DNA of 64,000 nt from a phage, in the NCBI GenBank assembly GCA_021537435.1, contig GCA_021537435.1_3050.1; one strand, written 5' to 3'. The notes under the pieces are model-generated. The model did not search any database. It was not told the DNA's origin and saw only the letters and a list, made by a program, of their open reading frames with translations. The position numbers and the translations under genes are program-made. Of the stretch, positions 1 through 64,000 are shown in pieces (position 1 is the stretch's first letter; the number at the start of each line of letters is the position of its first letter).

Positions 1-81
1 ATCTTTATTCTTTTCAAGAATTGCTTGCTTCTGCTTAGTTGAACCAATAGATGCTATTTCGTTCAGAATTTTAAGAATCAT
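1..81 (-). CDS. 30: DNA ligase gp30, N-terminal fragment (gene runs off the window start)
   Basis: Reverse complement of 1..81 translates MILKILNEIASIGSTKQKQAILEKNKD, matching the recalled N-terminus of T4 DNA ligase; ATG at 79..81. Confidence 0.8.
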   Translation of the reverse strand, partial: MILKILNEIASIGSTKQKQAILEKNKD

Positions 82-347
82 TGTTCATCCTTTAGAGTTT
101 GGTTTACAGCTCTATTATAAATCAATTCATCATTAAGCTCAGTCAAAGACTTGTGGTACGTGGTTCTAACTTTATTTCCTTGCATCCAGTGCTTGACGTA
201 AATGAAACCTTGCTCTACACATTTTTTAAAAATTCGTTCGTCTTTTTGAGCTCGAAATTCTGGATTGCATCTAAAAAATTGATTTACGTGACCGTAATCA
301 CGTGTAGTATTACCTTCATTTTCATAAATAGTGTGAACGACAAACAT
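78..347 (-). CDS. hypothetical protein (30.1-like position)
   Basis: ORF-track 89 aa; start overlaps upstream stop; same strand as flanking early genes. Confidence 0.5.
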   Translation of the reverse strand: MFVVHTIYENEGNTTRDYGHVNQFFRCNPEFRAQKDERIFKKCVEQGFIYVKHWMQGNKVRTTYHKSLTELNDELIYNRAVNQTLKDEQ

Positions 348-1183
348 TAGAATGCTCCTTGGAAAATATTATCACCACTAGTAGGTCTATTATACAAATA
401 CTCTATGCCACCGGGTTTAATATAGTTCCATGTCTGAAACGGATGCGTCTGATATGGATGATATAGATTATAAGGATTAAATCCAGGAGTTCTCCAGGTA
501 GTGTTCCAAGGAAAAGAATCGTTTTTAATCATCTTCTCAATTACATCTTTTATAACTTTTTCACTATCAAAACTTTCTTTATTTTCCTTCGATGGAAAAA
601 GCTTATTCTCTACATCATTCCATGTATAAACTCGCTGCGCAGTTTTTGGAATATTGTCACGCTCTCCTCGAGCCATCCAATAAACAGGAACATTTAATAT
701 TTCACTCGCGTGATCGCAGTGGTGAGCGAGATCGTCAATATAACAAATTACGTTATATTTCTCTTTTGCCTTTTTGAACAACTCTTCTTTTGAAGAATCA
801 TGACCACACATCAATACTTCTGAGAAGGCACCAGGAAAAAGAGCATTCAAATTAAATTGACGATTTAGCAGAGCGTCAATAGAATCACCCAATGCTGTAA
901 CAGCTACAAAATTATAATCTTCTTTTAATTTGTTAATTACACACAGGGCATCTTTATACGGAGACAAGTAACGAATAAAATCTGAACGATTGTATTTTTC
1001 AATTAACTTGACACCAAGTTCTTCATCGCAATTAAAGAGCTTACCAGGAGAAATAAATTTTTCGTCCTGAATCATTTTTAAAATATGTTCCAACGGAAGA
1101 TTATATTTTTGGGCAAAATAAGGAAGACCTGATTGCCAGCTTAAACACACCCCGTCAATATCAGTCAAAATAGTAGGCTTCAT
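347..1183 (-). CDS. HAD-superfamily hydrolase-like protein (30.2-like position)
   Basis: 278 aa; N-terminal LTDIDGV resembles HAD motif I. Confidence 0.55.
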   Translation of the reverse strand: MKPTILTDIDGVCLSWQSGLPYFAQKYNLPLEHILKMIQDEKFISPGKLFNCDEELGVKLIEKYNRSDFIRYLSPYKDALCVINKLKEDYNFVAVTALGDSIDALLNRQFNLNALFPGAFSEVLMCGHDSSKEELFKKAKEKYNVICYIDDLAHHCDHASEILNVPVYWMARGERDNIPKTAQRVYTWNDVENKLFPSKENKESFDSEKVIKDVIEKMIKNDSFPWNTTWRTPGFNPYNLYHPYQTHPFQTWNYIKPGGIEYLYNRPTSGDNIFQGAF

Positions 1184-1644
1184 AGAGAGTCTCTTAATAG
1201 GTTTAACACATCAATAAATTCAGCTTCGGTTAGTATTGTATCATCTTTTGTTAGACCACTAGCCATGCTATGCTTCAAAACTTTTCCTTTCGAGGCTAGT
1301 AATGCATCACGAAAGCCCTTGTTTTGAATCGCTGCTTCAAAATATGCATTTGTGTACAACTCTTTCCACGCAGGTGAGTATCTTGAAAACGGAACTCCAA
1401 GCCAGAAGAGGGTCCCACGGTCCTGAGCTCTAGCATAAGACCTTCCAGCTTGTTGGGCGGCAAGCCCGGATAACCCAAATACACGACGTTGCTGTTCAAC
1501 ATTTTTCACCTTACATCCTTGGAGAAATCCTTCAAGACCTCCAAATTGGATACCATCCATAACAAAAGGCCATTGGGCGAAATTACTTAATGCACACGAT
1601 GGCCATCTAAAATTGCTTCTAATCTCTAACTCAGGCATTTTCAA
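1180..1644 (-). CDS. NADAR / YbiA-like (DUF1768) domain protein (30.3-like position)
   Basis: 154 aa; LSNFAQWPFVMDG segment resembles E. coli YbiA FSNFAAWPIKVDG. Confidence 0.55.
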   Translation of the reverse strand: MKMPELEIRSNFRWPSCALSNFAQWPFVMDGIQFGGLEGFLQGCKVKNVEQQRRVFGLSGLAAQQAGRSYARAQDRGTLFWLGVPFSRYSPAWKELYTNAYFEAAIQNKGFRDALLASKGKVLKHSMASGLTKDDTILTEAEFIDVLNLLRDSL

Positions 1645-1837
1645 TACTTATAATTTCAACATCAGCCCAATGACCATAGCAAGGAAGACGAAATTCAACT
1701 GGCCAGTTAGGGTCCTTTTCTAATATAATAGACTCAACTCGTGGTTCTTCATGTTCATCAGTATATGGATTTTTATCTGTTACTTTATATGTGACCTTAA
1801 TGTACTGAATTCCAAAAATCTTATTAATTATATTCAT
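1631..1837 (-). CDS. hypothetical protein
   Basis: ORF-track 68 aa, overlapping-stop packing. Confidence 0.4.
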   Translation of the reverse strand: MNIINKIFGIQYIKVTYKVTDKNPYTDEHEEPRVESIILEKDPNWPVEFRLPCYGHWADVEIISIENA

Positions 1838-2031
1838 ACTAATTCCTTTAATCCGTAAATAGGAGATAATTCATCACCCATGCGAAGGTCTTCATTTCCA
1901 TCTACCCAGGAAACAATATAAGCCTCTTTTATTTGAATACCACTCCATTTAAATGGAGGTAGAACCTTAGAAATTAATCCAGGTATACCAACTCCCTTTA
2001 ATTCAACAGTTTGACCTAAAAAGAATTTCAT
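1834..2031 (-). CDS. hypothetical protein
   Basis: ORF-track 65 aa. Confidence 0.4.
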   Translation of the reverse strand: MKFFLGQTVELKGVGIPGLISKVLPPFKWSGIQIKEAYIVSWVDGNEDLRMGDELSPIYGLKELV

Positions 2032-2318
2032 TAGAACCTCATCTGAAAGCCGTGTGATTTAACATTACCGCCGCCAATATCAGAAATATTAATTTCACGC
2101 GCAATTGAAGGGTCAATGTCAATTTCACGATTAAGTTTAGCGATAGCTAAAGTATCACGCCCATTTACTGTACGGAATTCTAAAGGACAAACCACATCAA
2201 CATAATTTTTAATCGATTCACTGGTAGGTTGCAAATGAGCAGGAAGGTCTTTAGGCGCCTTAGAGAAAACAACTTCACAGAAATTTTTGCGGGTATCAAA
2301 ATAAGTAGTCATAAACAT
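2031..2318 (-). CDS. hypothetical protein (start trimmed to MFMTTYFD)
   Basis: ORF-track 2031..2369; internal ATG at 2316..2318 is preceded by GAGGAAAA SD. Confidence 0.45.
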   Translation of the reverse strand: MFMTTYFDTRKNFCEVVFSKAPKDLPAHLQPTSESIKNYVDVVCPLEFRTVNGRDTLAIAKLNREIDIDPSIAREINISDIGGGNVKSHGFQMRF

Positions 2319-2358
2319 AGTATTTTCCTCAGTAAGGGGCCGAAGCCCCTGTTTTATT

Positions 2359-2724
2359 TTAAATATCAAATTCGTTAAGAACTACATCAAAGATTGCTTC
2401 AAGATGCTCAGGTTTAGCTCTGTTACTCAAAATATGACGAATCCAAGTTTTAACCAGAAGCTTACGATTAGCGCCATTCCAGCAAGGATGGGTCCCTAAA
2501 TCGCGTTGACGAAAATCATCATCCAGAGCGATTTTGAAGTTTGAACCTTCCATTGTGATTGAAACCGTGATGCCATTTTCAAATCGCATATAAACGTAGT
2601 TAGGAGTCATATACTGTTCAATTTCGCATACTGATCCATTTTGATGTTTCCAAAGGCAAATAGTATCAATAGAACCTGCAATACCATTAGAAACATATTT
2701 ACGTTCAAAGTTGATGTAGTTCAT
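2359..2724 (-). CDS. hypothetical protein
   Basis: ORF-track 121 aa; early promoter upstream. Confidence 0.5.
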   Translation of the reverse strand: MNYINFERKYVSNGIAGSIDTICLWKHQNGSVCEIEQYMTPNYVYMRFENGITVSITMEGSNFKIALDDDFRQRDLGTHPCWNGANRKLLVKTWIRHILSNRAKPEHLEAIFDVVLNEFDI

Positions 2725-2757
2725 TTTTATTCTCCGAGATGTTTAATTGCGGTACAG

Positions 2758-2790
2758 GTATATAATATCATATCCTGTACCAAAGTAAAC
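2758..2790 (-). promoter_or_regulatory. T4-type early promoter
   Basis: Minus strand GTTTACT -35 and A/T-rich -10 at about 17 nt. Confidence 0.45.
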
Positions 2791-2792
2791 AA

Positions 2793-3125
2793 TTATTTTA
2801 CTACTTTCCAGTGCTTCATGTCAAGTTTACCAACTTTTTTCATCTTCTCAATCAAACGTTCGGCACGTTGGCGAGCTGTAACATAATACCATTCGCCTAA
2901 TTCATTTTGTTCAATTTTTCCAACGATTACTGTATTCAATTCATAAATCCAACCAGTAAAGAAATTATGAACTTGAATTGTAAAGGTGAAATCTGTTCCC
3001 ATACCTTCTGTTGTTTCTACTTCAATAATATCACCTTCAACTGCCATTAAGAACCACATAGTTTCATCATATTTACCATTGAAGCATTTAGTCTTAACTG
3101 CAGCGTTCAGATTAATCGTTTTCAT
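2793..3125 (-). CDS. hypothetical protein
   Basis: ORF-track 110 aa; early promoter upstream. Confidence 0.5.
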   Translation of the reverse strand: MKTINLNAAVKTKCFNGKYDETMWFLMAVEGDIIEVETTEGMGTDFTFTIQVHNFFTGWIYELNTVIVGKIEQNELGEWYYVTARQRAERLIEKMKKVGKLDMKHWKVVK

Positions 3126-3149
3126 TTTATTCTCCTTTGTTTGTGTAAG

Positions 3150-3182
3150 ATAATACTATCACAAAGGAACCATACTGTAAAC
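3150..3182 (-). promoter_or_regulatory. T4-type early promoter
   Basis: Minus strand GTTTACA -35, -10-like element at about 17 nt. Confidence 0.4.
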
Positions 3183-3200
3183 AACTTTATGCAATCTTTG

Positions 3201-3232
3201 GAAAATAAAAAAGGACTCCCGAAGGAGTCCTT
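3201..3232 (-). terminator. intrinsic terminator
   Basis: Minus strand AGGACUCC-UUCG-GGAGUCCU followed by UUUUUAUUUU. Confidence 0.7.
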
Positions 3233-3235
3233 AAC

Positions 3236-3412
3236 TTATGCTTTCTGCTTACCAAAACGAGAAGCATCATCTCGAAGAACCGCACGTGCTCGGCGCATGA
3301 TCTTCTCAACAGTTTGATTGATACGAGAGTTCGACCCACGCTTGTAGCCAGCGCGTTTAGAATCACCAACTTTCTTTTCAACTGCTTTCTTTGCTTTAGC
3401 TTGTTTTGCCAT
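3236..3412 (-). CDS. small basic protein (30.9-like position)
   Basis: MAKQAKAKKAVEKK..., 58 aa from ATG 3410..3412; terminator hairpin follows. Confidence 0.45.
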   Translation of the reverse strand: MAKQAKAKKAVEKKVGDSKRAGYKRGSNSRINQTVEKIMRRARAVLRDDASRFGKQKA

Positions 3413-3655
3413 TATAAATTCTCTTTTAAATGAAAATGCAGGACTTATTGGCATTGCCTGCGCAAGCCCTCAAGGGGAACATAGGTTTTGGATATTTAAC
3501 GACAGGATAACCATAAACCCGTCATCATTCACATTCAAGAGGTACACCATAAAACTGCCGGGGTCTTAAAACTATAATGATTCGCAAATCATTAATCAGA
3601 CAGTTCGATGGCTCCTCGATTTTAGCTCACACTAAGGCAGTGAATCTCCAATAAA

Positions 3656-3904
3656 TTACTTCAGTGTTACCACAAAGTGACGAACTGCTTTTCGTGCAGC
3701 AGAAGCCAGAGGCTTAGCATACTTAAGTTCATCTTTTTCCTGAAGCTCAGCAGCTAATGCAGTTTGAGCAGGATTCAGATGTTTGAAATAACGCAGGATT
3801 TCAAGAGCTTCGGCTTCAACATCAATAGATGCGCCATAGTTTTCGTGACCATTATTCCATGCGTTTCGTTGCAGTTCAAGAGCGTGTTGTAATTGTTTAA
3901 TCAT
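3656..3904 (-). CDS. rIII: rIII lysis-inhibition accessory protein
   Basis: 82 aa, same size and position (between gene 30 block and gene 31) as T4 rIII. Confidence 0.75.
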   Translation of the reverse strand: MIKQLQHALELQRNAWNNGHENYGASIDVEAEALEILRYFKHLNPAQTALAAELQEKDELKYAKPLASAARKAVRHFVVTLK

Positions 3905-4042
3905 TTAAAAATTCTCGTTAGAGATTAAAACTCGGTAGTCACGTTCTTCTGATTTCATCTTCTTTCGACAGATCTCTCAGTTGTAGACTACCACATAGAA
4001 TTGTTCGGTTAACTTATTATTCCGACACCCAATTCATATTAT

Positions 4043-4050
4043 TATTTATA
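4043..4050 (-). promoter_or_regulatory. candidate late promoter TATAAATA upstream of rIII
   Basis: Minus-strand TATAAATA about 140 nt upstream of the rIII ATG. Confidence 0.35.
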
Positions 4051-4386
4051 TCACTTATAAAGACACGGAATAGCTTTATAGTGACAAGTAACGAATTTTT
4101 GTTTAATTTCTTTTGGCTGCTTAAGACCCAGAGCTACAAAAGGATGCGGAACATTTCGAATTTGACCAACTGGAAGAGAAGTCAAATCACCAACTTCGCA
4201 GAAACCTTCAGGAACATCAGGACCGACAGAGTGAACTACACATAGTTCAGGAACTTCACCTTGAACACGTTTACCGATAATAAGTCCTGATTCTGTAACT
4301 TCTTCATCACCGGCTTGTGCAGGTTCAGAAACTAAAATAACATATTCACCGACAGCACGAATTGGTAGCTGTTGTACTTCAGACAT
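4051..4386 (-). CDS. 31: gp31 co-chaperonin (GroES analogue)
   Basis: 111 aa, matches recalled T4 gp31 size, sequence and position. Confidence 0.85.
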
Positions 4387-4442
4387 CGTTTTTCCTTTTT
4401 GTTAACAGATGAATTAATAATAACAAATAATTCTTAAAGCAT

Positions 4443-4751
4443 TTATTTACCAATAAATTGGAGTAAATGCTCAACTTTCATACCATTAACAGAAATCAAT
4501 TTGTCAATAGAAAAACCTCGCCATGCACCAAGTTCAACATCAAATACTGGAATCATGTCAGTAGATTCTTTCCGAGTCGATTCAGTCAATTTACCAGTTT
4601 GCATGGTTGGCATAAAGTCTGCGTCACGAGTACCTTTCATAGTACGAATAGTACCATCAGACTTTTCAAAAACTACGTTTGAAACACCCATGGACAGTTT
4701 AGTTTTCAAAATTTCACGAATTGCTACTTTCTGCTCAGTTGTTAGTTTCAT
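4443..4751 (-). CDS. hypothetical protein (31.1-like)
   Basis: ORF-track 102 aa. Confidence 0.5.
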   Translation of the reverse strand: MKLTTEQKVAIREILKTKLSMGVSNVVFEKSDGTIRTMKGTRDADFMPTMQTGKLTESTRKESTDMIPVFDVELGAWRGFSIDKLISVNGMKVEHLLQFIGK

Positions 4752-4988
4752 TTATTTACCTATCACAGTTTTAATATGAGTTGTTCCACGTTCTTTAAGG
4801 GTGGAAAGTAATTTTTGGCATTTTTCTAAATCAGATTTCCAACTATATGGTCTATCAATACTAGTCCAATCAGTTTTATAATACTGTTTCCATTTAGAGA
4901 AAAAATATTTCTTATACTCTACAGCAAATGAGATGTTCTCGTTAGAATAAGAACTAATTGCTGTGAGCTTTACCAAACGAAATTTCAT
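4752..4988 (-). CDS. hypothetical protein (31.2-like)
   Basis: ORF-track 78 aa. Confidence 0.45.
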   Translation of the reverse strand: MKFRLVKLTAISSYSNENISFAVEYKKYFFSKWKQYYKTDWTSIDRPYSWKSDLEKCQKLLSTLKERGTTHIKTVIGK

Positions 4989-5569
4989 TATTCACCACAG
5001 AATTCGTTGATATTTTCCCAGTTTAACTTATTCAAGTTTTTCTTAGGAACATTAAACACTTCAATACCTGCATTTCGCAGAATATCATCCCAGCCAGGTT
5101 TATTTTTATCGTATGTTTCACAATAAACCAGCTTTTTAATACCAGATTGAGCTATCGCTTTTGCGCAATCTGGACAGGGAGAAAGTGTTACATACATAGT
5201 AGCACCTTCAATAGAAGAACCATTTCGTGCAGCAAACAAAATTGCATTTAGTTCAGCATGAATTTCATTTTTAGACGACCATTCAGAGTGAGCGCTACGG
5301 TGTTCTTTCGCCAAGATAAAACGATCAGTTGAACCAAACGATACACATTCAGGCTTATGACCTTGAATGATAGTATGTTTAGGTTTATTCAACAACCAAC
5401 CTTGCTCGGCAGCATAATCGCAGCAGTTCACACCCCCGGCAGGTGAACCATTATATCCGGTAGAAATAATACGTCCATTCTTTTCAATTACTGCTCCTAC
5501 TTTCCAGGAGCAACATTTTGATTCTTGTGATACTAAATATGCAATTTGAAGTACTGTACTCGCTTTCAT
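4988..5569 (-). CDS. cd: dCMP deaminase
   Basis: 193 aa; cytidine/dCMP deaminase zinc motifs HAE and PCxxC. Confidence 0.9.
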   Translation of the reverse strand: MKASTVLQIAYLVSQESKCCSWKVGAVIEKNGRIISTGYNGSPAGGVNCCDYAAEQGWLLNKPKHTIIQGHKPECVSFGSTDRFILAKEHRSAHSEWSSKNEIHAELNAILFAARNGSSIEGATMYVTLSPCPDCAKAIAQSGIKKLVYCETYDKNKPGWDDILRNAGIEVFNVPKKNLNKLNWENINEFCGE

Positions 5570-5904
5570 TTCATAATCACCAGATAAGCAGATTTAGCAG
5601 TTTCAACACGATAAATTTCGTGACGAAGTTTAGTTATACTTTTAATAACAGAACTAATTATATTCTGCCCATCTTTAAAGCGGTTTTTCTTATCAATAAA
5701 AATTGCACCAGCCATCTTTTTGTGAAGCTCAACTGGATACTTCGTCACAATAATAGCATCATACACAGAAGGATGAATACTATTCACTAGAGTATCATTC
5801 ATTAAAGTTATTCTAATGAACTGTGCTGTTTCAGAGTCAAGCGCTCTATGATCGCCAGTATCATTTTCAAGACAATTATCAATTATATCAGTTAAATTCA
5901 TCAT
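5566..5904 (-). CDS. hypothetical protein
   Basis: ORF-track 112 aa. Confidence 0.45.
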   Translation of the reverse strand: MMNLTDIIDNCLENDTGDHRALDSETAQFIRITLMNDTLVNSIHPSVYDAIIVTKYPVELHKKMAGAIFIDKKNRFKDGQNIISSVIKSITKLRHEIYRVETAKSAYLVIMK

Positions 5905-6137
5905 AGTACGCCATACACCCTTTGTGCTTCAACTAATCCATCAAAATCCAGTTTAAGATGCGATATTTGATCGCCATCACCTGGATTCACAATTACTAAT
6001 ACTGAACGAGGAGTTTCGGTAATAACACGAACCGATGTTTCAGGAAATCGTTCAGAAACCTTATTTACCAATTCCTGCGCAAATAGTTTAACTTTTTCTT
6101 GGAATTCTTTAACAGTAATTGGTTTTTCACTTAGCAT
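5901..6137 (-). CDS. hypothetical protein
   Basis: ORF-track 78 aa; early promoter upstream. Confidence 0.45.
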   Translation of the reverse strand: MLSEKPITVKEFQEKVKLFAQELVNKVSERFPETSVRVITETPRSVLVIVNPGDGDQISHLKLDFDGLVEAQRVYGVL

Positions 6138-6164
6138 TTTGTTTTCCTCATTTGTTTTGGTAGA

Positions 6165-6197
6165 GCTATAATATCACAACTCTACCATAAAGTAAAC
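6165..6197 (-). promoter_or_regulatory. T4-type early promoter
   Basis: Minus strand GTTTACT, 17 nt, TGTGATATTAT. Confidence 0.5.
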
Positions 6198-6199
6198 TG

Positions 6200-6505
6200 T
6201 TAAATTGCCTTGAATTCTGATGTCTGTGATTCAAAACGAATATCGCCTTTGATGACTAGCTCAGCATCAAGACCAAATACGACAATGATATGCGCGGAAC
6301 CTGGATACAACGTAATGGCAATAGAATCCACCTGGTCTGGAAGCAAAGTGTTCAATACATGAGTCACTTGAGCATGGATTCGAAGCTCGGCTGCGTTATC
6401 AAGCTTTTCAAACATATTATTAGCGATAATTTGACTAAACACTACTTCTACGATTTTAGAATAAGTCGGAAACATATTTACCTCACATAATTTTCTTCGA
6501 GCCAA
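6200..6505 (-). CDS. hypothetical protein
   Basis: ORF-track 101 aa. Confidence 0.45.
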   Translation of the reverse strand: MARRKLCEVNMFPTYSKIVEVVFSQIIANNMFEKLDNAAELRIHAQVTHVLNTLLPDQVDSIAITLYPGSAHIIVVFGLDAELVIKGDIRFESQTSEFKAI

Positions 6506-6537
6506 TTAATAATCCCAAGTTTCATGATGCCACGCCA

Positions 6538-7666
<1,129 letters not shown>

Positions 7667-7676
<10 letters not shown>

Positions 7677-7966
7677 TTATCCTCTTTTAACTCTTGGCGA
7701 TAATAACATATCATAGTTTTCTGATCATGTACATATCGTTTTACATCATTAAGCCAAATACGAAATTCCTGGGAATCTTCGAATGGCATACCGACCCAAG
7801 CTTTACCATCAATAACTTTAACTTGCCAGGATAGTTTAGCTTCATCATATGACTTTATTTGTACTGGCCAATTAGGATGAACTGTTTCTTTCTTTACTTC
7901 TAGAGGCTTTGTCGAACAACCAACTAGAAGACCAATAGATAATATTACTGCTGATAGTTTAATCAT
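7667..7966 (-). CDS. putative lipoprotein
   Basis: N-terminal signal peptide ending in lipobox LVGC. Confidence 0.5.
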
Positions 7967-8316
7967 TTAGAAAGGTCCTGGATGTCTTCTGCGAACTTGT
8001 TGAAGGAGTTGTTGATTTGTTTTTCAACCAATCCTGGCTTATGAGCCACCACATCCGCCTTCTTTGCGTCTTTGCGCAGTTTTTCATTTTCACGCTCAAT
8101 AGCAGCAATTGCCTCACGATTTTTATTATTCATCGCATCAATATAATTATACTGAATTCGCAAATTATTTAATGCTAAAGCGTTTTCATTGGCCGTTTTT
8201 GTAATTTCTACAACAGACGTTTCTAATCTTTCAATTTTATTTTTTAAAATTAAAGAAGTTCCGCCCAATGCAATTACAATTAATAGCAAGCCTGCTGTCG
8301 TATTACTTAATTGCAT
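7963..8316 (-). CDS. membrane-anchored hypothetical protein
   Basis: N-terminal hydrophobic helix then charged coiled-coil-like region. Confidence 0.45.
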   Translation of the reverse strand: MQLSNTTAGLLLIVIALGGTSLILKNKIERLETSVVEITKTANENALALNNLRIQYNYIDAMNNKNREAIAAIERENEKLRKDAKKADVVAHKPGLVEKQINNSFNKFAEDIQDLSK

Positions 8317-8813
8317 AAAGTTTTAATAACCTCTATAATATCGTCTTGAGAAAGACCGTTAATTAAAATATGATGTTCAGCAGGAGATTTAGAAATTTTA
8401 AAACATGCCTCAACATCTTCTGCCATATCCGATGCGCTACGATTTGGATTACTAATTCCAAGACGATGTTTTCCCGTTAAAGGATTAACGATGATATAGC
8501 ATTTACAGTTGTTAATATGAACATTAGGTTGAGTCTGATTAATGAACACATCGCAATCATATTTCGCAAGCTGATTTTCTAAAAAGACTTTCATCTCCTC
8601 AACTGCATCAGGAAGCATATCACGGGCTTGCTCAAGACGACGATTTCGATATTCTTTAATGGTCGTTTTCCGCTTGACTTGTTTAGCTAAATCTTTCTTA
8701 AGATCGGTGATATATCCAACTCGACGATTTCCTTTAAATACAGAAATCCCATCTGTAGTATCACCATATGCTTCAACGACCATCTCAGTAGTAATAAGCT
8801 GCAAATCCATCAT
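8307..8813 (-). CDS. alc: Alc (host transcription unfolding/termination protein) candidate
   Basis: 168 aa; size and position between pseT block and rnlA as in T4. Confidence 0.6.
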   Translation of the reverse strand: MMDLQLITTEMVVEAYGDTTDGISVFKGNRRVGYITDLKKDLAKQVKRKTTIKEYRNRRLEQARDMLPDAVEEMKVFLENQLAKYDCDVFINQTQPNVHINNCKCYIIVNPLTGKHRLGISNPNRSASDMAEDVEACFKISKSPAEHHILINGLSQDDIIEVIKTLCN

Positions 8814-8839
8814 AAAGTCCTCATGTTATGTCAGTAAGA

Positions 8840-8872
8840 CTACTGTAACACAACACGAGGGACTTGTAAACA
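8840..8872 (-). promoter_or_regulatory. T4-type early promoter upstream of alc
   Basis: Minus strand GTTTACA, 17 nt, TACAGT. Confidence 0.45.
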
Positions 8873-8874
8873 GC

Positions 8875-10462
<1,588 letters not shown>

Positions 10463-10489
10463 AATAAAATGGGCCTTGTGGCCCACTCC

Positions 10490-10992
10490 TTAAAAATATT
10501 TTTTAAAACTCATCATAACTTTATCATCAACATCATTATCAATCTGTGCTACAAGGTAAGATGACAGTTCTACTTCTTGTGGCGCGGATTGAACATTATC
10601 AGAATTAAGATATTCACGAATCCAAGGATACGGATGTTTAACCGGAGCATCAGTAATTGGGCATGGAAGACCGCACTGTTTCATACGAGATACAGTTAAG
10701 TAATCAATAAAGCTCCACATGCTATTTGTATTTAATCCAGGAACATCGCCATCTTTAAATAAATGAACTGCCCAGTCTTTTTCTTGACGGTTAACTTCCA
10801 TGAAAATATCAACTGCTTCTTGTTCACACTCTTGAGCAATTTTAACCCATTCATCGCCATCAGTACCAGATTGAAGTTGACGAATAATATATTGGGTGCC
10901 TTTAAGGTGAAGCTGTTCATCGCGTGCAATGAACTTCATAATCTTGGCATTACCTTCCATGATTTCCATGTTTTTATGGAAGTTGAAAGTAC
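10490..10992 (-). CDS. nrdB: ribonucleotide reductase small subunit, exon 2
   Basis: Joined to exon 1 gives ...FYVSFA-C-TFNFHKNMEIMEGNAK..., colinear with E. coli NrdB; total 388 aa. Confidence 0.85.
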
Positions 10993-11128
10993 CGTTATGT
11001 TCGATTGAGCTCGCTAATTCTCAATCCGTTCTCTTATGAACTGCTACATATTACTATGCAGACCAGACTATATCACAATCCCAGAGGGATTCTCCCCATT
11101 TCGAGTCGCTTGACCCTACGTCCGAAGA

Positions 11129-11938
11129 CTAGTCGTTGAACCTTGCTTTGCAATTGTCGCCGTGCCATCGTTTATATGTTGATGGTGATAAATCTTTCTT
11201 ATCACAATATGGACAATTCAATTGAATTCTATTTGGATTTAATTTACATCTGTCATTATGTTTTAGATAAAATCCAGGACCTTTACCAATGTGACCACAG
11301 AAATCACATGTGATTTCTTTTTGTGCAGGATGGGTCCCGTTCTTAACCATTTCTAATGTTTTTGCTGATGTTCTTTTCTTATGGTCTTCTGATAAGAAAT
11401 GATGTGAACCGTCATTTACCCGTTTTGATTGAGTTTCTGACTGCATTTTACCACCGCAAAATACATGAGTACCTTCTTTTATAGCTGCAATATTACGTTC
11501 TTTAACTTTTGCAATATGCTCAGCTTGTTGAAAATTATGTATACCTAATGCAACTCTATTTAAATTAGATTTACGCTGTATTTCACCATCTAAAAGATGA
11601 AATGTACCATTTTCTATCTTAGATTTAATAGAGGCAATATTTTTAGCTCGTACTTCAGGGATATTAAAAATCTGGATTTCTCTAGATTTTGCGGCTTTAG
11701 AAGCTAATTCAGAAATTTCTTCAGGAGAATATTTCATTCTAAGCTTTATAGCATGACAAGCCTGGTAATCTTTTTGAGCTAAATGTATATCATAATGTTC
11801 CTGTATAGAAAGGCACATCAAATTATCTAAATCATTATTTTCACGGTTACCGTCTTTATGATGGATTTCGTATGTTCTTCCATCAGAATCTTTAGGTATA
11901 GGTCCGTTAGCATCTATCCAAATTTTTCTATAGTTCAA
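11129..11938 (-). CDS. I-TevIII: intron-encoded HNH homing endonuclease, full length (TTG start in ORF track)
   Basis: 269 aa inside nrdB intron; EIHHKDGNRENNDLDNL HNH motif and C-terminal CxxC pairs. Confidence 0.8.
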   Translation of the reverse strand: MNYRKIWIDANGPIPKDSDGRTYEIHHKDGNRENNDLDNLMCLSIQEHYDIHLAQKDYQACHAIKLRMKYSPEEISELASKAAKSREIQIFNIPEVRAKNIASIKSKIENGTFHLLDGEIQRKSNLNRVALGIHNFQQAEHIAKVKERNIAAIKEGTHVFCGGKMQSETQSKRVNDGSHHFLSEDHKKRTSAKTLEMVKNGTHPAQKEITCDFCGHIGKGPGFYLKHNDRCKLNPNRIQLNCPYCDKKDLSPSTYKRWHGDNCKARFND

Positions 11939-11965
11939 TTGTGCATCCTCTTAAAAGTATAATCA

Positions 11966-11973
11966 TATTTATA
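11966..11973 (-). promoter_or_regulatory. late promoter TATAAATA inside nrdB intron, upstream of I-TevIII
   Basis: Minus-strand TATAAATA about 28 nt before the ORF start; TTTGCTTGC MotA-box-like element just upstream. Confidence 0.55.
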
Positions 11974-12082
11974 TTATACTAATTAAAGGTGCAAGCAAAA
12001 CCTTGGCTGCTAGTTTTCCATAAAGGACTTTCCAGCAATTAAAGGAGTTTTCGATAAACGTTACCGTTTAAAGGCGCATTTT

Positions 12083-12746
12083 ACGCAAAAGATACATAAA
12101 AACGAATAGCTTCCAATGCGTTGATTACATGGAGGCAAAGGTAAAGAGATTTCATCAGATCTCGTTTAGCTCTTTGCTCAACGTCTTTATCAGCTAGAAT
12201 TAGACCTTGGTCTTTATAATATTCAACCATGTCTTTAGCATTTTCCCATTCACGGGTTTTAACCAAGACATCATCATAATAGCGACCGATAGATTCAGCA
12301 CGTTTCATGATAGCTTCATCTAATACAATCTCATCAAATACCTTTGATGGATCAGTATAAAGATTTCGCATGATATGAGTATATGAACGACTGTGAATAG
12401 TTTCACTAAAAGTCCATGTAGCAACCCATGTATCAAGGCTTGGGTCTGAAATTAATGACATAAGTACAGCAGATGGCGCACGACCCTGAATGCTATCCAA
12501 AAGTGATTGATACTTCAGGTTATTAGTAAAAATATTCTGCTGATACTGAGGAAGTTTATTAAATTGTGCAGCATCCATCATCAAGTTTACTTCTTCAGGA
12601 CGCCAGAAAAATGATAATTGCTTTTCAGTCAAATCTTCAAAAACTTTATGGCGTTGAATATCATAACGCGCAATACCAAGACCTGAACCGAAGAACATAG
12701 GTTCTTTTAAAACATCAACTGGATTTGTATTAAAAACTGTAGACAT
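12083..12746 (-). CDS. nrdB: ribonucleotide reductase small subunit, exon 1
   Basis: Colinear with E. coli NrdB (LKEPMFFG ... HSRSYTHI ... AIRFYVSFA); intron splits the following Cys codon after its first U. Confidence 0.85.
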
Positions 12747-12780
12747 ATTATTCTCGCTTATTATAGGTTTAAATATTTAA

Positions 12781-13572
12781 TCACATATTATGTATAAGCA
12801 CTTCGGTCTGAAATGATGCACCCTTCTTTTGCTTCCTATACATGGTTTCAAAATATTCAATTTTGAAATTATTAGAAAGGGCCCAATCTTTTAAAATATA
12901 ATTATTAATATCGTCTGATAGATTATTAGTGATAATAAATTTAGACTTCGATTGTTTAATTTTGTCTAATAATTCTAATTCATCCTTTTCTTCCCAGCCT
13001 GAATATTTAAATTTAGTAGAAAGATACGGCGGGTCAATGAATAAATTTTTGTTTTCAAAATCCAAATCTCTGAATGATTTATTACTAAATGTAAATCGGT
13101 GCTGTCTATTTTTAAATTCAGAAAATTTATCCTGCTGAGACTTATTAAAAGAAGTTCTGGAATACTTGGCTCTATTGGCGAAAGCCGCGTTATAATTCCC
13201 ATTACTAGAAAATCGGATTAACGAACTGAATGAAAATAAATGTAGAACATAAAGATATAATCCGTTTTTGGTTTTATCGTATTCTTTTGACAGATTATAA
13301 AAAGGTGCTGAATCTTTGTCATTCAAATTAAAATCTTCAATAATTTTAACTATATCATTAATTGAAGATGATTTCATCTTTTTATACATGTCTATAAGAG
13401 GAGTATTAATATCATTACATATAACATCTCTCTGACAATTCATAGAAAATCCAAGACCACCACAAAAAGCATCCAAAACAGGCTTATCGTCAAAGCGGTT
13501 TGAAAATTGTCTAATAAATGGCATATACTTATGTTTTGCACCTGGATATGTTATGGCAGGTAGGTCTTTCAT
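12781..13572 (-). CDS. Dam-family (D12 class) DNA N6-adenine methyltransferase, divergent
   Basis: 263 aa; motif I FCGGLG, motif IV DPPY, N-terminal YPGAK; by-eye alignment with recalled T4 and E. coli Dam. Confidence 0.8.
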   Translation of the reverse strand: MKDLPAITYPGAKHKYMPFIRQFSNRFDDKPVLDAFCGGLGFSMNCQRDVICNDINTPLIDMYKKMKSSSINDIVKIIEDFNLNDKDSAPFYNLSKEYDKTKNGLYLYVLHLFSFSSLIRFSSNGNYNAAFANRAKYSRTSFNKSQQDKFSEFKNRQHRFTFSNKSFRDLDFENKNLFIDPPYLSTKFKYSGWEEKDELELLDKIKQSKSKFIITNNLSDDINNYILKDWALSNNFKIEYFETMYRKQKKGASFQTEVLIHNM

Positions 13573-13615
13573 ATTATTTCTCGTTGTTGGTGACTCGTCC
13601 GTGAGTCAAATTATA

Positions 13616-15880
13616 TCATAATTTACAGGATGAACAATCTTCAGCTTTTGGAGTTTCTATTTCATAATCATCAGTACCAGAACCATCACGGGTATTATGA
13701 TAATAGAAATTTTTTCCGCCAAAATACCAAAAGTACAAAAGGTCATCAATCATTACAGACATTGGAACCTTTCCTTTTGGAAAAATCTGCGGGTCATAAT
13801 ATGTATTTGCTGAAGCTGATTGACATACCCATTTAAGCATAATAGCTACCTGCGTAAGATAAGGTTTATTACCTTTCTTAGCTAATTTCCATGTATAATC
13901 ATATAGGTCTATGTTATGTTCAATATTGGGCACGACTTGATTAAAGGAACCCTCTTTTGATTCTTTAACCGAGACTGGTCCACGTGGAGGCTCGATACCG
14001 TTTGTACTGTTAGAAACTTGGGAAGATGACTCACATGGCATAAGTGCTGATAATGTGCTATTACGGATGCCAAAGAGCTTAAGGTCTTCCCGCAGCGACG
14101 ACCAGTCACAAACGTATTTTGGAGCTGCGATTTGGTCAATCTTTTTATTGTACCAGTCGATAGGTAGTTCGCCTCGAGACCAACGAGTGTCTGAATAATA
14201 TTCGCAAGGTCCTTTTTCTTTGGCGAGCTTAATGGATGCTTTAATGAGTCCATACTGTAATCTCTCAAATAGTTCATGTGTTAAATCGTTAGCATCTTCA
14301 TAAGAAGCAAAGTTACTTGCCAGCCAAGCTGCATAGTTAGTAACACCTACACCAAGGTTACGACGCTTTTTAGCTTTTTCTGCTTCAGGAACTGGATATC
14401 CTTGGTAATCCAAAAGATTATCAAGAGCACGAACTTGAACTTCTGCCAATTCATTAATTTTATCTTGGTCTTGCCAATCGAAGTTATCCAACACAAATGC
14501 AGATAACGTACACAATCCAATTTCAGCATCAGGGCTATTCACATCATTTGTTGGAATAGCAATTTCACAGCATAAGTTACTCTGACGAATAGGTGCCTTT
14601 TCACGAATAAACGGAGTATAGTTATTCGTATTATCAATGAACTGTACATAAATCCTTGCTGTTCCTGAACGTTCAGTCATGAGCAATTCAAATAGTTCAC
14701 GGGCTTTAATACGCTTTTTACGAATATTAGGGTCTTTTTCTGCCGCTTCGTATAATTCACGGAAACGGTCTTGGTCTTTAAAATAAGAATAATAAAGCTC
14801 TCCACCCATTTCATGGGGACTGAACAAAGTAATGTAATCGTTCTTTCCAAAACGTTCCATCATCAAATCATTCAGTTGAACACCATAATCCATATGACGA
14901 ATGCGGTTTTCTTCTACGCCTTTGTTATTTTTCAAAACGAGAAGATTTTCAACTTCCAAATGCCAAATAGGATAATAAGCAGTAGCAGCGCCGCCACGAA
15001 TTCCACCCTGTGAACATGATTTAACTGCAGTCTGAAAATGTTTCCAAAAAGGAATAACACCGGTATGGCGTACTTCACCCATGCCAATCTTAGAACCTTC
15101 GGCACGAATCATACCAACGTTAATACCAATTCCAGCACGTTTGGAGATATATTCAACAATTGAAGCGGAAGCCTTATTGATAGACTTCAATGAATCTCCT
15201 GCCTCAATAACAACACATGAACTAAACTGTCGAGTCGGAGTACGGCAACCAGCCATAATAGGAGTTGGCAATGAAATCTGTCGAGTAGATACTGCTTCAT
15301 AAAAACGGATAACATGTTTTAATCTATCAACAGGTTCGTCTTGATGCAATGCCATTCCAATAGCCATAAATGCAAACTGTGGAGTTTCATAAATTTGACC
15401 AGTGGTTTTATCTTTAACTAAATATTTTTCTTTTAATTGCATCGCCCCGGAATAAGTAAATTCCATATCCCGCTCGTGCTTAATTTTTGATTCTAAAAAT
15501 GTAATTTCTTCTGCTGAATATTTTGACAACAATTCAGGGTCGTATTTACCTTCATTTACACAGTAAGAAATATGGTCAATAAATGAACGTGGTTCATACT
15601 GCCTGTAAACATGCTTACGAAGAGCGAACATTAAGCAGCGTGCAGCTACATATTGGTAATCAGGCTCTTCAACTGAAATAGAATTCGCAGCAGCCTTAAT
15701 GACAATAGTCTGAATATCATCAGTTGTCATTCCATCACGGAGATAAGATTTAATATTTTCATATAATTCATAAGGATCTACTGATGTTCCCTCAGCTGCC
15801 CAAGATAAAACTTTAATAATTTTTTGTGGGTCAAAGCTCTGAGAAACACCACTACTTTTGATAACATTAATTAATTGCAT
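13616..15880 (-). CDS. nrdA: ribonucleotide reductase large subunit
   Basis: 754 aa, class Ia RNR alpha subunit with ATP-cone N-terminus. Confidence 0.95.
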   Translation of the reverse strand: MQLINVIKSSGVSQSFDPQKIIKVLSWAAEGTSVDPYELYENIKSYLRDGMTTDDIQTIVIKAAANSISVEEPDYQYVAARCLMFALRKHVYRQYEPRSFIDHISYCVNEGKYDPELLSKYSAEEITFLESKIKHERDMEFTYSGAMQLKEKYLVKDKTTGQIYETPQFAFMAIGMALHQDEPVDRLKHVIRFYEAVSTRQISLPTPIMAGCRTPTRQFSSCVVIEAGDSLKSINKASASIVEYISKRAGIGINVGMIRAEGSKIGMGEVRHTGVIPFWKHFQTAVKSCSQGGIRGGAATAYYPIWHLEVENLLVLKNNKGVEENRIRHMDYGVQLNDLMMERFGKNDYITLFSPHEMGGELYYSYFKDQDRFRELYEAAEKDPNIRKKRIKARELFELLMTERSGTARIYVQFIDNTNNYTPFIREKAPIRQSNLCCEIAIPTNDVNSPDAEIGLCTLSAFVLDNFDWQDQDKINELAEVQVRALDNLLDYQGYPVPEAEKAKKRRNLGVGVTNYAAWLASNFASYEDANDLTHELFERLQYGLIKASIKLAKEKGPCEYYSDTRWSRGELPIDWYNKKIDQIAAPKYVCDWSSLREDLKLFGIRNSTLSALMPCESSSQVSNSTNGIEPPRGPVSVKESKEGSFNQVVPNIEHNIDLYDYTWKLAKKGNKPYLTQVAIMLKWVCQSASANTYYDPQIFPKGKVPMSVMIDDLLYFWYFGGKNFYYHNTRDGSGTDDYEIETPKAEDCSSCKL

Positions 15881-16197
15881 AAGTCCTCAACTTGAAAATC
15901 GTCTTTAAACAATCGGTTAACTATATGAGCTATTATATCACCATGACACGGCTTTGGTTTACATGTGCATCCTAGCCTCATTCCACGTAAAGGCTCTAAA
16001 TGTGCTTTAGTTATTTCTCCGGATTTAATTCGACGTATAAAATCTTTTTTGAATAATTCAATGGCAGCCTCCCGGCTGCCAGCATCTTTACCGACGTAAT
16101 TTCCCCAAAATGTACCACGGTGAATATTAACATCAAAGTCGGATTTATATTTATTCACTACTTGGCATAGACGGCCCGCGCGGTGATAATTCGTCAT
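15871..16197 (-). CDS. hypothetical protein (nrdA.1-like)
   Basis: ORF-track 108 aa. Confidence 0.45.
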
Positions 16198-16414
16198 ATT
16201 GTTTTTCCGTTAAAACAGTAATATCATAATAACAATCTGAAGAAGTTTTAACCGTAGAAATTTTATTATCAAAATACTCACGAGTCATTTTATGAGTATA
16301 ATATTTTTTGCCATAAATGATAATAGGCTGATTTGGTCCTGGAACTTCTAACTCGCTTGGGTTAGGAAGTGTAAAAAGAACTACACCAGAAGTATCTTTA
16401 AATCGTAAAATCAT
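16151..16414 (-). CDS. hypothetical protein (nrdA.2-like)
   Basis: ORF-track 87 aa. Confidence 0.45.
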
Positions 16415-16437
16415 ATATCCTCACAATTAATAATTAA

Positions 16438-16749
16438 TTACACCGCCATTTTTCCTTTCAAGACGCCGTGGGACTGATAATCTTTGAGAACGAAATCTTT
16501 AGGCCTGAGTTTAAGAATGTATTCCAATTGTTCTTTAGTAGAAAGATAGCGGAATTTATAAGGCAATCCGCCTATTACCAGTTCACAAAGCTCTTTAGGT
16601 TCACGACGCAAAATTTCTTTACATTGTTCTACGTGATTCATATAGATATGAGTATTACCACCGGAAAATATCAAATCTCCCGGAATAAGATTACACATCT
16701 TAGCTACAATATGAACTAACGTAGCATATGATGCAATATTAAATGGAAG
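16438..16749 (-). CDS. td: thymidylate synthase, exon 2
   Basis: Exon 2 begins CUU CCA UUU (LPF) right after intron-terminal AUG; joined protein 286 aa. Confidence 0.9.
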   Translation of the reverse strand, partial: LPFNIASYATLVHIVAKMCNLIPGDLIFSGGNTHIYMNHVEQCKEILRREPKELCELVIGGLPYKFRYLSTKEQLEYILKLRPKDFVLKDYQSHGVLKGKMAV

Positions 16750-17765
16750 CATTATGTTCAGATAAGGTCGTTAATCTTACCCCGGAATTATATCCAGCTG
16801 CATGTCACCATGCAGATCAGACTATATCTCCAACTTGTTAAAGCAAGTTGTCTATCGTTTCGAGTCACTTGACCCTACTCCCCAAAGGGATAGTCGTTAG
16901 GCATTTATGTAGAACCAATTCCATTTATCAGATTTTACACGATAAGTAACTAATCCAGACGAAATTTTAAAATGTCTAGCTGCATCTGCTGCACAATCAA
17001 AAATAACCCCATCACATGAAATCTTTTTAATATTACTAGGCTTTTTACCTTTCATCTTTTCTGATATTTTAGATTTAGTTATGTCTGAATGCTTATGATT
17101 AAAGAATGAATTATTTTCACCTGAACGATTTCTGCATTTACTACAAGTATAAGCAGAAGTTTGTATGCGAACACCGCACTTACAAAACTTATGGGTTTCT
17201 GGATTCCAACGCCCGTTTTTACTTCCGGGTTTACTGTAAAGAGCTTTCCGACCATCAGGTCCAAGTTTAAGCATCTTAGCTTTAACAGTTTTAGAACGTT
17301 TCTTAATAATTTCTTCTTTTAATGGATGCGTAGAACATGTATCACCAAACGTTGCATCAGCAATATTGTATCCATTAATTTTAGAATTAAGCTCTTTAAT
17401 CCAAAAATTTTCTCGTTCAATAATCAAATCTTTCTCATATGGAATTTCTTCCAAAATAGAACATTCAAACACATTACCATGTTTGTTAAAAGACCTCTGA
17501 AGCTTTATAGAAGAATGGCATCCTTTTTCTAAATCTTTAAAATGCCTCTTCCATCTCTTTTCAAAATCTTTAGCACTTCCTACATATACTTTATTGTTTA
17601 AAGTATTTTTAATCTGATAAATTCCGCTTTTCATAAATACCTCTTTAAATATAGAAGTATTTATTAAAGGGCAGTCCTACAATTTAGCACGGGATTGTCT
17701 ACTAGAGAGGTTCCCCGTTTAGATAGATTACAAGTATAAGTCACCTTATACTCAGGCCTCAATTA
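16750..17765 (-). mobile_element. group I self-splicing intron in td (1016 nt)
   Basis: 5' end UAAUUGAGGCCUGAGUAUAAGGUG and 3' end ...CUGAACAUAAUG match the recalled T4 td intron. Confidence 0.9.
16897..17634 (-). CDS. I-TevI: intron-encoded GIY-YIG homing endonuclease
   Basis: 245 aa, MKSGIYQIKNTLNNKVYVGSAKDFEKRWKRH..., matches recalled T4 I-TevI. Confidence 0.9.
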   Translation of the reverse strand: MKSGIYQIKNTLNNKVYVGSAKDFEKRWKRHFKDLEKGCHSSIKLQRSFNKHGNVFECSILEEIPYEKDLIIERENFWIKELNSKINGYNIADATFGDTCSTHPLKEEIIKKRSKTVKAKMLKLGPDGRKALYSKPGSKNGRWNPETHKFCKCGVRIQTSAYTCSKCRNRSGENNSFFNHKHSDITKSKISEKMKGKKPSNIKKISCDGVIFDCAADAARHFKISSGLVTYRVKSDKWNWFYINA

Positions 17766-18314
17766 ACCCAAGAAAACATCTACTGATCGTTGATACCACT
17801 GCAAATCCAAATAGCCATTACGCACATTAAACTGATAGAACATATGACAAGGCGGTAATGCCATATATTTAAGTTCAGCTGGATTCCACGCAGAAACAAT
17901 TTGTCGCCTATCATTCGGCAGTTTTTTAATACGATCAATAACTTCTATAATTTGGTCTACACCACCAAAATCACGCCATTGTTTTCCATAAATTGGACCA
18001 AGTTCACCGCTATGGTATCCTAAATCTTTTGCTTGATTTTCGTAATTTTCATCCCAGACTGTTTTGCCTTGAATTAATGAATCATGCTGAATTAATCGTA
18101 AATCATTGACATTCGTGCTTCCTGATAAAAACCATATTAACTCAGCAATGCAAGCTTTCCAAGCGAGCTTTTTAGTTGTTACTGCAGGAAAACCTTTGGT
18201 TAAATCCCAACGCAATTTAGTACCGAACAAAGCAATTGTTCCTGTGCCCGTTCGGTCATCGGTTTCATAGCCGTTTTCAAGAATGTCTTTAATTAAATCT
18301 TGGTATTGTTTCAT
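17766..18314 (-). CDS. td: thymidylate synthase, exon 1
   Basis: MKQYQDLIKDILENGYETDDRTGTGT... ends ...VDVFLG then intron. Confidence 0.9.
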
Positions 18315-18359
18315 TTAGTACCTTATATAAATTATAATACATTTTATGAAGCTAAATAA

Positions 18360-18719
18360 TCAATACGGTTTAGCATCAAATTTTCTCTCAATTTCAGGCG
18401 TGAAATATAATTCTTTACCGCGTTTGGAAAAGCGACCAATAATATGATAATTATTCTCATCAAACGTGATATTGCCGATATCCATAGCTTTCAACCAAAT
18501 ATCGATATTTCTATCCAACTTTATGTCAAAATTCCAATACGGAGAACTATTACCGAAAATACTGCAAGCGGATTCAGTAAAACAACTACTATAAATCTTG
18601 TCTTTAGGAACTACTAATTGATAGACGCCTTTAATAAACTGAGGACCCTGCCATTTTGGTTGTTTCGCGTCTTTTTCTAATAGAATAGGGTAATAATTAA
18701 AATTCATATTTTCCGCCAC
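18360..18719 (-). CDS. hypothetical protein inserted between frd and td
   Basis: ORF-track 119 aa; tightly packed between frd stop and td start. Confidence 0.5.
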   Translation of the reverse strand: MAENMNFNYYPILLEKDAKQPKWQGPQFIKGVYQLVVPKDKIYSSCFTESACSIFGNSSPYWNFDIKLDRNIDIWLKAMDIGNITFDENNYHIIGRFSKRGKELYFTPEIERKFDAKPY

Positions 18720-18727
18720 GTGTTATT

Positions 18728-19554
<827 letters not shown>

Positions 19555-19565
19555 TTTATCTCCTA

Positions 19566-19898
19566 TTAAAAAGGATCAGGAACATATCCACTAGCTTTAA
19601 TCATTTTAATTAATGTTACCATTCCTTTGTTAACTGCTTGTGAGATTTCATCAAAAACTTCATCATTAAAAAGTTCTAGCACACCCTTCTGAACTTTTAA
19701 TTTACAGCCAACAATTTCGTCATCGCCTATAGTAAATTCATTACCGCCAATTCCACCGAAAAACTTAATTACCCCAGTTAACTGTCTTCCACGAGAATAT
19801 GGGTCGTGCGATAAAGTAATATGAGTCACCCCAGGTACAGTTTTAAATTGGCAGCGGATGTTTACTTGAGCAATTCCAGTTACATGAATGTCAGACAT
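19566..19898 (-). CDS. hypothetical protein
   Basis: ORF-track 110 aa. Confidence 0.5.
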   Translation of the reverse strand: MSDIHVTGIAQVNIRCQFKTVPGVTHITLSHDPYSRGRQLTGVIKFFGGIGGNEFTIGDDEIVGCKLKVQKGVLELFNDEVFDEISQAVNKGMVTLIKMIKASGYVPDPF

Positions 19899-19908
19899 AA
19901 TATTTTCC

Positions 19909-20151
19909 TCAAACAGTCTTTTTCACAATTTTCCAATCATCTTTAAACTGTTCAACATCAGAATGGTAAATCCAGAATCCTGCGCTTTCTCCATCCTCGT
20001 AAAGAGGGCATCCATCACATTCATCTTCCCATCCCATGTCACGCAAAAGATGTTCAGCTTTTTTAACAAGTTCAGAATCTTTACCGATGATATTAAAATA
20101 CCATTTACCTCTAACTTCTGAATCTTTAATACTCTGGCGTTGTAATCTCAT
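19909..20151 (-). CDS. hypothetical protein
   Basis: ORF-track 80 aa; early promoter upstream. Confidence 0.45.
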   Translation of the reverse strand: MRLQRQSIKDSEVRGKWYFNIIGKDSELVKKAEHLLRDMGWEDECDGCPLYEDGESAGFWIYHSDVEQFKDDWKIVKKTV

Positions 20152-20257
20152 TTTATTCTCCTTAGCAAGCTTTAATCAAAAGATATAAACAGACCAACAT
20201 AACTATTGCCATAATATAAGGTGCGAACATTTTCTTTTCTCCATTAGTTTTGATAGG

Positions 20258-20290
20258 GTAATAGTATCACACTACTACCCTTTTGTAAAC
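20258..20290 (-). promoter_or_regulatory. T4-type early promoter
   Basis: Minus strand GTTTACA, about 17 nt, TGATACTAT. Confidence 0.5.
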
Positions 20291-20676
20291 TACTTTTTGA
20301 AAGTTTTTCGCAAAAGTTCAATGATTTCATCTACATTGTTTTCGTCAACAATGCAGTGAATTTTTGTCACGCCAGAAACTATACCTTCATTAGCGGATTG
20401 AGGCTTTTCTAAAGTTACCTCAGTAAAGTATTTGAATTCTTCAGAGTAAATCTCAAAATACGTCTCAAGTGGGCCACCCGCCATGTATTCAGTGCCATCT
20501 TCCATAGTTACACGTACCACACATTCACCAGCACAATCATCACTTTCCATTTCATCTACAACAAAACTAGGCCCGTGCTTCTCTATTAAATTTAGCATCA
20601 TTACATTGCAACGGCACTCGTTAGCAAAGTCATTTTTAAATAAAGGGTTAATGATATAAGTTTTTCCAACTTCCAT
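20290..20676 (-). CDS. hypothetical protein
   Basis: ORF-track 128 aa. Confidence 0.5.
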   Translation of the reverse strand: MEVGKTYIINPLFKNDFANECRCNVMMLNLIEKHGPSFVVDEMESDDCAGECVVRVTMEDGTEYMAGGPLETYFEIYSEEFKYFTEVTLEKPQSANEGIVSGVTKIHCIVDENNVDEIIELLRKTFKK

Positions 20677-20720
20677 TTTGATTTCCTCATTTTAATAGGG
20701 GCTTGATAGCCCCTTGATAA

Positions 20721-20947
20721 TTATTGTTCAATTAATACCATGTAAAATTCTGTGTCTTCAGAATCCATACCATCACAATATTCATTAGCCATAAAGCGGG
20801 TGAGGTCTTCAAGAGGACCTTCAATAACGATTTGAATACTCCAAAACTTAGAATCTTGCACGCTTGTGATACTAAGTTCAGGATAACGATTACGAATAAT
20901 TTCTTCGATATATTCAAAATCAACGATGTCAATATCAACTTTAGCCA
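20721..20947 (-). CDS. hypothetical protein (start trimmed to MAKVDIDIV)
   Basis: Internal ATG preceded by AGAGGAAAA SD; the ORF-track N-terminal extension runs into the promoter. Confidence 0.45.
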
Positions 20948-20987
20948 TATTATTTTCCTCTTTAATCATCAGCAGTATTGCCGATAG

Positions 20988-21020
20988 TTGTATAGTACCA
21001 CAGTTCTTATAGTATGTAAA
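20988..21020 (-). promoter_or_regulatory. T4-type early promoter with A/T-rich UP element
   Basis: Minus strand GTTTACA, 17 nt, TGGTACTAT; A/T-rich tract upstream. Confidence 0.55.
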
Positions 21021-21040
21021 CAACTTTGTGAAAAAATTTT

Positions 21041-21073
21041 TGAAATAAAAAAAAGGGGACCTCTAGGGTCCCC
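21041..21073 (-). terminator. intrinsic terminator after gene 32
   Basis: Minus strand GGGGACCC-loop-GGUCCCC hairpin followed by a U8 tract. Confidence 0.7.
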
Positions 21074-21095
21074 AATTAATTAGTAATATAATCTA

Positions 21096-22004
21096 TTAAA
21101 GGTCATTCAAAAGGTCATCCAGGTCCGTGTCATCAGCACTAGATGAACTGCCAGAGCTTGAGCTCATAAAATCATCTTCAGTTTTTGTATTGAAGTCATC
21201 AACATTGAATGCATCCAAATCATCAGCAACTTTATCAGCTTTCTTAGCGGCAGTCGCTGCGGCACCACCCATAGCAGCAGTTCCCATAACTTGACTGAAC
21301 TTAGTGCTCAGTTCTTCAAACGATTTGAATTTATCTTTAGAAGTCATTTCAGAAAGGTCAACCATTTGTTCGAACAGTTCTTTCTGGAAAGATTCATCAT
21401 CAATGTTTGGAATCGCAGATTGATTCAGGAATTTAGATTCATCGTAGTTACTAAAACCAGAAACTTGTTTAACTTTCAGTACAAAGTTAGCACCTTCCCA
21501 CGGACAAGTTACATCAACCGGAGTTTCACCCATTTCAACATCAACTGCAATCATTGCATTGATTTTATCCCAGATTTTCTTACCGAAACGGTATTTAAAT
21601 ACTTTACCTTCATTTTCTGGAGCAGCCGGGTCTTTTACTACAAGAATGTTAGCCCAGTAAGAAGTTTTACGTTTAACAAGACCGTACTCTTTATTGTCAG
21701 TGTTATACAAATCATTTTTATTGATGTACTGACATACTGGACAAGAATCGTAATCACCGTGGGTAGATGAACAGTTTTCGATATACCATTTACCATTTTT
21801 CTTGAAACCGTGATTTACAAGAATTGCGAATGGTGCTTGTTCATCATTTTTAGACGGAAGAAAACGAATTACTGCTTGACCGTTACCCGCATTATCGAGT
21901 TTCAGTTTCCACTCGCCTTTATCTTCAGAAGAAAAACCACCTTTATTTCCAGCCAGTTTAGCCATTTGTGCAGCGAGTTCAGCAGTAGATTTACGTTTAA
22001 ACAT
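21096..22004 (-). CDS. 32: single-stranded DNA-binding protein gp32
   Basis: 302 aa; [17 protein letters not shown]..., acidic C-terminal tail, as T4 gp32. Confidence 0.95.
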
Positions 22005-22072
22005 TTTTATTTCCTTTTTAATTTAATTAACAGTTGGTGCTATGACGATGTATGACCTCATAGCTGGTCAGT
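22005..22072 (-). promoter_or_regulatory. gene 32 translational operator (AU-rich tract plus pseudoknot-like structured region)
   Basis: Leader reads ...CUGACCAGCUAUGAGGUCAUACAUCGUCAUAGCACC then UUAAUUAAAUUAAAAAGGAAAUAAAA-AUG, resembling the recalled T4 gene 32 autoregulatory leader. Confidence 0.55.
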
Positions 22073-22087
22073 AAGATAATTATAATC

Positions 22088-22095
22088 TATTTATA
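22088..22095 (-). promoter_or_regulatory. late promoter TATAAATA in gene 32 leader
   Basis: Minus-strand TATAAATA upstream of gene 32. Confidence 0.55.
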
Positions 22096-22103
22096 ATAAG
22101 CAA

Positions 22104-22757
22104 TTAATACTTACAAGATTTCACAGTTTCAATAAAAACACTTTTAGCTTCCTGTGAATCAATATTTAAAATTTTTCTATAAGCCTTTAACTTTATAGAA
22201 TAATTATTCCAGACTAAATTATCAGTCTGTTCATCATGTTTATCGATTATATTTAAAAACGAATCAAGCAAGATAAACGTCTCAAACGAAATTATATTCG
22301 ATTGAAGTAGTTTAAAAATATAACTTGATTGGACTTTTGGATTATACTCAAAGATTTCTTTAAAAGCAGAAACTTCAACTTTTTTACTAAAATAATAAAT
22401 GTTGCGAATATCTTCTTCAAACTTAAATTTAATTTGCTTTAAGCGTCCGATATATTCACGATAAAACACAAGTGCATCAGCGTCAGAGATGTCACCAATC
22501 CAAGCATCTTGGTTAGCAACAAGATTGCTTATAAAGATTAAAGCAAGTTCCTTTAATTTATATTTTTCTGATAACTTCTGGAAAAAATACTTATCCCTTC
22601 GCTTTTGATAAGCGGCATCAGACACCCGCATGCACCAATTATACTTAATTACATCATACTTTCCATTCATATGTTGTTTTATCATTAAGTATAATTTATA
22701 AACTGATTTACCATCAATATATCTTTCACCACCAGCAGGCATGCGGAGTTTAATCAT
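22104..22757 (-). CDS. 59: helicase loader gp59
   Basis: 217 aa, as T4 gp59. Confidence 0.9.
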   Translation of the reverse strand: MIKLRMPAGGERYIDGKSVYKLYLMIKQHMNGKYDVIKYNWCMRVSDAAYQKRRDKYFFQKLSEKYKLKELALIFISNLVANQDAWIGDISDADALVFYREYIGRLKQIKFKFEEDIRNIYYFSKKVEVSAFKEIFEYNPKVQSSYIFKLLQSNIISFETFILLDSFLNIIDKHDEQTDNLVWNNYSIKLKAYRKILNIDSQEAKSVFIETVKSCKY

Positions 22758-23092
22758 AGTAGAAAATCTAATGTATTAGTTTTTTCACAACGAACAACAG
22801 AAGGACGTAAAAGATTTTCGTCAATAGCTTCTGACTGAATTTTTTCAATTATACCCGAAGGAATAAATTTAGCAAATTGAGTTTCAGGAATAGAATTTTC
22901 TTCTAAGAATGCTGTTGTAGCTTCAAGATAACTCATTCCAAACTCTTCTACCATTTTTTCAATAATAAATCCATTTTCTTGACGGTCAAGAAGCTTTGCA
23001 ATTTCATCCTTTTCTTTCTTAATTGAAAGTTCTTTTTCTGAAAGACCGGTCTCATCGACCGGACGAATATCATTTAGAGAAAACTGTGTCAT
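22754..23092 (-). CDS. 33: late transcription co-activator gp33
   Basis: 112 aa from MTQFSLNDIRPVD; ORF-track start is 9 codons upstream. Confidence 0.75.
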   Translation of the reverse strand: MTQFSLNDIRPVDETGLSEKELSIKKEKDEIAKLLDRQENGFIIEKMVEEFGMSYLEATTAFLEENSIPETQFAKFIPSGIIEKIQSEAIDENLLRPSVVRCEKTNTLDFLL

Positions 23093-23339
23093 AAAGTTCA
23101 ACTACCTCTTCAGTTTCAGCTTCAAACACATCACGGTTATCTTTATGATACAAAGCTAACAGACGATTAAACATCTTGCCATCAACACCAAGTTCATCTT
23201 TGGCACGAATTCGAATATCTTTAATCAATTCATTATAACCAGAAATTTTCAGTTTATGATCAGATGCTTCTTTAATAAATTTAGCCAAGTCTTCGCCATG
23301 GATAGCTTCATCAAATTCAACCATTTCTTTTTTAGCCAT
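23070..23339 (-). CDS. dsbA: dsDNA-binding protein DsbA
   Basis: 89 aa, position between rnh and 33. Confidence 0.75.
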   Translation of the reverse strand: MAKKEMVEFDEAIHGEDLAKFIKEASDHKLKISGYNELIKDIRIRAKDELGVDGKMFNRLLALYHKDNRDVFEAETEEVVELYDTVFSK

Positions 23340-23347
23340 TATTCACC

Positions 23348-24265
23348 TCAAAATTCATTAATGCTATTAGTTAATTTAGAAAGACCCGCTTTTACAAAAT
23401 ATGAATAAATTTTGCCACGCGGTGGTAATTTATATGAATTATAATAATTCACAATGTTTGAAGCAATATTATCAGGAATATAATCAAAATCAATTAGAAC
23501 TAAATTTTCTTTATAACGATTATATTCAGATTCTGTGAGAAGCACCTTAGCTTGCTCACGGTCATTAGCAATAGCTTCAACAATAGAGGTTTTCATTGAA
23601 GGAGTTCGTTCACCTTCAACTCTGGTAAACCAGAAGTCAGATCGTACTTTAACTGAAGCAACGTTATCCTTTTTGTCGCCTTTAAGGATTTTAGTCATAC
23701 AGTCAATTTCAGCAGAACCGCTTTTAATTTTAACCCACTTCTTGTGCATCGGTGACCATTGCTTAACATTTGGGTATTTGTGAAGTTGAGTAAAGTCACC
23801 ATCCGATGAAATGATTAAAATCTTATGTCCTTCTAAAGAGAACTTTTTAACCAAAACAGCAATATGGTCATCTGCTTCATACTTATCAATATCCATAACG
23901 ATGTATGGCATATAAGCTTTCAATTCATCTATAACTTTATGGCTGGATTCAAAATAACCTTCCCAGTCCCAAGTAGATTCTTCTCGTGCTTTTCCACGGT
24001 TTTTCTTATAATAATAAGCAAAATCACGACGCCAGTATCCAGATTTCGCGTTATCAATACACAATACAATTTTAGTGTATCCAAGAGTTTTTGCTTTTTT
24101 GACATTAAACTTAATTGAGTTCAATATCAAATGACGAACCATTGATAAATTAATTTTTTCTTTATCTGGGAAGTTTACCAAAGCAGTTGAAAGCGCAATT
24201 TGACTAAAGTCAATTAAGCAGATTCCTTCTTTGTAATCTTCATCCAGCATCATTTCTAAATCCAT
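23348..24265 (-). CDS. rnh: RNase H (5'-3' exonuclease, FEN family)
   Basis: 305 aa from MDLEMMLDEDYKEG with GAGG SD; matches recalled T4 RNase H. Confidence 0.9.
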   Translation of the reverse strand: MDLEMMLDEDYKEGICLIDFSQIALSTALVNFPDKEKINLSMVRHLILNSIKFNVKKAKTLGYTKIVLCIDNAKSGYWRRDFAYYYKKNRGKAREESTWDWEGYFESSHKVIDELKAYMPYIVMDIDKYEADDHIAVLVKKFSLEGHKILIISSDGDFTQLHKYPNVKQWSPMHKKWVKIKSGSAEIDCMTKILKGDKKDNVASVKVRSDFWFTRVEGERTPSMKTSIVEAIANDREQAKVLLTESEYNRYKENLVLIDFDYIPDNIASNIVNYYNSYKLPPRGKIYSYFVKAGLSKLTNSINEF

Positions 24266-24289
24266 ATGAACCTCGTTCAATTAGTGAGA

Positions 24290-24324
24290 TTTCTATTATA
24301 TACCATCCAAATCTTAAAGTAAAC
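24290..24324 (-). promoter_or_regulatory. T4-type early promoter for rnh
   Basis: Minus strand GTTTACT, 17 nt, TATAAT; back-to-back with the gene 34 late promoter. Confidence 0.5.
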
Positions 24325-24326
24325 AA

Positions 24327-24334
24327 GTATAAAT
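24327..24334 (+). promoter_or_regulatory. late promoter TATAAATA for gene 34
   Basis: Exact TATAAATA about 35 nt upstream of the gene 34 ATG. Confidence 0.75.
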
Positions 24335-24369
24335 ACTTATTATTGAAAACACAATAGGAGCCCGGGAGA

Positions 24370-27300
24370 ATGGCCGAGATTAAAAGAAAGTTCAGAGCAG
24401 AAGATGGTCTGGACGCAGGTGGTGATAAAATAATCAACGTAGCTTTAGCTGATCGTGCCGTAGGAACTGACGGTGTTAACGTTGATTACTTAATTCAAGA
24501 AAACACAGTTCAACAATACGATCCAACTCGTGGATATTTAAAAGATTTTGTAATCATTTATGATAACCGTTTTTGGGCTGCTATAAATGATATTCCAAAA
24601 CCAGCAGGAGCTTTTAATAGCGTACGTTGGAGATCATTACGTACTGATGCTAATTGGACAACTGTTTCATCAGGACCTTATCAATTAAAGTCAGGCGAAT
24701 CAATTTCAGTTGATACTGCATCTGGTAATGACATTACATTTACTTTACCATCTTCCCCAATTGATGGAGATACTATCGTTCTCCAAGACATTGGAGGAAA
24801 ACCTGGAGTTAATCAAGTTTTAATTACCGCTTCAGTACAAAGTATTGTAAACTTTAGAGGTGAACAAGTACGTTCAGTACTAATGACTCATCCAAAGTCA
24901 CAGTTAGTTTTAATTTTTAGTAATCGTCTGTGGCAAATGTATGTAGCTGATTATAGTAGAGAAGCTGTAGTTGTAACACCGGCAAGTCTCTACCAAGCGC
25001 AGTCAAACGATTTTATCGTGCGTAGATTTACTTCCGCTGCGCCTATTAATATTAAACTTCCGAGATTTGCTAATCATGGCGATATTATTAATTTCGTTGA
25101 TTTAGATAAATTAAATCCTCTTTATCATACAATTGTTACTACATACGATGAAACTACTTCAATACAAGAAGATGGAACTCATTCCATTGAAGGCCGTACA
25201 TCTATTGATGGTTTCTTGATGTATGATGATAATGAGAAATTATGGAGATTATTTGACGGGGATAGTAAAGCACGTTTACGCGTTATAACAACTAATTCTA
25301 GCATTCGTCCAAATGAAGAAGTCATGGTATTTGGTGCGAATAACGGAACAACCCAAACAATTGAACTTCAGCTTCCAACTAATATTTCTGTTGGTGATAC
25401 TGTTAAAATTTCCATGAATTACATGAGAAAAGGACAAACAGTTAAAATCAAAGCTGCTGATGAAGATAAAATTGCTTCTTCAGTTCAATTACTGCAATTC
25501 CCAAAACGCTCAGAATATCCGCCTGAAGCTGAATGGGTGACTGTTCAAGAATTAGTTTTTAATGGTGAAACTAATTATGTTCCAGTTTTGGAACTTGCTT
25601 ATATAGAAGATTCTGATGGAAAATACTGGGTTGTACAACAAAACGTTCCAACAGTTGAAAGAGTTGATTCTTTAAATGATTCTACTAGAGCAAGATTAGG
25701 CGTAATTGCTTTAGCTACACAAGCTCAAGCAAATGCTGATTTAGAAAATTCTCCACAGAAAGAATTAGCAATTACACCAGAAACATTAGCTAACCGTACT
25801 GCTACAGAAACTCGTAGAGGTATCGCAAGAATAGCAACCACTGCCCAAGTGAACCAGGATACTACATTCTCTTTTGCTGATGATATTATCGTCACTCCTA
25901 AAAAGCTGAATGAAAGAACTGCCACAGAAACCCGTAGAGGTGTTGCTGAAATTGCTACACAGCAAGAAACTAATGCAGGTACTGATGATACTACAATCAT
26001 CACTCCTAAAAAGCTTCAAGCTCGACAAGGTTCTGAATCATTATCTGGTATTGTAACCTTTGTATCTACCGCAGGAGCTACTCCAGCTTCTAGTCGTGAA
26101 TTAAATGGTACAAATGTTTACAATAAAAACACTAATAATTTAGTTGTTTCGCCTAAAGCTTTGGATCAGTATAAAGCTACTCCAACGCAACAAGGTGCAG
26201 TAATTTTAGCAGTTGAAAGTGAAGTAATTGCTGGAAAAAGTCAAGAAGGATGGGCAAATGCTGTTGTAACGCCAGAAACGTTACATAAAAAGACATCAAC
26301 TGATGGAAGAATTGGTTTAATTGAAATTGCTACACAAAGTGAAGTTAATACAGGAACTGATTATACTCGTGCAGTCACTCCTAAAACTTTAAATGATCGT
26401 AAAGCAACTGAAAGTTTAAGTGGTATAGCTGAAATTGCTACACAAGTTGAATTCGACGCAGGCGTCGACGATACTCGTATCTCTACACCATTAAAAATTA
26501 AAACCAGATTTAATAGTACTGATCGTACTTCTGTTGTTGCTCTATCTGGATTAGTTGAATCAGGAACTCTCTGGGACCATTATACCCTTAATATTCTTGA
26601 AGCAAATGAGACACAACGTGGTACACTTCGTGTAGCTACACAAGTTGAAGCTGCTGCAGGAACATTGGATAATGTTCTAATAACTCCTAAAAAGCTTTTA
26701 GGTACTAAATCTACCGAATCGCAAGAAGGCGTTATTAAAGTTGCAACTCAGGCTGAAACTGTAGCTGGAACGTCAGCAAATACTGCTGTATCTCCAAAAA
26801 ATTTAAAATGGGTTGTACAGAGTGAACCTACTTGGGCAGCTACTACTTTGGTAAGAGGTTTTGTTAAAACTTCATCTGGTTCAATTACATTCGTTGGTAA
26901 TGATATAGTTGGTTCAACACAGTCATTAGAATTATATGAGAAAAATAGCTATGCAGTATCGCCATATGAATTAAACCGCGTATTAGCAAATTATTTGCCG
27001 TTAAAAGCAAAAGCTGCAGATAGTAATTTATTAGATGGTCTAGATTCATCTCAGTTCATTCGTAGGGATATTGCACAGACAGTTAATGGTTCACTAACCT
27101 TAACGCAACAAACGAATCTGAGTGCCCCTCTTGTATCATCTAGTACTGCTACGTTCGGTGGATCAGTTTCAGCAAATAGTACACTAACCATTTCTAATAC
27201 TGATGGAACAGCAACTCGTCTGATTTTTGAGAAAGGACCTCAAACTGGAACGAACCCGGCTCAAACGATGACAGTCAGCGTGTGGGGGAATCAATTTAGT

Positions 27301-28242
27301 GGGGAATCAAACACAACACGTTCTACCGTATTTGAAGTTAGTGATGAAACATCTTATCACTTTTATTCTCAACGCGATAAAGATGGTAATATAGCATTTA
27401 GCATTAATGGTACTGTAATGCCAATAAATGTGAATGCTTTAGGTTCTTTGAATGCGAATGGCGTTGCAACATTCGGTAGTTCAGTTACTGCTAATGGCGA
27501 ATTTATCAGTAAATCATCGAATGCTTTCAGAGCAATAAATGGTAATTATGGATTCTTTATTCGTAACGCTGGTAATGACACCTATTTTATGCTCACTGCA
27601 GCCGGTGATCAGAGCGGTGGATTTAATGCATTACGTCCATTATCAATTAATAATCAGTCCGGTCAAGTAACGATTGGTGAAAACTTAATCATTGCCAAAG
27701 GTGCTACTATAAGTTCAGGTGGTTTAACTGTTAACTCGAGAATTCGTTCTCAGGGTACTAAAACCTCTGATTTATATACCCGTGCGCCAACATCTGATAC
27801 TGTAGGATTCTGGTCAATCGATATTAATGATTCAGCCACTTATAACCAGTTCCCGGGTTATTTTGAAATGGTTGAAAAAACTAATGAAGTGACTGGACTT
27901 CCATACTTAGAACGTGGCGAAGAGGTTAAATCTCCTGGTACATTGACTCAGTTTGGTAACACACTCGATTCGCTTTACCAAGATTGGATTACTTATCCAA
28001 CGACCCCAGACGCGCGCACCACTCGCTGGACACGTACATGGCAGAAAACCAAAAACTCTTGGTCAAGTTTTGTTCAGGTATTTGATGGGGGTAACCCTCC
28101 TCAGCCATCTGATATCGGTGCTTTACCATCTGATAATGCTACAATGGGGAATCTTACTATTCGTGATTTCTTACGAATTGGTAATGTTCGCATTATTCCT
28201 GACCCAGTGAATAAATCTGTTAAATTTGAATGGATTGAATAA
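24370..28242 (+). CDS. 34: long tail fibre proximal subunit gp34
   Basis: 1290 aa; AGGAG SD and TATAAATA late promoter upstream; internal repeat units. Confidence 0.95.
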   Translation: MAEIKRKFRAEDGLDAGGDKIINVALADRAVGTDGVNVDYLIQENTVQQYDPTRGYLKDFVIIYDNRFWAAINDIPKPAGAFNSVRWRSLRTDANWTTVSSGPYQLKSGESISVDTASGNDITFTLPSSPIDGDTIVLQDIGGKPGVNQVLITASVQSIVNFRGEQVRSVLMTHPKSQLVLIFSNRLWQMYVADYSREAVVVTPASLYQAQSNDFIVRRFTSAAPINIKLPRFANHGDIINFVDLDKLNPLYHTIVTTYDETTSIQEDGTHSIEGRTSIDGFLMYDDNEKLWRLFDGDSKARLRVITTNSSIRPNEEVMVFGANNGTTQTIELQLPTNISVGDTVKISMNYMRKGQTVKIKAADEDKIASSVQLLQFPKRSEYPPEAEWVTVQELVFNGETNYVPVLELAYIEDSDGKYWVVQQNVPTVERVDSLNDSTRARLGVIALATQAQANADLENSPQKELAITPETLANRTATETRRGIARIATTAQVNQDTTFSFADDIIVTPKKLNERTATETRRGVAEIATQQETNAGTDDTTIITPKKLQARQGSESLSGIVTFVSTAGATPASSRELNGTNVYNKNTNNLVVSPKALDQYKATPTQQGAVILAVESEVIAGKSQEGWANAVVTPETLHKKTSTDGRIGLIEIATQSEVNTGTDYTRAVTPKTLNDRKATESLSGIAEIATQVEFDAGVDDTRISTPLKIKTRFNSTDRTSVVALSGLVESGTLWDHYTLNILEANETQRGTLRVATQVEAAAGTLDNVLITPKKLLGTKSTESQEGVIKVATQAETVAGTSANTAVSPKNLKWVVQSEPTWAATTLVRGFVKTSSGSITFVGNDIVGSTQSLELYEKNSYAVSPYELNRVLANYLPLKAKAADSNLLDGLDSSQFIRRDIAQTVNGSLTLTQQTNLSAPLVSSSTATFGGSVSANSTLTISNTDGTATRLIFEKGPQTGTNPAQTMTVSVWGNQFSGESNTTRSTVFEVSDETSYHFYSQRDKDGNIAFSINGTVMPINVNALGSLNANGVATFGSSVTANGEFISKSSNAFRAINGNYGFFIRNAGNDTYFMLTAAGDQSGGFNALRPLSINNQSGQVTIGENLIIAKGATISSGGLTVNSRIRSQGTKTSDLYTRAPTSDTVGFWSIDINDSATYNQFPGYFEMVEKTNEVTGLPYLERGEEVKSPGTLTQFGNTLDSLYQDWITYPTTPDARTTRWTRTWQKTKNSWSSFVQVFDGGNPPQPSDIGALPSDNATMGNLTIRDFLRIGNVRIIPDPVNKSVKFEWIE
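25740..26780 (+). repeat. in-frame tandem degenerate repeats within gene 34
   Basis: Six units of about 30-35 aa, e.g. TPETLANRTATETRRGIARIATTAQVN, TPKKLNERTATETRRGVAEIATQQETN, TPKTLNDRKATESLSGIAEIATQVEFD. Confidence 0.7.
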
Positions 28243-28250
28243 GAGGTATT

Positions 28251-29366
28251 ATGGAAAAATTTATGGCAGAGTTTGGACAAGGATATGTCCAAACGCCATT
28301 TTTATCGGAAAGCAATTCAGTAAGATATAAAATAAGTATAGCGGGTTCTTGCCCGCTTTCTACAGCAGGACCATATGTTAAATTTCAGGATAATCCTATC
28401 GGAAGTCAAACATTTAACGCAGGTCTTCATTTAAGAGTTTTTGACCCTTCTACAGGAGCATTAGTTGATAGTAAGTCATATGCTTTTTCGACTTCAAATG
28501 ATACTACATCAGCTGCTTTTGTTAGTTTCATGAATTCTTTGACGAATAATAGACTTGTTGCTATATTAACTAGCGGAAAGGTTAATTTTCCTCCTGAAGT
28601 AGTATCTTGGTTAAGAGCTGCAGGAACATCTGCTTTTCCATCTGATTCTGTATTGTCAAGATTTGACGTATCATATGCTGCTTTTTATACTTCTTCTAAA
28701 AGAGCTATTGCATTAGAACACGTTAAACTAAGTAATAGAAAAAGTACAGATGACTATCAAACTATTTTAGATGTTGTATTTGATAGTTTAGAAGACGTTG
28801 GAGCTACAGGATTTCCTAAAAGAACATATGAAAGCGTTGAGCAATTTATGTCAGCTGTCGGTGGAACTAATAACGAAATTGCACGTTTACCAACTTCATC
28901 CGCGATAAGTAAATTATCTGACTATAATTTAATCCCTGGTGATGTTCTTTATCTTAAAGCGCAGCTATACGCTGACGCAGATTTACTTGCGCTTGGAACT
29001 ACAAATATATCTATCCGTTTTTATGATGAATCGAATGGATATATTTCTTCAACACATGCTGAGTTTACTGGACAAGCTGAGTCATGGGAATTAAAGGAAG
29101 ATTATGTAGTTATTCCAGAAAATGCAGTAGGATTTACGATATATGCACAAAGAACTGCTCAAGCTGGTCAAGGCGGCATGAGGAATTTAAGCTTTTCGGA
29201 AGTGTCAAGAAATGGCGGAATTTCAAAACCTGCTGAATTTGGCGTCAATGGTATTCGAGTTAATTATGTCTGTGAATCTGCTTCACCTCCGGATATAATG
29301 GTACTTCCTACGCAAGCATCGTCTAAAGCTGGTAAAGTATTTGGGCAAGAATTTAGAGAAGTATAA
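28251..29366 (+). CDS. 35: long tail fibre hinge protein gp35
   Basis: 371 aa, immediately downstream of 34. Confidence 0.9.
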   Translation: MEKFMAEFGQGYVQTPFLSESNSVRYKISIAGSCPLSTAGPYVKFQDNPIGSQTFNAGLHLRVFDPSTGALVDSKSYAFSTSNDTTSAAFVSFMNSLTNNRLVAILTSGKVNFPPEVVSWLRAAGTSAFPSDSVLSRFDVSYAAFYTSSKRAIALEHVKLSNRKSTDDYQTILDVVFDSLEDVGATGFPKRTYESVEQFMSAVGGTNNEIARLPTSSAISKLSDYNLIPGDVLYLKAQLYADADLLALGTTNISIRFYDESNGYISSTHAEFTGQAESWELKEDYVVIPENAVGFTIYAQRTAQAGQGGMRNLSFSEVSRNGGISKPAEFGVNGIRVNYVCESASPPDIMVLPTQASSKAGKVFGQEFREV

Positions 29367-29371
29367 ATTGA

Positions 29372-29398
29372 GGGAGCCTTCGGGTTCCCTTTTTCTTT
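29372..29398 (+). terminator. intrinsic terminator after gene 35
   Basis: GGGAGCC-UUCG-GGUUCCC hairpin followed by UUUUUCUUU. Confidence 0.65.
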
Positions 29399-29405
29399 AT
29401 AAATA
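29398..29405 (+). promoter_or_regulatory. late promoter TATAAATA for genes 36-37-38
   Basis: Exact TATAAATA about 25 nt upstream of the gene 36 ATG, just after the terminator hairpin. Confidence 0.75.
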
Positions 29406-29428
29406 CTATTAAAATAAAGGGGCATACA

Positions 29429-30085
29429 ATGGCTGATTTAAAAGTAGGTTCAACAACTGGAGGCTCTGTCATTTGGCATCAAGGAAATTTTCCATTGAAT
29501 CCAGCCGGTGACGATGTACTCTATAAATCATTTAAAATATATTCAGAATACAATAAACCGCAAGCTGCTGATAACGATTTCGTTTCTAAAGCTAATGGTG
29601 GTACGTATTTAAATAAAGTAATTTTTAATAAAGGAATGACTGTTCCTGGTGCAGGGTCAGGTGACAATGGTATTTTTGCTGGTCCTGGTGATAATGCCAC
29701 ATATGATACTACAAATATGGATATTGTTTCGTGGTATGGTATTGGTTTTAAATCATCACAGGGATCAGCGGGTAGAACTGTAGTAATTAACACACGAAAT
29801 GGGGATATTAGCTCAAAGGGTGTAATTGAAGCATCACAAATACGCGCAACTTCATTATCTCCAGTAAATAATTATGACCTCACGCGGAAAGATTATGTCG
29901 ATGGAGCAATAAATATTGTTACAGCAAACGCAAACTCTAGGGTATTACGCTCTGGAGATACTATGACAGGTAACTTAACCGCGCCAAACCTTTTTTCGCA
30001 GAATCCTGCATCTCAACCATCACATGTTCCACGATTTGACCAAATTGTTATTAAGGATTCTGTTCAAGATTTCGGCTATTATTAA
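29429..30085 (+). CDS. 36: long tail fibre distal connector gp36
   Basis: 218 aa; N- and C-terminal stretches match recalled T4 gp36. Confidence 0.9.
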   Translation: MADLKVGSTTGGSVIWHQGNFPLNPAGDDVLYKSFKIYSEYNKPQAADNDFVSKANGGTYLNKVIFNKGMTVPGAGSGDNGIFAGPGDNATYDTTNMDIVSWYGIGFKSSQGSAGRTVVINTRNGDISSKGVIEASQIRATSLSPVNNYDLTRKDYVDGAINIVTANANSRVLRSGDTMTGNLTAPNLFSQNPASQPSHVPRFDQIVIKDSVQDFGYY

Positions 30086-30093
30086 GAGGACTT

Positions 30094-34213
<4,120 letters not shown>

Positions 34214-34243
34214 TTTGAATAAATATCCTTAAAAGGAGGGTCT

Positions 34244-34900
34244 ATGGCAGCACCTAGAATATCATTTTCGCCCTCTGATATTCTGTTGGGTGTTCTAGAT
34301 CGCTTGTTCAAAGATAACGCTACCGGGAAGGTTCTTGCTTCCCGGGTAGCTGTCGTAATTCTTTTGTTTATAATGGCGATTGTTTGGTATAGGGGAGATA
34401 GTTTCTTTGAGTACTATAAGCAATCAAAGTATGAAACATACCGTGAAATTATTGAAAAGGAAAGAAATGCACGCTTTGAATCTGTCGCCCTGGAACAACT
34501 CCAGATAGTTCATATATCATCTGAGGCAGACTTTAGTGCGGTGTATTCTTTCCGCCCTAAAAACTTAAACTATTTTGTTGATATTATAGCATACGAAGGA
34601 AAATTACCTTCAACAATAAGTGAAAAATCACTTGGAGGATATCCTGTTGATAAAACTATGGATGAATATGCAGTTCATTTAAATGGACGTCATTATTATT
34701 CCAACTCAAAATTTGCTTTTTTACCAACTAAAAAGCCTACTCCCGAAATAAATTACATGTACAGTTGTCCATATTTCAATTTGGATAATATCTATACTGG
34801 AACAATAACCATGTACTGGTATAGAAATGATCATATAAGTAATGACCGCCTTGAATCAATATGTGCTCAGGCGGCCAGAATATTAGGAAGGGCTAAATAA
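34244..34900 (+). CDS. t: holin / lysis-inhibition sensor t
   Basis: 218 aa, N-terminal TM segment, AAGGAGG SD, as T4 holin. Confidence 0.9.
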   Translation: MAAPRISFSPSDILLGVLDRLFKDNATGKVLASRVAVVILLFIMAIVWYRGDSFFEYYKQSKYETYREIIEKERNARFESVALEQLQIVHISSEADFSAVYSFRPKNLNYFVDIIAYEGKLPSTISEKSLGGYPVDKTMDEYAVHLNGRHYYSNSKFAFLPTKKPTPEINYMYSCPYFNLDNIYTGTITMYWYRNDHISNDRLESICAQAARILGRAK

Positions 34901-35173
34901 TTATTTGTTTGTATACATCTCTAGATATCGATATACACCCTCAAAACCCTCGTTGAATTCGTCGATGAGGGTTTTCTTATCTTCTTGGGTTAATTCAGAA
35001 ACAATTTTACGGAATGAATTCTGATTTAACTTTCTACCTTCATGCGTTACTCCAATCTCATTCAGAAATGCAATAAAATTAGCACGATTCTCAACAATAT
35101 CTTCTCTGGAAAATTTAATCAAAATAGATGCAACAGTAATAATTTCACGAACTGTATCAATGTTTTTATTCAT
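34901..35173 (-). CDS. asiA: anti-sigma-70 factor AsiA
   Basis: 90 aa, MNKNIDTVREIITVASILIKFSREDIVENRANFIAF... Confidence 0.9.
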   Translation of the reverse strand: MNKNIDTVREIITVASILIKFSREDIVENRANFIAFLNEIGVTHEGRKLNQNSFRKIVSELTQEDKKTLIDEFNEGFEGVYRYLEMYTNK

Positions 35174-35201
35174 TAACTATACCACTCAATTAGTTGACTT
35201 T

Positions 35202-35234
35202 GTTATAATATCATCAGACGCTTGATTTGTAAAC
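35202..35234 (-). promoter_or_regulatory. T4-type early promoter for asiA
   Basis: Minus strand GTTTACA, 17 nt, TATTAT. Confidence 0.5.
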
Positions 35235-35334
35235 TGGTCTGTGTTATTTTCTTCAAAAATTTTTTCTACGAATTCCTTGAACGACTCACGTTCCTGAGCT
35301 ACATTGTGCTCGATTACCTTTTCAAGATTATGAC

Positions 35335-35613
35335 TCATTCGAAATAATCTTCAATTTCGTAATCATGGACATAAATCATTATAGTTTTTAATACATCATC
35401 AATACTTTTTCCTGGAGCTGGAATTACGTAAAAATATCCTACTTTTGAGAGGTCTTTATAAGTTCCAATTAAGAAATCGTTATTCTCAAGATGTAGTTCT
35501 TCAACTAATTCATTGACAATTGAGTGGTATAAATTTGGTAGTAACTTGTATAGCTTTTCTAGAATATCAATTTTGATTGTATATTGAACCACAGACTGAG
35601 AATCAATAATCAT
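35335..35613 (-). CDS. arn: Arn anti-restriction (McrBC inhibitor) protein
   Basis: 92 aa, position next to asiA. Confidence 0.75.
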   Translation of the reverse strand: MIIDSQSVVQYTIKIDILEKLYKLLPNLYHSIVNELVEELHLENNDFLIGTYKDLSKVGYFYVIPAPGKSIDDVLKTIMIYVHDYEIEDYFE

Positions 35614-35696
35614 AGACCTTCCCCTTATGTTTCTGTTTGCGATTAGATTCTTTAAACGCTTTCTTCTTATCCTTATGGACAGAAGCTTTATTAAAA

Positions 35697-35915
35697 TTAT
35701 GTTTTGCGACTAAATTGTTCATAGTGCTGAATTACCTCTCTTAAACATTTGCATGTGAATGAAAACTTTTTAGCTACACCACATTCAAATATATGTTCTC
35801 TTAAATCACGTGTGTCAGTATATCCCATCTCAACGATAAAATGCCGTATTAGATTTTTATCTTTATCATTGAGAGAATTAAAATAATCGGATTTTGAATT
35901 AATTTCCCTGGCCAA
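35697..35915 (-). CDS. hypothetical protein (arn.1-4 block)
   Basis: ORF-track 72 aa. Confidence 0.45.
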   Translation of the reverse strand: MAREINSKSDYFNSLNDKDKNLIRHFIVEMGYTDTRDLREHIFECGVAKKFSFTCKCLREVIQHYEQFSRKT

Positions 35916-36195
35916 ATTGAATCACCTTCAGTTGACGTTTTAGCTCTTTTATCATCTCTTCATTCATCGCAATATAAAGATCACGTAAAGCAGGTTTTAA
36001 CATTCCATTTATTGGAGAACTAAATGGGCATACATAATCTTTTCCTACGAGCTTTTTAGTGAATTCCATATTACAGAACTGAAATGCTGGTTCATTGGCA
36101 TAAATTCCCCATTTAGTTGACATCATTTTATTGGCATATTCCAGCGCCTGAATTTGATTCATAATTCCATCAATTTGAAACTTTTTAATATTCAT
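35899..36195 (-). CDS. hypothetical protein (arn.1-4 block)
   Basis: ORF-track 98 aa. Confidence 0.45.
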   Translation of the reverse strand: MNIKKFQIDGIMNQIQALEYANKMMSTKWGIYANEPAFQFCNMEFTKKLVGKDYVCPFSSPINGMLKPALRDLYIAMNEEMIKELKRQLKVIQFGQGN

Positions 36196-36656
36196 TAGTA
36201 AAGGTCCTCAGAGTAAAGTTCTTTTTCACTACCACCACGTTCAATACGTACTTGTCCGGCGTAAGTTGCAATAATCATTGCTTCTTCACGTGTCCAATAA
36301 TTACTATATTGGTCAATAAACCCTTGGTCATCATCACAAACTTGCTGAGTAACTAATTGGGGTTTAACTACATCTAAAACTTCGGCCATATCTTTAGAAT
36401 AATGACGAGCACCTGGAATAACAAGAGTTCGTCCATCTTTTAATTTAAAACGATTGGCTGCGCAAACAATTCGTCGTTGATACTTTTGATTTTCATCCCA
36501 ATATGCAGACTGCCAACAGATTTCAGGAACTTCTTTTAAAATATCTTCTTCTGTATATTCACCGTTGTAAGAAGCTAATTTAGCAGCCAGACTTTCTGGA
36601 GTCTCACGTGACAAAGCTTTATCTAACAGAGCTAAACGTTCTTTAAAAGTTTTCAT
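36195..36656 (-). CDS. hypothetical protein (arn.1-4 block)
   Basis: ORF-track 153 aa. Confidence 0.5.
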
Positions 36657-36982
36657 TTAAACCATCCTTTAATACGCTGCCATAAAGTTTTCTGTTGAGC
36701 TTTGTTAACGCCAATTGAGCGAATAACTGGTTGAGATTCCTGAAATTCTTTATAATCAGCAAGGTAAATTTCGTAAGCTGCATCCGTAAAGGAACTTATC
36801 GCTGCCATAAAATTATTGCGAATACCTACTGGAGCATCTTTACTTTCACGAATAATCATGTATTTACCAGTCTTAATCTTTACAATAGTTCCAAGATAAG
36901 CCCCATGGTACCAGATGTCCCACCCCTCTTGAGTGGGTTCTGCACAACGACGAAGTTCATTAACAATTTCTAACTTGTTCAT
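36653..36982 (-). CDS. hypothetical protein (arn.1-4 block)
   Basis: ORF-track 109 aa. Confidence 0.45.
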
Positions 36983-36992
36983 TATTTATTCC

Positions 36993-37628
36993 TCACAGTT
37001 CAGATGCTACGGTGATTACTGCTTCAATGTTTTCTGCCGAGCGTTTAATGTCAAGATACACATTACCGTTTTTAGCGATTTTACATGACATTCCGATATC
37101 AGTAAATTTCTGAATATGGTGTTCCATCATTTTGTATCCAAAAATTCGCATATTTCCATTGTTGTTAATTTCAAAATTGCGAATTCCGTGAGTGCGTTTT
37201 TCTAAAATAGCGAGATAGTTACTACGATAAGTTTCAACCTTTTTAAGAACAAATCCATTTTCATCTAAAAGTTTTAACATGAAGTCTTTATCTTCTTCCA
37301 TATCAGAAGTAATCTCGCGAGCTTTACGAGTTGCTCGTTTTTTCAGCAGTTCAGGAGCATTTTCCTGTGCATATAAAGTTGCCGCATTTGAAATAATATC
37401 CTGAGCTTCACCAGTAATGATTAATCCATCACCAGATTTCTCCACCAGGCCTTTTTTAATCAATACCCCAATATTACTATTAACTACTGCGTTACCTAAA
37501 TCTGGATGCACCTCACGAACTTCTGCAGCTGTAATGAAATCTTTCTTAGCAATGGTAATTAAAATCGCAGCAGTTTTTTCATTCAGAACATCGTTAGAAG
37601 CTTTGATGATGTAAGTTACTTTAGACAT
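36993..37628 (-). CDS. motA: middle transcription activator MotA
   Basis: 211 aa; strong early promoter upstream. Confidence 0.9.
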   Translation of the reverse strand: MSKVTYIIKASNDVLNEKTAAILITIAKKDFITAAEVREVHPDLGNAVVNSNIGVLIKKGLVEKSGDGLIITGEAQDIISNAATLYAQENAPELLKKRATRKAREITSDMEEDKDFMLKLLDENGFVLKKVETYRSNYLAILEKRTHGIRNFEINNNGNMRIFGYKMMEHHIQKFTDIGMSCKIAKNGNVYLDIKRSAENIEAVITVASEL

Positions 37629-37664
37629 TTTCTAATCTCCGTAATTCTGTATCAGTAGTTGATA

Positions 37665-37698
37665 GTTGTATAGTACCACAGTATGCTTTGGTTGTAAA
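37665..37698 (-). promoter_or_regulatory. T4-type early promoter for motA
   Basis: Minus strand GTTTACA, 17 nt, TGGTACTAT; A/T-rich tract upstream. Confidence 0.6.
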
Positions 37699-37718
37699 CC
37701 GTTTTGTGAAAAAATTTT

Positions 37719-37750
37719 TGAAATAAAAAAGGGAGAGCCGAGGCTCTCCC
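37719..37750 (-). terminator. intrinsic terminator
   Basis: Minus strand GGGAGAGCC-UC-GGCUCUCCC hairpin followed by UUUUUUAUUU. Confidence 0.7.
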
Positions 37751-37755
37751 TAAAA

Positions 37756-37905
37756 TTACTGCATGACTGTGATAACTGTCATGATAACACGTTGAATTCC
37801 GAACGCAAGAAGACCTCCTGCTATGGCAGGAACAACACCTAAACCCGCCAGTAAAATGCTACCAGATACTAATGCCGCGCTTGTAATACCAATGAATGGA
37901 CTCAT
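37756..37905 (-). CDS. small hydrophobic membrane protein (motA.1-like)
   Basis: 49 aa (below ORF-track cutoff); ATG overlaps gene 52 stop as ATGA. Confidence 0.4.
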   Translation of the reverse strand: MSPFIGITSAALVSGSILLAGLGVVPAIAGGLLAFGIQRVIMTVITVMQ

Positions 37906-39230
37906 TTGATTTCCTCTAAATCTTTAGTGTATTCTGTAACTACATCAGTAGTTTTCCAATATTCGTTTTCTTCTTTTTTAGCTTTAGCTTCTTCAGCAAG
38001 TTTCTTTGCTTCATCGGAAGTCATATGAAAAATATTCATTCCAACTAGTTTATCAACATAAGAAGAATACATATCAATTTTAGAAAGTTCTTCGGTCAGT
38101 TCTTTGCGAGTTTTACCTTGTATAACAATTTCACCTGAAATTACTTTCTTAATGAAATGCGCCTTGGCAAAGGCTAAACGAAATGCTGATTCAGTTTCTT
38201 TGATTTTGTTATCAATTCGTTTTTGGACATAAGTTTTACGAACTTCAACGAAGTCTTTAATTAAATCAACTACGTTATCGTAAACTTGCAGCTTTCCTTT
38301 CTCATTAATGACTGTAATATTCTGAGAACGACGCTCAATCAACCCGAAGTCTTTCATGATTTTTGCATGGCGTTCTTCTTCGTTATCACTCAAAGAGTAT
38401 TCTTTGCGGAATTTAACTTTAAAGCCAAAACCATGCTCACCACAAGCATCATCCCATGTAATGAAGCCTTTATCTTCAAGCGGGTCTAAGATTTTACTCA
38501 CATAAGTTTCACGATCATACTTATACGGAATCTCAGTGATATTCATTTGAGTTCGTGAAGTAAACTTGTACGTTCCACGAATTTCATATTGACCGTCAAT
38601 TTCAACGACTTCACCACGAAATTCTGGGAATTCTACCTTCGGTTTAGTTACTTTCTTTCCTTGAAGAGCTTGCAATACAGCTTTCTTGACAGAAGAAACA
38701 CTATGAGGAAGAATGTAAGTTGCATAACCAGTTGCAATACCGGAAACACCATTAAGAAGAACAGTAGGAATAATAGGCAAATAGAAAGCAGGAGGAATGT
38801 GTTCTTTATCTTGATGTACCGGAGCATATTCAGTATCTTTATATACGTTATAGAAATTTTTACTTACACGAGCAAAAATATAACGACTTGCTGCTGCTTT
38901 TTGAACAGTACGAGAACCAAAGTTTCCTTGACCATCTAACAAAGGAAAGTTATTATTCCAAGTGTTAGCCATCAAAGCCCCCGCATCTTGCGCAGAGTTT
39001 TCACCATGATGATATCCAAGGTCTGCTACACCACCTGCAATAGAAGCGAGTTTGTGAAACTTATCTTTATTTCCACGTGCCAAATCGAGAGCTCGAGCAA
39101 TAACAAATCGTTGAACTGGCTTAAATCCATCAATCATATTTGGGATAGCACGATTTTCAACCGTGTACATAGCATAAGCCAATGCTTCATTATCAATGAT
39201 ACTTTTTAAATCGCGATTATTCAGTTGCAT
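37902..39230 (-). CDS. 52: topoisomerase II medium subunit gp52 (GyrA-like)
   Basis: 442 aa. Confidence 0.9.
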   Translation of the reverse strand: MQLNNRDLKSIIDNEALAYAMYTVENRAIPNMIDGFKPVQRFVIARALDLARGNKDKFHKLASIAGGVADLGYHHGENSAQDAGALMANTWNNNFPLLDGQGNFGSRTVQKAAASRYIFARVSKNFYNVYKDTEYAPVHQDKEHIPPAFYLPIIPTVLLNGVSGIATGYATYILPHSVSSVKKAVLQALQGKKVTKPKVEFPEFRGEVVEIDGQYEIRGTYKFTSRTQMNITEIPYKYDRETYVSKILDPLEDKGFITWDDACGEHGFGFKVKFRKEYSLSDNEEERHAKIMKDFGLIERRSQNITVINEKGKLQVYDNVVDLIKDFVEVRKTYVQKRIDNKIKETESAFRLAFAKAHFIKKVISGEIVIQGKTRKELTEELSKIDMYSSYVDKLVGMNIFHMTSDEAKKLAEEAKAKKEENEYWKTTDVVTEYTKDLEEIK

Positions 39231-39234
39231 AAAT

Positions 39235-39375
39235 TTACCATACTAGTGAATGTAGTGCCATAATAACATCAGAAATGAAAAGCACGACTTGAATTAATCC
39301 GAACATTACTCCATAATATAGTGCTACCAATAAAGTAGCAAGGGCTAATGAATAGCCCAAGATTTTCTTAATCAT
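39235..39375 (-). CDS. small hydrophobic membrane protein (52.1-like)
   Basis: 46 aa MIKKILGYSLALATLLVALYYGVMF...; hand-translated. Confidence 0.35.
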   Translation of the reverse strand: MIKKILGYSLALATLLVALYYGVMFGLIQVVLFISDVIMALHSLVW

Positions 39376-39526
39376 TAGTAGATAACAACACAAATGTTAA
39401 ATATGCACACATACCCTGAGCTAAAGCTTGTGAAAACACGCTGCTGGCATCGATACAGATAGTTAAAACACATGCTACTATCCAACAAATAAATGAAATA
39501 ACTCCTAATAATTTTGCAATATTCAT
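39368..39526 (-). CDS. small hydrophobic membrane protein (ac-like position)
   Basis: 52 aa MNIAKLLGVISFICWIVACVL...; hand-translated. Confidence 0.35.
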   Translation of the reverse strand: MNIAKLLGVISFICWIVACVLTICIDASSVFSQALAQGMCAYLTFVLLSTND

Positions 39527-39533
39527 ATTTTCC

Positions 39534-39614
39534 TCACTGGCGTCCGAAGACGCCTTTAGTTTTAAGATTATTACGATAGAACTGCATCACATGTTCGTTA
39601 TGGAAATTGCTCAT
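39534..39614 (-). CDS. stp: Stp peptide (anti-restriction, PrrC activator)
   Basis: 26 aa [26 protein letters not shown]; start overlaps ndd stop. Confidence 0.65.
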
Positions 39615-40069
39615 TAATATGCCTGCAAAACAAATTTAAAATTATCAGCCAACATACGATTCATTTCTTCAAGTGTTTGATACTCAGAATGATGATTACG
39701 GGTAAACGCTAAAGCTAACTGACCTTTTCCAAATCCCGTCGTCAGAGGTTTCATCTTAGAAGCAGGTAGATAAAATACCGTGTATGGAACATTGTTATTT
39801 GCAATAGTACGCGCAAGCTGAGATCGACATTGGCGAATATGACTTAGAACTGCACTGAATCCTTGCTTAGAGCGCTGATTACCTACATAAAATCGTGCAG
39901 ATACACACGGACTATCAAATGGACCACCAAATTTGCTCACTAAAAAGTAAAATCCAGGGTTAGACAAAATGTCTTTATGCGGAGTTCCAAAAACCCATTC
40001 ACCACCCTTGATTGTACCAATAACAGTAGCACCTGCATTATTCAGATCAGTAACAGTCATGTATTTCAT
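39614..40069 (-). CDS. ndd: nucleoid disruption protein Ndd
   Basis: 151 aa. Confidence 0.8.
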
Positions 40070-40128
40070 GTTAATTTCCTCTAATTATTTTCTACTCCAA
40101 GGCCGCATGAATACATACGGCCGATAAA

Positions 40129-40344
40129 TTAATCGTCGCAGTCGACGCTCAATTCCCAGAATTCTTCTACGGTGTAAGTTTCAGTATCATTTTCAATACA
40201 GAAACGTTCATTACTGTTATTTGCTAAAGTAGCGTTAACTGTCATTTTCTCGCTGGTGCTCTTAAGAGGCGAAATACGAATTAACTGATCACCATTATCT
40301 AAACAGAAAATTTCACCAACTTTTACATCTTTAAAAATTTTCAT
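40129..40344 (-). CDS. hypothetical protein (ndd.x block)
   Basis: ORF-track 71 aa. Confidence 0.45.
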   Translation of the reverse strand: MKIFKDVKVGEIFCLDNGDQLIRISPLKSTSEKMTVNATLANNSNERFCIENDTETYTVEEFWELSVDCDD

Positions 40345-40459
40345 AATTCACCTCAGGGAGTATAAAATCCAAATGCAGTTGTTGACCATCCCATCCAATA
40401 CGGAAAATTTGCGCCAATGTAAAACATGAGAATATAAAACCAACCACTCAGCAAATTTA

Positions 40460-40678
40460 TCATTTTACACCATTCCAAATTGTTTCAACCGCAGATTTTA
40501 AGCCATTTTGATGAATGTCCATTCCGACAACTACCATCAAATAAATTCCAACTACAACTGAACCTAAGGCAAAAATCAGCATGAAAATGAATAAAGCCGG
40601 AAAAATATTATCGAAAAACCATTCAATAAATGTAAAAGCACTGCGTTTACGCTTCATGTTTTCCTCACATAAATCCAA
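40460..40678 (-). CDS. small membrane protein
   Basis: 72 aa, hydrophobic core. Confidence 0.4.
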   Translation of the reverse strand: MDLCEENMKRKRSAFTFIEWFFDNIFPALFIFMLIFALGSVVVGIYLMVVVGMDIHQNGLKSAVETIWNGVK

Positions 40679-40780
40679 AGTAAGCGTTTAATACATCAAT
40701 CATTAAAACGATTGGGAATATACTCAAAACTATTAGTATTATAACTACATTCCATATAGCTTTAACAATCTTTTTCATTT
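40665..40780 (-). CDS. small membrane protein (start trimmed)
   Basis: 37 aa from ATG with GGAGG SD; ORF-track extension overlaps the early promoter. Confidence 0.35.
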
Positions 40781-40803
40781 TCTGTTCCTCCGTAGTTGAT
40801 AGG

Positions 40804-40836
40804 GTAATAGTACCACAGAGGAACCGTCTTGTAAAC
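40804..40836 (-). promoter_or_regulatory. T4-type early promoter
   Basis: Minus strand GTTTACA, 17 nt, TGGTACTAT. Confidence 0.55.
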
Positions 40837-41020
40837 AACTTTTTAAAAATATTCGTAATAAATGTGAATACCAATCACCACTGCCGAAACTTGCGCAACC
40901 CACCATGCACAAGCAATAAGTACAGAATTCAAAATTTTCATAATAACCTCATTACAAAAGTAAATGTTAAACAAATTAATGGAATACTAATTAACCAAAC
41001 GAAACACCACCATAATGAAC

Positions 41021-41293
41021 TCATAGTTCAATCTCAGCGATTTTCATTTCATTACTATTAATAGCCGCTTTAAGACTATCTGAAAGAATTACATTCCAGT
41101 GGTCATTCATATGACCATTAACTAAGCGTGTAATTTCTTCGGGAGTTGAAAAATAAGGCGTATCAGACTCCCAATGCGATAATCCCAAGCGAGTATAAAT
41201 CATACCTTCATCATCGCTAGAATATTCAACTGACACAAACTCATCAGTTATTTTATGTTTAGCGTAATAAAATTTAAATTTCATTTTACTCAA
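41021..41293 (-). CDS. hypothetical protein
   Basis: ORF-track 90 aa. Confidence 0.45.
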   Translation of the reverse strand: MSKMKFKFYYAKHKITDEFVSVEYSSDDEGMIYTRLGLSHWESDTPYFSTPEEITRLVNGHMNDHWNVILSDSLKAAINSNEMKIAEIEL

Positions 41294-41508
41294 TAATCCG
41301 CTAAAAGATCGACGATTGCATCACGAAGACACTTATTCGCAATACGTTTAAGAGCAATTTCAGTTTCTGGAGCATTTTGAATAATCATTGAATTCAATTC
41401 AGCCTCAGCAAACTGAAGTTCTTTAACTAATTCAGCTTTATATTTTCCTTGCCCTTTCTTAGCTTTTGCTCGTTTTAATTCAGCTGTAGTAAACATTTTA
41501 TTCTCCAA
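41290..41508 (-). CDS. hypothetical protein
   Basis: ORF-track 72 aa; early promoter upstream. Confidence 0.45.
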   Translation of the reverse strand: MENKMFTTAELKRAKAKKGQGKYKAELVKELQFAEAELNSMIIQNAPETEIALKRIANKCLRDAIVDLLADY

Positions 41509-41527
41509 ATCCGTATCAGTTGATAGT

Positions 41528-41560
41528 TGTATAGTACCACAGTCCTTGTGGTATGTAAAC
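41528..41560 (-). promoter_or_regulatory. T4-type early promoter
   Basis: Minus strand GTTTACA, 17 nt, TGGTACTAT. Confidence 0.55.
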
Positions 41561-41577
41561 CGTTTTGTGAAAAATTT

Positions 41578-42135
41578 TTAAATGGAAAGATACCATCCGT
41601 TGTAGTTGCTTTTTCTTACAACCTTACGAAGGTCTTCTCTATCACCGATGAACTTCGGAGTGTACTGGATGACACCTGGGTGAATTTCTTTAGTGTTGAA
41701 TATAATTATACAGTCAGCGACCTGATGATTCAGAATAGGCCCTAGATTTATTCCAGAACCATATGGATACTCTCCGCTGCATCCTGTTGTTACAGAAATC
41801 CAACGTGAGTCAGTTTGATGTGTCTTAACTTCTACACGAAGCCCGCAGTATCTTGGATGCGCCAATACATCCCATGCGTATGTATACGGGTCATTAACAT
41901 CCTCTTGGCCTTTGTTAACATACCCGCTTAGCCAATCTGCTACAAAAAACTCTGCGTACACCGCGATACGACATCTTTCGATAACTTCTGCTTTATCCTG
42001 GTTCGGGTTTTGTTTTAAAGAGTATCTTGCTGTATCAGCAATTTTGACCTTCATTTCACTAGTCAAGTCACTGTTCGATAGGGTAAATGTCGGAATCTGA
42101 AATAGTCTCTGTAAACCTGGATTCGTTTTCTGCAT
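41578..42135 (-). CDS. denB: endonuclease IV
   Basis: 185 aa. Confidence 0.8.
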   Translation of the reverse strand: MQKTNPGLQRLFQIPTFTLSNSDLTSEMKVKIADTARYSLKQNPNQDKAEVIERCRIAVYAEFFVADWLSGYVNKGQEDVNDPYTYAWDVLAHPRYCGLRVEVKTHQTDSRWISVTTGCSGEYPYGSGINLGPILNHQVADCIIIFNTKEIHPGVIQYTPKFIGDREDLRKVVRKSNYNGWYLSI

Positions 42136-42397
42136 TTAGACTTTCCTTTTTACCACTAAAATAAGCGTTATGTACTTTAAGAGTGCCGTAATAAATTCGA
42201 TCATTTTCATGTAAAGACTCACGGTCAAGTTCATCGAGTTTCTTTTTATCCATGACTATAACATCATTACAATAAAGAAACCCAAGTTTTTCGTGACCAA
42301 ACTCAAATTTATTGCAGTACACAATATTAGCGTGATGATTTCCGTGCAGTTTAATCTCTTTTATGTCGGAATCACCGATATTCATACAATAAATCAT
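42068..42397 (-). CDS. hypothetical protein
   Basis: ORF-track 109 aa; overlaps denB start, true start may be internal. Confidence 0.4.
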   Translation of the reverse strand: MIYCMNIGDSDIKEIKLHGNHHANIVYCNKFEFGHEKLGFLYCNDVIVMDKKKLDELDRESLHENDRIYYGTLKVHNAYFSGKKESLNAENESRFTETISDSDIYPIEQ

Positions 42398-42404
42398 AAT
42401 TTTT

Positions 42405-42433
42405 CCTTAAAACAAAAGGGCCGAAGCCCCTTA
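42405..42433 (-). terminator. intrinsic terminator candidate
   Basis: Minus strand AAGGGGC-UUCG-GCCCUU followed by a U-rich tract. Confidence 0.5.
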
Positions 42434-42435
42434 TT

Positions 42436-42630
42436 TTATTTAAATTGTGCAATTCTTTTCTCTAAACAATCTGCGTAAGATTTCATTGAGATAAATTGTG
42501 AAAGCAACAGTTCTTGCTCAACTTCATTAATCGTTAGAAACTTTGTGCTTTCTAAAAATTTGCTCAGTGCATTAATTTTGAGCATTAATTGATCGTATTC
42601 TTCTTTTACTCGTGCTTGATAACCTAACAT
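42436..42630 (-). CDS. hypothetical protein
   Basis: ORF-track 64 aa. Confidence 0.45.
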   Translation of the reverse strand: MLGYQARVKEEYDQLMLKINALSKFLESTKFLTINEVEQELLLSQFISMKSYADCLEKRIAQFK

Positions 42631-42658
42631 AATTTTCCTTAGTTAAGGGCCGAAGCCC

Positions 42659-43597
42659 TTATTTAAATTGTTCAGTAACGTCTTCAACTACTTCGTATTG
42701 ACAGGTACGCATTTTAGCATCGTTGTAATCAATCGGAATTGATACTACATCGCGAGGATGCACTTTAACTTTTACAACTCGGCTGGTTGAACTGCCAAAG
42801 TGACGAATATAAGATTTAGAACACACATGCAGACCACGAGAACAAGTTTGTGTATCATCGTCATTCACGCGAGTACGTGGCATTTTAACTACTTTACCAG
42901 GACTATTATCAAAGGTATTTGAGTGACAGTCAAAGTAATTGCTGCGAACTACTTTCCAAGCATAGAAGTAACCATCTTCTGTAATTTCAATATCGTTTGC
43001 TACCAAGAAATCAAAGAGTCGAGATACCGCTTTTTGGCTCGGGTTTTCCAACAGATTTTCCAAGAACGGAAAATAAAATTCAAAGTTTTCGCCTTTTTCC
43101 ATCGAATCGAGAATACGATCAACTAAACCAGACCGCAATTCAATATTTTGATAGAACAAGCTTCCACCTTCAATTCGAACATCACCGGAAATATATTTTT
43201 CAACAGCGCGGCGAACATTAATTTTTTGTGCCGCTTCTTCCAATTTATCTGCAACAAGCAGATTAAGAATTTCCTGGAAGTTTGAATGAGTATTAGGAGT
43301 TGCGTTATAAGTTACACCGTCAACAGTAATTGAAATGAATTTTTTAGATGCATTCCAAATAATGTCAGATTTAGCAACTGGAGCGATAGCTGTATCGCTA
43401 TTAACTTTAACCGTAATGTCACCGCTAATGGTAACTTTGGGGCGCTCAGCTTCTTCAGCATTTTTCAAAACACGACGGATTGTGTCAACCGATACACCTT
43501 GCCAATCAGCCAATTCCTGCTGGGTGTAATTACCACTTGAATACAGTTTGACAATTTCAGCTTGTTCGTTTTTGGTCAGGCATTTAATATTGTACAT
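42659..43597 (-). CDS. rIIB: rIIB
   Basis: 312 aa. Confidence 0.9.
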   Translation of the reverse strand: MYNIKCLTKNEQAEIVKLYSSGNYTQQELADWQGVSVDTIRRVLKNAEEAERPKVTISGDITVKVNSDTAIAPVAKSDIIWNASKKFISITVDGVTYNATPNTHSNFQEILNLLVADKLEEAAQKINVRRAVEKYISGDVRIEGGSLFYQNIELRSGLVDRILDSMEKGENFEFYFPFLENLLENPSQKAVSRLFDFLVANDIEITEDGYFYAWKVVRSNYFDCHSNTFDNSPGKVVKMPRTRVNDDDTQTCSRGLHVCSKSYIRHFGSSTSRVVKVKVHPRDVVSIPIDYNDAKMRTCQYEVVEDVTEQFK

Positions 43598-43608
43598 AAT
43601 TTTCCTTA

Positions 43609-45786
43609 TTAGGCCGCAAGGGCCTTCATAGTTTTAGCGATTTGTGAAACTTCATCATCACTTAAAGAGTTGCGATAACCGATGAAGTCGGAAACAATAC
43701 GGAATTTCTTAGTAAACTCAGTAACCATTTTATCACTGTTTTTTGAAGCATTGTTTGATAATACATCAAAAAGATTAGTTACTGTCCAGATGTCATGACC
43801 GATGGTATCTTTTCCACCGTTGAAATATACACCCTGTAATGAACTAACCATATTAGCGAGTCGTGTATATTCTTCAGAAACTTCATCTACGCTGAAGTAC
43901 TTCATCATAAAATCTAACTCAGGATACTTAATAATTTTATCAATATATCGTTTAGCTGAACTTGAATAACCTACATACTTATCATAATCTACAGCATCAA
44001 AAGCATCTACATATAAATCACGTAGAGTTTCAAAAATACATTGACACTGACCGAGTTCTTTTACCTTTTTCTGCAAAAGCGGACGAATAACATAAAATTC
44101 ATTAATGCCAATAAGATTAGCCATACGAGTCAAAATACTCGTAGATGGATGACAAAGCGATGTAGTACCATCCATAGAGAAAATATCAGAACGATGCATG
44201 TATGCTACATAACCAGTAATTTCATCTGCTTCTGATGTTAGCGTAAATAGTTCCTCTTTTTCCCAGCGCCCGTCTTTAATTTCAAACTTAAATGCAGTAG
44301 CAGCTTTAGGGCGAGGAGCTGTACTTTTTACTGCCTTTGGAATATAACTTTTAACTAAAGCTTCAATTTCTGACAAATAATGAATGTTAACTTCATCACT
44401 TTCAAACATTGCCATAATATCAGGAAGCAAATCAATCTGTGATTCTACTTCCGGATTAATAAACAGAAGCCGCTCATTGTGATGAATATTCAAAGTGTTA
44501 TTAAATTCACTATCATCTAACGCGCGTGCTAATCCACGGACAATATTAACGCGATTTTTAATATTATCAATAACAATATTAATTTTTGTCGTATTAATAC
44601 CAAACAGACGATAACTTGATGCAACGGCTGAAGTTTCATGACTTTGCTTAATGCGTTTCAGTCGAGGGTCAAGATTTACTTCATACACAACCCCTGCATT
44701 GCATAACTTACTGTCAGGTTCAAACATGCTCTGCATCTTTTTATATGACAGATTTTTAGTCGTGAATTTGACTGAATTGCTAATCATATAATCTCGAGCA
44801 GAATATCCCATCTTCATCAATTCACGGTATGTATGACGAGGAGATGTAGATTCTTTAAATCGTTTTACATCTTCATTAAATGCTTTCTCACTGAGTTCTT
44901 TAACTCGTTCAATAATATTTTTACGAGTACGATCATCCAGTGAAAGAGCCTCACGAGATGGAGCAATATCAAGTGAACCCATTGGAAACTTAATGTAATT
45001 CACTTCATTGCGAATGCTTAGCCAGTTACGGTCTCTAATAACACCATCGATAGGATAAACAATACCGCCATAGATAGCATATAATCCACCACGATCTGGC
45101 CAGTATCTTTCTGGATTTACACCGTAATAGTCATCAAAATCCGGAAAATAATCAATTTCGCGGTCAAGACCATTAATGATAGCCAAATCTTTGAACGGTC
45201 GCATGATATAAGAAACTTCATAAGCAAAGTTTCTAAAGTCTTTTTCTTCAACTGGAACTACGATTTCAATACCAGTTTTATCATCTGGACCCATTTCTTT
45301 TACGAATGTAGGTTTAATCTGTGGGCCATCACCATCCATGTAAGCTACATAACCACGAATTTCACCTTTATGATACGAAGTAATACTAAACGTATCAGTA
45401 TAACTAAACGGAGATTTAGAACCTAATCCAAATCCGCCAATAAAGTCATTAGATTCGGCTTTAGATGAACTGAAGTATGAATTATACAACCCAGGAGAAT
45501 TATCATCACCCTGAATATCAAAATCACTCATACCCGGACCAAAATCTCGACAAACAAATCGTGGATCTAAACGTCCAGGAACTTGAATGATAAATTTTTC
45601 AGGATTTCCATTGAGAGCATGAGCATCAATCATGTTAGTAATCAATTCACGGACTACTGCGCGAATCTTGTTTGTATACAAATCAGATGACAGAATTTTA
45701 AATACTTTAGGATTTGCTGCGATGCTAAATGCTTTTGATTTAGAACCATTACCAAGAATTGTTTCTTTTTCAGTGGTGATAATCAT
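43609..45786 (-). CDS. rIIA: rIIA
   Basis: 725 aa, GHKL-type ATPase-like N-terminus. Confidence 0.9.
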
Positions 45787-45796
45787 AATTTCCTCA

Positions 45797-46000
45797 TTAA
45801 TTCATATTACGCTTAATAACTTCAGCAACTTCTAGTAGTTCATCTTTAGTTGCAGTGTCGGATTGAATTTTATCTCTAATATCTTTAAAGCGGTTTTTAA
45901 ATTCTTCGGCTTCTCCCATATCGAAAAAGCGTTGAATGATTCTATATTCTCGATGAACTGCTTTATCAAAAAGTTCTAAATTTACTTTATATGATTTCAT
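45797..46000 (-). CDS. hypothetical protein (rIIA.1-like)
   Basis: ORF-track 67 aa. Confidence 0.5.
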
Positions 46001-46022
46001 TTCAATATCCTCATTTGCCCAA

Positions 46023-46055
46023 TTAATTATACCACATCCTTGTGGTAAAGTAAAC
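46023..46055 (-). promoter_or_regulatory. T4-type early promoter for rIIA.1/rIIA
   Basis: Minus strand GTTTACT, 17 nt, TGGTATAAT. Confidence 0.55.
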
Positions 46056-47875
46056 TATTGGCTCATCCATTCTTTACGAAGATCAGCATTATCTCCCATG
46101 AGCATTTCAAAAAGCTCTTTCCAGTTCTCAGGAAGTTTAACAACATCATATACTGGGTTTTGAATCATCTCACGATATTCAGATTTTTCCAAAGAGCCAA
46201 GTCCTTTAATATAACGGATGCTATGTTTAGGTAGAGCATCTTTGGCACTCTCATATTCAGCGACTGTATAAAACCATTCTTGTTTTTTACCGACCTGAGC
46301 GATGATTACAGGAGTTTTGACAAAGCGAATTCTTCCTTGCTCAAACAATTCTGGCCAATTACTAAAAAATCCGAGCAGAGAAGGATAAATGCTTCCTAGA
46401 CCATCATGGTCAGCATCAGTCATAATAGCGATATTATGATAATTCAAGTTTTCAGCTTTTTCACCGAGAACTAGACCAGTGATTGCGCAAATATCAAATA
46501 GTTCTTTGTTTTTAAGCATATCTGCATAAGACATACCCCAACTGTTGAGAACTTTACCACGTAATGGATAACCACCATGAAGTTCTTTATCACGAACATC
46601 AATAAGATATCCGATAGCAGAATCACCCTCAGTCAAGAAAAGAGTAGTGTCAGCATCTTTACCGCAAAGATTCGCTTTAATATGTTTATGAACCTTTGCC
46701 TTAGAGGCCTTTTTAGCTGCTTTAGTTTCAGCTGCTTTTTCTGCTGCCAATTTACGAGCCAAGGCAGCTTCAATAATTGGCATCAAAATAGCTTCATTAT
46801 TTAGAATAGCGCGTGAAATCTTTTTAGCATCAAGTTGAATATGACTACGAATTTCACCAAATGGAGAAGTCAAACGCTCTTTAGTTTGAGAGTCAAATCG
46901 CATGTTTTTCATATCGCGAACAAACATAACGATAGTCAAACATTCTTTAACACGTGCTTTAGTTACATCAATTTTGAATTTACGTTTGATTTGTGGAATA
47001 AGGTCTTCACAAATATCATCCATAACACAGTCAATGTGATGGCCACCATTCTTAGTATGAATGTTATTGACGTACGTCAACTGACGAAAACCATCCGGTG
47101 AACGACCAACCGCAATAGAACAATTTTCTTGTTCTTGAACAATAGCATGTTCATCATACTGTCGTGCATATTTCTTAAAATTGCCCTGAACCTTTTTACC
47201 ATTAAAGGTAAATTGAATATCAGGATAAACAACTGCGAGTGTCTGGAGACGATCCAGTGTAATGTCAAGATAAACTTGGGACAGCTCATTAGTTTCAAAT
47301 GACATAAAATCAGGAATGAAAGTAACACGAGTTCCTTTCCATTTTCCAGGAATATCTTCCCATGATTTATTTTCCATGCCATTTGAACAACGAACTACAA
47401 TATTATTTTGACCGTCGCCAGTTTCACCAACAAACATCACAGAAAAAATGTTTGTCAAACTAGAACCAACACCATTCATACCGCCAGTGACGCGTTCTTT
47501 ATCATCACCAAAGTTACCACCTGCTTTTGGAATAGTCCATGCAGCAACAGGACCAGGAATTTCTTCACCAGTAGGTGTTTTAACCATAGCCTGTGGAATA
47601 CCACGACCGTTATCTTCAACTGTTACCTGATTATTTTTAATAGTAACATTAATTTTATTTGCGAATTTAAACTTAGTACGAATACCTTCATCTACTGAGT
47701 TATCGATAATTTCATCAATAAGCTTAACAAGACCAGGTACATACTGAACACTTTCCCATTTACCAAACAGAAAGCGCTCATGCATTTCATTAGCAGAAGA
47801 GCCAATGTACATGCCGCTACGCTTTTTGATATGTTCAATATCGCTCAGAATTTTAATTTCATTCTTAATCATCAC
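46055..47875 (-). CDS. 39: topoisomerase II large subunit, unsplit (39 plus 60 equivalent)
   Basis: 606 aa continuous ORF with GyrB-like ATPase N-terminus and TOPRIM C-terminus (LTEGDSA, IMTDADHDG). Confidence 0.9.
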   Translation of the reverse strand: MMIKNEIKILSDIEHIKKRSGMYIGSSANEMHERFLFGKWESVQYVPGLVKLIDEIIDNSVDEGIRTKFKFANKINVTIKNNQVTVEDNGRGIPQAMVKTPTGEEIPGPVAAWTIPKAGGNFGDDKERVTGGMNGVGSSLTNIFSVMFVGETGDGQNNIVVRCSNGMENKSWEDIPGKWKGTRVTFIPDFMSFETNELSQVYLDITLDRLQTLAVVYPDIQFTFNGKKVQGNFKKYARQYDEHAIVQEQENCSIAVGRSPDGFRQLTYVNNIHTKNGGHHIDCVMDDICEDLIPQIKRKFKIDVTKARVKECLTIVMFVRDMKNMRFDSQTKERLTSPFGEIRSHIQLDAKKISRAILNNEAILMPIIEAALARKLAAEKAAETKAAKKASKAKVHKHIKANLCGKDADTTLFLTEGDSAIGYLIDVRDKELHGGYPLRGKVLNSWGMSYADMLKNKELFDICAITGLVLGEKAENLNYHNIAIMTDADHDGLGSIYPSLLGFFSNWPELFEQGRIRFVKTPVIIAQVGKKQEWFYTVAEYESAKDALPKHSIRYIKGLGSLEKSEYREMIQNPVYDVVKLPENWKELFEMLMGDNADLRKEWMSQ

Positions 47876-47940
47876 TTATCCTCGTTTGGTTTCGGGAATA
47901 TTATACTCCGGTAATCATAAAGCTAAAGGCCGAAGGCCTT

Positions 47941-48210
47941 TTATTTAAAACGAATAGTTGAATCCTTAAAGAACAGCCCAGAACATACTGTTCCTTCTAC
48001 TTTCTGCCCAGTAGGTCCAATAGCACGAAATCCAGTATGTTGGAAATCATTTTCAGAGCAACCGAACCAGTTATATCCAGTGATTTCAATATTAGTAAAA
48101 CCGCTTGAAGACAAAACTTTGGTTGCATTATCAGCATCAGTACATCCTACTAAAGACACTGCTAATACTAATGCTGCAATAGAACGATTAATATATTTCA
48201 TAATTTTCAC
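47941..48210 (-). CDS. putative lipoprotein
   Basis: Signal peptide with lipobox LVGC. Confidence 0.5.
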   Translation of the reverse strand: MKIMKYINRSIAALVLAVSLVGCTDADNATKVLSSSGFTNIEITGYNWFGCSENDFQHTGFRAIGPTGQKVEGTVCSGLFFKDSTIRFK

Positions 48211-48578
48211 TTAAATTTAATGGCTTGAAGAAGACTAATAATTCTCAAGCGACTTCTTTCATCTTTAACTGTAAAAGAAAGAGGGTCACCAGATTTCATA
48301 GTAATAGTACATTCAAAATCAAAATCTTCGGAAACTTCTTTGAAGAAGTCAAATTCTTCATCATAAATTAGAACATTACTCTGACAACTATGAAGAATTT
48401 TTCCATCATTTCCAGATGCTGTACTAATCATTGTAACATTATGACCTTTCATATCTTCAACGATAAATTCACTAGTCAATATTACAGCATTAATAGAACT
48501 ATTCCTATTACTAGCAGAAAGTAGATATTTCTGTTCTTCACCTTCACGAATGCGATATTTCTTACCGATTTTAAACAT
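48207..48578 (-). CDS. hypothetical protein
   Basis: ORF-track 123 aa. Confidence 0.5.
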   Translation of the reverse strand: MFKIGKKYRIREGEEQKYLLSASNRNSSINAVILTSEFIVEDMKGHNVTMISTASGNDGKILHSCQSNVLIYDEEFDFFKEVSEDFDFECTITMKSGDPLSFTVKDERSRLRIISLLQAIKFK

Positions 48579-48580
48579 AA

Positions 48581-48757
48581 TTACCCTTTAAGTAAGTCGT
48601 AAAAACCACCATTCACATGCTTAGGAGCAGAAGGCCGACGAGTAGACAGACGATGACATTTAGGACAAACATCATTTTCTCGTTCAGAAATCTTTTTAAT
48701 TTTTTCATATTCATGCCCGCAATCTTCGGATTGGCATTTATAATCATACATTGGCAT
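48581..48757 (-). CDS. FmdB-like zinc-ribbon protein
   Basis: 58 aa (below ORF-track cutoff); MPMYDYKCQSEDCGHEYE ... CPKCH; hand-translated. Confidence 0.45.
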   Translation of the reverse strand: MPMYDYKCQSEDCGHEYEKIKKISERENDVCPKCHRLSTRRPSAPKHVNGGFYDLLKG

Positions 48758-48759
48758 AA

Positions 48760-49179
48760 TTATTCCTTAAAGTGTGCTTTCAACATCTGATACAAGGACC
48801 ATGCCTGTTCATTATTTTCAATAGTAACTTTCATGACCGGGAATTCTGTGAAATCTTCTATTTGTTCTTGCTCTTCCTGCTTTTGCTCTTCGGACGCTTG
48901 ATATGGATTTCCAACTTCGTCAAAGAACTCTGCTTCATTCGTGGAGAGCCAGATAAAGTTTTCATCAAGGATATCACCGCCTGTTGCGTATCCAACCGTG
49001 CCAGTAGATGTCACAATTTTAGTAGGACGACTGAGATGGTCAACATCTAAAATTTTAAAAGGTTCCATACCTAAACGTCGTGCGTAGATTCCGTTATCAG
49101 TATGGTCTTTAATAAAAGCTTCCTGAGCTTGTTTATTTTTAAATTGATACCATTTATTAACTTCAAATCTAATAGCCAT
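48760..49179 (-). CDS. hypothetical acidic protein (goF-like position)
   Basis: ORF-track 139 aa. Confidence 0.45.
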
Positions 49180-49394
49180 TAATAAATTTCCTTCCAGTAA
49201 GTTGTACCGTCTTCAGTGATTTCACGGAATACACCATAAATCGGTTGTTTATCACCAACCTTTTCATACACATAAACCGAAGTCAAGTGAGTAAACTTGA
49301 TGGTGTGTTCCTTTTGAACTACTACCAAATCTGGATCGAATAATACATCTTCAAATTCGTCATTAGTACAATTCTGAACAATTTTACGTTTCAT
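49179..49394 (-). CDS. hypothetical protein
   Basis: ORF-track 71 aa. Confidence 0.45.
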
Positions 49395-49407
49395 TACAAT
49401 TTCCTCA

Positions 49408-49689
49408 TTAATTAAACAGTGGAGCGATGCGTTTCAGAAGAGTAGCAGCACCTTTGGCGAATTTTACATCATGAAAAACAGTTTCTTCTTCCGTTACAAC
49501 ACGAGCTTTAATGTTTTCACAATCCCAATTTTTACGAACAATCTTCAAAAGCTGCAGTAAATCTTTACATTCAGCAATATCGATAACACATCCACGAGAA
49601 TCTTCCATTATCGCACGATAACCGTAAGCCATACCATAATCGTTGAAAGATTGCTCGATGATAATTAAGTTTTCCATTTTATTCTCCAA
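49408..49689 (-). CDS. hypothetical protein
   Basis: ORF-track 93 aa. Confidence 0.45.
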   Translation of the reverse strand: MENKMENLIIIEQSFNDYGMAYGYRAIMEDSRGCVIDIAECKDLLQLLKIVRKNWDCENIKARVVTEEETVFHDVKFAKGAATLLKRIAPLFN

Positions 49690-49774
49690 GTTGTTTTCTG
49701 TATCAGTAGTTGATATTGATATAGTACCATAATCAACTACTGATGTATATAGTTTTATGAAAAAATTTTAAACT

Positions 49775-50263
49775 TTATGCATAGAGAGCATTGCTATAGT
49801 GTTTAATCCAACTTTCAGGAATGACTTTGTATGTTCCTAAAAATACCACATTGTACAACTTAACACCATCTTCTACCCATTGATCGGTAATATATCCACA
49901 CATAGCGCGAGTATAAGCAGCCTTTCCATCATCTTTGATAAATTTAAATTCGCAAGGAGCAATGAACTTAATAGCTTGACCGAGTTTCCACTTAAAGTCT
50001 ACGCCTACATGCGAAGTATCAATCGTTTCAATTCCTTTAGCAGGAACAGCTTTCAAAAACACAGATTCAAGAAATTTCGCACGAACATAGCCAAACTGAG
50101 GTTTAGACTTTCCATCTTTAGGAATGATACGCACTTTTACTTCAGAATCTTCATCTTTAACGCCATGTTTAAGCTGAATGCTTACAATTTCGACCAATTT
50201 TCCTGCTGCTTTAGAGCGGGATTTATCAGATACACGAGCTAATTCACCAATATTAATAATCAT
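49775..50263 (-). CDS. MotB-like protein
   Basis: 162 aa, size and position as T4 motB. Confidence 0.5.
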   Translation of the reverse strand: MIINIGELARVSDKSRSKAAGKLVEIVSIQLKHGVKDEDSEVKVRIIPKDGKSKPQFGYVRAKFLESVFLKAVPAKGIETIDTSHVGVDFKWKLGQAIKFIAPCEFKFIKDDGKAAYTRAMCGYITDQWVEDGVKLYNVVFLGTYKVIPESWIKHYSNALYA

Positions 50264-50336
50264 AGTTATTTCTCACTTGTTAAAAAGATTTTATACTCCG
50301 CGGGACCATTATACTCTGGTCCCAAGAGTTTGTAAA

Positions 50337-50774
50337 CTAGCTTACACGAACATTAATCACTGCGCTGCGAGGAACTACGGAGTACTCTCCAGCATGAACT
50401 ACATTAAGAAGTTCAACGCCATCTTCAATCCACTGGTCAGTTACCCAACCGCCAATCGGATTCGCGAATGGACGACGAATATAAACTGCCTTACACAACA
50501 AATCAGTCGGGTCTTCAGGTTTTTCAATTTCTGTCAATAGACTAAAATCTTTTTCATAAATAATAAGCGGTGATACCATTCCATAATAGTTTCTAATTTC
50601 AATATACATCATACCGATAAGAATTCCGCTATTAACACTAATAACAGTAAAAGGATATCCGCCAGTTAAACCAAGAAGTTCACAAAACTTATTATGAGCT
50701 GTATTAGACAGTACCGAAAAATTCTTAATTTCATCAAATTTTTTCAATTGATAAACAGCATTATTTTTAATCAT
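50337..50774 (-). CDS. MotB-like paralogue
   Basis: C-terminus WVTDQWIEDGVELLNVVHAGEYSVVP parallels ITDQWVEDGVKLYNVVFLGTYKVIP of the upstream ORF. Confidence 0.5.
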   Translation of the reverse strand: MIKNNAVYQLKKFDEIKNFSVLSNTAHNKFCELLGLTGGYPFTVISVNSGILIGMMYIEIRNYYGMVSPLIIYEKDFSLLTEIEKPEDPTDLLCKAVYIRRPFANPIGGWVTDQWIEDGVELLNVVHAGEYSVVPRSAVINVRVS

Positions 50775-50784
50775 AATTTTCTCT

Positions 50785-51327
50785 TTAATCTAAGGTAATA
50801 AAGCCTTTTAATTCGGCATGGGATTTGCGGAACATTACTTGGTGCCCACCAATGATAACTTCATCTTCAGGAACTTCGTATACAGCAAGATAAAATCCTT
50901 TAGAAGCTAATTCTTCACGCTCTTCTCGTGTGAACCATCTCATCATATCATATTCACTAGCGAAAGCAAAATGATAAAGAGCTATAAACCATCCTGGAAT
51001 ATAGTGATCTACGCCTACATATTCCTCTTTCTCAAATTTAGTATTAATTGCTATATTAGCATTTTTAACTAATAATTTGTCTTCGCGCGGAAGAGGAATT
51101 CTTTTGTTATCATCACTATGATGCATAAAATTAGGTCTGCTATAACCTACCCGTAATAGCCACTCTTCGCTCCATGAATCTATTATACTCCTGTATGGCG
51201 TTATTTGAACACAAAGATTTCGACGTATTGTTATAGCATCTTCATAATCAAGAATACTAAACGATGATTCAACACGATAAATTTTCATTTTATTATCCTC
51301 AGTAGCTATGGTGTTATAATACCACAA
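50785..51327 (-). CDS. hypothetical protein
   Basis: ORF-track 180 aa; early promoter upstream. Confidence 0.5.
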   Translation of the reverse strand: MWYYNTIATEDNKMKIYRVESSFSILDYEDAITIRRNLCVQITPYRSIIDSWSEEWLLRVGYSRPNFMHHSDDNKRIPLPREDKLLVKNANIAINTKFEKEEYVGVDHYIPGWFIALYHFAFASEYDMMRWFTREEREELASKGFYLAVYEVPEDEVIIGGHQVMFRKSHAELKGFITLD

Positions 51328-51345
51328 CTAACCGAGGAAGTAAAC
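51313..51345 (-). promoter_or_regulatory. T4-type early promoter
   Basis: Minus strand GTTTACT, 17 nt, TGGTATTAT. Confidence 0.55.
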
Positions 51346-51351
51346 AACTTT

Positions 51352-52035
51352 TTATCGTTTTGTTGGAAGGGAAAGAGGATCGCACTCTTCCTCTGACGGA
51401 GCATCTTCAAGACCCATAGCATATCGCAAAGCATACTTCATCATCAGGATGTCTTTTGCACAGTCATGAATAGAATCATGTGCAACGAATCCGTCTAAAG
51501 TTCCCTTTGGAAGAGGACATGTGGTCATATCACGAACAAGCAGAAGTGCTTCAATTCTGGTACGAATATCACGTTGATTCCAGAATTTACAAGGTTCTAA
51601 CTTAAACGTATCAAGCTCATTCTCGGAAACGCCGTTAAGACGTTGAATATCACGAATGAGATCAACTAAAATTGGAAAATCAAACGACATTCCACGGCAC
51701 CAGCCCTGAGATTTCCAAGGATCGATATTATGCGCATTGATGTAATCATTAAATTTTGCAATACCATCGATGGTGCTTACATCTTCATCTGATGGTGCAA
51801 TATTTTTTCGAGCTTCTGGAGATTGGTTTTTCCACCATTCGATAGTGCTTTTAGTAAAAAGACGATGTCCTTTTTGACTTTTTAAATCAAATTTGATTTT
51901 AATACCGCGCGAAACTAATTCATCAAACGTTTCAACTACTTCTGGATTAGGGTCAAAGGCAATAACAGCCAAATCAATAACAGCTGCCTTTTCACCGCTT
52001 CCCATTGTTTCAAAATCTATAATAAAATCAAACAT
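51352..52035 (-). CDS. dexA: exonuclease A (DnaQ-like 3'-5' exonuclease)
   Basis: 227 aa, DFETMG exonuclease motif. Confidence 0.85.
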   Translation of the reverse strand: MFDFIIDFETMGSGEKAAVIDLAVIAFDPNPEVVETFDELVSRGIKIKFDLKSQKGHRLFTKSTIEWWKNQSPEARKNIAPSDEDVSTIDGIAKFNDYINAHNIDPWKSQGWCRGMSFDFPILVDLIRDIQRLNGVSENELDTFKLEPCKFWNQRDIRTRIEALLLVRDMTTCPLPKGTLDGFVAHDSIHDCAKDILMMKYALRYAMGLEDAPSEEECDPLSLPTKR

Positions 52036-52310
52036 TAAATTTTCCTCGCTAAATCGCGAATTTGACCTACAGTATAATCTTGGATATAAACTTTATTAAT
52101 AGGCTCATCAATAAATTTTGCCATAGATTCAATATCTTTTTGTATCTCTTCAAGACTGTATACTATCTTTAAAGCTTTTTCGCGAATAGTAACATTATCA
52201 GGTCCTGAATTTTCTTGGATGACAGCTTTAACATTTGCCATAAGAGATTTAAACTGATGCAAACTTAATTCAATCATTAATAACCGCCTTATAAAGATGG
52301 CTAATTTCAC
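52035..52310 (-). CDS. hypothetical protein (small paralogue family)
   Basis: ORF-track 91 aa. Confidence 0.45.
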   Translation of the reverse strand: MKLAIFIRRLLMIELSLHQFKSLMANVKAVIQENSGPDNVTIREKALKIVYSLEEIQKDIESMAKFIDEPINKVYIQDYTVGQIRDLARKI

Positions 52311-52530
52311 CTAAAACATAATCACTGATTGTAACAGTTTTCACTTCACCGCAAAAGAATTCTAATGCAATCAAATCTCGTTCAATTTCTTCCAATTGAA
52401 GCATTAACTTGCCTGATTCAATTTTCACGTTTTTGCGATTTTTACTATAAGCTATTTCATAAATTTCGCTCACTTTATCTTGAAGTAGATAAAACTGGTC
52501 TTTAGTTATTTCCACGAATAGCTTCCTCAA
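52270..52530 (-). CDS. hypothetical protein (small paralogue family)
   Basis: ORF-track 86 aa. Confidence 0.45.
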   Translation of the reverse strand: MRKLFVEITKDQFYLLQDKVSEIYEIAYSKNRKNVKIESGKLMLQLEEIERDLIALEFFCGEVKTVTISDYVLGEISHLYKAVIND

Positions 52531-52762
52531 ATTTAATCAACAGCTTACAGACACTTTCATCTAATGTAATTACCGTATCTGTATTACTGTGATATGATTG
52601 TTTTTCAATTCGTTTAATTGCTAGTATAGTATCACTTATAAGATTAAGCTTATAAAGGAGCTCAGCTCCTGTTACCATAACACTGAGGTTATCTTGCTTA
52701 TCAGTGTGCTTCTTTATACCATCTATTAGACGATTTAAATATTTTGAATTGATGTTAATCAT
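52502..52762 (-). CDS. hypothetical protein (small paralogue family)
   Basis: ORF-track 86 aa. Confidence 0.45.
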   Translation of the reverse strand: MININSKYLNRLIDGIKKHTDKQDNLSVMVTGAELLYKLNLISDTILAIKRIEKQSYHSNTDTVITLDESVCKLLIKFEEAIRGNN

Positions 52763-52768
52763 ATATCC

Positions 52769-54088
52769 TCACACATAAAACACATCATAACGACCACGAG
52801 TGACACCAACATAAAGAAGCTGCTGAGCCAATTCAGCATCTGCATAATGAATACAAGGAGTATAGATGAAAGCACGATCTACAGACATGCCCTGAGCTTT
52901 GTGGAATGTTGATGCAGGAAGTGCTTTCACTTTACTAAACTGTGATTTAGCATCCCAAAAATCACTCCACGGAGCTTTTCCACCTTTATTCCAATTTTTA
53001 TACGTTTCTGCCGTTTTACCTAAAAATAAGTTAAACTTATACAGCTCTTCATCAGATGAAATTATTTTAATCTTTTCACGATAATATTCATCATCGCCGT
53101 AAGTTTCTACTGTTAAATCCCAATGACGAATTAGATATTCTCCAGAAACACCACGAGCTTTAACAAATGTTGATGTATACTCTGCTTCTATAATACGAAC
53201 TAATTGTCCGTTATTAAAAATAATTTCTGACACAGGCTTTCCATCAATTTTATATGTTTTAATTAATGGTTCCTGCATTACAATAATTTCACCAACGATA
53301 AAATCTTTATCAGTTTCAAAAATCTTTTTGCGAATAATGTTATTTAACTTATCAACAGATTTATTCGTAAATGCCATTACGCGATTTTCAAACAAATCAT
53401 CTAGTGATTTTACGATTGAAAAATAATTTACCATAAAATCGCGTAAAGCGGTATCACCAGTAAATCCACGTACTCCATGCCCGTCAACAACTTTATCATA
53501 AATCCACTTACCGTTGCGAACATCAGTAGCTACATCAATAATAGGAGCATTACTGCGTTTAACTTCAGTGAGTTCACACTGATAAAAATCTTTATGTGTA
53601 AAGAACGGGCTGATATAAGCGGTGTTTTCTCCTGGGTCAACAGGTCTAATTTGCTTATTATCGCCTATTCCAATTATAGTACACCATGGTGGAATAGTTG
53701 AAAGCAGAATTTTAAATAGCTTTCTATCATACATTGACACTTCGTCGCAGATTAATACTCTACATTTAGCTAAATCCGGTACTTCTTTTTGTTCAAAAAG
53801 AACGTTTTCTTCATATGTTACTGGGTTAATTTTAAGAATACTGTGAATAGTACTCGCTTCTTTCCCTGATAGTTTTGAAAGAATCTTTTTAGCCGCATGT
53901 GTAGGAGCTGCTAAAATAATGCCAGTTTCGCCCGTAGATATTAAGGCTTCAATGATGAACTTAGTAAGAGTAGTCTTACCAGTACCAGCAGGTCCATTAA
54001 TAGTTACATGATGTTTCTTTTCTTTAATAGCCCTCATAACGATGTTAAAGGCATTTTTCTGGCCTTCGGTCAAATCATCAAATGTCAT
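52769..54088 (-). CDS. dda: Dda DNA helicase (SF1B)
   Basis: 439 aa, Walker A GPAGTGKT. Confidence 0.9.
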   Translation of the reverse strand: MTFDDLTEGQKNAFNIVMRAIKEKKHHVTINGPAGTGKTTLTKFIIEALISTGETGIILAAPTHAAKKILSKLSGKEASTIHSILKINPVTYEENVLFEQKEVPDLAKCRVLICDEVSMYDRKLFKILLSTIPPWCTIIGIGDNKQIRPVDPGENTAYISPFFTHKDFYQCELTEVKRSNAPIIDVATDVRNGKWIYDKVVDGHGVRGFTGDTALRDFMVNYFSIVKSLDDLFENRVMAFTNKSVDKLNNIIRKKIFETDKDFIVGEIIVMQEPLIKTYKIDGKPVSEIIFNNGQLVRIIEAEYTSTFVKARGVSGEYLIRHWDLTVETYGDDEYYREKIKIISSDEELYKFNLFLGKTAETYKNWNKGGKAPWSDFWDAKSQFSKVKALPASTFHKAQGMSVDRAFIYTPCIHYADAELAQQLLYVGVTRGRYDVFYV

Positions 54089-54396
54089 CGTAAATTCCCT
54101 GCAATTGGTATACTAACAATACGCCCAGTATCTAAAATTCGCCGATATAATCTTTGTGTGTCTACATCAGGCTTAACATGTTTAACTTCTATTTTATTAA
54201 ACCAAAACTTGCGTGGAGTTTCAACTAATCTCGGAATTCCCATACCTAAAGCTAGTCGATACTGCTCTTTAAGAGTGGTAAATACTTTATCAGCAATCTC
54301 CCTTTCAAAAAATACAGCAGGACGATGTTCATCAAGCGGAACAGGCACTGCAAATCCATCTTTATCTCTATACACTATCGCATATACATAAAACAT
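54085..54396 (-). CDS. hypothetical protein (dda.1-like)
   Basis: ORF-track 103 aa. Confidence 0.5.
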   Translation of the reverse strand: MFYVYAIVYRDKDGFAVPVPLDEHRPAVFFEREIADKVFTTLKEQYRLALGMGIPRLVETPRKFWFNKIEVKHVKPDVDTQRLYRRILDTGRIVSIPIAGNLR

Positions 54397-54397
54397 A

Positions 54398-55144
54398 TTA
54401 TCCTCGGATAAGTTTAAAAATTGAACAATTTAGCGGGTATCCTCTTTTCAGTTTAAGTTTATCAATAAAAGACAAGTTTTGATACCGCTCTACACCTTGA
54501 ATAATTTTATCACACATATCATATTGCATTTCTGCTTCTGACAACTTTTTCACAGTTTTCCAATCAGAGCCTTTAAGAAGAACGTTCAATTTAACAACTT
54601 CAGTGCCTTCTGCTATACGAGAACCATCAATACGAGCTTTGAGTGCTACAATCGTTAGCTTAATGTCAGAGGTTTGTTTTGATTTAGAAAGCTGAGAAAT
54701 GTGTTCAATTCGGTTTTCACGTTTTTTCTGTATAGCTTTAATTTGATTATAAGTCTTTTTGATTTTAGCCCATTTCTTTTCATCTAAATTTAGTTTATGA
54801 ACTTTTTTCGCAGATGAACGACCAATTCGCAAAGCAAATAAATCACGCTTTTCAATCAACTCTTCTAAAGTATAATCAGAACGAAATGTATTGTACTTTT
54901 TCTTTACTGCAATAACATTCCCTTTAATGTATCCAACGTTATTATCAAAACGTTCTAATGATAATTTCTCTCCTTCAATACGATTATCAAAAGGTTCTCC
55001 CGAGTAAGCGCAAACTTTCTGATCTAAAATGTTCTTAATGTAATTGAAGTCTAAGTTAAAATCTTTAGAACGTCTTTTAGCAGATGCCTGAGTGTGCTCT
55101 AGACGACGTGTAATTTTACGAATTTGATTTTTAGACAGTTTCAT
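54398..55144 (-). CDS. Srd-like protein
   Basis: 248 aa, position between dda and modA. Confidence 0.45.
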   Translation of the reverse strand: MKLSKNQIRKITRRLEHTQASAKRRSKDFNLDFNYIKNILDQKVCAYSGEPFDNRIEGEKLSLERFDNNVGYIKGNVIAVKKKYNTFRSDYTLEELIEKRDLFALRIGRSSAKKVHKLNLDEKKWAKIKKTYNQIKAIQKKRENRIEHISQLSKSKQTSDIKLTIVALKARIDGSRIAEGTEVVKLNVLLKGSDWKTVKKLSEAEMQYDMCDKIIQGVERYQNLSFIDKLKLKRGYPLNCSIFKLIRG

Positions 55145-55171
55145 ATTTTTCTCACGGACGGGTTAACTACT

Positions 55172-55205
55172 TATACTATAACATTTTTACTTCAGCTTGT
55201 AAACA
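55172..55205 (-). promoter_or_regulatory. T4-type early promoter upstream of srd-like gene
   Basis: Minus strand GTTTACA, 17 nt, TATAGT. Confidence 0.5.
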
Positions 55206-55260
55206 ACTTTATGAAAAATGCTTTAAAACTTTCATGGTATAATGAATCTAAGTCCTTCCA

Positions 55261-55863
55261 TTATAGATTAAATCCTTCAAAAACAAGAGTATAGATAGTG
55301 TATGTTGAATACTTTTTATACTCGTATCTATCCGCAATTCTAAATACACTTCCAGCTGGTATCATTACTTCTTGTTCATCTGAAACTAATTCCATATTAC
55401 GATAGCGATGGCTATCCGGAAATTTAAAACTTGGACTATATTCTTTACAACGTAGAGCTTTTATAGCATACTCCTGGAAATTAAACACCATAGGAGCTTT
55501 GAATTCAAAAATAACTTGTGTGTTGTATTCTAATCCAGAAGCAAAATGTAGAGCTATATTTTTATCATATGAAGCTGATACTACTTTATCAAATGTAATA
55601 ATATCAATTCCTTGATTTAACACCTGCTTAGTCTCAACCGGAACACCTCTCCAAAGAGGTTTATCGTTTGGTTCCAAACGAGATTGGATTATTTCATTTA
55701 ACCAAGAATGATCGTCTGGCTTATTAGTAATACAATGAATTAAAAGTTCAATTTCGGATAAATTAAATCCTTCAGAAAGTAATTCTTCGCGAATAGAAGC
55801 ACGCACCGATGCATCCATTGATTTTATTTTAAAATCTTTTAATTGCATTGCTGAATATTTCAT
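55261..55863 (-). CDS. modA: ADP-ribosyltransferase ModA
   Basis: 200 aa; adjacent paralogue pair in T4 order. Confidence 0.65.
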   Translation of the reverse strand: MKYSAMQLKDFKIKSMDASVRASIREELLSEGFNLSEIELLIHCITNKPDDHSWLNEIIQSRLEPNDKPLWRGVPVETKQVLNQGIDIITFDKVVSASYDKNIALHFASGLEYNTQVIFEFKAPMVFNFQEYAIKALRCKEYSPSFKFPDSHRYRNMELVSDEQEVMIPAGSVFRIADRYEYKKYSTYTIYTLVFEGFNL

Positions 55864-56495
55864 TCAACTACCTCAATATCATACACTTTAAATGTTCCAA
55901 ATGAATCGTGTAATTTTTCTTTTGAAATAGAAGTTATTTTATACTTTCCAATTGGAATCATCCATTCTTGTTCACGCACAATCATCATTAAGTTATCAGT
56001 ACGTTCTGAATCTAATCCATCGGTATCTTCATATGTATACTTAAACTCAGTATTAGGAGAAGAAAGTATAATATCGCTGATATGGTCAGAATAATTAAAA
56101 GCTTTATCAGTTTTTAAGCGAAATATTATTTCAGTGGAATATTCAACATAAGAAAAACCACATGCTGTATGCAAACTAGTAGTAAATGAATCTACTCTGT
56201 TCGTTGAAAACACTTCTCCAACTTGTAAATCTTTAATGAGTTCTTTTGTCGATTTTGATATACCACGATATAGCTGATAAGGCGATTTAGTTAAATGCTT
56301 TTTAACGATTTTATTCAACTGCTGATGAAGAGCTTCATTCTTTTTGGCTTCCATACATTGCCAAAGAATTGACTGTTCAAAGTCAGTAAATTTTTCACAG
56401 ACCTTTTTATACATATCATATTGAAAATCGACACTTTCAGCTTTTATAGATAACTGTTCAACATCTGCAAGATTAATAATCATGATAGCCTCCAT
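55860..56495 (-). CDS. modB: ADP-ribosyltransferase ModB
   Basis: 211 aa paralogue of the preceding ORF. Confidence 0.65.
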   Translation of the reverse strand: MEAIMIINLADVEQLSIKAESVDFQYDMYKKVCEKFTDFEQSILWQCMEAKKNEALHQQLNKIVKKHLTKSPYQLYRGISKSTKELIKDLQVGEVFSTNRVDSFTTSLHTACGFSYVEYSTEIIFRLKTDKAFNYSDHISDIILSSPNTEFKYTYEDTDGLDSERTDNLMMIVREQEWMIPIGKYKITSISKEKLHDSFGTFKVYDIEVVE

Positions 56496-56506
56496 ATACT
56501 TCAGAA

Positions 56507-56539
56507 GCTATCATATCATTGTTAGGAAGGAAAGTAAAC
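56507..56539 (-). promoter_or_regulatory. T4-type early promoter for modB
   Basis: Minus strand GTTTACT, 17 nt, TATGAT. Confidence 0.5.
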
Positions 56540-56550
56540 AACTTTTTGAA

Positions 56551-56733
56551 TTATTTTGCCCAGGGAGCCCAGGGCGGAGGGTCAAGATGGTATGAAGCTA
56601 GTTCTTCTAGAAGAGCATCTGGGGCTTCAATTCCATAATTCTGTAATACTATACGGTACTCTTTCTTATAATCACTAGAATCATTCTGGATATTCGTAGA
56701 ATGATTATCTTCTAACATCTCAAATAAATCCAT
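56551..56733 (-). CDS. hypothetical protein
   Basis: ORF-track 60 aa. Confidence 0.4.
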   Translation of the reverse strand: MDLFEMLEDNHSTNIQNDSSDYKKEYRIVLQNYGIEAPDALLEELASYHLDPPPWAPWAK

Positions 56734-56741
56734 ATTAATTC

Positions 56742-57212
56742 CTAGCGATAAAAACCAAATTGACGATTAGCTTCAATAATCTTTCTTTCTTCTTCGGACA
56801 TTCTCCAGCGTAGTCCAACATCAAAATGAGCCCAGACCATCTTAACAAATGCATTTATATCTTTAATATCTTCAATAATGAATGTTTTACTTTTATAAGG
56901 TTGACTAGCTAATTTAACTTTATCGTCTTCAAACAGGTCAAAAAGACCGTATTCATGAGCTCTTTTATAGCCTTTAATAGTTAAAGCTTCAGAAGAAGAA
57001 AACGGTGAATCGGTATTCTGTAAAATATCTTCAGTATGCTTTATAATTAGAATAACATTTTCTGGATATTTTCTTTCTTTTATATCTTTAATTAAAAAAT
57101 CCGGATTTTCTGCTAAAGGAATAATTAATGAGCAATTTTTATTAAGTGTATTTACTGATTTACCTTCTTTAGACATAAATTCTATTGAATATCGTTTTGC
57201 TACTTCAATCAT
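56742..57212 (-). CDS. hypothetical protein
   Basis: ORF-track 156 aa. Confidence 0.5.
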
Positions 57213-57365
57213 GTGATTTCCTTTTGCCTACTAATGGACCGTCAGGAATTTTGTTTTCCTGGATATATTTCTCATTTTCTTCCATCATTTTACTGCCAAT
57301 TTTAAGAAGCAAATCCAGTGCTTCGTTTGCTTTAGCTTTAGCCTCTTCTAATGCCATATCTCTGT

Positions 57366-57569
57366 TCACGATTTATCCCCATAGATGTCTCTCATCAATT
57401 TAAGCGCTGAGCGTTCTAATTTCTTTTCTTTCTCAGCACTAATCATTGATTTCATCCATTCTTCTGATTCGTTCTGCATTTCTTTATTTGCTTGTTCAAC
57501 CCAACCATCGTCAATATACATTGAGTTTGGTCTATTGAACCATTCAAGCATTTTCTTCAGAACTTTCAT
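57366..57569 (-). CDS. hypothetical protein
   Basis: ORF-track 67 aa. Confidence 0.4.
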
Positions 57570-58041
57570 TTGTTTTACCTAAAACAACAGTAGGAGCATC
57601 ATCAAATTCATGAATTTTTAGCAAATTTGGATGTAAACTATTCCACACAGAAGAAATAAAGTATGATAAAGCATCTTCACTCGCAATTATAAATTTATTT
57701 CCTTTATCTATTTTCCAACTATATACTGAATCATACGAATAGAAAGATAAAGGATTATCATTATATTGTTCTGCGCTAACATTAATGTATTCTGATTTAG
57801 TAAATGCTTCAATTGCTCTAAATGGAATATTTGGTACAGTTTCAATAATACCAATCTTTTTAAGTTTTATTTCAGCATCTTCTGGAACTGGCATTGAAAC
57901 GAAATTTTCTACGAGATACATTGGGTCACAATAACCCTTATCAATCATTACTGCTACGGTAATTGGAACGTCTTTAGCAAACGACAAACTATTACTGCTA
58001 ATATACATTTCAAACAAAATCGCTTCCATAATTTTCCTCAA
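57544..58041 (-). CDS. hypothetical protein (mrh-like position)
   Basis: ORF-track 165 aa. Confidence 0.45.
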
Positions 58042-58385
58042 TCACAAGATGTAGATGAACAACTAGAATCACAAGAACTTCCACATGAATCGCCCGTCCA
58101 TACATGAACAGGAACAGGAACATTAGTATCATATGAATCAGAACTAGACTGTGTATTCTGCGTATTAGATGATGTAGTAGGTGTTGACCAACGCCAAGGA
58201 TTTTTATAATATTCTTGGGCTTCTTCATAAGTCATAGTAACTGCTTCTACTGTTCCATCTCCCATATAAACATATTCAACTACAGTTAAAGGGAGGTAGT
58301 CGTTTGAAATAGGAACTACACCTTCTCCGGGAGTTGTAGAGAAAAAATCCGTAAAGAAACTTTTAAACCAATTAAAGATAAACAT
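58038..58385 (-). CDS. hypothetical protein with Ser/Cys-rich C-terminal tail
   Basis: C-terminus ...[19 protein letters not shown]. Confidence 0.45.
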
Positions 58386-58597
58386 TACAAAAAGCCTCTT
58401 TGAAATTCGACTCTTTGAAATCCACCCCAGTCAGTGTATCGCATTTCAGCATTGAACTCGACTGAACCATCTGCATGCATCATGAATGAATGCGTGACGA
58501 TATCACAATCCCAGCTTTTCATACCCCATTTATCAGAGATAGCTTTATCAAGAACCTTCTGGAGGTCTTCATTTGGTTTAATCCAACGATTTAACAT
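58385..58597 (-). CDS. hypothetical protein
   Basis: ORF-track 70 aa; early promoter upstream. Confidence 0.45.
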   Translation of the reverse strand: MLNRWIKPNEDLQKVLDKAISDKWGMKSWDCDIVTHSFMMHADGSVEFNAEMRYTDWGGFQRVEFQRGFL

Positions 58598-58620
58598 AGT
58601 GCTTTCCTCTATAAGATAAT

Positions 58621-58653
58621 TCTATTATACCATACTTGTTTTGGAAAGTAAAC
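58621..58653 (-). promoter_or_regulatory. T4-type early promoter
   Basis: Minus strand GTTTACT, 17 nt, TGGTATAAT. Confidence 0.55.
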
Positions 58654-58657
58654 CGGT

Positions 58658-58688
58658 AAAATGAAAAAGGACTCCCGAAGGAGTCCTT
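58658..58688 (-). terminator. intrinsic terminator after soc
   Basis: Same 20-nt hairpin as at 3212..3231, followed by UUUUCAUUUU. Confidence 0.7.
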
Positions 58689-58694
58689 GAATTA

Positions 58695-58931
58695 TTAACC
58701 ACCTATTTCTGTAGGCGTAAACATTGCAGCATTCTTAGTTTTCCAAGTTGCTGCATCGGAAACTACATCAGAATAAGCTGCTTTTTCTGACGGAAAGATT
58801 TGATAATGAGAATCTGCAATACGGTGTTCATTTGAATATACATCAAATGCTACAGAAACTTCCATACCTTTAACTTCTTTGCCTTCACCTGCTGGATGAG
58901 TAAAGGTCTTGATGTTAACGAAACCACCCAT
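58695..58931 (-). CDS. soc: small outer capsid protein Soc candidate
   Basis: 78 aa; late promoter and AAGGAG SD upstream; position as T4 soc. Confidence 0.6.
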   Translation of the reverse strand: MGGFVNIKTFTHPAGEGKEVKGMEVSVAFDVYSNEHRIADSHYQIFPSEKAAYSDVVSDAATWKTKNAAMFTPTEIGG

Positions 58932-58962
58932 AATAAACTCCTTTATTGTTTAATTACAGGTG

Positions 58963-58970
58963 TATTTATA
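58963..58970 (-). promoter_or_regulatory. late promoter TATAAATA for soc
   Basis: Minus-strand TATAAATA about 30 nt upstream of the soc ATG. Confidence 0.6.
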
Positions 58971-58973
58971 TCA

Positions 58974-59492
58974 TCAATAACCTCGGTCTTGACGAGCGAA
59001 GTTTTCAGCATTTTTCAGATAATAAAGTTTAAAGATTTCTTCAGCCGTAAGACCGAGACCTTGGAACATGTTCAGAACGAAATGAAGAATATCAATCATT
59101 TCGAATTTAATTTCCAACTGGTCTTGTGGAGATAAGTCAGTAATCAGAGTTTCACGACGTTCACCGTGTTGCGACTTCCACGGCTTCCATACAGCAGATG
59201 CATCTTTTTCGCCATTGCTCATACCACCAAGAGAAGTCAGAAGTTCGCGGAATTCATCATCAATATAATCTTTCTGATTACGCAACCAATCAACAACTTC
59301 ACCTGCAGTAGCCAAATCATCAGGATGACGGTTATATTCAGGTTTATCTTTAGCTAAACGAACCTGCAGAGATTTCTGCATATCAAGCATAACCTGCAGC
59401 GGGTCTTTTTCATCACCGAGAATATCCCAGTATTCATTTTGAGCTTTATCAGCACCTTCGATCAGTTGACTACATTCGTTAAAGTATGCCAT
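58974..59492 (-). CDS. 56: dCTPase/dUTPase gp56 (MazG-like)
   Basis: 172 aa from MAYFNECSQ; ORF-track extension is hydrophobic and overlaps the promoter. Confidence 0.7.
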   Translation of the reverse strand: MAYFNECSQLIEGADKAQNEYWDILGDEKDPLQVMLDMQKSLQVRLAKDKPEYNRHPDDLATAGEVVDWLRNQKDYIDDEFRELLTSLGGMSNGEKDASAVWKPWKSQHGERRETLITDLSPQDQLEIKFEMIDILHFVLNMFQGLGLTAEEIFKLYYLKNAENFARQDRGY

Positions 59493-59521
59493 TATTTTTC
59501 CTTTCAATTCATGGGTTAGTA

Positions 59522-59551
59522 GATTAATTATACAATAAATATATAAAGCAA
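59522..59551 (-). promoter_or_regulatory. MotA-dependent middle promoter candidate for gene 56
   Basis: Minus strand: ATTGCTTTA, 13 nt, then TGTATAAT. Confidence 0.45.
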
Positions 59552-59563
59552 TAAGGAGGATAT

Positions 59564-59764
59564 ATGGTACAAAAATTAATGGCACTTGTTAATGCCATAA
59601 AAGGTAATAAAAAACGTATAGCTTTTACTATTTCTGCTATGGTAGGAATTTTACTCTGGAATTTTGTTTTATCACCAATTGCTATTGCTCATGGTGTTAA
59701 TATTCCAGTAATTACTCTTGATACATTCGTAGATTTAGCATTTGCTTTGGTTGGGTTAATTTAA
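59564..59764 (+). CDS. small two-helix membrane protein on the opposite strand
   Basis: 66 aa with AAGGAGG SD 4 nt before ATG; only plus-strand ORF in this early block not antisense to a gene body. Confidence 0.4.
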   Translation: MVQKLMALVNAIKGNKKRIAFTISAMVGILLWNFVLSPIAIAHGVNIPVITLDTFVDLAFALVGLI

Positions 59765-60789
59765 ATCTTAGCATATTTAGATAGCCGCATTTTAGCCATC
59801 AACCCTTGGGCAATATTATTTTTCATATATTCCATAATTTGTTCAGGGGTTGCACCTTCCTTTCTAATCATATCATTAACATCTTTTGATTTCCAGGGAG
59901 ATTTATCCCAAAACATAACCCTTTCTCCTGCATCAACTAATTTAGTCATTCGTTTAATAGTGTCAGGGTGACGAGGTTCATTATCTAAAACCCATACACG
60001 TCTATCTTTAAATGGAACAATTTCTAGGTCTAATTGACCACCCGTAATAGCTATACCATTTTCAATAAAAAGTGAATCTATAGGTCCTTCTAGAACATAT
60101 ACATCACCATCTTTGACTCGTTCAACTCCATAGATTTTTGTTGCCTCAGGATAAGCTTTGATGGTGATATATTTTTGAGGAGCATCTTTCTTTAATGCAC
60201 GTCCTTGAAAGGACTCGGCTTTTCCGTTAGCATTATAAATTGGAATAACAAGACGAGGCTCGGGCATTTCCTTTTTATATGTTCCTGGCGCTATACTATT
60301 AACTAATTTAGGCCATTCAGTTGTAAACCAAAGATATTTCCATTTATCCTTTGGAATACAACGAGCTTTTACATATTTTATAATTGGATGGTCTTCCGCC
60401 AGTTTATCTAATCTAATGCATGACGGAAGAGATTTAATTATTTTCTTCTCAGGTTGTTTAGGAAGTTCTTTAGGTTTTTCTACTGGACGACTTTTACCTT
60501 TTTCTTTTCTTATTTCAAAGATATATTCACGATATAAATCAGGTTCAAACTCCTTTAAATATATTCCGATTGGTGCATGATAGTTGCAGTTATAACAATG
60601 AATATTTCCTTCATTATTATCACCATAATACCATCCACGGGCTTTATTTTGGTCGGTTTTTGAATCTCCACAAACAGGGCATCTAAACCGTAATTTAAAA
60701 GTTGAACTATTATTTACTTGTACGAATTTAGGTAAATGAGCCAATGCACGGTATGCAAACTCATTATCAATCCAAGGTATTGATGACAT
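59761..60789 (-). CDS. 61: DNA primase gp61
   Basis: 342 aa, N-terminal zinc ribbon CPVCGDS ... CYNC and TOPRIM-like core. Confidence 0.9.
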   Translation of the reverse strand: MSSIPWIDNEFAYRALAHLPKFVQVNNSSTFKLRFRCPVCGDSKTDQNKARGWYYGDNNEGNIHCYNCNYHAPIGIYLKEFEPDLYREYIFEIRKEKGKSRPVEKPKELPKQPEKKIIKSLPSCIRLDKLAEDHPIIKYVKARCIPKDKWKYLWFTTEWPKLVNSIAPGTYKKEMPEPRLVIPIYNANGKAESFQGRALKKDAPQKYITIKAYPEATKIYGVERVKDGDVYVLEGPIDSLFIENGIAITGGQLDLEIVPFKDRRVWVLDNEPRHPDTIKRMTKLVDAGERVMFWDKSPWKSKDVNDMIRKEGATPEQIMEYMKNNIAQGLMAKMRLSKYAKI

Positions 60790-60957
60790 TTTTACTCTTC
60801 TTTTTCTTTAGATTCCTCTTTTTTCTTTTTAGGAATCTGTTCAGGACCTTTATTTACTACAGCACCTGACGTTGTTCCAGTGGAGATATTTTCAGGATTA
60901 CCACCTGAATCTCCAGCTACCATATCTTCTTTAATAAATTCTTTATATGTTTTCATA

Positions 60958-61314
60958 TTAACCTCTATTCATAAAAGCATTAAAAATTTGGTCATCAATA
61001 GATGGAATAGCAACCTTTTCTACATCATTTAACAAATCATTAATTTCATCAGATAGCATAACGCATGTACCTTTATTTCCTGTAATTGTTACTGCACAAT
61101 TACGAACGTTTTCTTTATCAAATTTTAGGTTAATATTTTCGTAGTGAAAATCCTTTAATGCCGAATATATTTTTAAAATGAAATTGTCTTTTACTACAAT
61201 AAACCCAACTTCACTATTAAAACGTGGTTCATGGAAACTGTAATAAACCTTTTCATCTATAAAATCGTATGATATTTTTTCCATTTTTAAATATGAAAAT
61301 TCAGAACTATACAT
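60958..61314 (-). CDS. hypothetical protein
   Basis: ORF-track 118 aa. Confidence 0.5.
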   Translation of the reverse strand: MYSSEFSYLKMEKISYDFIDEKVYYSFHEPRFNSEVGFIVVKDNFILKIYSALKDFHYENINLKFDKENVRNCAVTITGNKGTCVMLSDEINDLLNDVEKVAIPSIDDQIFNAFMNRG

Positions 61315-61326
61315 ACTAACCTCTAA

Positions 61327-61620
61327 TTACTCACCTACCACTTCAGCGATGATATTTTTATTATTAAAGTTTTTATCGCAATACAGAACATAATTATACT
61401 GCATTACACCACCAGACTTAAGCTGTTTTTGTACTTCAGCTTTCATTTCAGGACGGTCACGCTCAACAATATTCATAATATCTGCTTCAATTTGAGTTTC
61501 AACTTCAGTCTGATCTGCAGTCATAGACCATTCACACAAATCTTTGTCATAACCCGCCATAGCAGGCTGAGCAGCACAAGAAGATAAAGCAAAAATTGTA
61601 GCAAAGATAAATTTTTTCAT
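61327..61620 (-). CDS. sp: spackle periplasmic protein
   Basis: 97 aa, signal peptide MKKFIFATIFALSSCAAQPAMA. Confidence 0.65.
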   Translation of the reverse strand: MKKFIFATIFALSSCAAQPAMAGYDKDLCEWSMTADQTEVETQIEADIMNIVERDRPEMKAEVQKQLKSGGVMQYNYVLYCDKNFNNKNIIAEVVGE

Positions 61621-61680
61621 GATAATCTCCTCAGTAGTTTATGTTTATATAGTATCTCAATTTCCAATAAAAGTAAACAG

Positions 61681-61980
61681 CTATTTTAAAACTTCTGCAT
61701 AATCACATGTTACAAACTGTTTCTCTAACTTGACGATTTTACGAAAGTATCTTTTGCATTGGCGAATCTGCCGCTTTGTAGGGCGCACAGCAAACTTAAT
61801 AAATTCAACTCGACCAAATGGAGGGCTTTCTTCTGCCGGAATATCTAATACTAATTCCCACGTATCTGCAATAAGTGCTTTGAATTGAGTATTTTTCCTG
61901 ACGTTATACGGTGTAGGTTTAAATAAAACGATATGCATATTATCCTCGGCAATCCACTTCGCATACTTTCTTGTCATCAA
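61681..61980 (-). CDS. hypothetical protein
   Basis: ORF-track 99 aa. Confidence 0.45.
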   Translation of the reverse strand: MMTRKYAKWIAEDNMHIVLFKPTPYNVRKNTQFKALIADTWELVLDIPAEESPPFGRVEFIKFAVRPTKRQIRQCKRYFRKIVKLEKQFVTCDYAEVLK

Positions 61981-62122
61981 TGAAAGCTTTAACTAGTGCT
62001 TTATTAACTTCAGCATATTGATTAGTAGCCCAGTGAACGTCATCTTTCATCATTGTGATTTCTTTAGTAAACATGCTTTCATTCTTAAACCACCCCATAA
62101 AAACTACCTTTACTAATTCCAT
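61940..62122 (-). CDS. hypothetical protein
   Basis: ORF-track 60 aa; early promoter upstream. Confidence 0.4.
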   Translation of the reverse strand: MELVKVVFMGWFKNESMFTKEITMMKDDVHWATNQYAEVNKALVKAFIDDKKVCEVDCRG

Positions 62123-62148
62123 AACAATCTCCTCATTTAACCAACAAG

Positions 62149-62181
62149 ACTATTATACCATAGTCTTGTCGGCTTGTAAAC
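62149..62181 (-). promoter_or_regulatory. T4-type early promoter overlapping the gene 41 stop
   Basis: Minus strand GTTTACA, 17 nt, TGGTATAAT. Confidence 0.55.
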
Positions 62182-63608
62182 TAAAATTTTAATTCATTCG
62201 CCAAAGCATCTAACTGAGCTCGAGCGGATTCGTTTCTTTGATAGCGATTCTGTTCAGCCTGAATCTGCTGTGAACCTGCTACTTCGTTCACTTCGGTTGG
62301 AGTAGAATCTTGTTCAATTTCTACCCATTTCTGATTTCCTTTTTGAACACCCATCAAAAACTTATTCCATTTATTCTTATCACCATATCGTGATTTGATT
62401 TGCTTAATGAGTTGTTGTTCAGCAGCTGCTAGCTCCTCGGTTTCAATGACCGCAAGCATAAAATCGGCTGTTGCTGGAAGACCGGCAGATTCTGCAATAT
62501 CGCTCATGTTAACATCAGAAGAATCCCAAGCTTGCTTACCAACCTGTGCTGCAGTCCAAAGAACAGTTTCAGTTTCAACAGCCAAAGCACGCAATTCTTC
62601 TGCGATGGCTTTAACAGTTGTGTAACTATTTTCTGAATAAACTCTGATGCGGCAAGATTTACAAATACCTAGATAGTCAACAATAATGATTGTTGGAACA
62701 AAATTCTTCTTGAGCTTCAATTCGTTTAAAAGAGATCGAAATGTATTAGCGTCTGCTCCACCAGTAGGATATTGCTTAACGATTAAACGGCCGAGAGTAG
62801 ATTTCTCACGCCATTTTTCCATCTTTCCTTTATATTCAGCGTAAGAAATATGCCCATCATCAATGTCATCAAGAGAAACATCAAGCATATTAGCATCAAT
62901 ACGCTTAGCACAAACTTCTTCTGCCATTTCCATGGAAATGTAAAGAACGTTATGCCCGAGCTGCAAATAATCTGCTGCCAATGAACACAATCCTAATGAC
63001 TTACCGACGTTAACACCAGCCATTAAAACGTTCAGTGTTCCAGTTTCAGCTCCGCCTTTAGTAATTTTATTTAGAATTTTGAGTTTAAATGGAACCTTAC
63101 GAGCTTTATTCATATAAGATAGCCAACGTGCTTCGTAGTCATCCATCCAATCATGACCAACGTAACTATCAAATGAAATTGATAATGCTTGGCGCATGAT
63201 GTCAGGAATAGCACCGACATCCGGCATTTTCTTATTTCGTTTTTCCGGAGGAAGCTCAGCATTAGTTTGAATTTCAATTATTTTAGACGTAGCATTAAAC
63301 ATCGCCCTTTGCTGAACATATTTTTCTGTTTCTTTTACTAACCAGCTGTGGTCTTCTGGAGAATCGGCTAGTTTCGAAATAAGTGTTTTTACACCAGAAT
63401 ATTCTGTTTCAGTAAATGAACTATTTTCTAATGCAACATTTAACGCATTAATAGATGGAACGCTATGGTATTCATTAACATGAGATTTAATTAATTTGAA
63501 TGTATTTTTAGCTGGACCACTTTCAAAATATTCTGAATCCATATATGGCCAAACTTTTGAAAAATAAGCTTGATCAAATATGAGATGAGAAAGAATAATT
63601 TCTACCAC
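62181..63608 (-). CDS. 41: replicative DNA helicase gp41 (DnaB-like)
   Basis: 475 aa, Walker A GVNVGKS. Confidence 0.95.
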   Translation of the reverse strand: MVEIILSHLIFDQAYFSKVWPYMDSEYFESGPAKNTFKLIKSHVNEYHSVPSINALNVALENSSFTETEYSGVKTLISKLADSPEDHSWLVKETEKYVQQRAMFNATSKIIEIQTNAELPPEKRNKKMPDVGAIPDIMRQALSISFDSYVGHDWMDDYEARWLSYMNKARKVPFKLKILNKITKGGAETGTLNVLMAGVNVGKSLGLCSLAADYLQLGHNVLYISMEMAEEVCAKRIDANMLDVSLDDIDDGHISYAEYKGKMEKWREKSTLGRLIVKQYPTGGADANTFRSLLNELKLKKNFVPTIIIVDYLGICKSCRIRVYSENSYTTVKAIAEELRALAVETETVLWTAAQVGKQAWDSSDVNMSDIAESAGLPATADFMLAVIETEELAAAEQQLIKQIKSRYGDKNKWNKFLMGVQKGNQKWVEIEQDSTPTEVNEVAGSQQIQAEQNRYQRNESARAQLDALANELKF

Positions 63609-63617
63609 ACTTACTCC

Positions 63618-63962
63618 TTAAAAGAATTTAAATTTTTTCTTTGACCTTTTATTAAATGCATCTTGTAGTTGCATTGTAATACATTTTTCTACATGAGGAG
63701 CTAACTCAGCTTTTCTTTCTTGGTCAAGAACAGCAAAGTCCATTACGACTTTTCCATCAACCCAATCTAATTTTGTCACATACACAATGTGTGTAGAACC
63801 GTCTTCTAGTTTAATGACAATCTCCTGGATAACATTTTCCATGGCAGATTTAATTATCTTAAGAGATTCATTAAAAAGACGTTCTTTTCTTTCTTCTTCC
63901 CCCTCCGAAGAGGGGGATTCATCGATAATTTCTAGATCTAAATCTAAATCATCTTTATTCAT
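63618..63962 (-). CDS. 40: gp40 head vertex assembly chaperone candidate
   Basis: ATG at 63960..63962 with GGAAG SD gives 114 aa; ORF track uses a GTG start at 63980 (120 aa). Confidence 0.5.
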   Translation of the reverse strand: MNKDDLDLDLEIIDESPSSEGEEERKERLFNESLKIIKSAMENVIQEIVIKLEDGSTHIVYVTKLDWVDGKVVMDFAVLDQERKAELAPHVEKCITMQLQDAFNKRSKKKFKFF

Positions 63963-64000
63963 TAAATTCTTCCATATCACTTAACTGATCTAGGTCAGTT

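Follow-up and report, generated by a model that had tools for sequence, protein, structure and literature searches.

The holin T of phage T4 has a demonstrated role in lysis, and RI (the antiholin), Imm and Sp are small T4 proteins active at the inner membrane or in the periplasm. The closest described relative of the gene considered here, a 66-codon open reading frame (ORF) between genes 56 and 61, is dam.1 of T4. Both genes lie on the same strand, overlap the stop codon of gene 61 by 4 nt and are preceded by a Shine-Dalgarno sequence and a NATAAATA box, and the ORF product is 95% identical to that of T4T dam.1 (T4Tp032, ADJ39749.1) over all 66 residues. T4 differs in that dam lies between dam.1 and gene 56 and in the late box, which reads GATAAATA; the present locus has no dam. 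A paralogous type, represented by JS98, occupies the same locus and strand, has the same length and predicted architecture, and shares the invariant Trp-Asn, Pro, Gly and Pro residues, but its transmembrane helix contains an Asp and its C-terminal tail is less hydrophobic. Holin T resembles what is predicted for the ORF product in being a single-pass inner-membrane protein of N-in/C-out topology, and its gene is, as is probable for the ORF, a plus-strand late gene headed by AATAAATA and AAGGAGG; with 218 residues and a large periplasmic domain, however, it shares no sequence similarity with the ORF product. Imm and Sp differ in being encoded by early genes on the other strand, and no similarity to Sp was found, the one of these small proteins that was compared (RI and Imm are encoded outside the DNA analyzed).

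That DNA (the window) comprises 64,000 nucleotides of contig GCA_021537435.1_3050.1 from NCBI GenBank assembly GCA_021537435.1. It belongs to a Tequatrovirus, the region of interest being 98.9% identical to the Shigella phages ESh16 and pSs-1. Judged by its sequence, the ORF is orthologous to T4 dam.1 (RB32ORF030w, PHROG 2024), a gene that is conserved, as an accessory one, among T-even-type phages, and the reading that best explains the observations as a whole, to which a probability of roughly 0.55 is assigned, is that this ortholog encodes an accessory inner-membrane micro-protein produced late in infection. The gene is already known, as a catalogued hypothetical that is ordinary for this phage group: the identical protein is present in public databases on ∼100 contigs, and relatives label it hypothetical protein, RB32ORF030w or "putative membrane protein". 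As a discovery it carries little weight, the protein being listed as hypothetical in hundreds of T-even genomes.

Layout of the interval between genes 56 and 61

Encoded on the plus strand, the ORF diverges from gene 56 on its left and converges with gene 61 on its right (Table 1). The gap between the two genes, which the original prediction had put at only about 270 bp, measures 268 bp (59493–59760), and the 66-codon frame is present exactly where it had been placed. The proposed absence of segF between soc and gene 56 also proved correct, as soc (58695–58931) is separated from the boundary of gene 56 by 42 bp. Most of this spacer is filled by a perfect TATAAATA late promoter for soc (58963–58970, minus strand); in relatives, the soc–56 position holds segF or soc.1/soc.2.

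Table 1. Positions of the features discussed (numbering of the window, unless a compared locus is named)
Feature	Position	Strand	Remarks
Gene 56 (dCTPase)	58974–59492	−	Left neighbor, divergent from the ORF; matches family models
Gene 61 (DNA primase)	59761–60789	−	Right neighbor, convergent with the ORF; matches family models
66-residue ORF, with stop codon	59564–59764	+	T4 dam.1/RB32ORF030w ortholog by sequence, PHROG 2024
TTAA common to both convergent stops	59761–59764		ORF TAA 59762–59764; gene 61 TAA 59763→59761 (−)
Shine-Dalgarno AAGGAGG	59553–59559	+	4 nt before ATG
Putative late-promoter box AATAAATA	59534–59541	+	A(−13) variant of TATAAATA; ends 22 nt before ATG
Gene 56 middle-promoter candidate	59527–59550	−	MotA box TGCTTTA 59550→59544, 11 nt, −10 TATAAT 59532→59527
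Hairpin, 8 bp (59598→59579), then UAAUUUUUGU	59569–59598	−	Terminator-like; 160 nt downstream of gene 61, ORF codons 6–12
Predicted transmembrane helix, codons 19–42	59618–59689	+	Carries family-invariant W32, N33, P38
Slot between gene 56 and ORF, window	59493–59563		Empty
Slot in compared loci	L004 1609–2388; L007 780–1430; L017 (F48) 1191–1472; L018 (IME523) 1169–1453; L022 676–1654		

Other parts of the original prediction had to be given up. The ORF had been described as antisense to an early transcription unit; its overlap with that unit amounts to 4 bp, and neither coding region is opposed. Nor is the arrangement unusual, as had been thought: ∼690 sequenced phages from at least eight genera share it, and T4 late genes are found on either strand (PMC2988020). 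Finally, the ORF had been taken to sit where T4 carries dam. The gene order in T4T is 56, dam, dam.1 (plus strand), 61, and Bas37 also carries both genes. As dam and dam.1 stand side by side in T4T, the ORF is no stand-in for dam.

T4-type dam was found at ≥90% identity in only 182 records, compared with ∼500 for the ORF, so that the compressed layout lacking dam looks to be the commoner one. Whereas the ORF is the constant element of the interval, what separates it from gene 56 varies: nothing is inserted in the window, T4 has dam in this slot, fPS-2 has a homing endonuclease, and F48 as well as IME523 have a MazG-like gene. The interval is thus of some interest as a fixed gene beside a plastic insertion slot. 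In Bas37, the slot holds an extra 186-nt ORF in addition to dam.

Conservation and distribution of the family

The AT-rich DNA of the window contains many ORFs of similar size. As 66 codons alone are within chance expectation in such DNA, the reality of this ORF rests on its conservation. In the tblastn search proposed with the original prediction, the ORF was found to be encoded in 693 phage records, with at least 80% of the query covered in 687 of them and ≥90% identity in ∼500. The protein matches phrog_2024 with an E value of 5.4e-31 (residues 2–66 against profile positions 1–65 of 65). For close pairs, dN/dS ranged between 0.07 and 0.23 (Nei-Gojobori counts), with a 5- to 10-fold excess of synonymous changes; between genera, synonymous sites were saturated and dN was 0.3–0.5 by the same method. 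Alignment of the family revealed five invariant residues (W32, N33, P38, G44 and P48). The ORF is thus very probably a real gene, and the proposal of a genuine gene for a small membrane protein is supported.

Two subfamilies can be distinguished, which are ∼23–39% identical to each other and match the same PHROG 2024 (annotated as function unknown). The dam.1-type is found in Tequatrovirus, Mosigvirus and Gaprivervirus, the JS98-type in Gaprivervirus, Dhakavirus, Marfavirus, Kanagawavirus, Mosugukvirus and Gelderlandvirus, and the family as a whole is recognizable at 25–50% identity across genera. In at least eight Tevenvirinae-like genera, the ORF keeps to one place, namely the plus strand of the 56–61 interval, where it runs toward the 3′ end of gene 61. 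The stop codons overlap by 4 nt in T4T, ST0, VR25, JS98, F48 and Bas37; the overlap extends to 21–24 nt in PM2 and IME523, and in CGG4-1 the genes are separated by a 2-nt gap. In the Gaprivervirus VR25, one copy of each subfamily is found in tandem ahead of gene 61 (2495–2692 and 2701–2901 of the VR25 locus), and the other genera keep one.

A profile search of 1.84 billion representative proteins returned seven hits, most of them family members or their fragments, the weakest being a 1255-residue protein (E 8.7e-4); the family is therefore narrow, yet broad inside the T-even group. No distant relative that could lend a function was among these proteins. A scan of IMG/VR yielded only seven loci. 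Pfam, NCBIfam and PADLOC gave no match besides a meaningless one to SspI (E 0.12), the profile search of PDB sequences returned only noise (E ≥ 0.086), and Rfam gave no match over 59300–59950. The Foldseek search against BFVD retrieved only family members, one of which bears the unreviewed name "Holin".

Transcription and translation signals around the ORF

The very strong Shine-Dalgarno sequence described earlier is present 4 nt before the start codon. AAGGAGG occurs three times in the 64-kb window, another copy preceding holin gene t (PF11031, 34244–34900), and a GGAG-type Shine-Dalgarno sequence precedes every ortholog. It is more than a piece of the minus-strand promoter, as T4 and Bas37 retain AAAGGAGG upstream of the gene even though dam, and no MotA box, adjoins it there.

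The sole promoter-like element in front of the ORF is a late box, AATAAATA, the same that precedes holin gene t. Fifty T4 late-promoter sites comprise 32 with the perfect TATAAATA and nine with A at −13, which is the commonest variant (PMC2988020); in other T4-like phages, A or T is found at −13 (Nolan et al., PMC1524935). The box is kept upstream of the ORF in otherwise diverged DNA, NATAAATA being located 13–22 nt before the ATG in eight of nine genus-level representatives. It reads AATAAATA in the window, in ST0 (Mosigvirus) and in JS98 (Dhakavirus), CATAAATA in VR25 (Gaprivervirus) and, as the perfect version, TATAAATA in F48 (Marfavirus) and IME523 (Kanagawavirus). T4 and Bas37, both Tequatrovirus, have the rarer variant with G at −13 (GATAAATA), as does PM2 (Mosugukvirus); the box of CGG4-1 (Gelderlandvirus) deviates (ATTAAATA).

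The core ATAAATA is depleted 2.5-fold on both strands of the window (15 observed versus 38.2 ± 6.3 expected from shuffles), which is consistent with selection against stray gp55 promoters. Eight copies are on the plus strand, and three of these sit 18–23 nt before a Shine-Dalgarno sequence and ATG. The genes so preceded are a 218-residue ORF at ∼29.4 kb, holin gene t and the 66-codon ORF. Elsewhere, at 17633–17664, a plus-strand ATAAATA box (CATAAATA) and a minus-strand one (AATAAATA) face each other, just upstream of a 245-residue minus-strand ORF whose N-terminus resembles a GIY-YIG (Seg-type) homing endonuclease.

In T4, early and middle transcripts share one polarity, which corresponds to the minus strand here, and late transcripts can have either (Geiduschek and Kassavetis, PMC2988020). 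As the ORF lies on the strand not used by early and middle transcription, and as the late box is conserved, it is most likely a gp55-dependent late gene; on these sequence criteria, the assignment is considered probable. An mRNA with a short leader is predicted to start near 59547. The literature on dam.1, RB32ORF030w, T4 start mapping and ribosome profiling yielded no published observation of transcription of the ORF.

The same DNA carries, on the minus strand, the MotA box and −10 element that had been proposed as a middle promoter for gene 56. The minus strand of the window contains the combined pattern six times (1.2 expected), equivalent MotA boxes were recognized by eye upstream of gene 56 in ST0, VR25 and JS98, and the annotation of fPS-2 places a middle promoter at the same site. 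The late box and the middle-promoter candidate overlap on opposite strands; with dam being absent, the promoter region of the ORF doubles as that of gene 56. The position of the late box relative to the MotA box differs between genera, and no TGCTT-type MotA box was seen beside the late box of T4, which together indicate that the late and middle elements are independent of each other. Such overlapping, back-to-back middle and late promoters could serve as a small model for temporal promoter switching.

A second minus-strand element, the hairpin followed by UAAUUUUUGU, lies within the ORF and is called a terminator by the annotators of fPS-2. It is weak (z = −1.4) and conserved only in Tequatrovirus, and is possibly a weak terminator ahead of the middle promoter of gene 56. 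This weakness and the absence of the hairpin outside Tequatrovirus led to its rejection as an explanation for why the ORF is conserved.

Predicted product and candidate roles

The product is predicted to be a single-pass inner-membrane protein of N-in/C-out topology with a short amphipathic C-terminal tail, based on hydropathy and charge as well as on a moderately confident AlphaFold2 model from a shallow alignment (mean pLDDT 76). The 19-residue Kyte-Doolittle mean is ∼2.0 for the ORF protein and 1.9–2.6 across the family, and the model contains helices at residues 2–12, 16–42 and 52–62. Residues preceding the transmembrane helix carry a net charge of +1 to +5 (+5 for the window protein), those following it one of 0 to −2; the positive N-terminus and the neutral or negative C-terminus lead to the predicted orientation. 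That the product is a membrane protein is considered highly likely. Of the "two-helix hydrophobic" protein originally described, a transmembrane helix at approximately residues 19–42 stands, whereas the second helix (52–62) is short and amphipathic and does not span the membrane, as judged from hydropathy and the model. The C-terminus is hydrophobic (…FVDLAFALVGLI) and has D53 and D57 as its sole charges beyond the helix; only in the dam.1-type subfamily and JS98 does the C-terminal stretch reach the hydropathy threshold. A hairpin of two transmembrane segments is not favored, as the C-terminal hydropathy is subthreshold in most JS98-type members and the AlphaFold2 helix comprises only 11 residues.

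In the favored reading, RNA polymerase carrying gp55 would initiate late in infection at AATAAATA, as motif, conservation and strand suggest, and the resulting short-leader mRNA would be translated efficiently from AAGGAGG. The 66-residue product would insert into the inner membrane with its basic N-terminus in the cytoplasm, the helix spanning the membrane and the acidic, amphipathic tail of ∼24 residues facing the periplasm. The invariant Trp-Asn in the middle of the helix, together with Pro38, Gly44 and Pro48, points to the binding of another membrane protein rather than to an enzyme; the polar Trp-Asn face and the proline kink may allow the product to bind such a partner. Late in infection, the product could serve to fine-tune lysis or events at the envelope. 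This assignment is rather doubtful: its basis is timing, location and the expression signals shared with holin gene t, no similarity to holin T or Spackle was detected, the ORF is not adjacent to lysis genes, and the Bas37 transposon data have so far revealed no knockout phenotype. It is unlikely that a conserved late membrane micro-protein omitted from the T4 annotation is a missing modulator of lysis timing, lysis inhibition or envelope integrity, or that its late promoter is an antisense switch against the primase mRNA; if the protein did modulate lysis or the envelope, it would be a new component of a classic system.

The transposon data come from the HIDEN-SEQ preprint, which describes saturating libraries of T4 and Bas37 (10.1101/2025.11.20.689424). 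Bas37 (phage KarlGJung, MZ501089) encodes a protein 100% identical to the ORF product, bas37_0144 (91945–92145, plus strand), the gene for which overlaps that for the primase by 4 nt. In the Bas37 table of the preprint, bas37_0144, hit at 20 of its 24 TA sites, is rated "Non-essential", and the endolysin gene and gene 56 are classed essential (10.1101/2025.11.20.689424). For three of the six host comparisons (K-12 versus CFT073 and two others), its log2FC values are +0.33, +0.20 and −0.28, with an adjusted p of 1 (10.1101/2025.11.20.689424). According to these tabulated data for the identical protein, plaque growth on E. coli K-12 does not require the gene. Counts of insertion mutants in rI and rIII of Bas37 are low in the K-12 reference library and higher on some clinical hosts; for the small ORF, the tables give no such shift.

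Unlikely, but the strongest of the alternatives, is that the ∼42 N-terminal residues form a long cleavable signal peptide, with a basic n-region, an 18-residue h-region and a c-region S-P-I-A-I-A cut before H43, so that the product would be a free peptide of ∼24 residues in the periplasm or at the membrane surface. A motif compatible with signal peptidase I (Pro at −5, A/L at −3, A/T/S at −1, a residue other than Pro at +1 and an invariant Gly at +2) is kept in both subfamilies despite only ∼25% identity, the helix ending in P-x-(A/L)-x-(A/T/S) followed by (H/Q/N/K)-G, and Ala, Gly, Ser and Thr are fairly frequent in the transmembrane segment. However, the hydrophobic stretch has, with 24 residues, the length typical of an anchor and unlike that of a cleaved signal, AlphaFold2 models one continuous helix from residue 16 to 42, and the motif could simply be the helix end or a hinge.

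The RNA, rather than the peptide, might also be the main product: a late transcript that continued into gene 61 and past it in antisense orientation would dampen the primase mRNA and early mRNAs at late times, or collide with early and middle transcription. The ORF and gene 61 do converge, with overlapping stop codons in most genera, no plus-strand intrinsic terminator was found before 63695, ∼3.9 kb downstream of the ORF, and both strands of T4 are transcribed at different times at several sites (PMC2988020). Nevertheless, purifying selection on the amino acids is strong, with residues invariant despite saturated synonymous sites, and selection on the protein excludes an exclusively RNA-based role as the main function. 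In addition, CGG4-1 has the ORF without overlap with gene 61, and Rho would probably stop an untranslated antisense RNA. Such a role is thus improbable as the main one; possibly, it coexists with that of the protein.

Equally improbable is a superinfection-exclusion or injection-blocking factor resembling Imm or Sp; an exclusion factor had been suggested in the original prediction, alongside a lysis-timing one. A small inner-membrane protein with a tail predicted to face the periplasm would suit this function, the ORF shares its early-region neighborhood with sp (61327–61620), and paralog swapping and tandem copies between genera are reminiscent of host-interaction genes. Yet exclusion must act within minutes, and only late transcription reaches the strand of the ORF (PMC2988020); there is neither similarity to Sp nor a PADLOC match, and the low dN/dS is unlike that of the usual arms-race gene.

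Very improbable, in turn, is a holin or second holin, the name given in UniProt to the copy of phage OE5505. The product is small, its transmembrane helix contains a polar residue, and the late promoter and strong Shine-Dalgarno sequence are those of holin gene t. The window already encodes the T holin, though, and the ORF product has no charged C-terminal domain and is not encoded beside an endolysin; in the Bas37 screen, as tabulated, knockouts are fully viable and the endolysin is essential, and the label itself is an unreviewed database name.

There is next to no probability that the ORF is a chance frame in DNA kept as the 3′ untranslated region and terminator of gene 61 and the promoter of gene 56, for although a minus-strand hairpin with a U-tract lies inside it and the annotations of T4 (NC_000866), JS98, F48 and IME523 omit it, the frame is intact in 687 of 693 records, the family is recognizable where the hairpin is not conserved, and the selection at the codon level evident from the synonymous excess refutes this explanation as far as sequence analysis can go.

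The main practical interest of the preferred reading, a conserved dam.1 ortholog, lies in the T4 reference annotation, which lacks the gene. NC_000866 shows a 309-bp "intergenic" gap between dam and gene 61 (17626–17934) where dam.1 sits (17738–17938, plus strand), and the T4 table of HIDEN-SEQ and the CRISPRi-ART library use annotation without the ORF; because the reference omits it, gene lists from T4 omics and CRISPRi-ART do so, too. Elsewhere, the ORF is mislabeled "dCTP pyrophosphatase", "DNA packaging ATPase" or "Holin" (CGG41_026 of CGG4-1; the Klebsiella phages EI, VAC36 and SAKp28; OE5505). In phage DK-13 (MT611523.1, 105188–105359), the match to the JS98-type ORF is split in two and lies under a feature labeled "homing endonuclease"; this copy could be either disrupted or misannotated.
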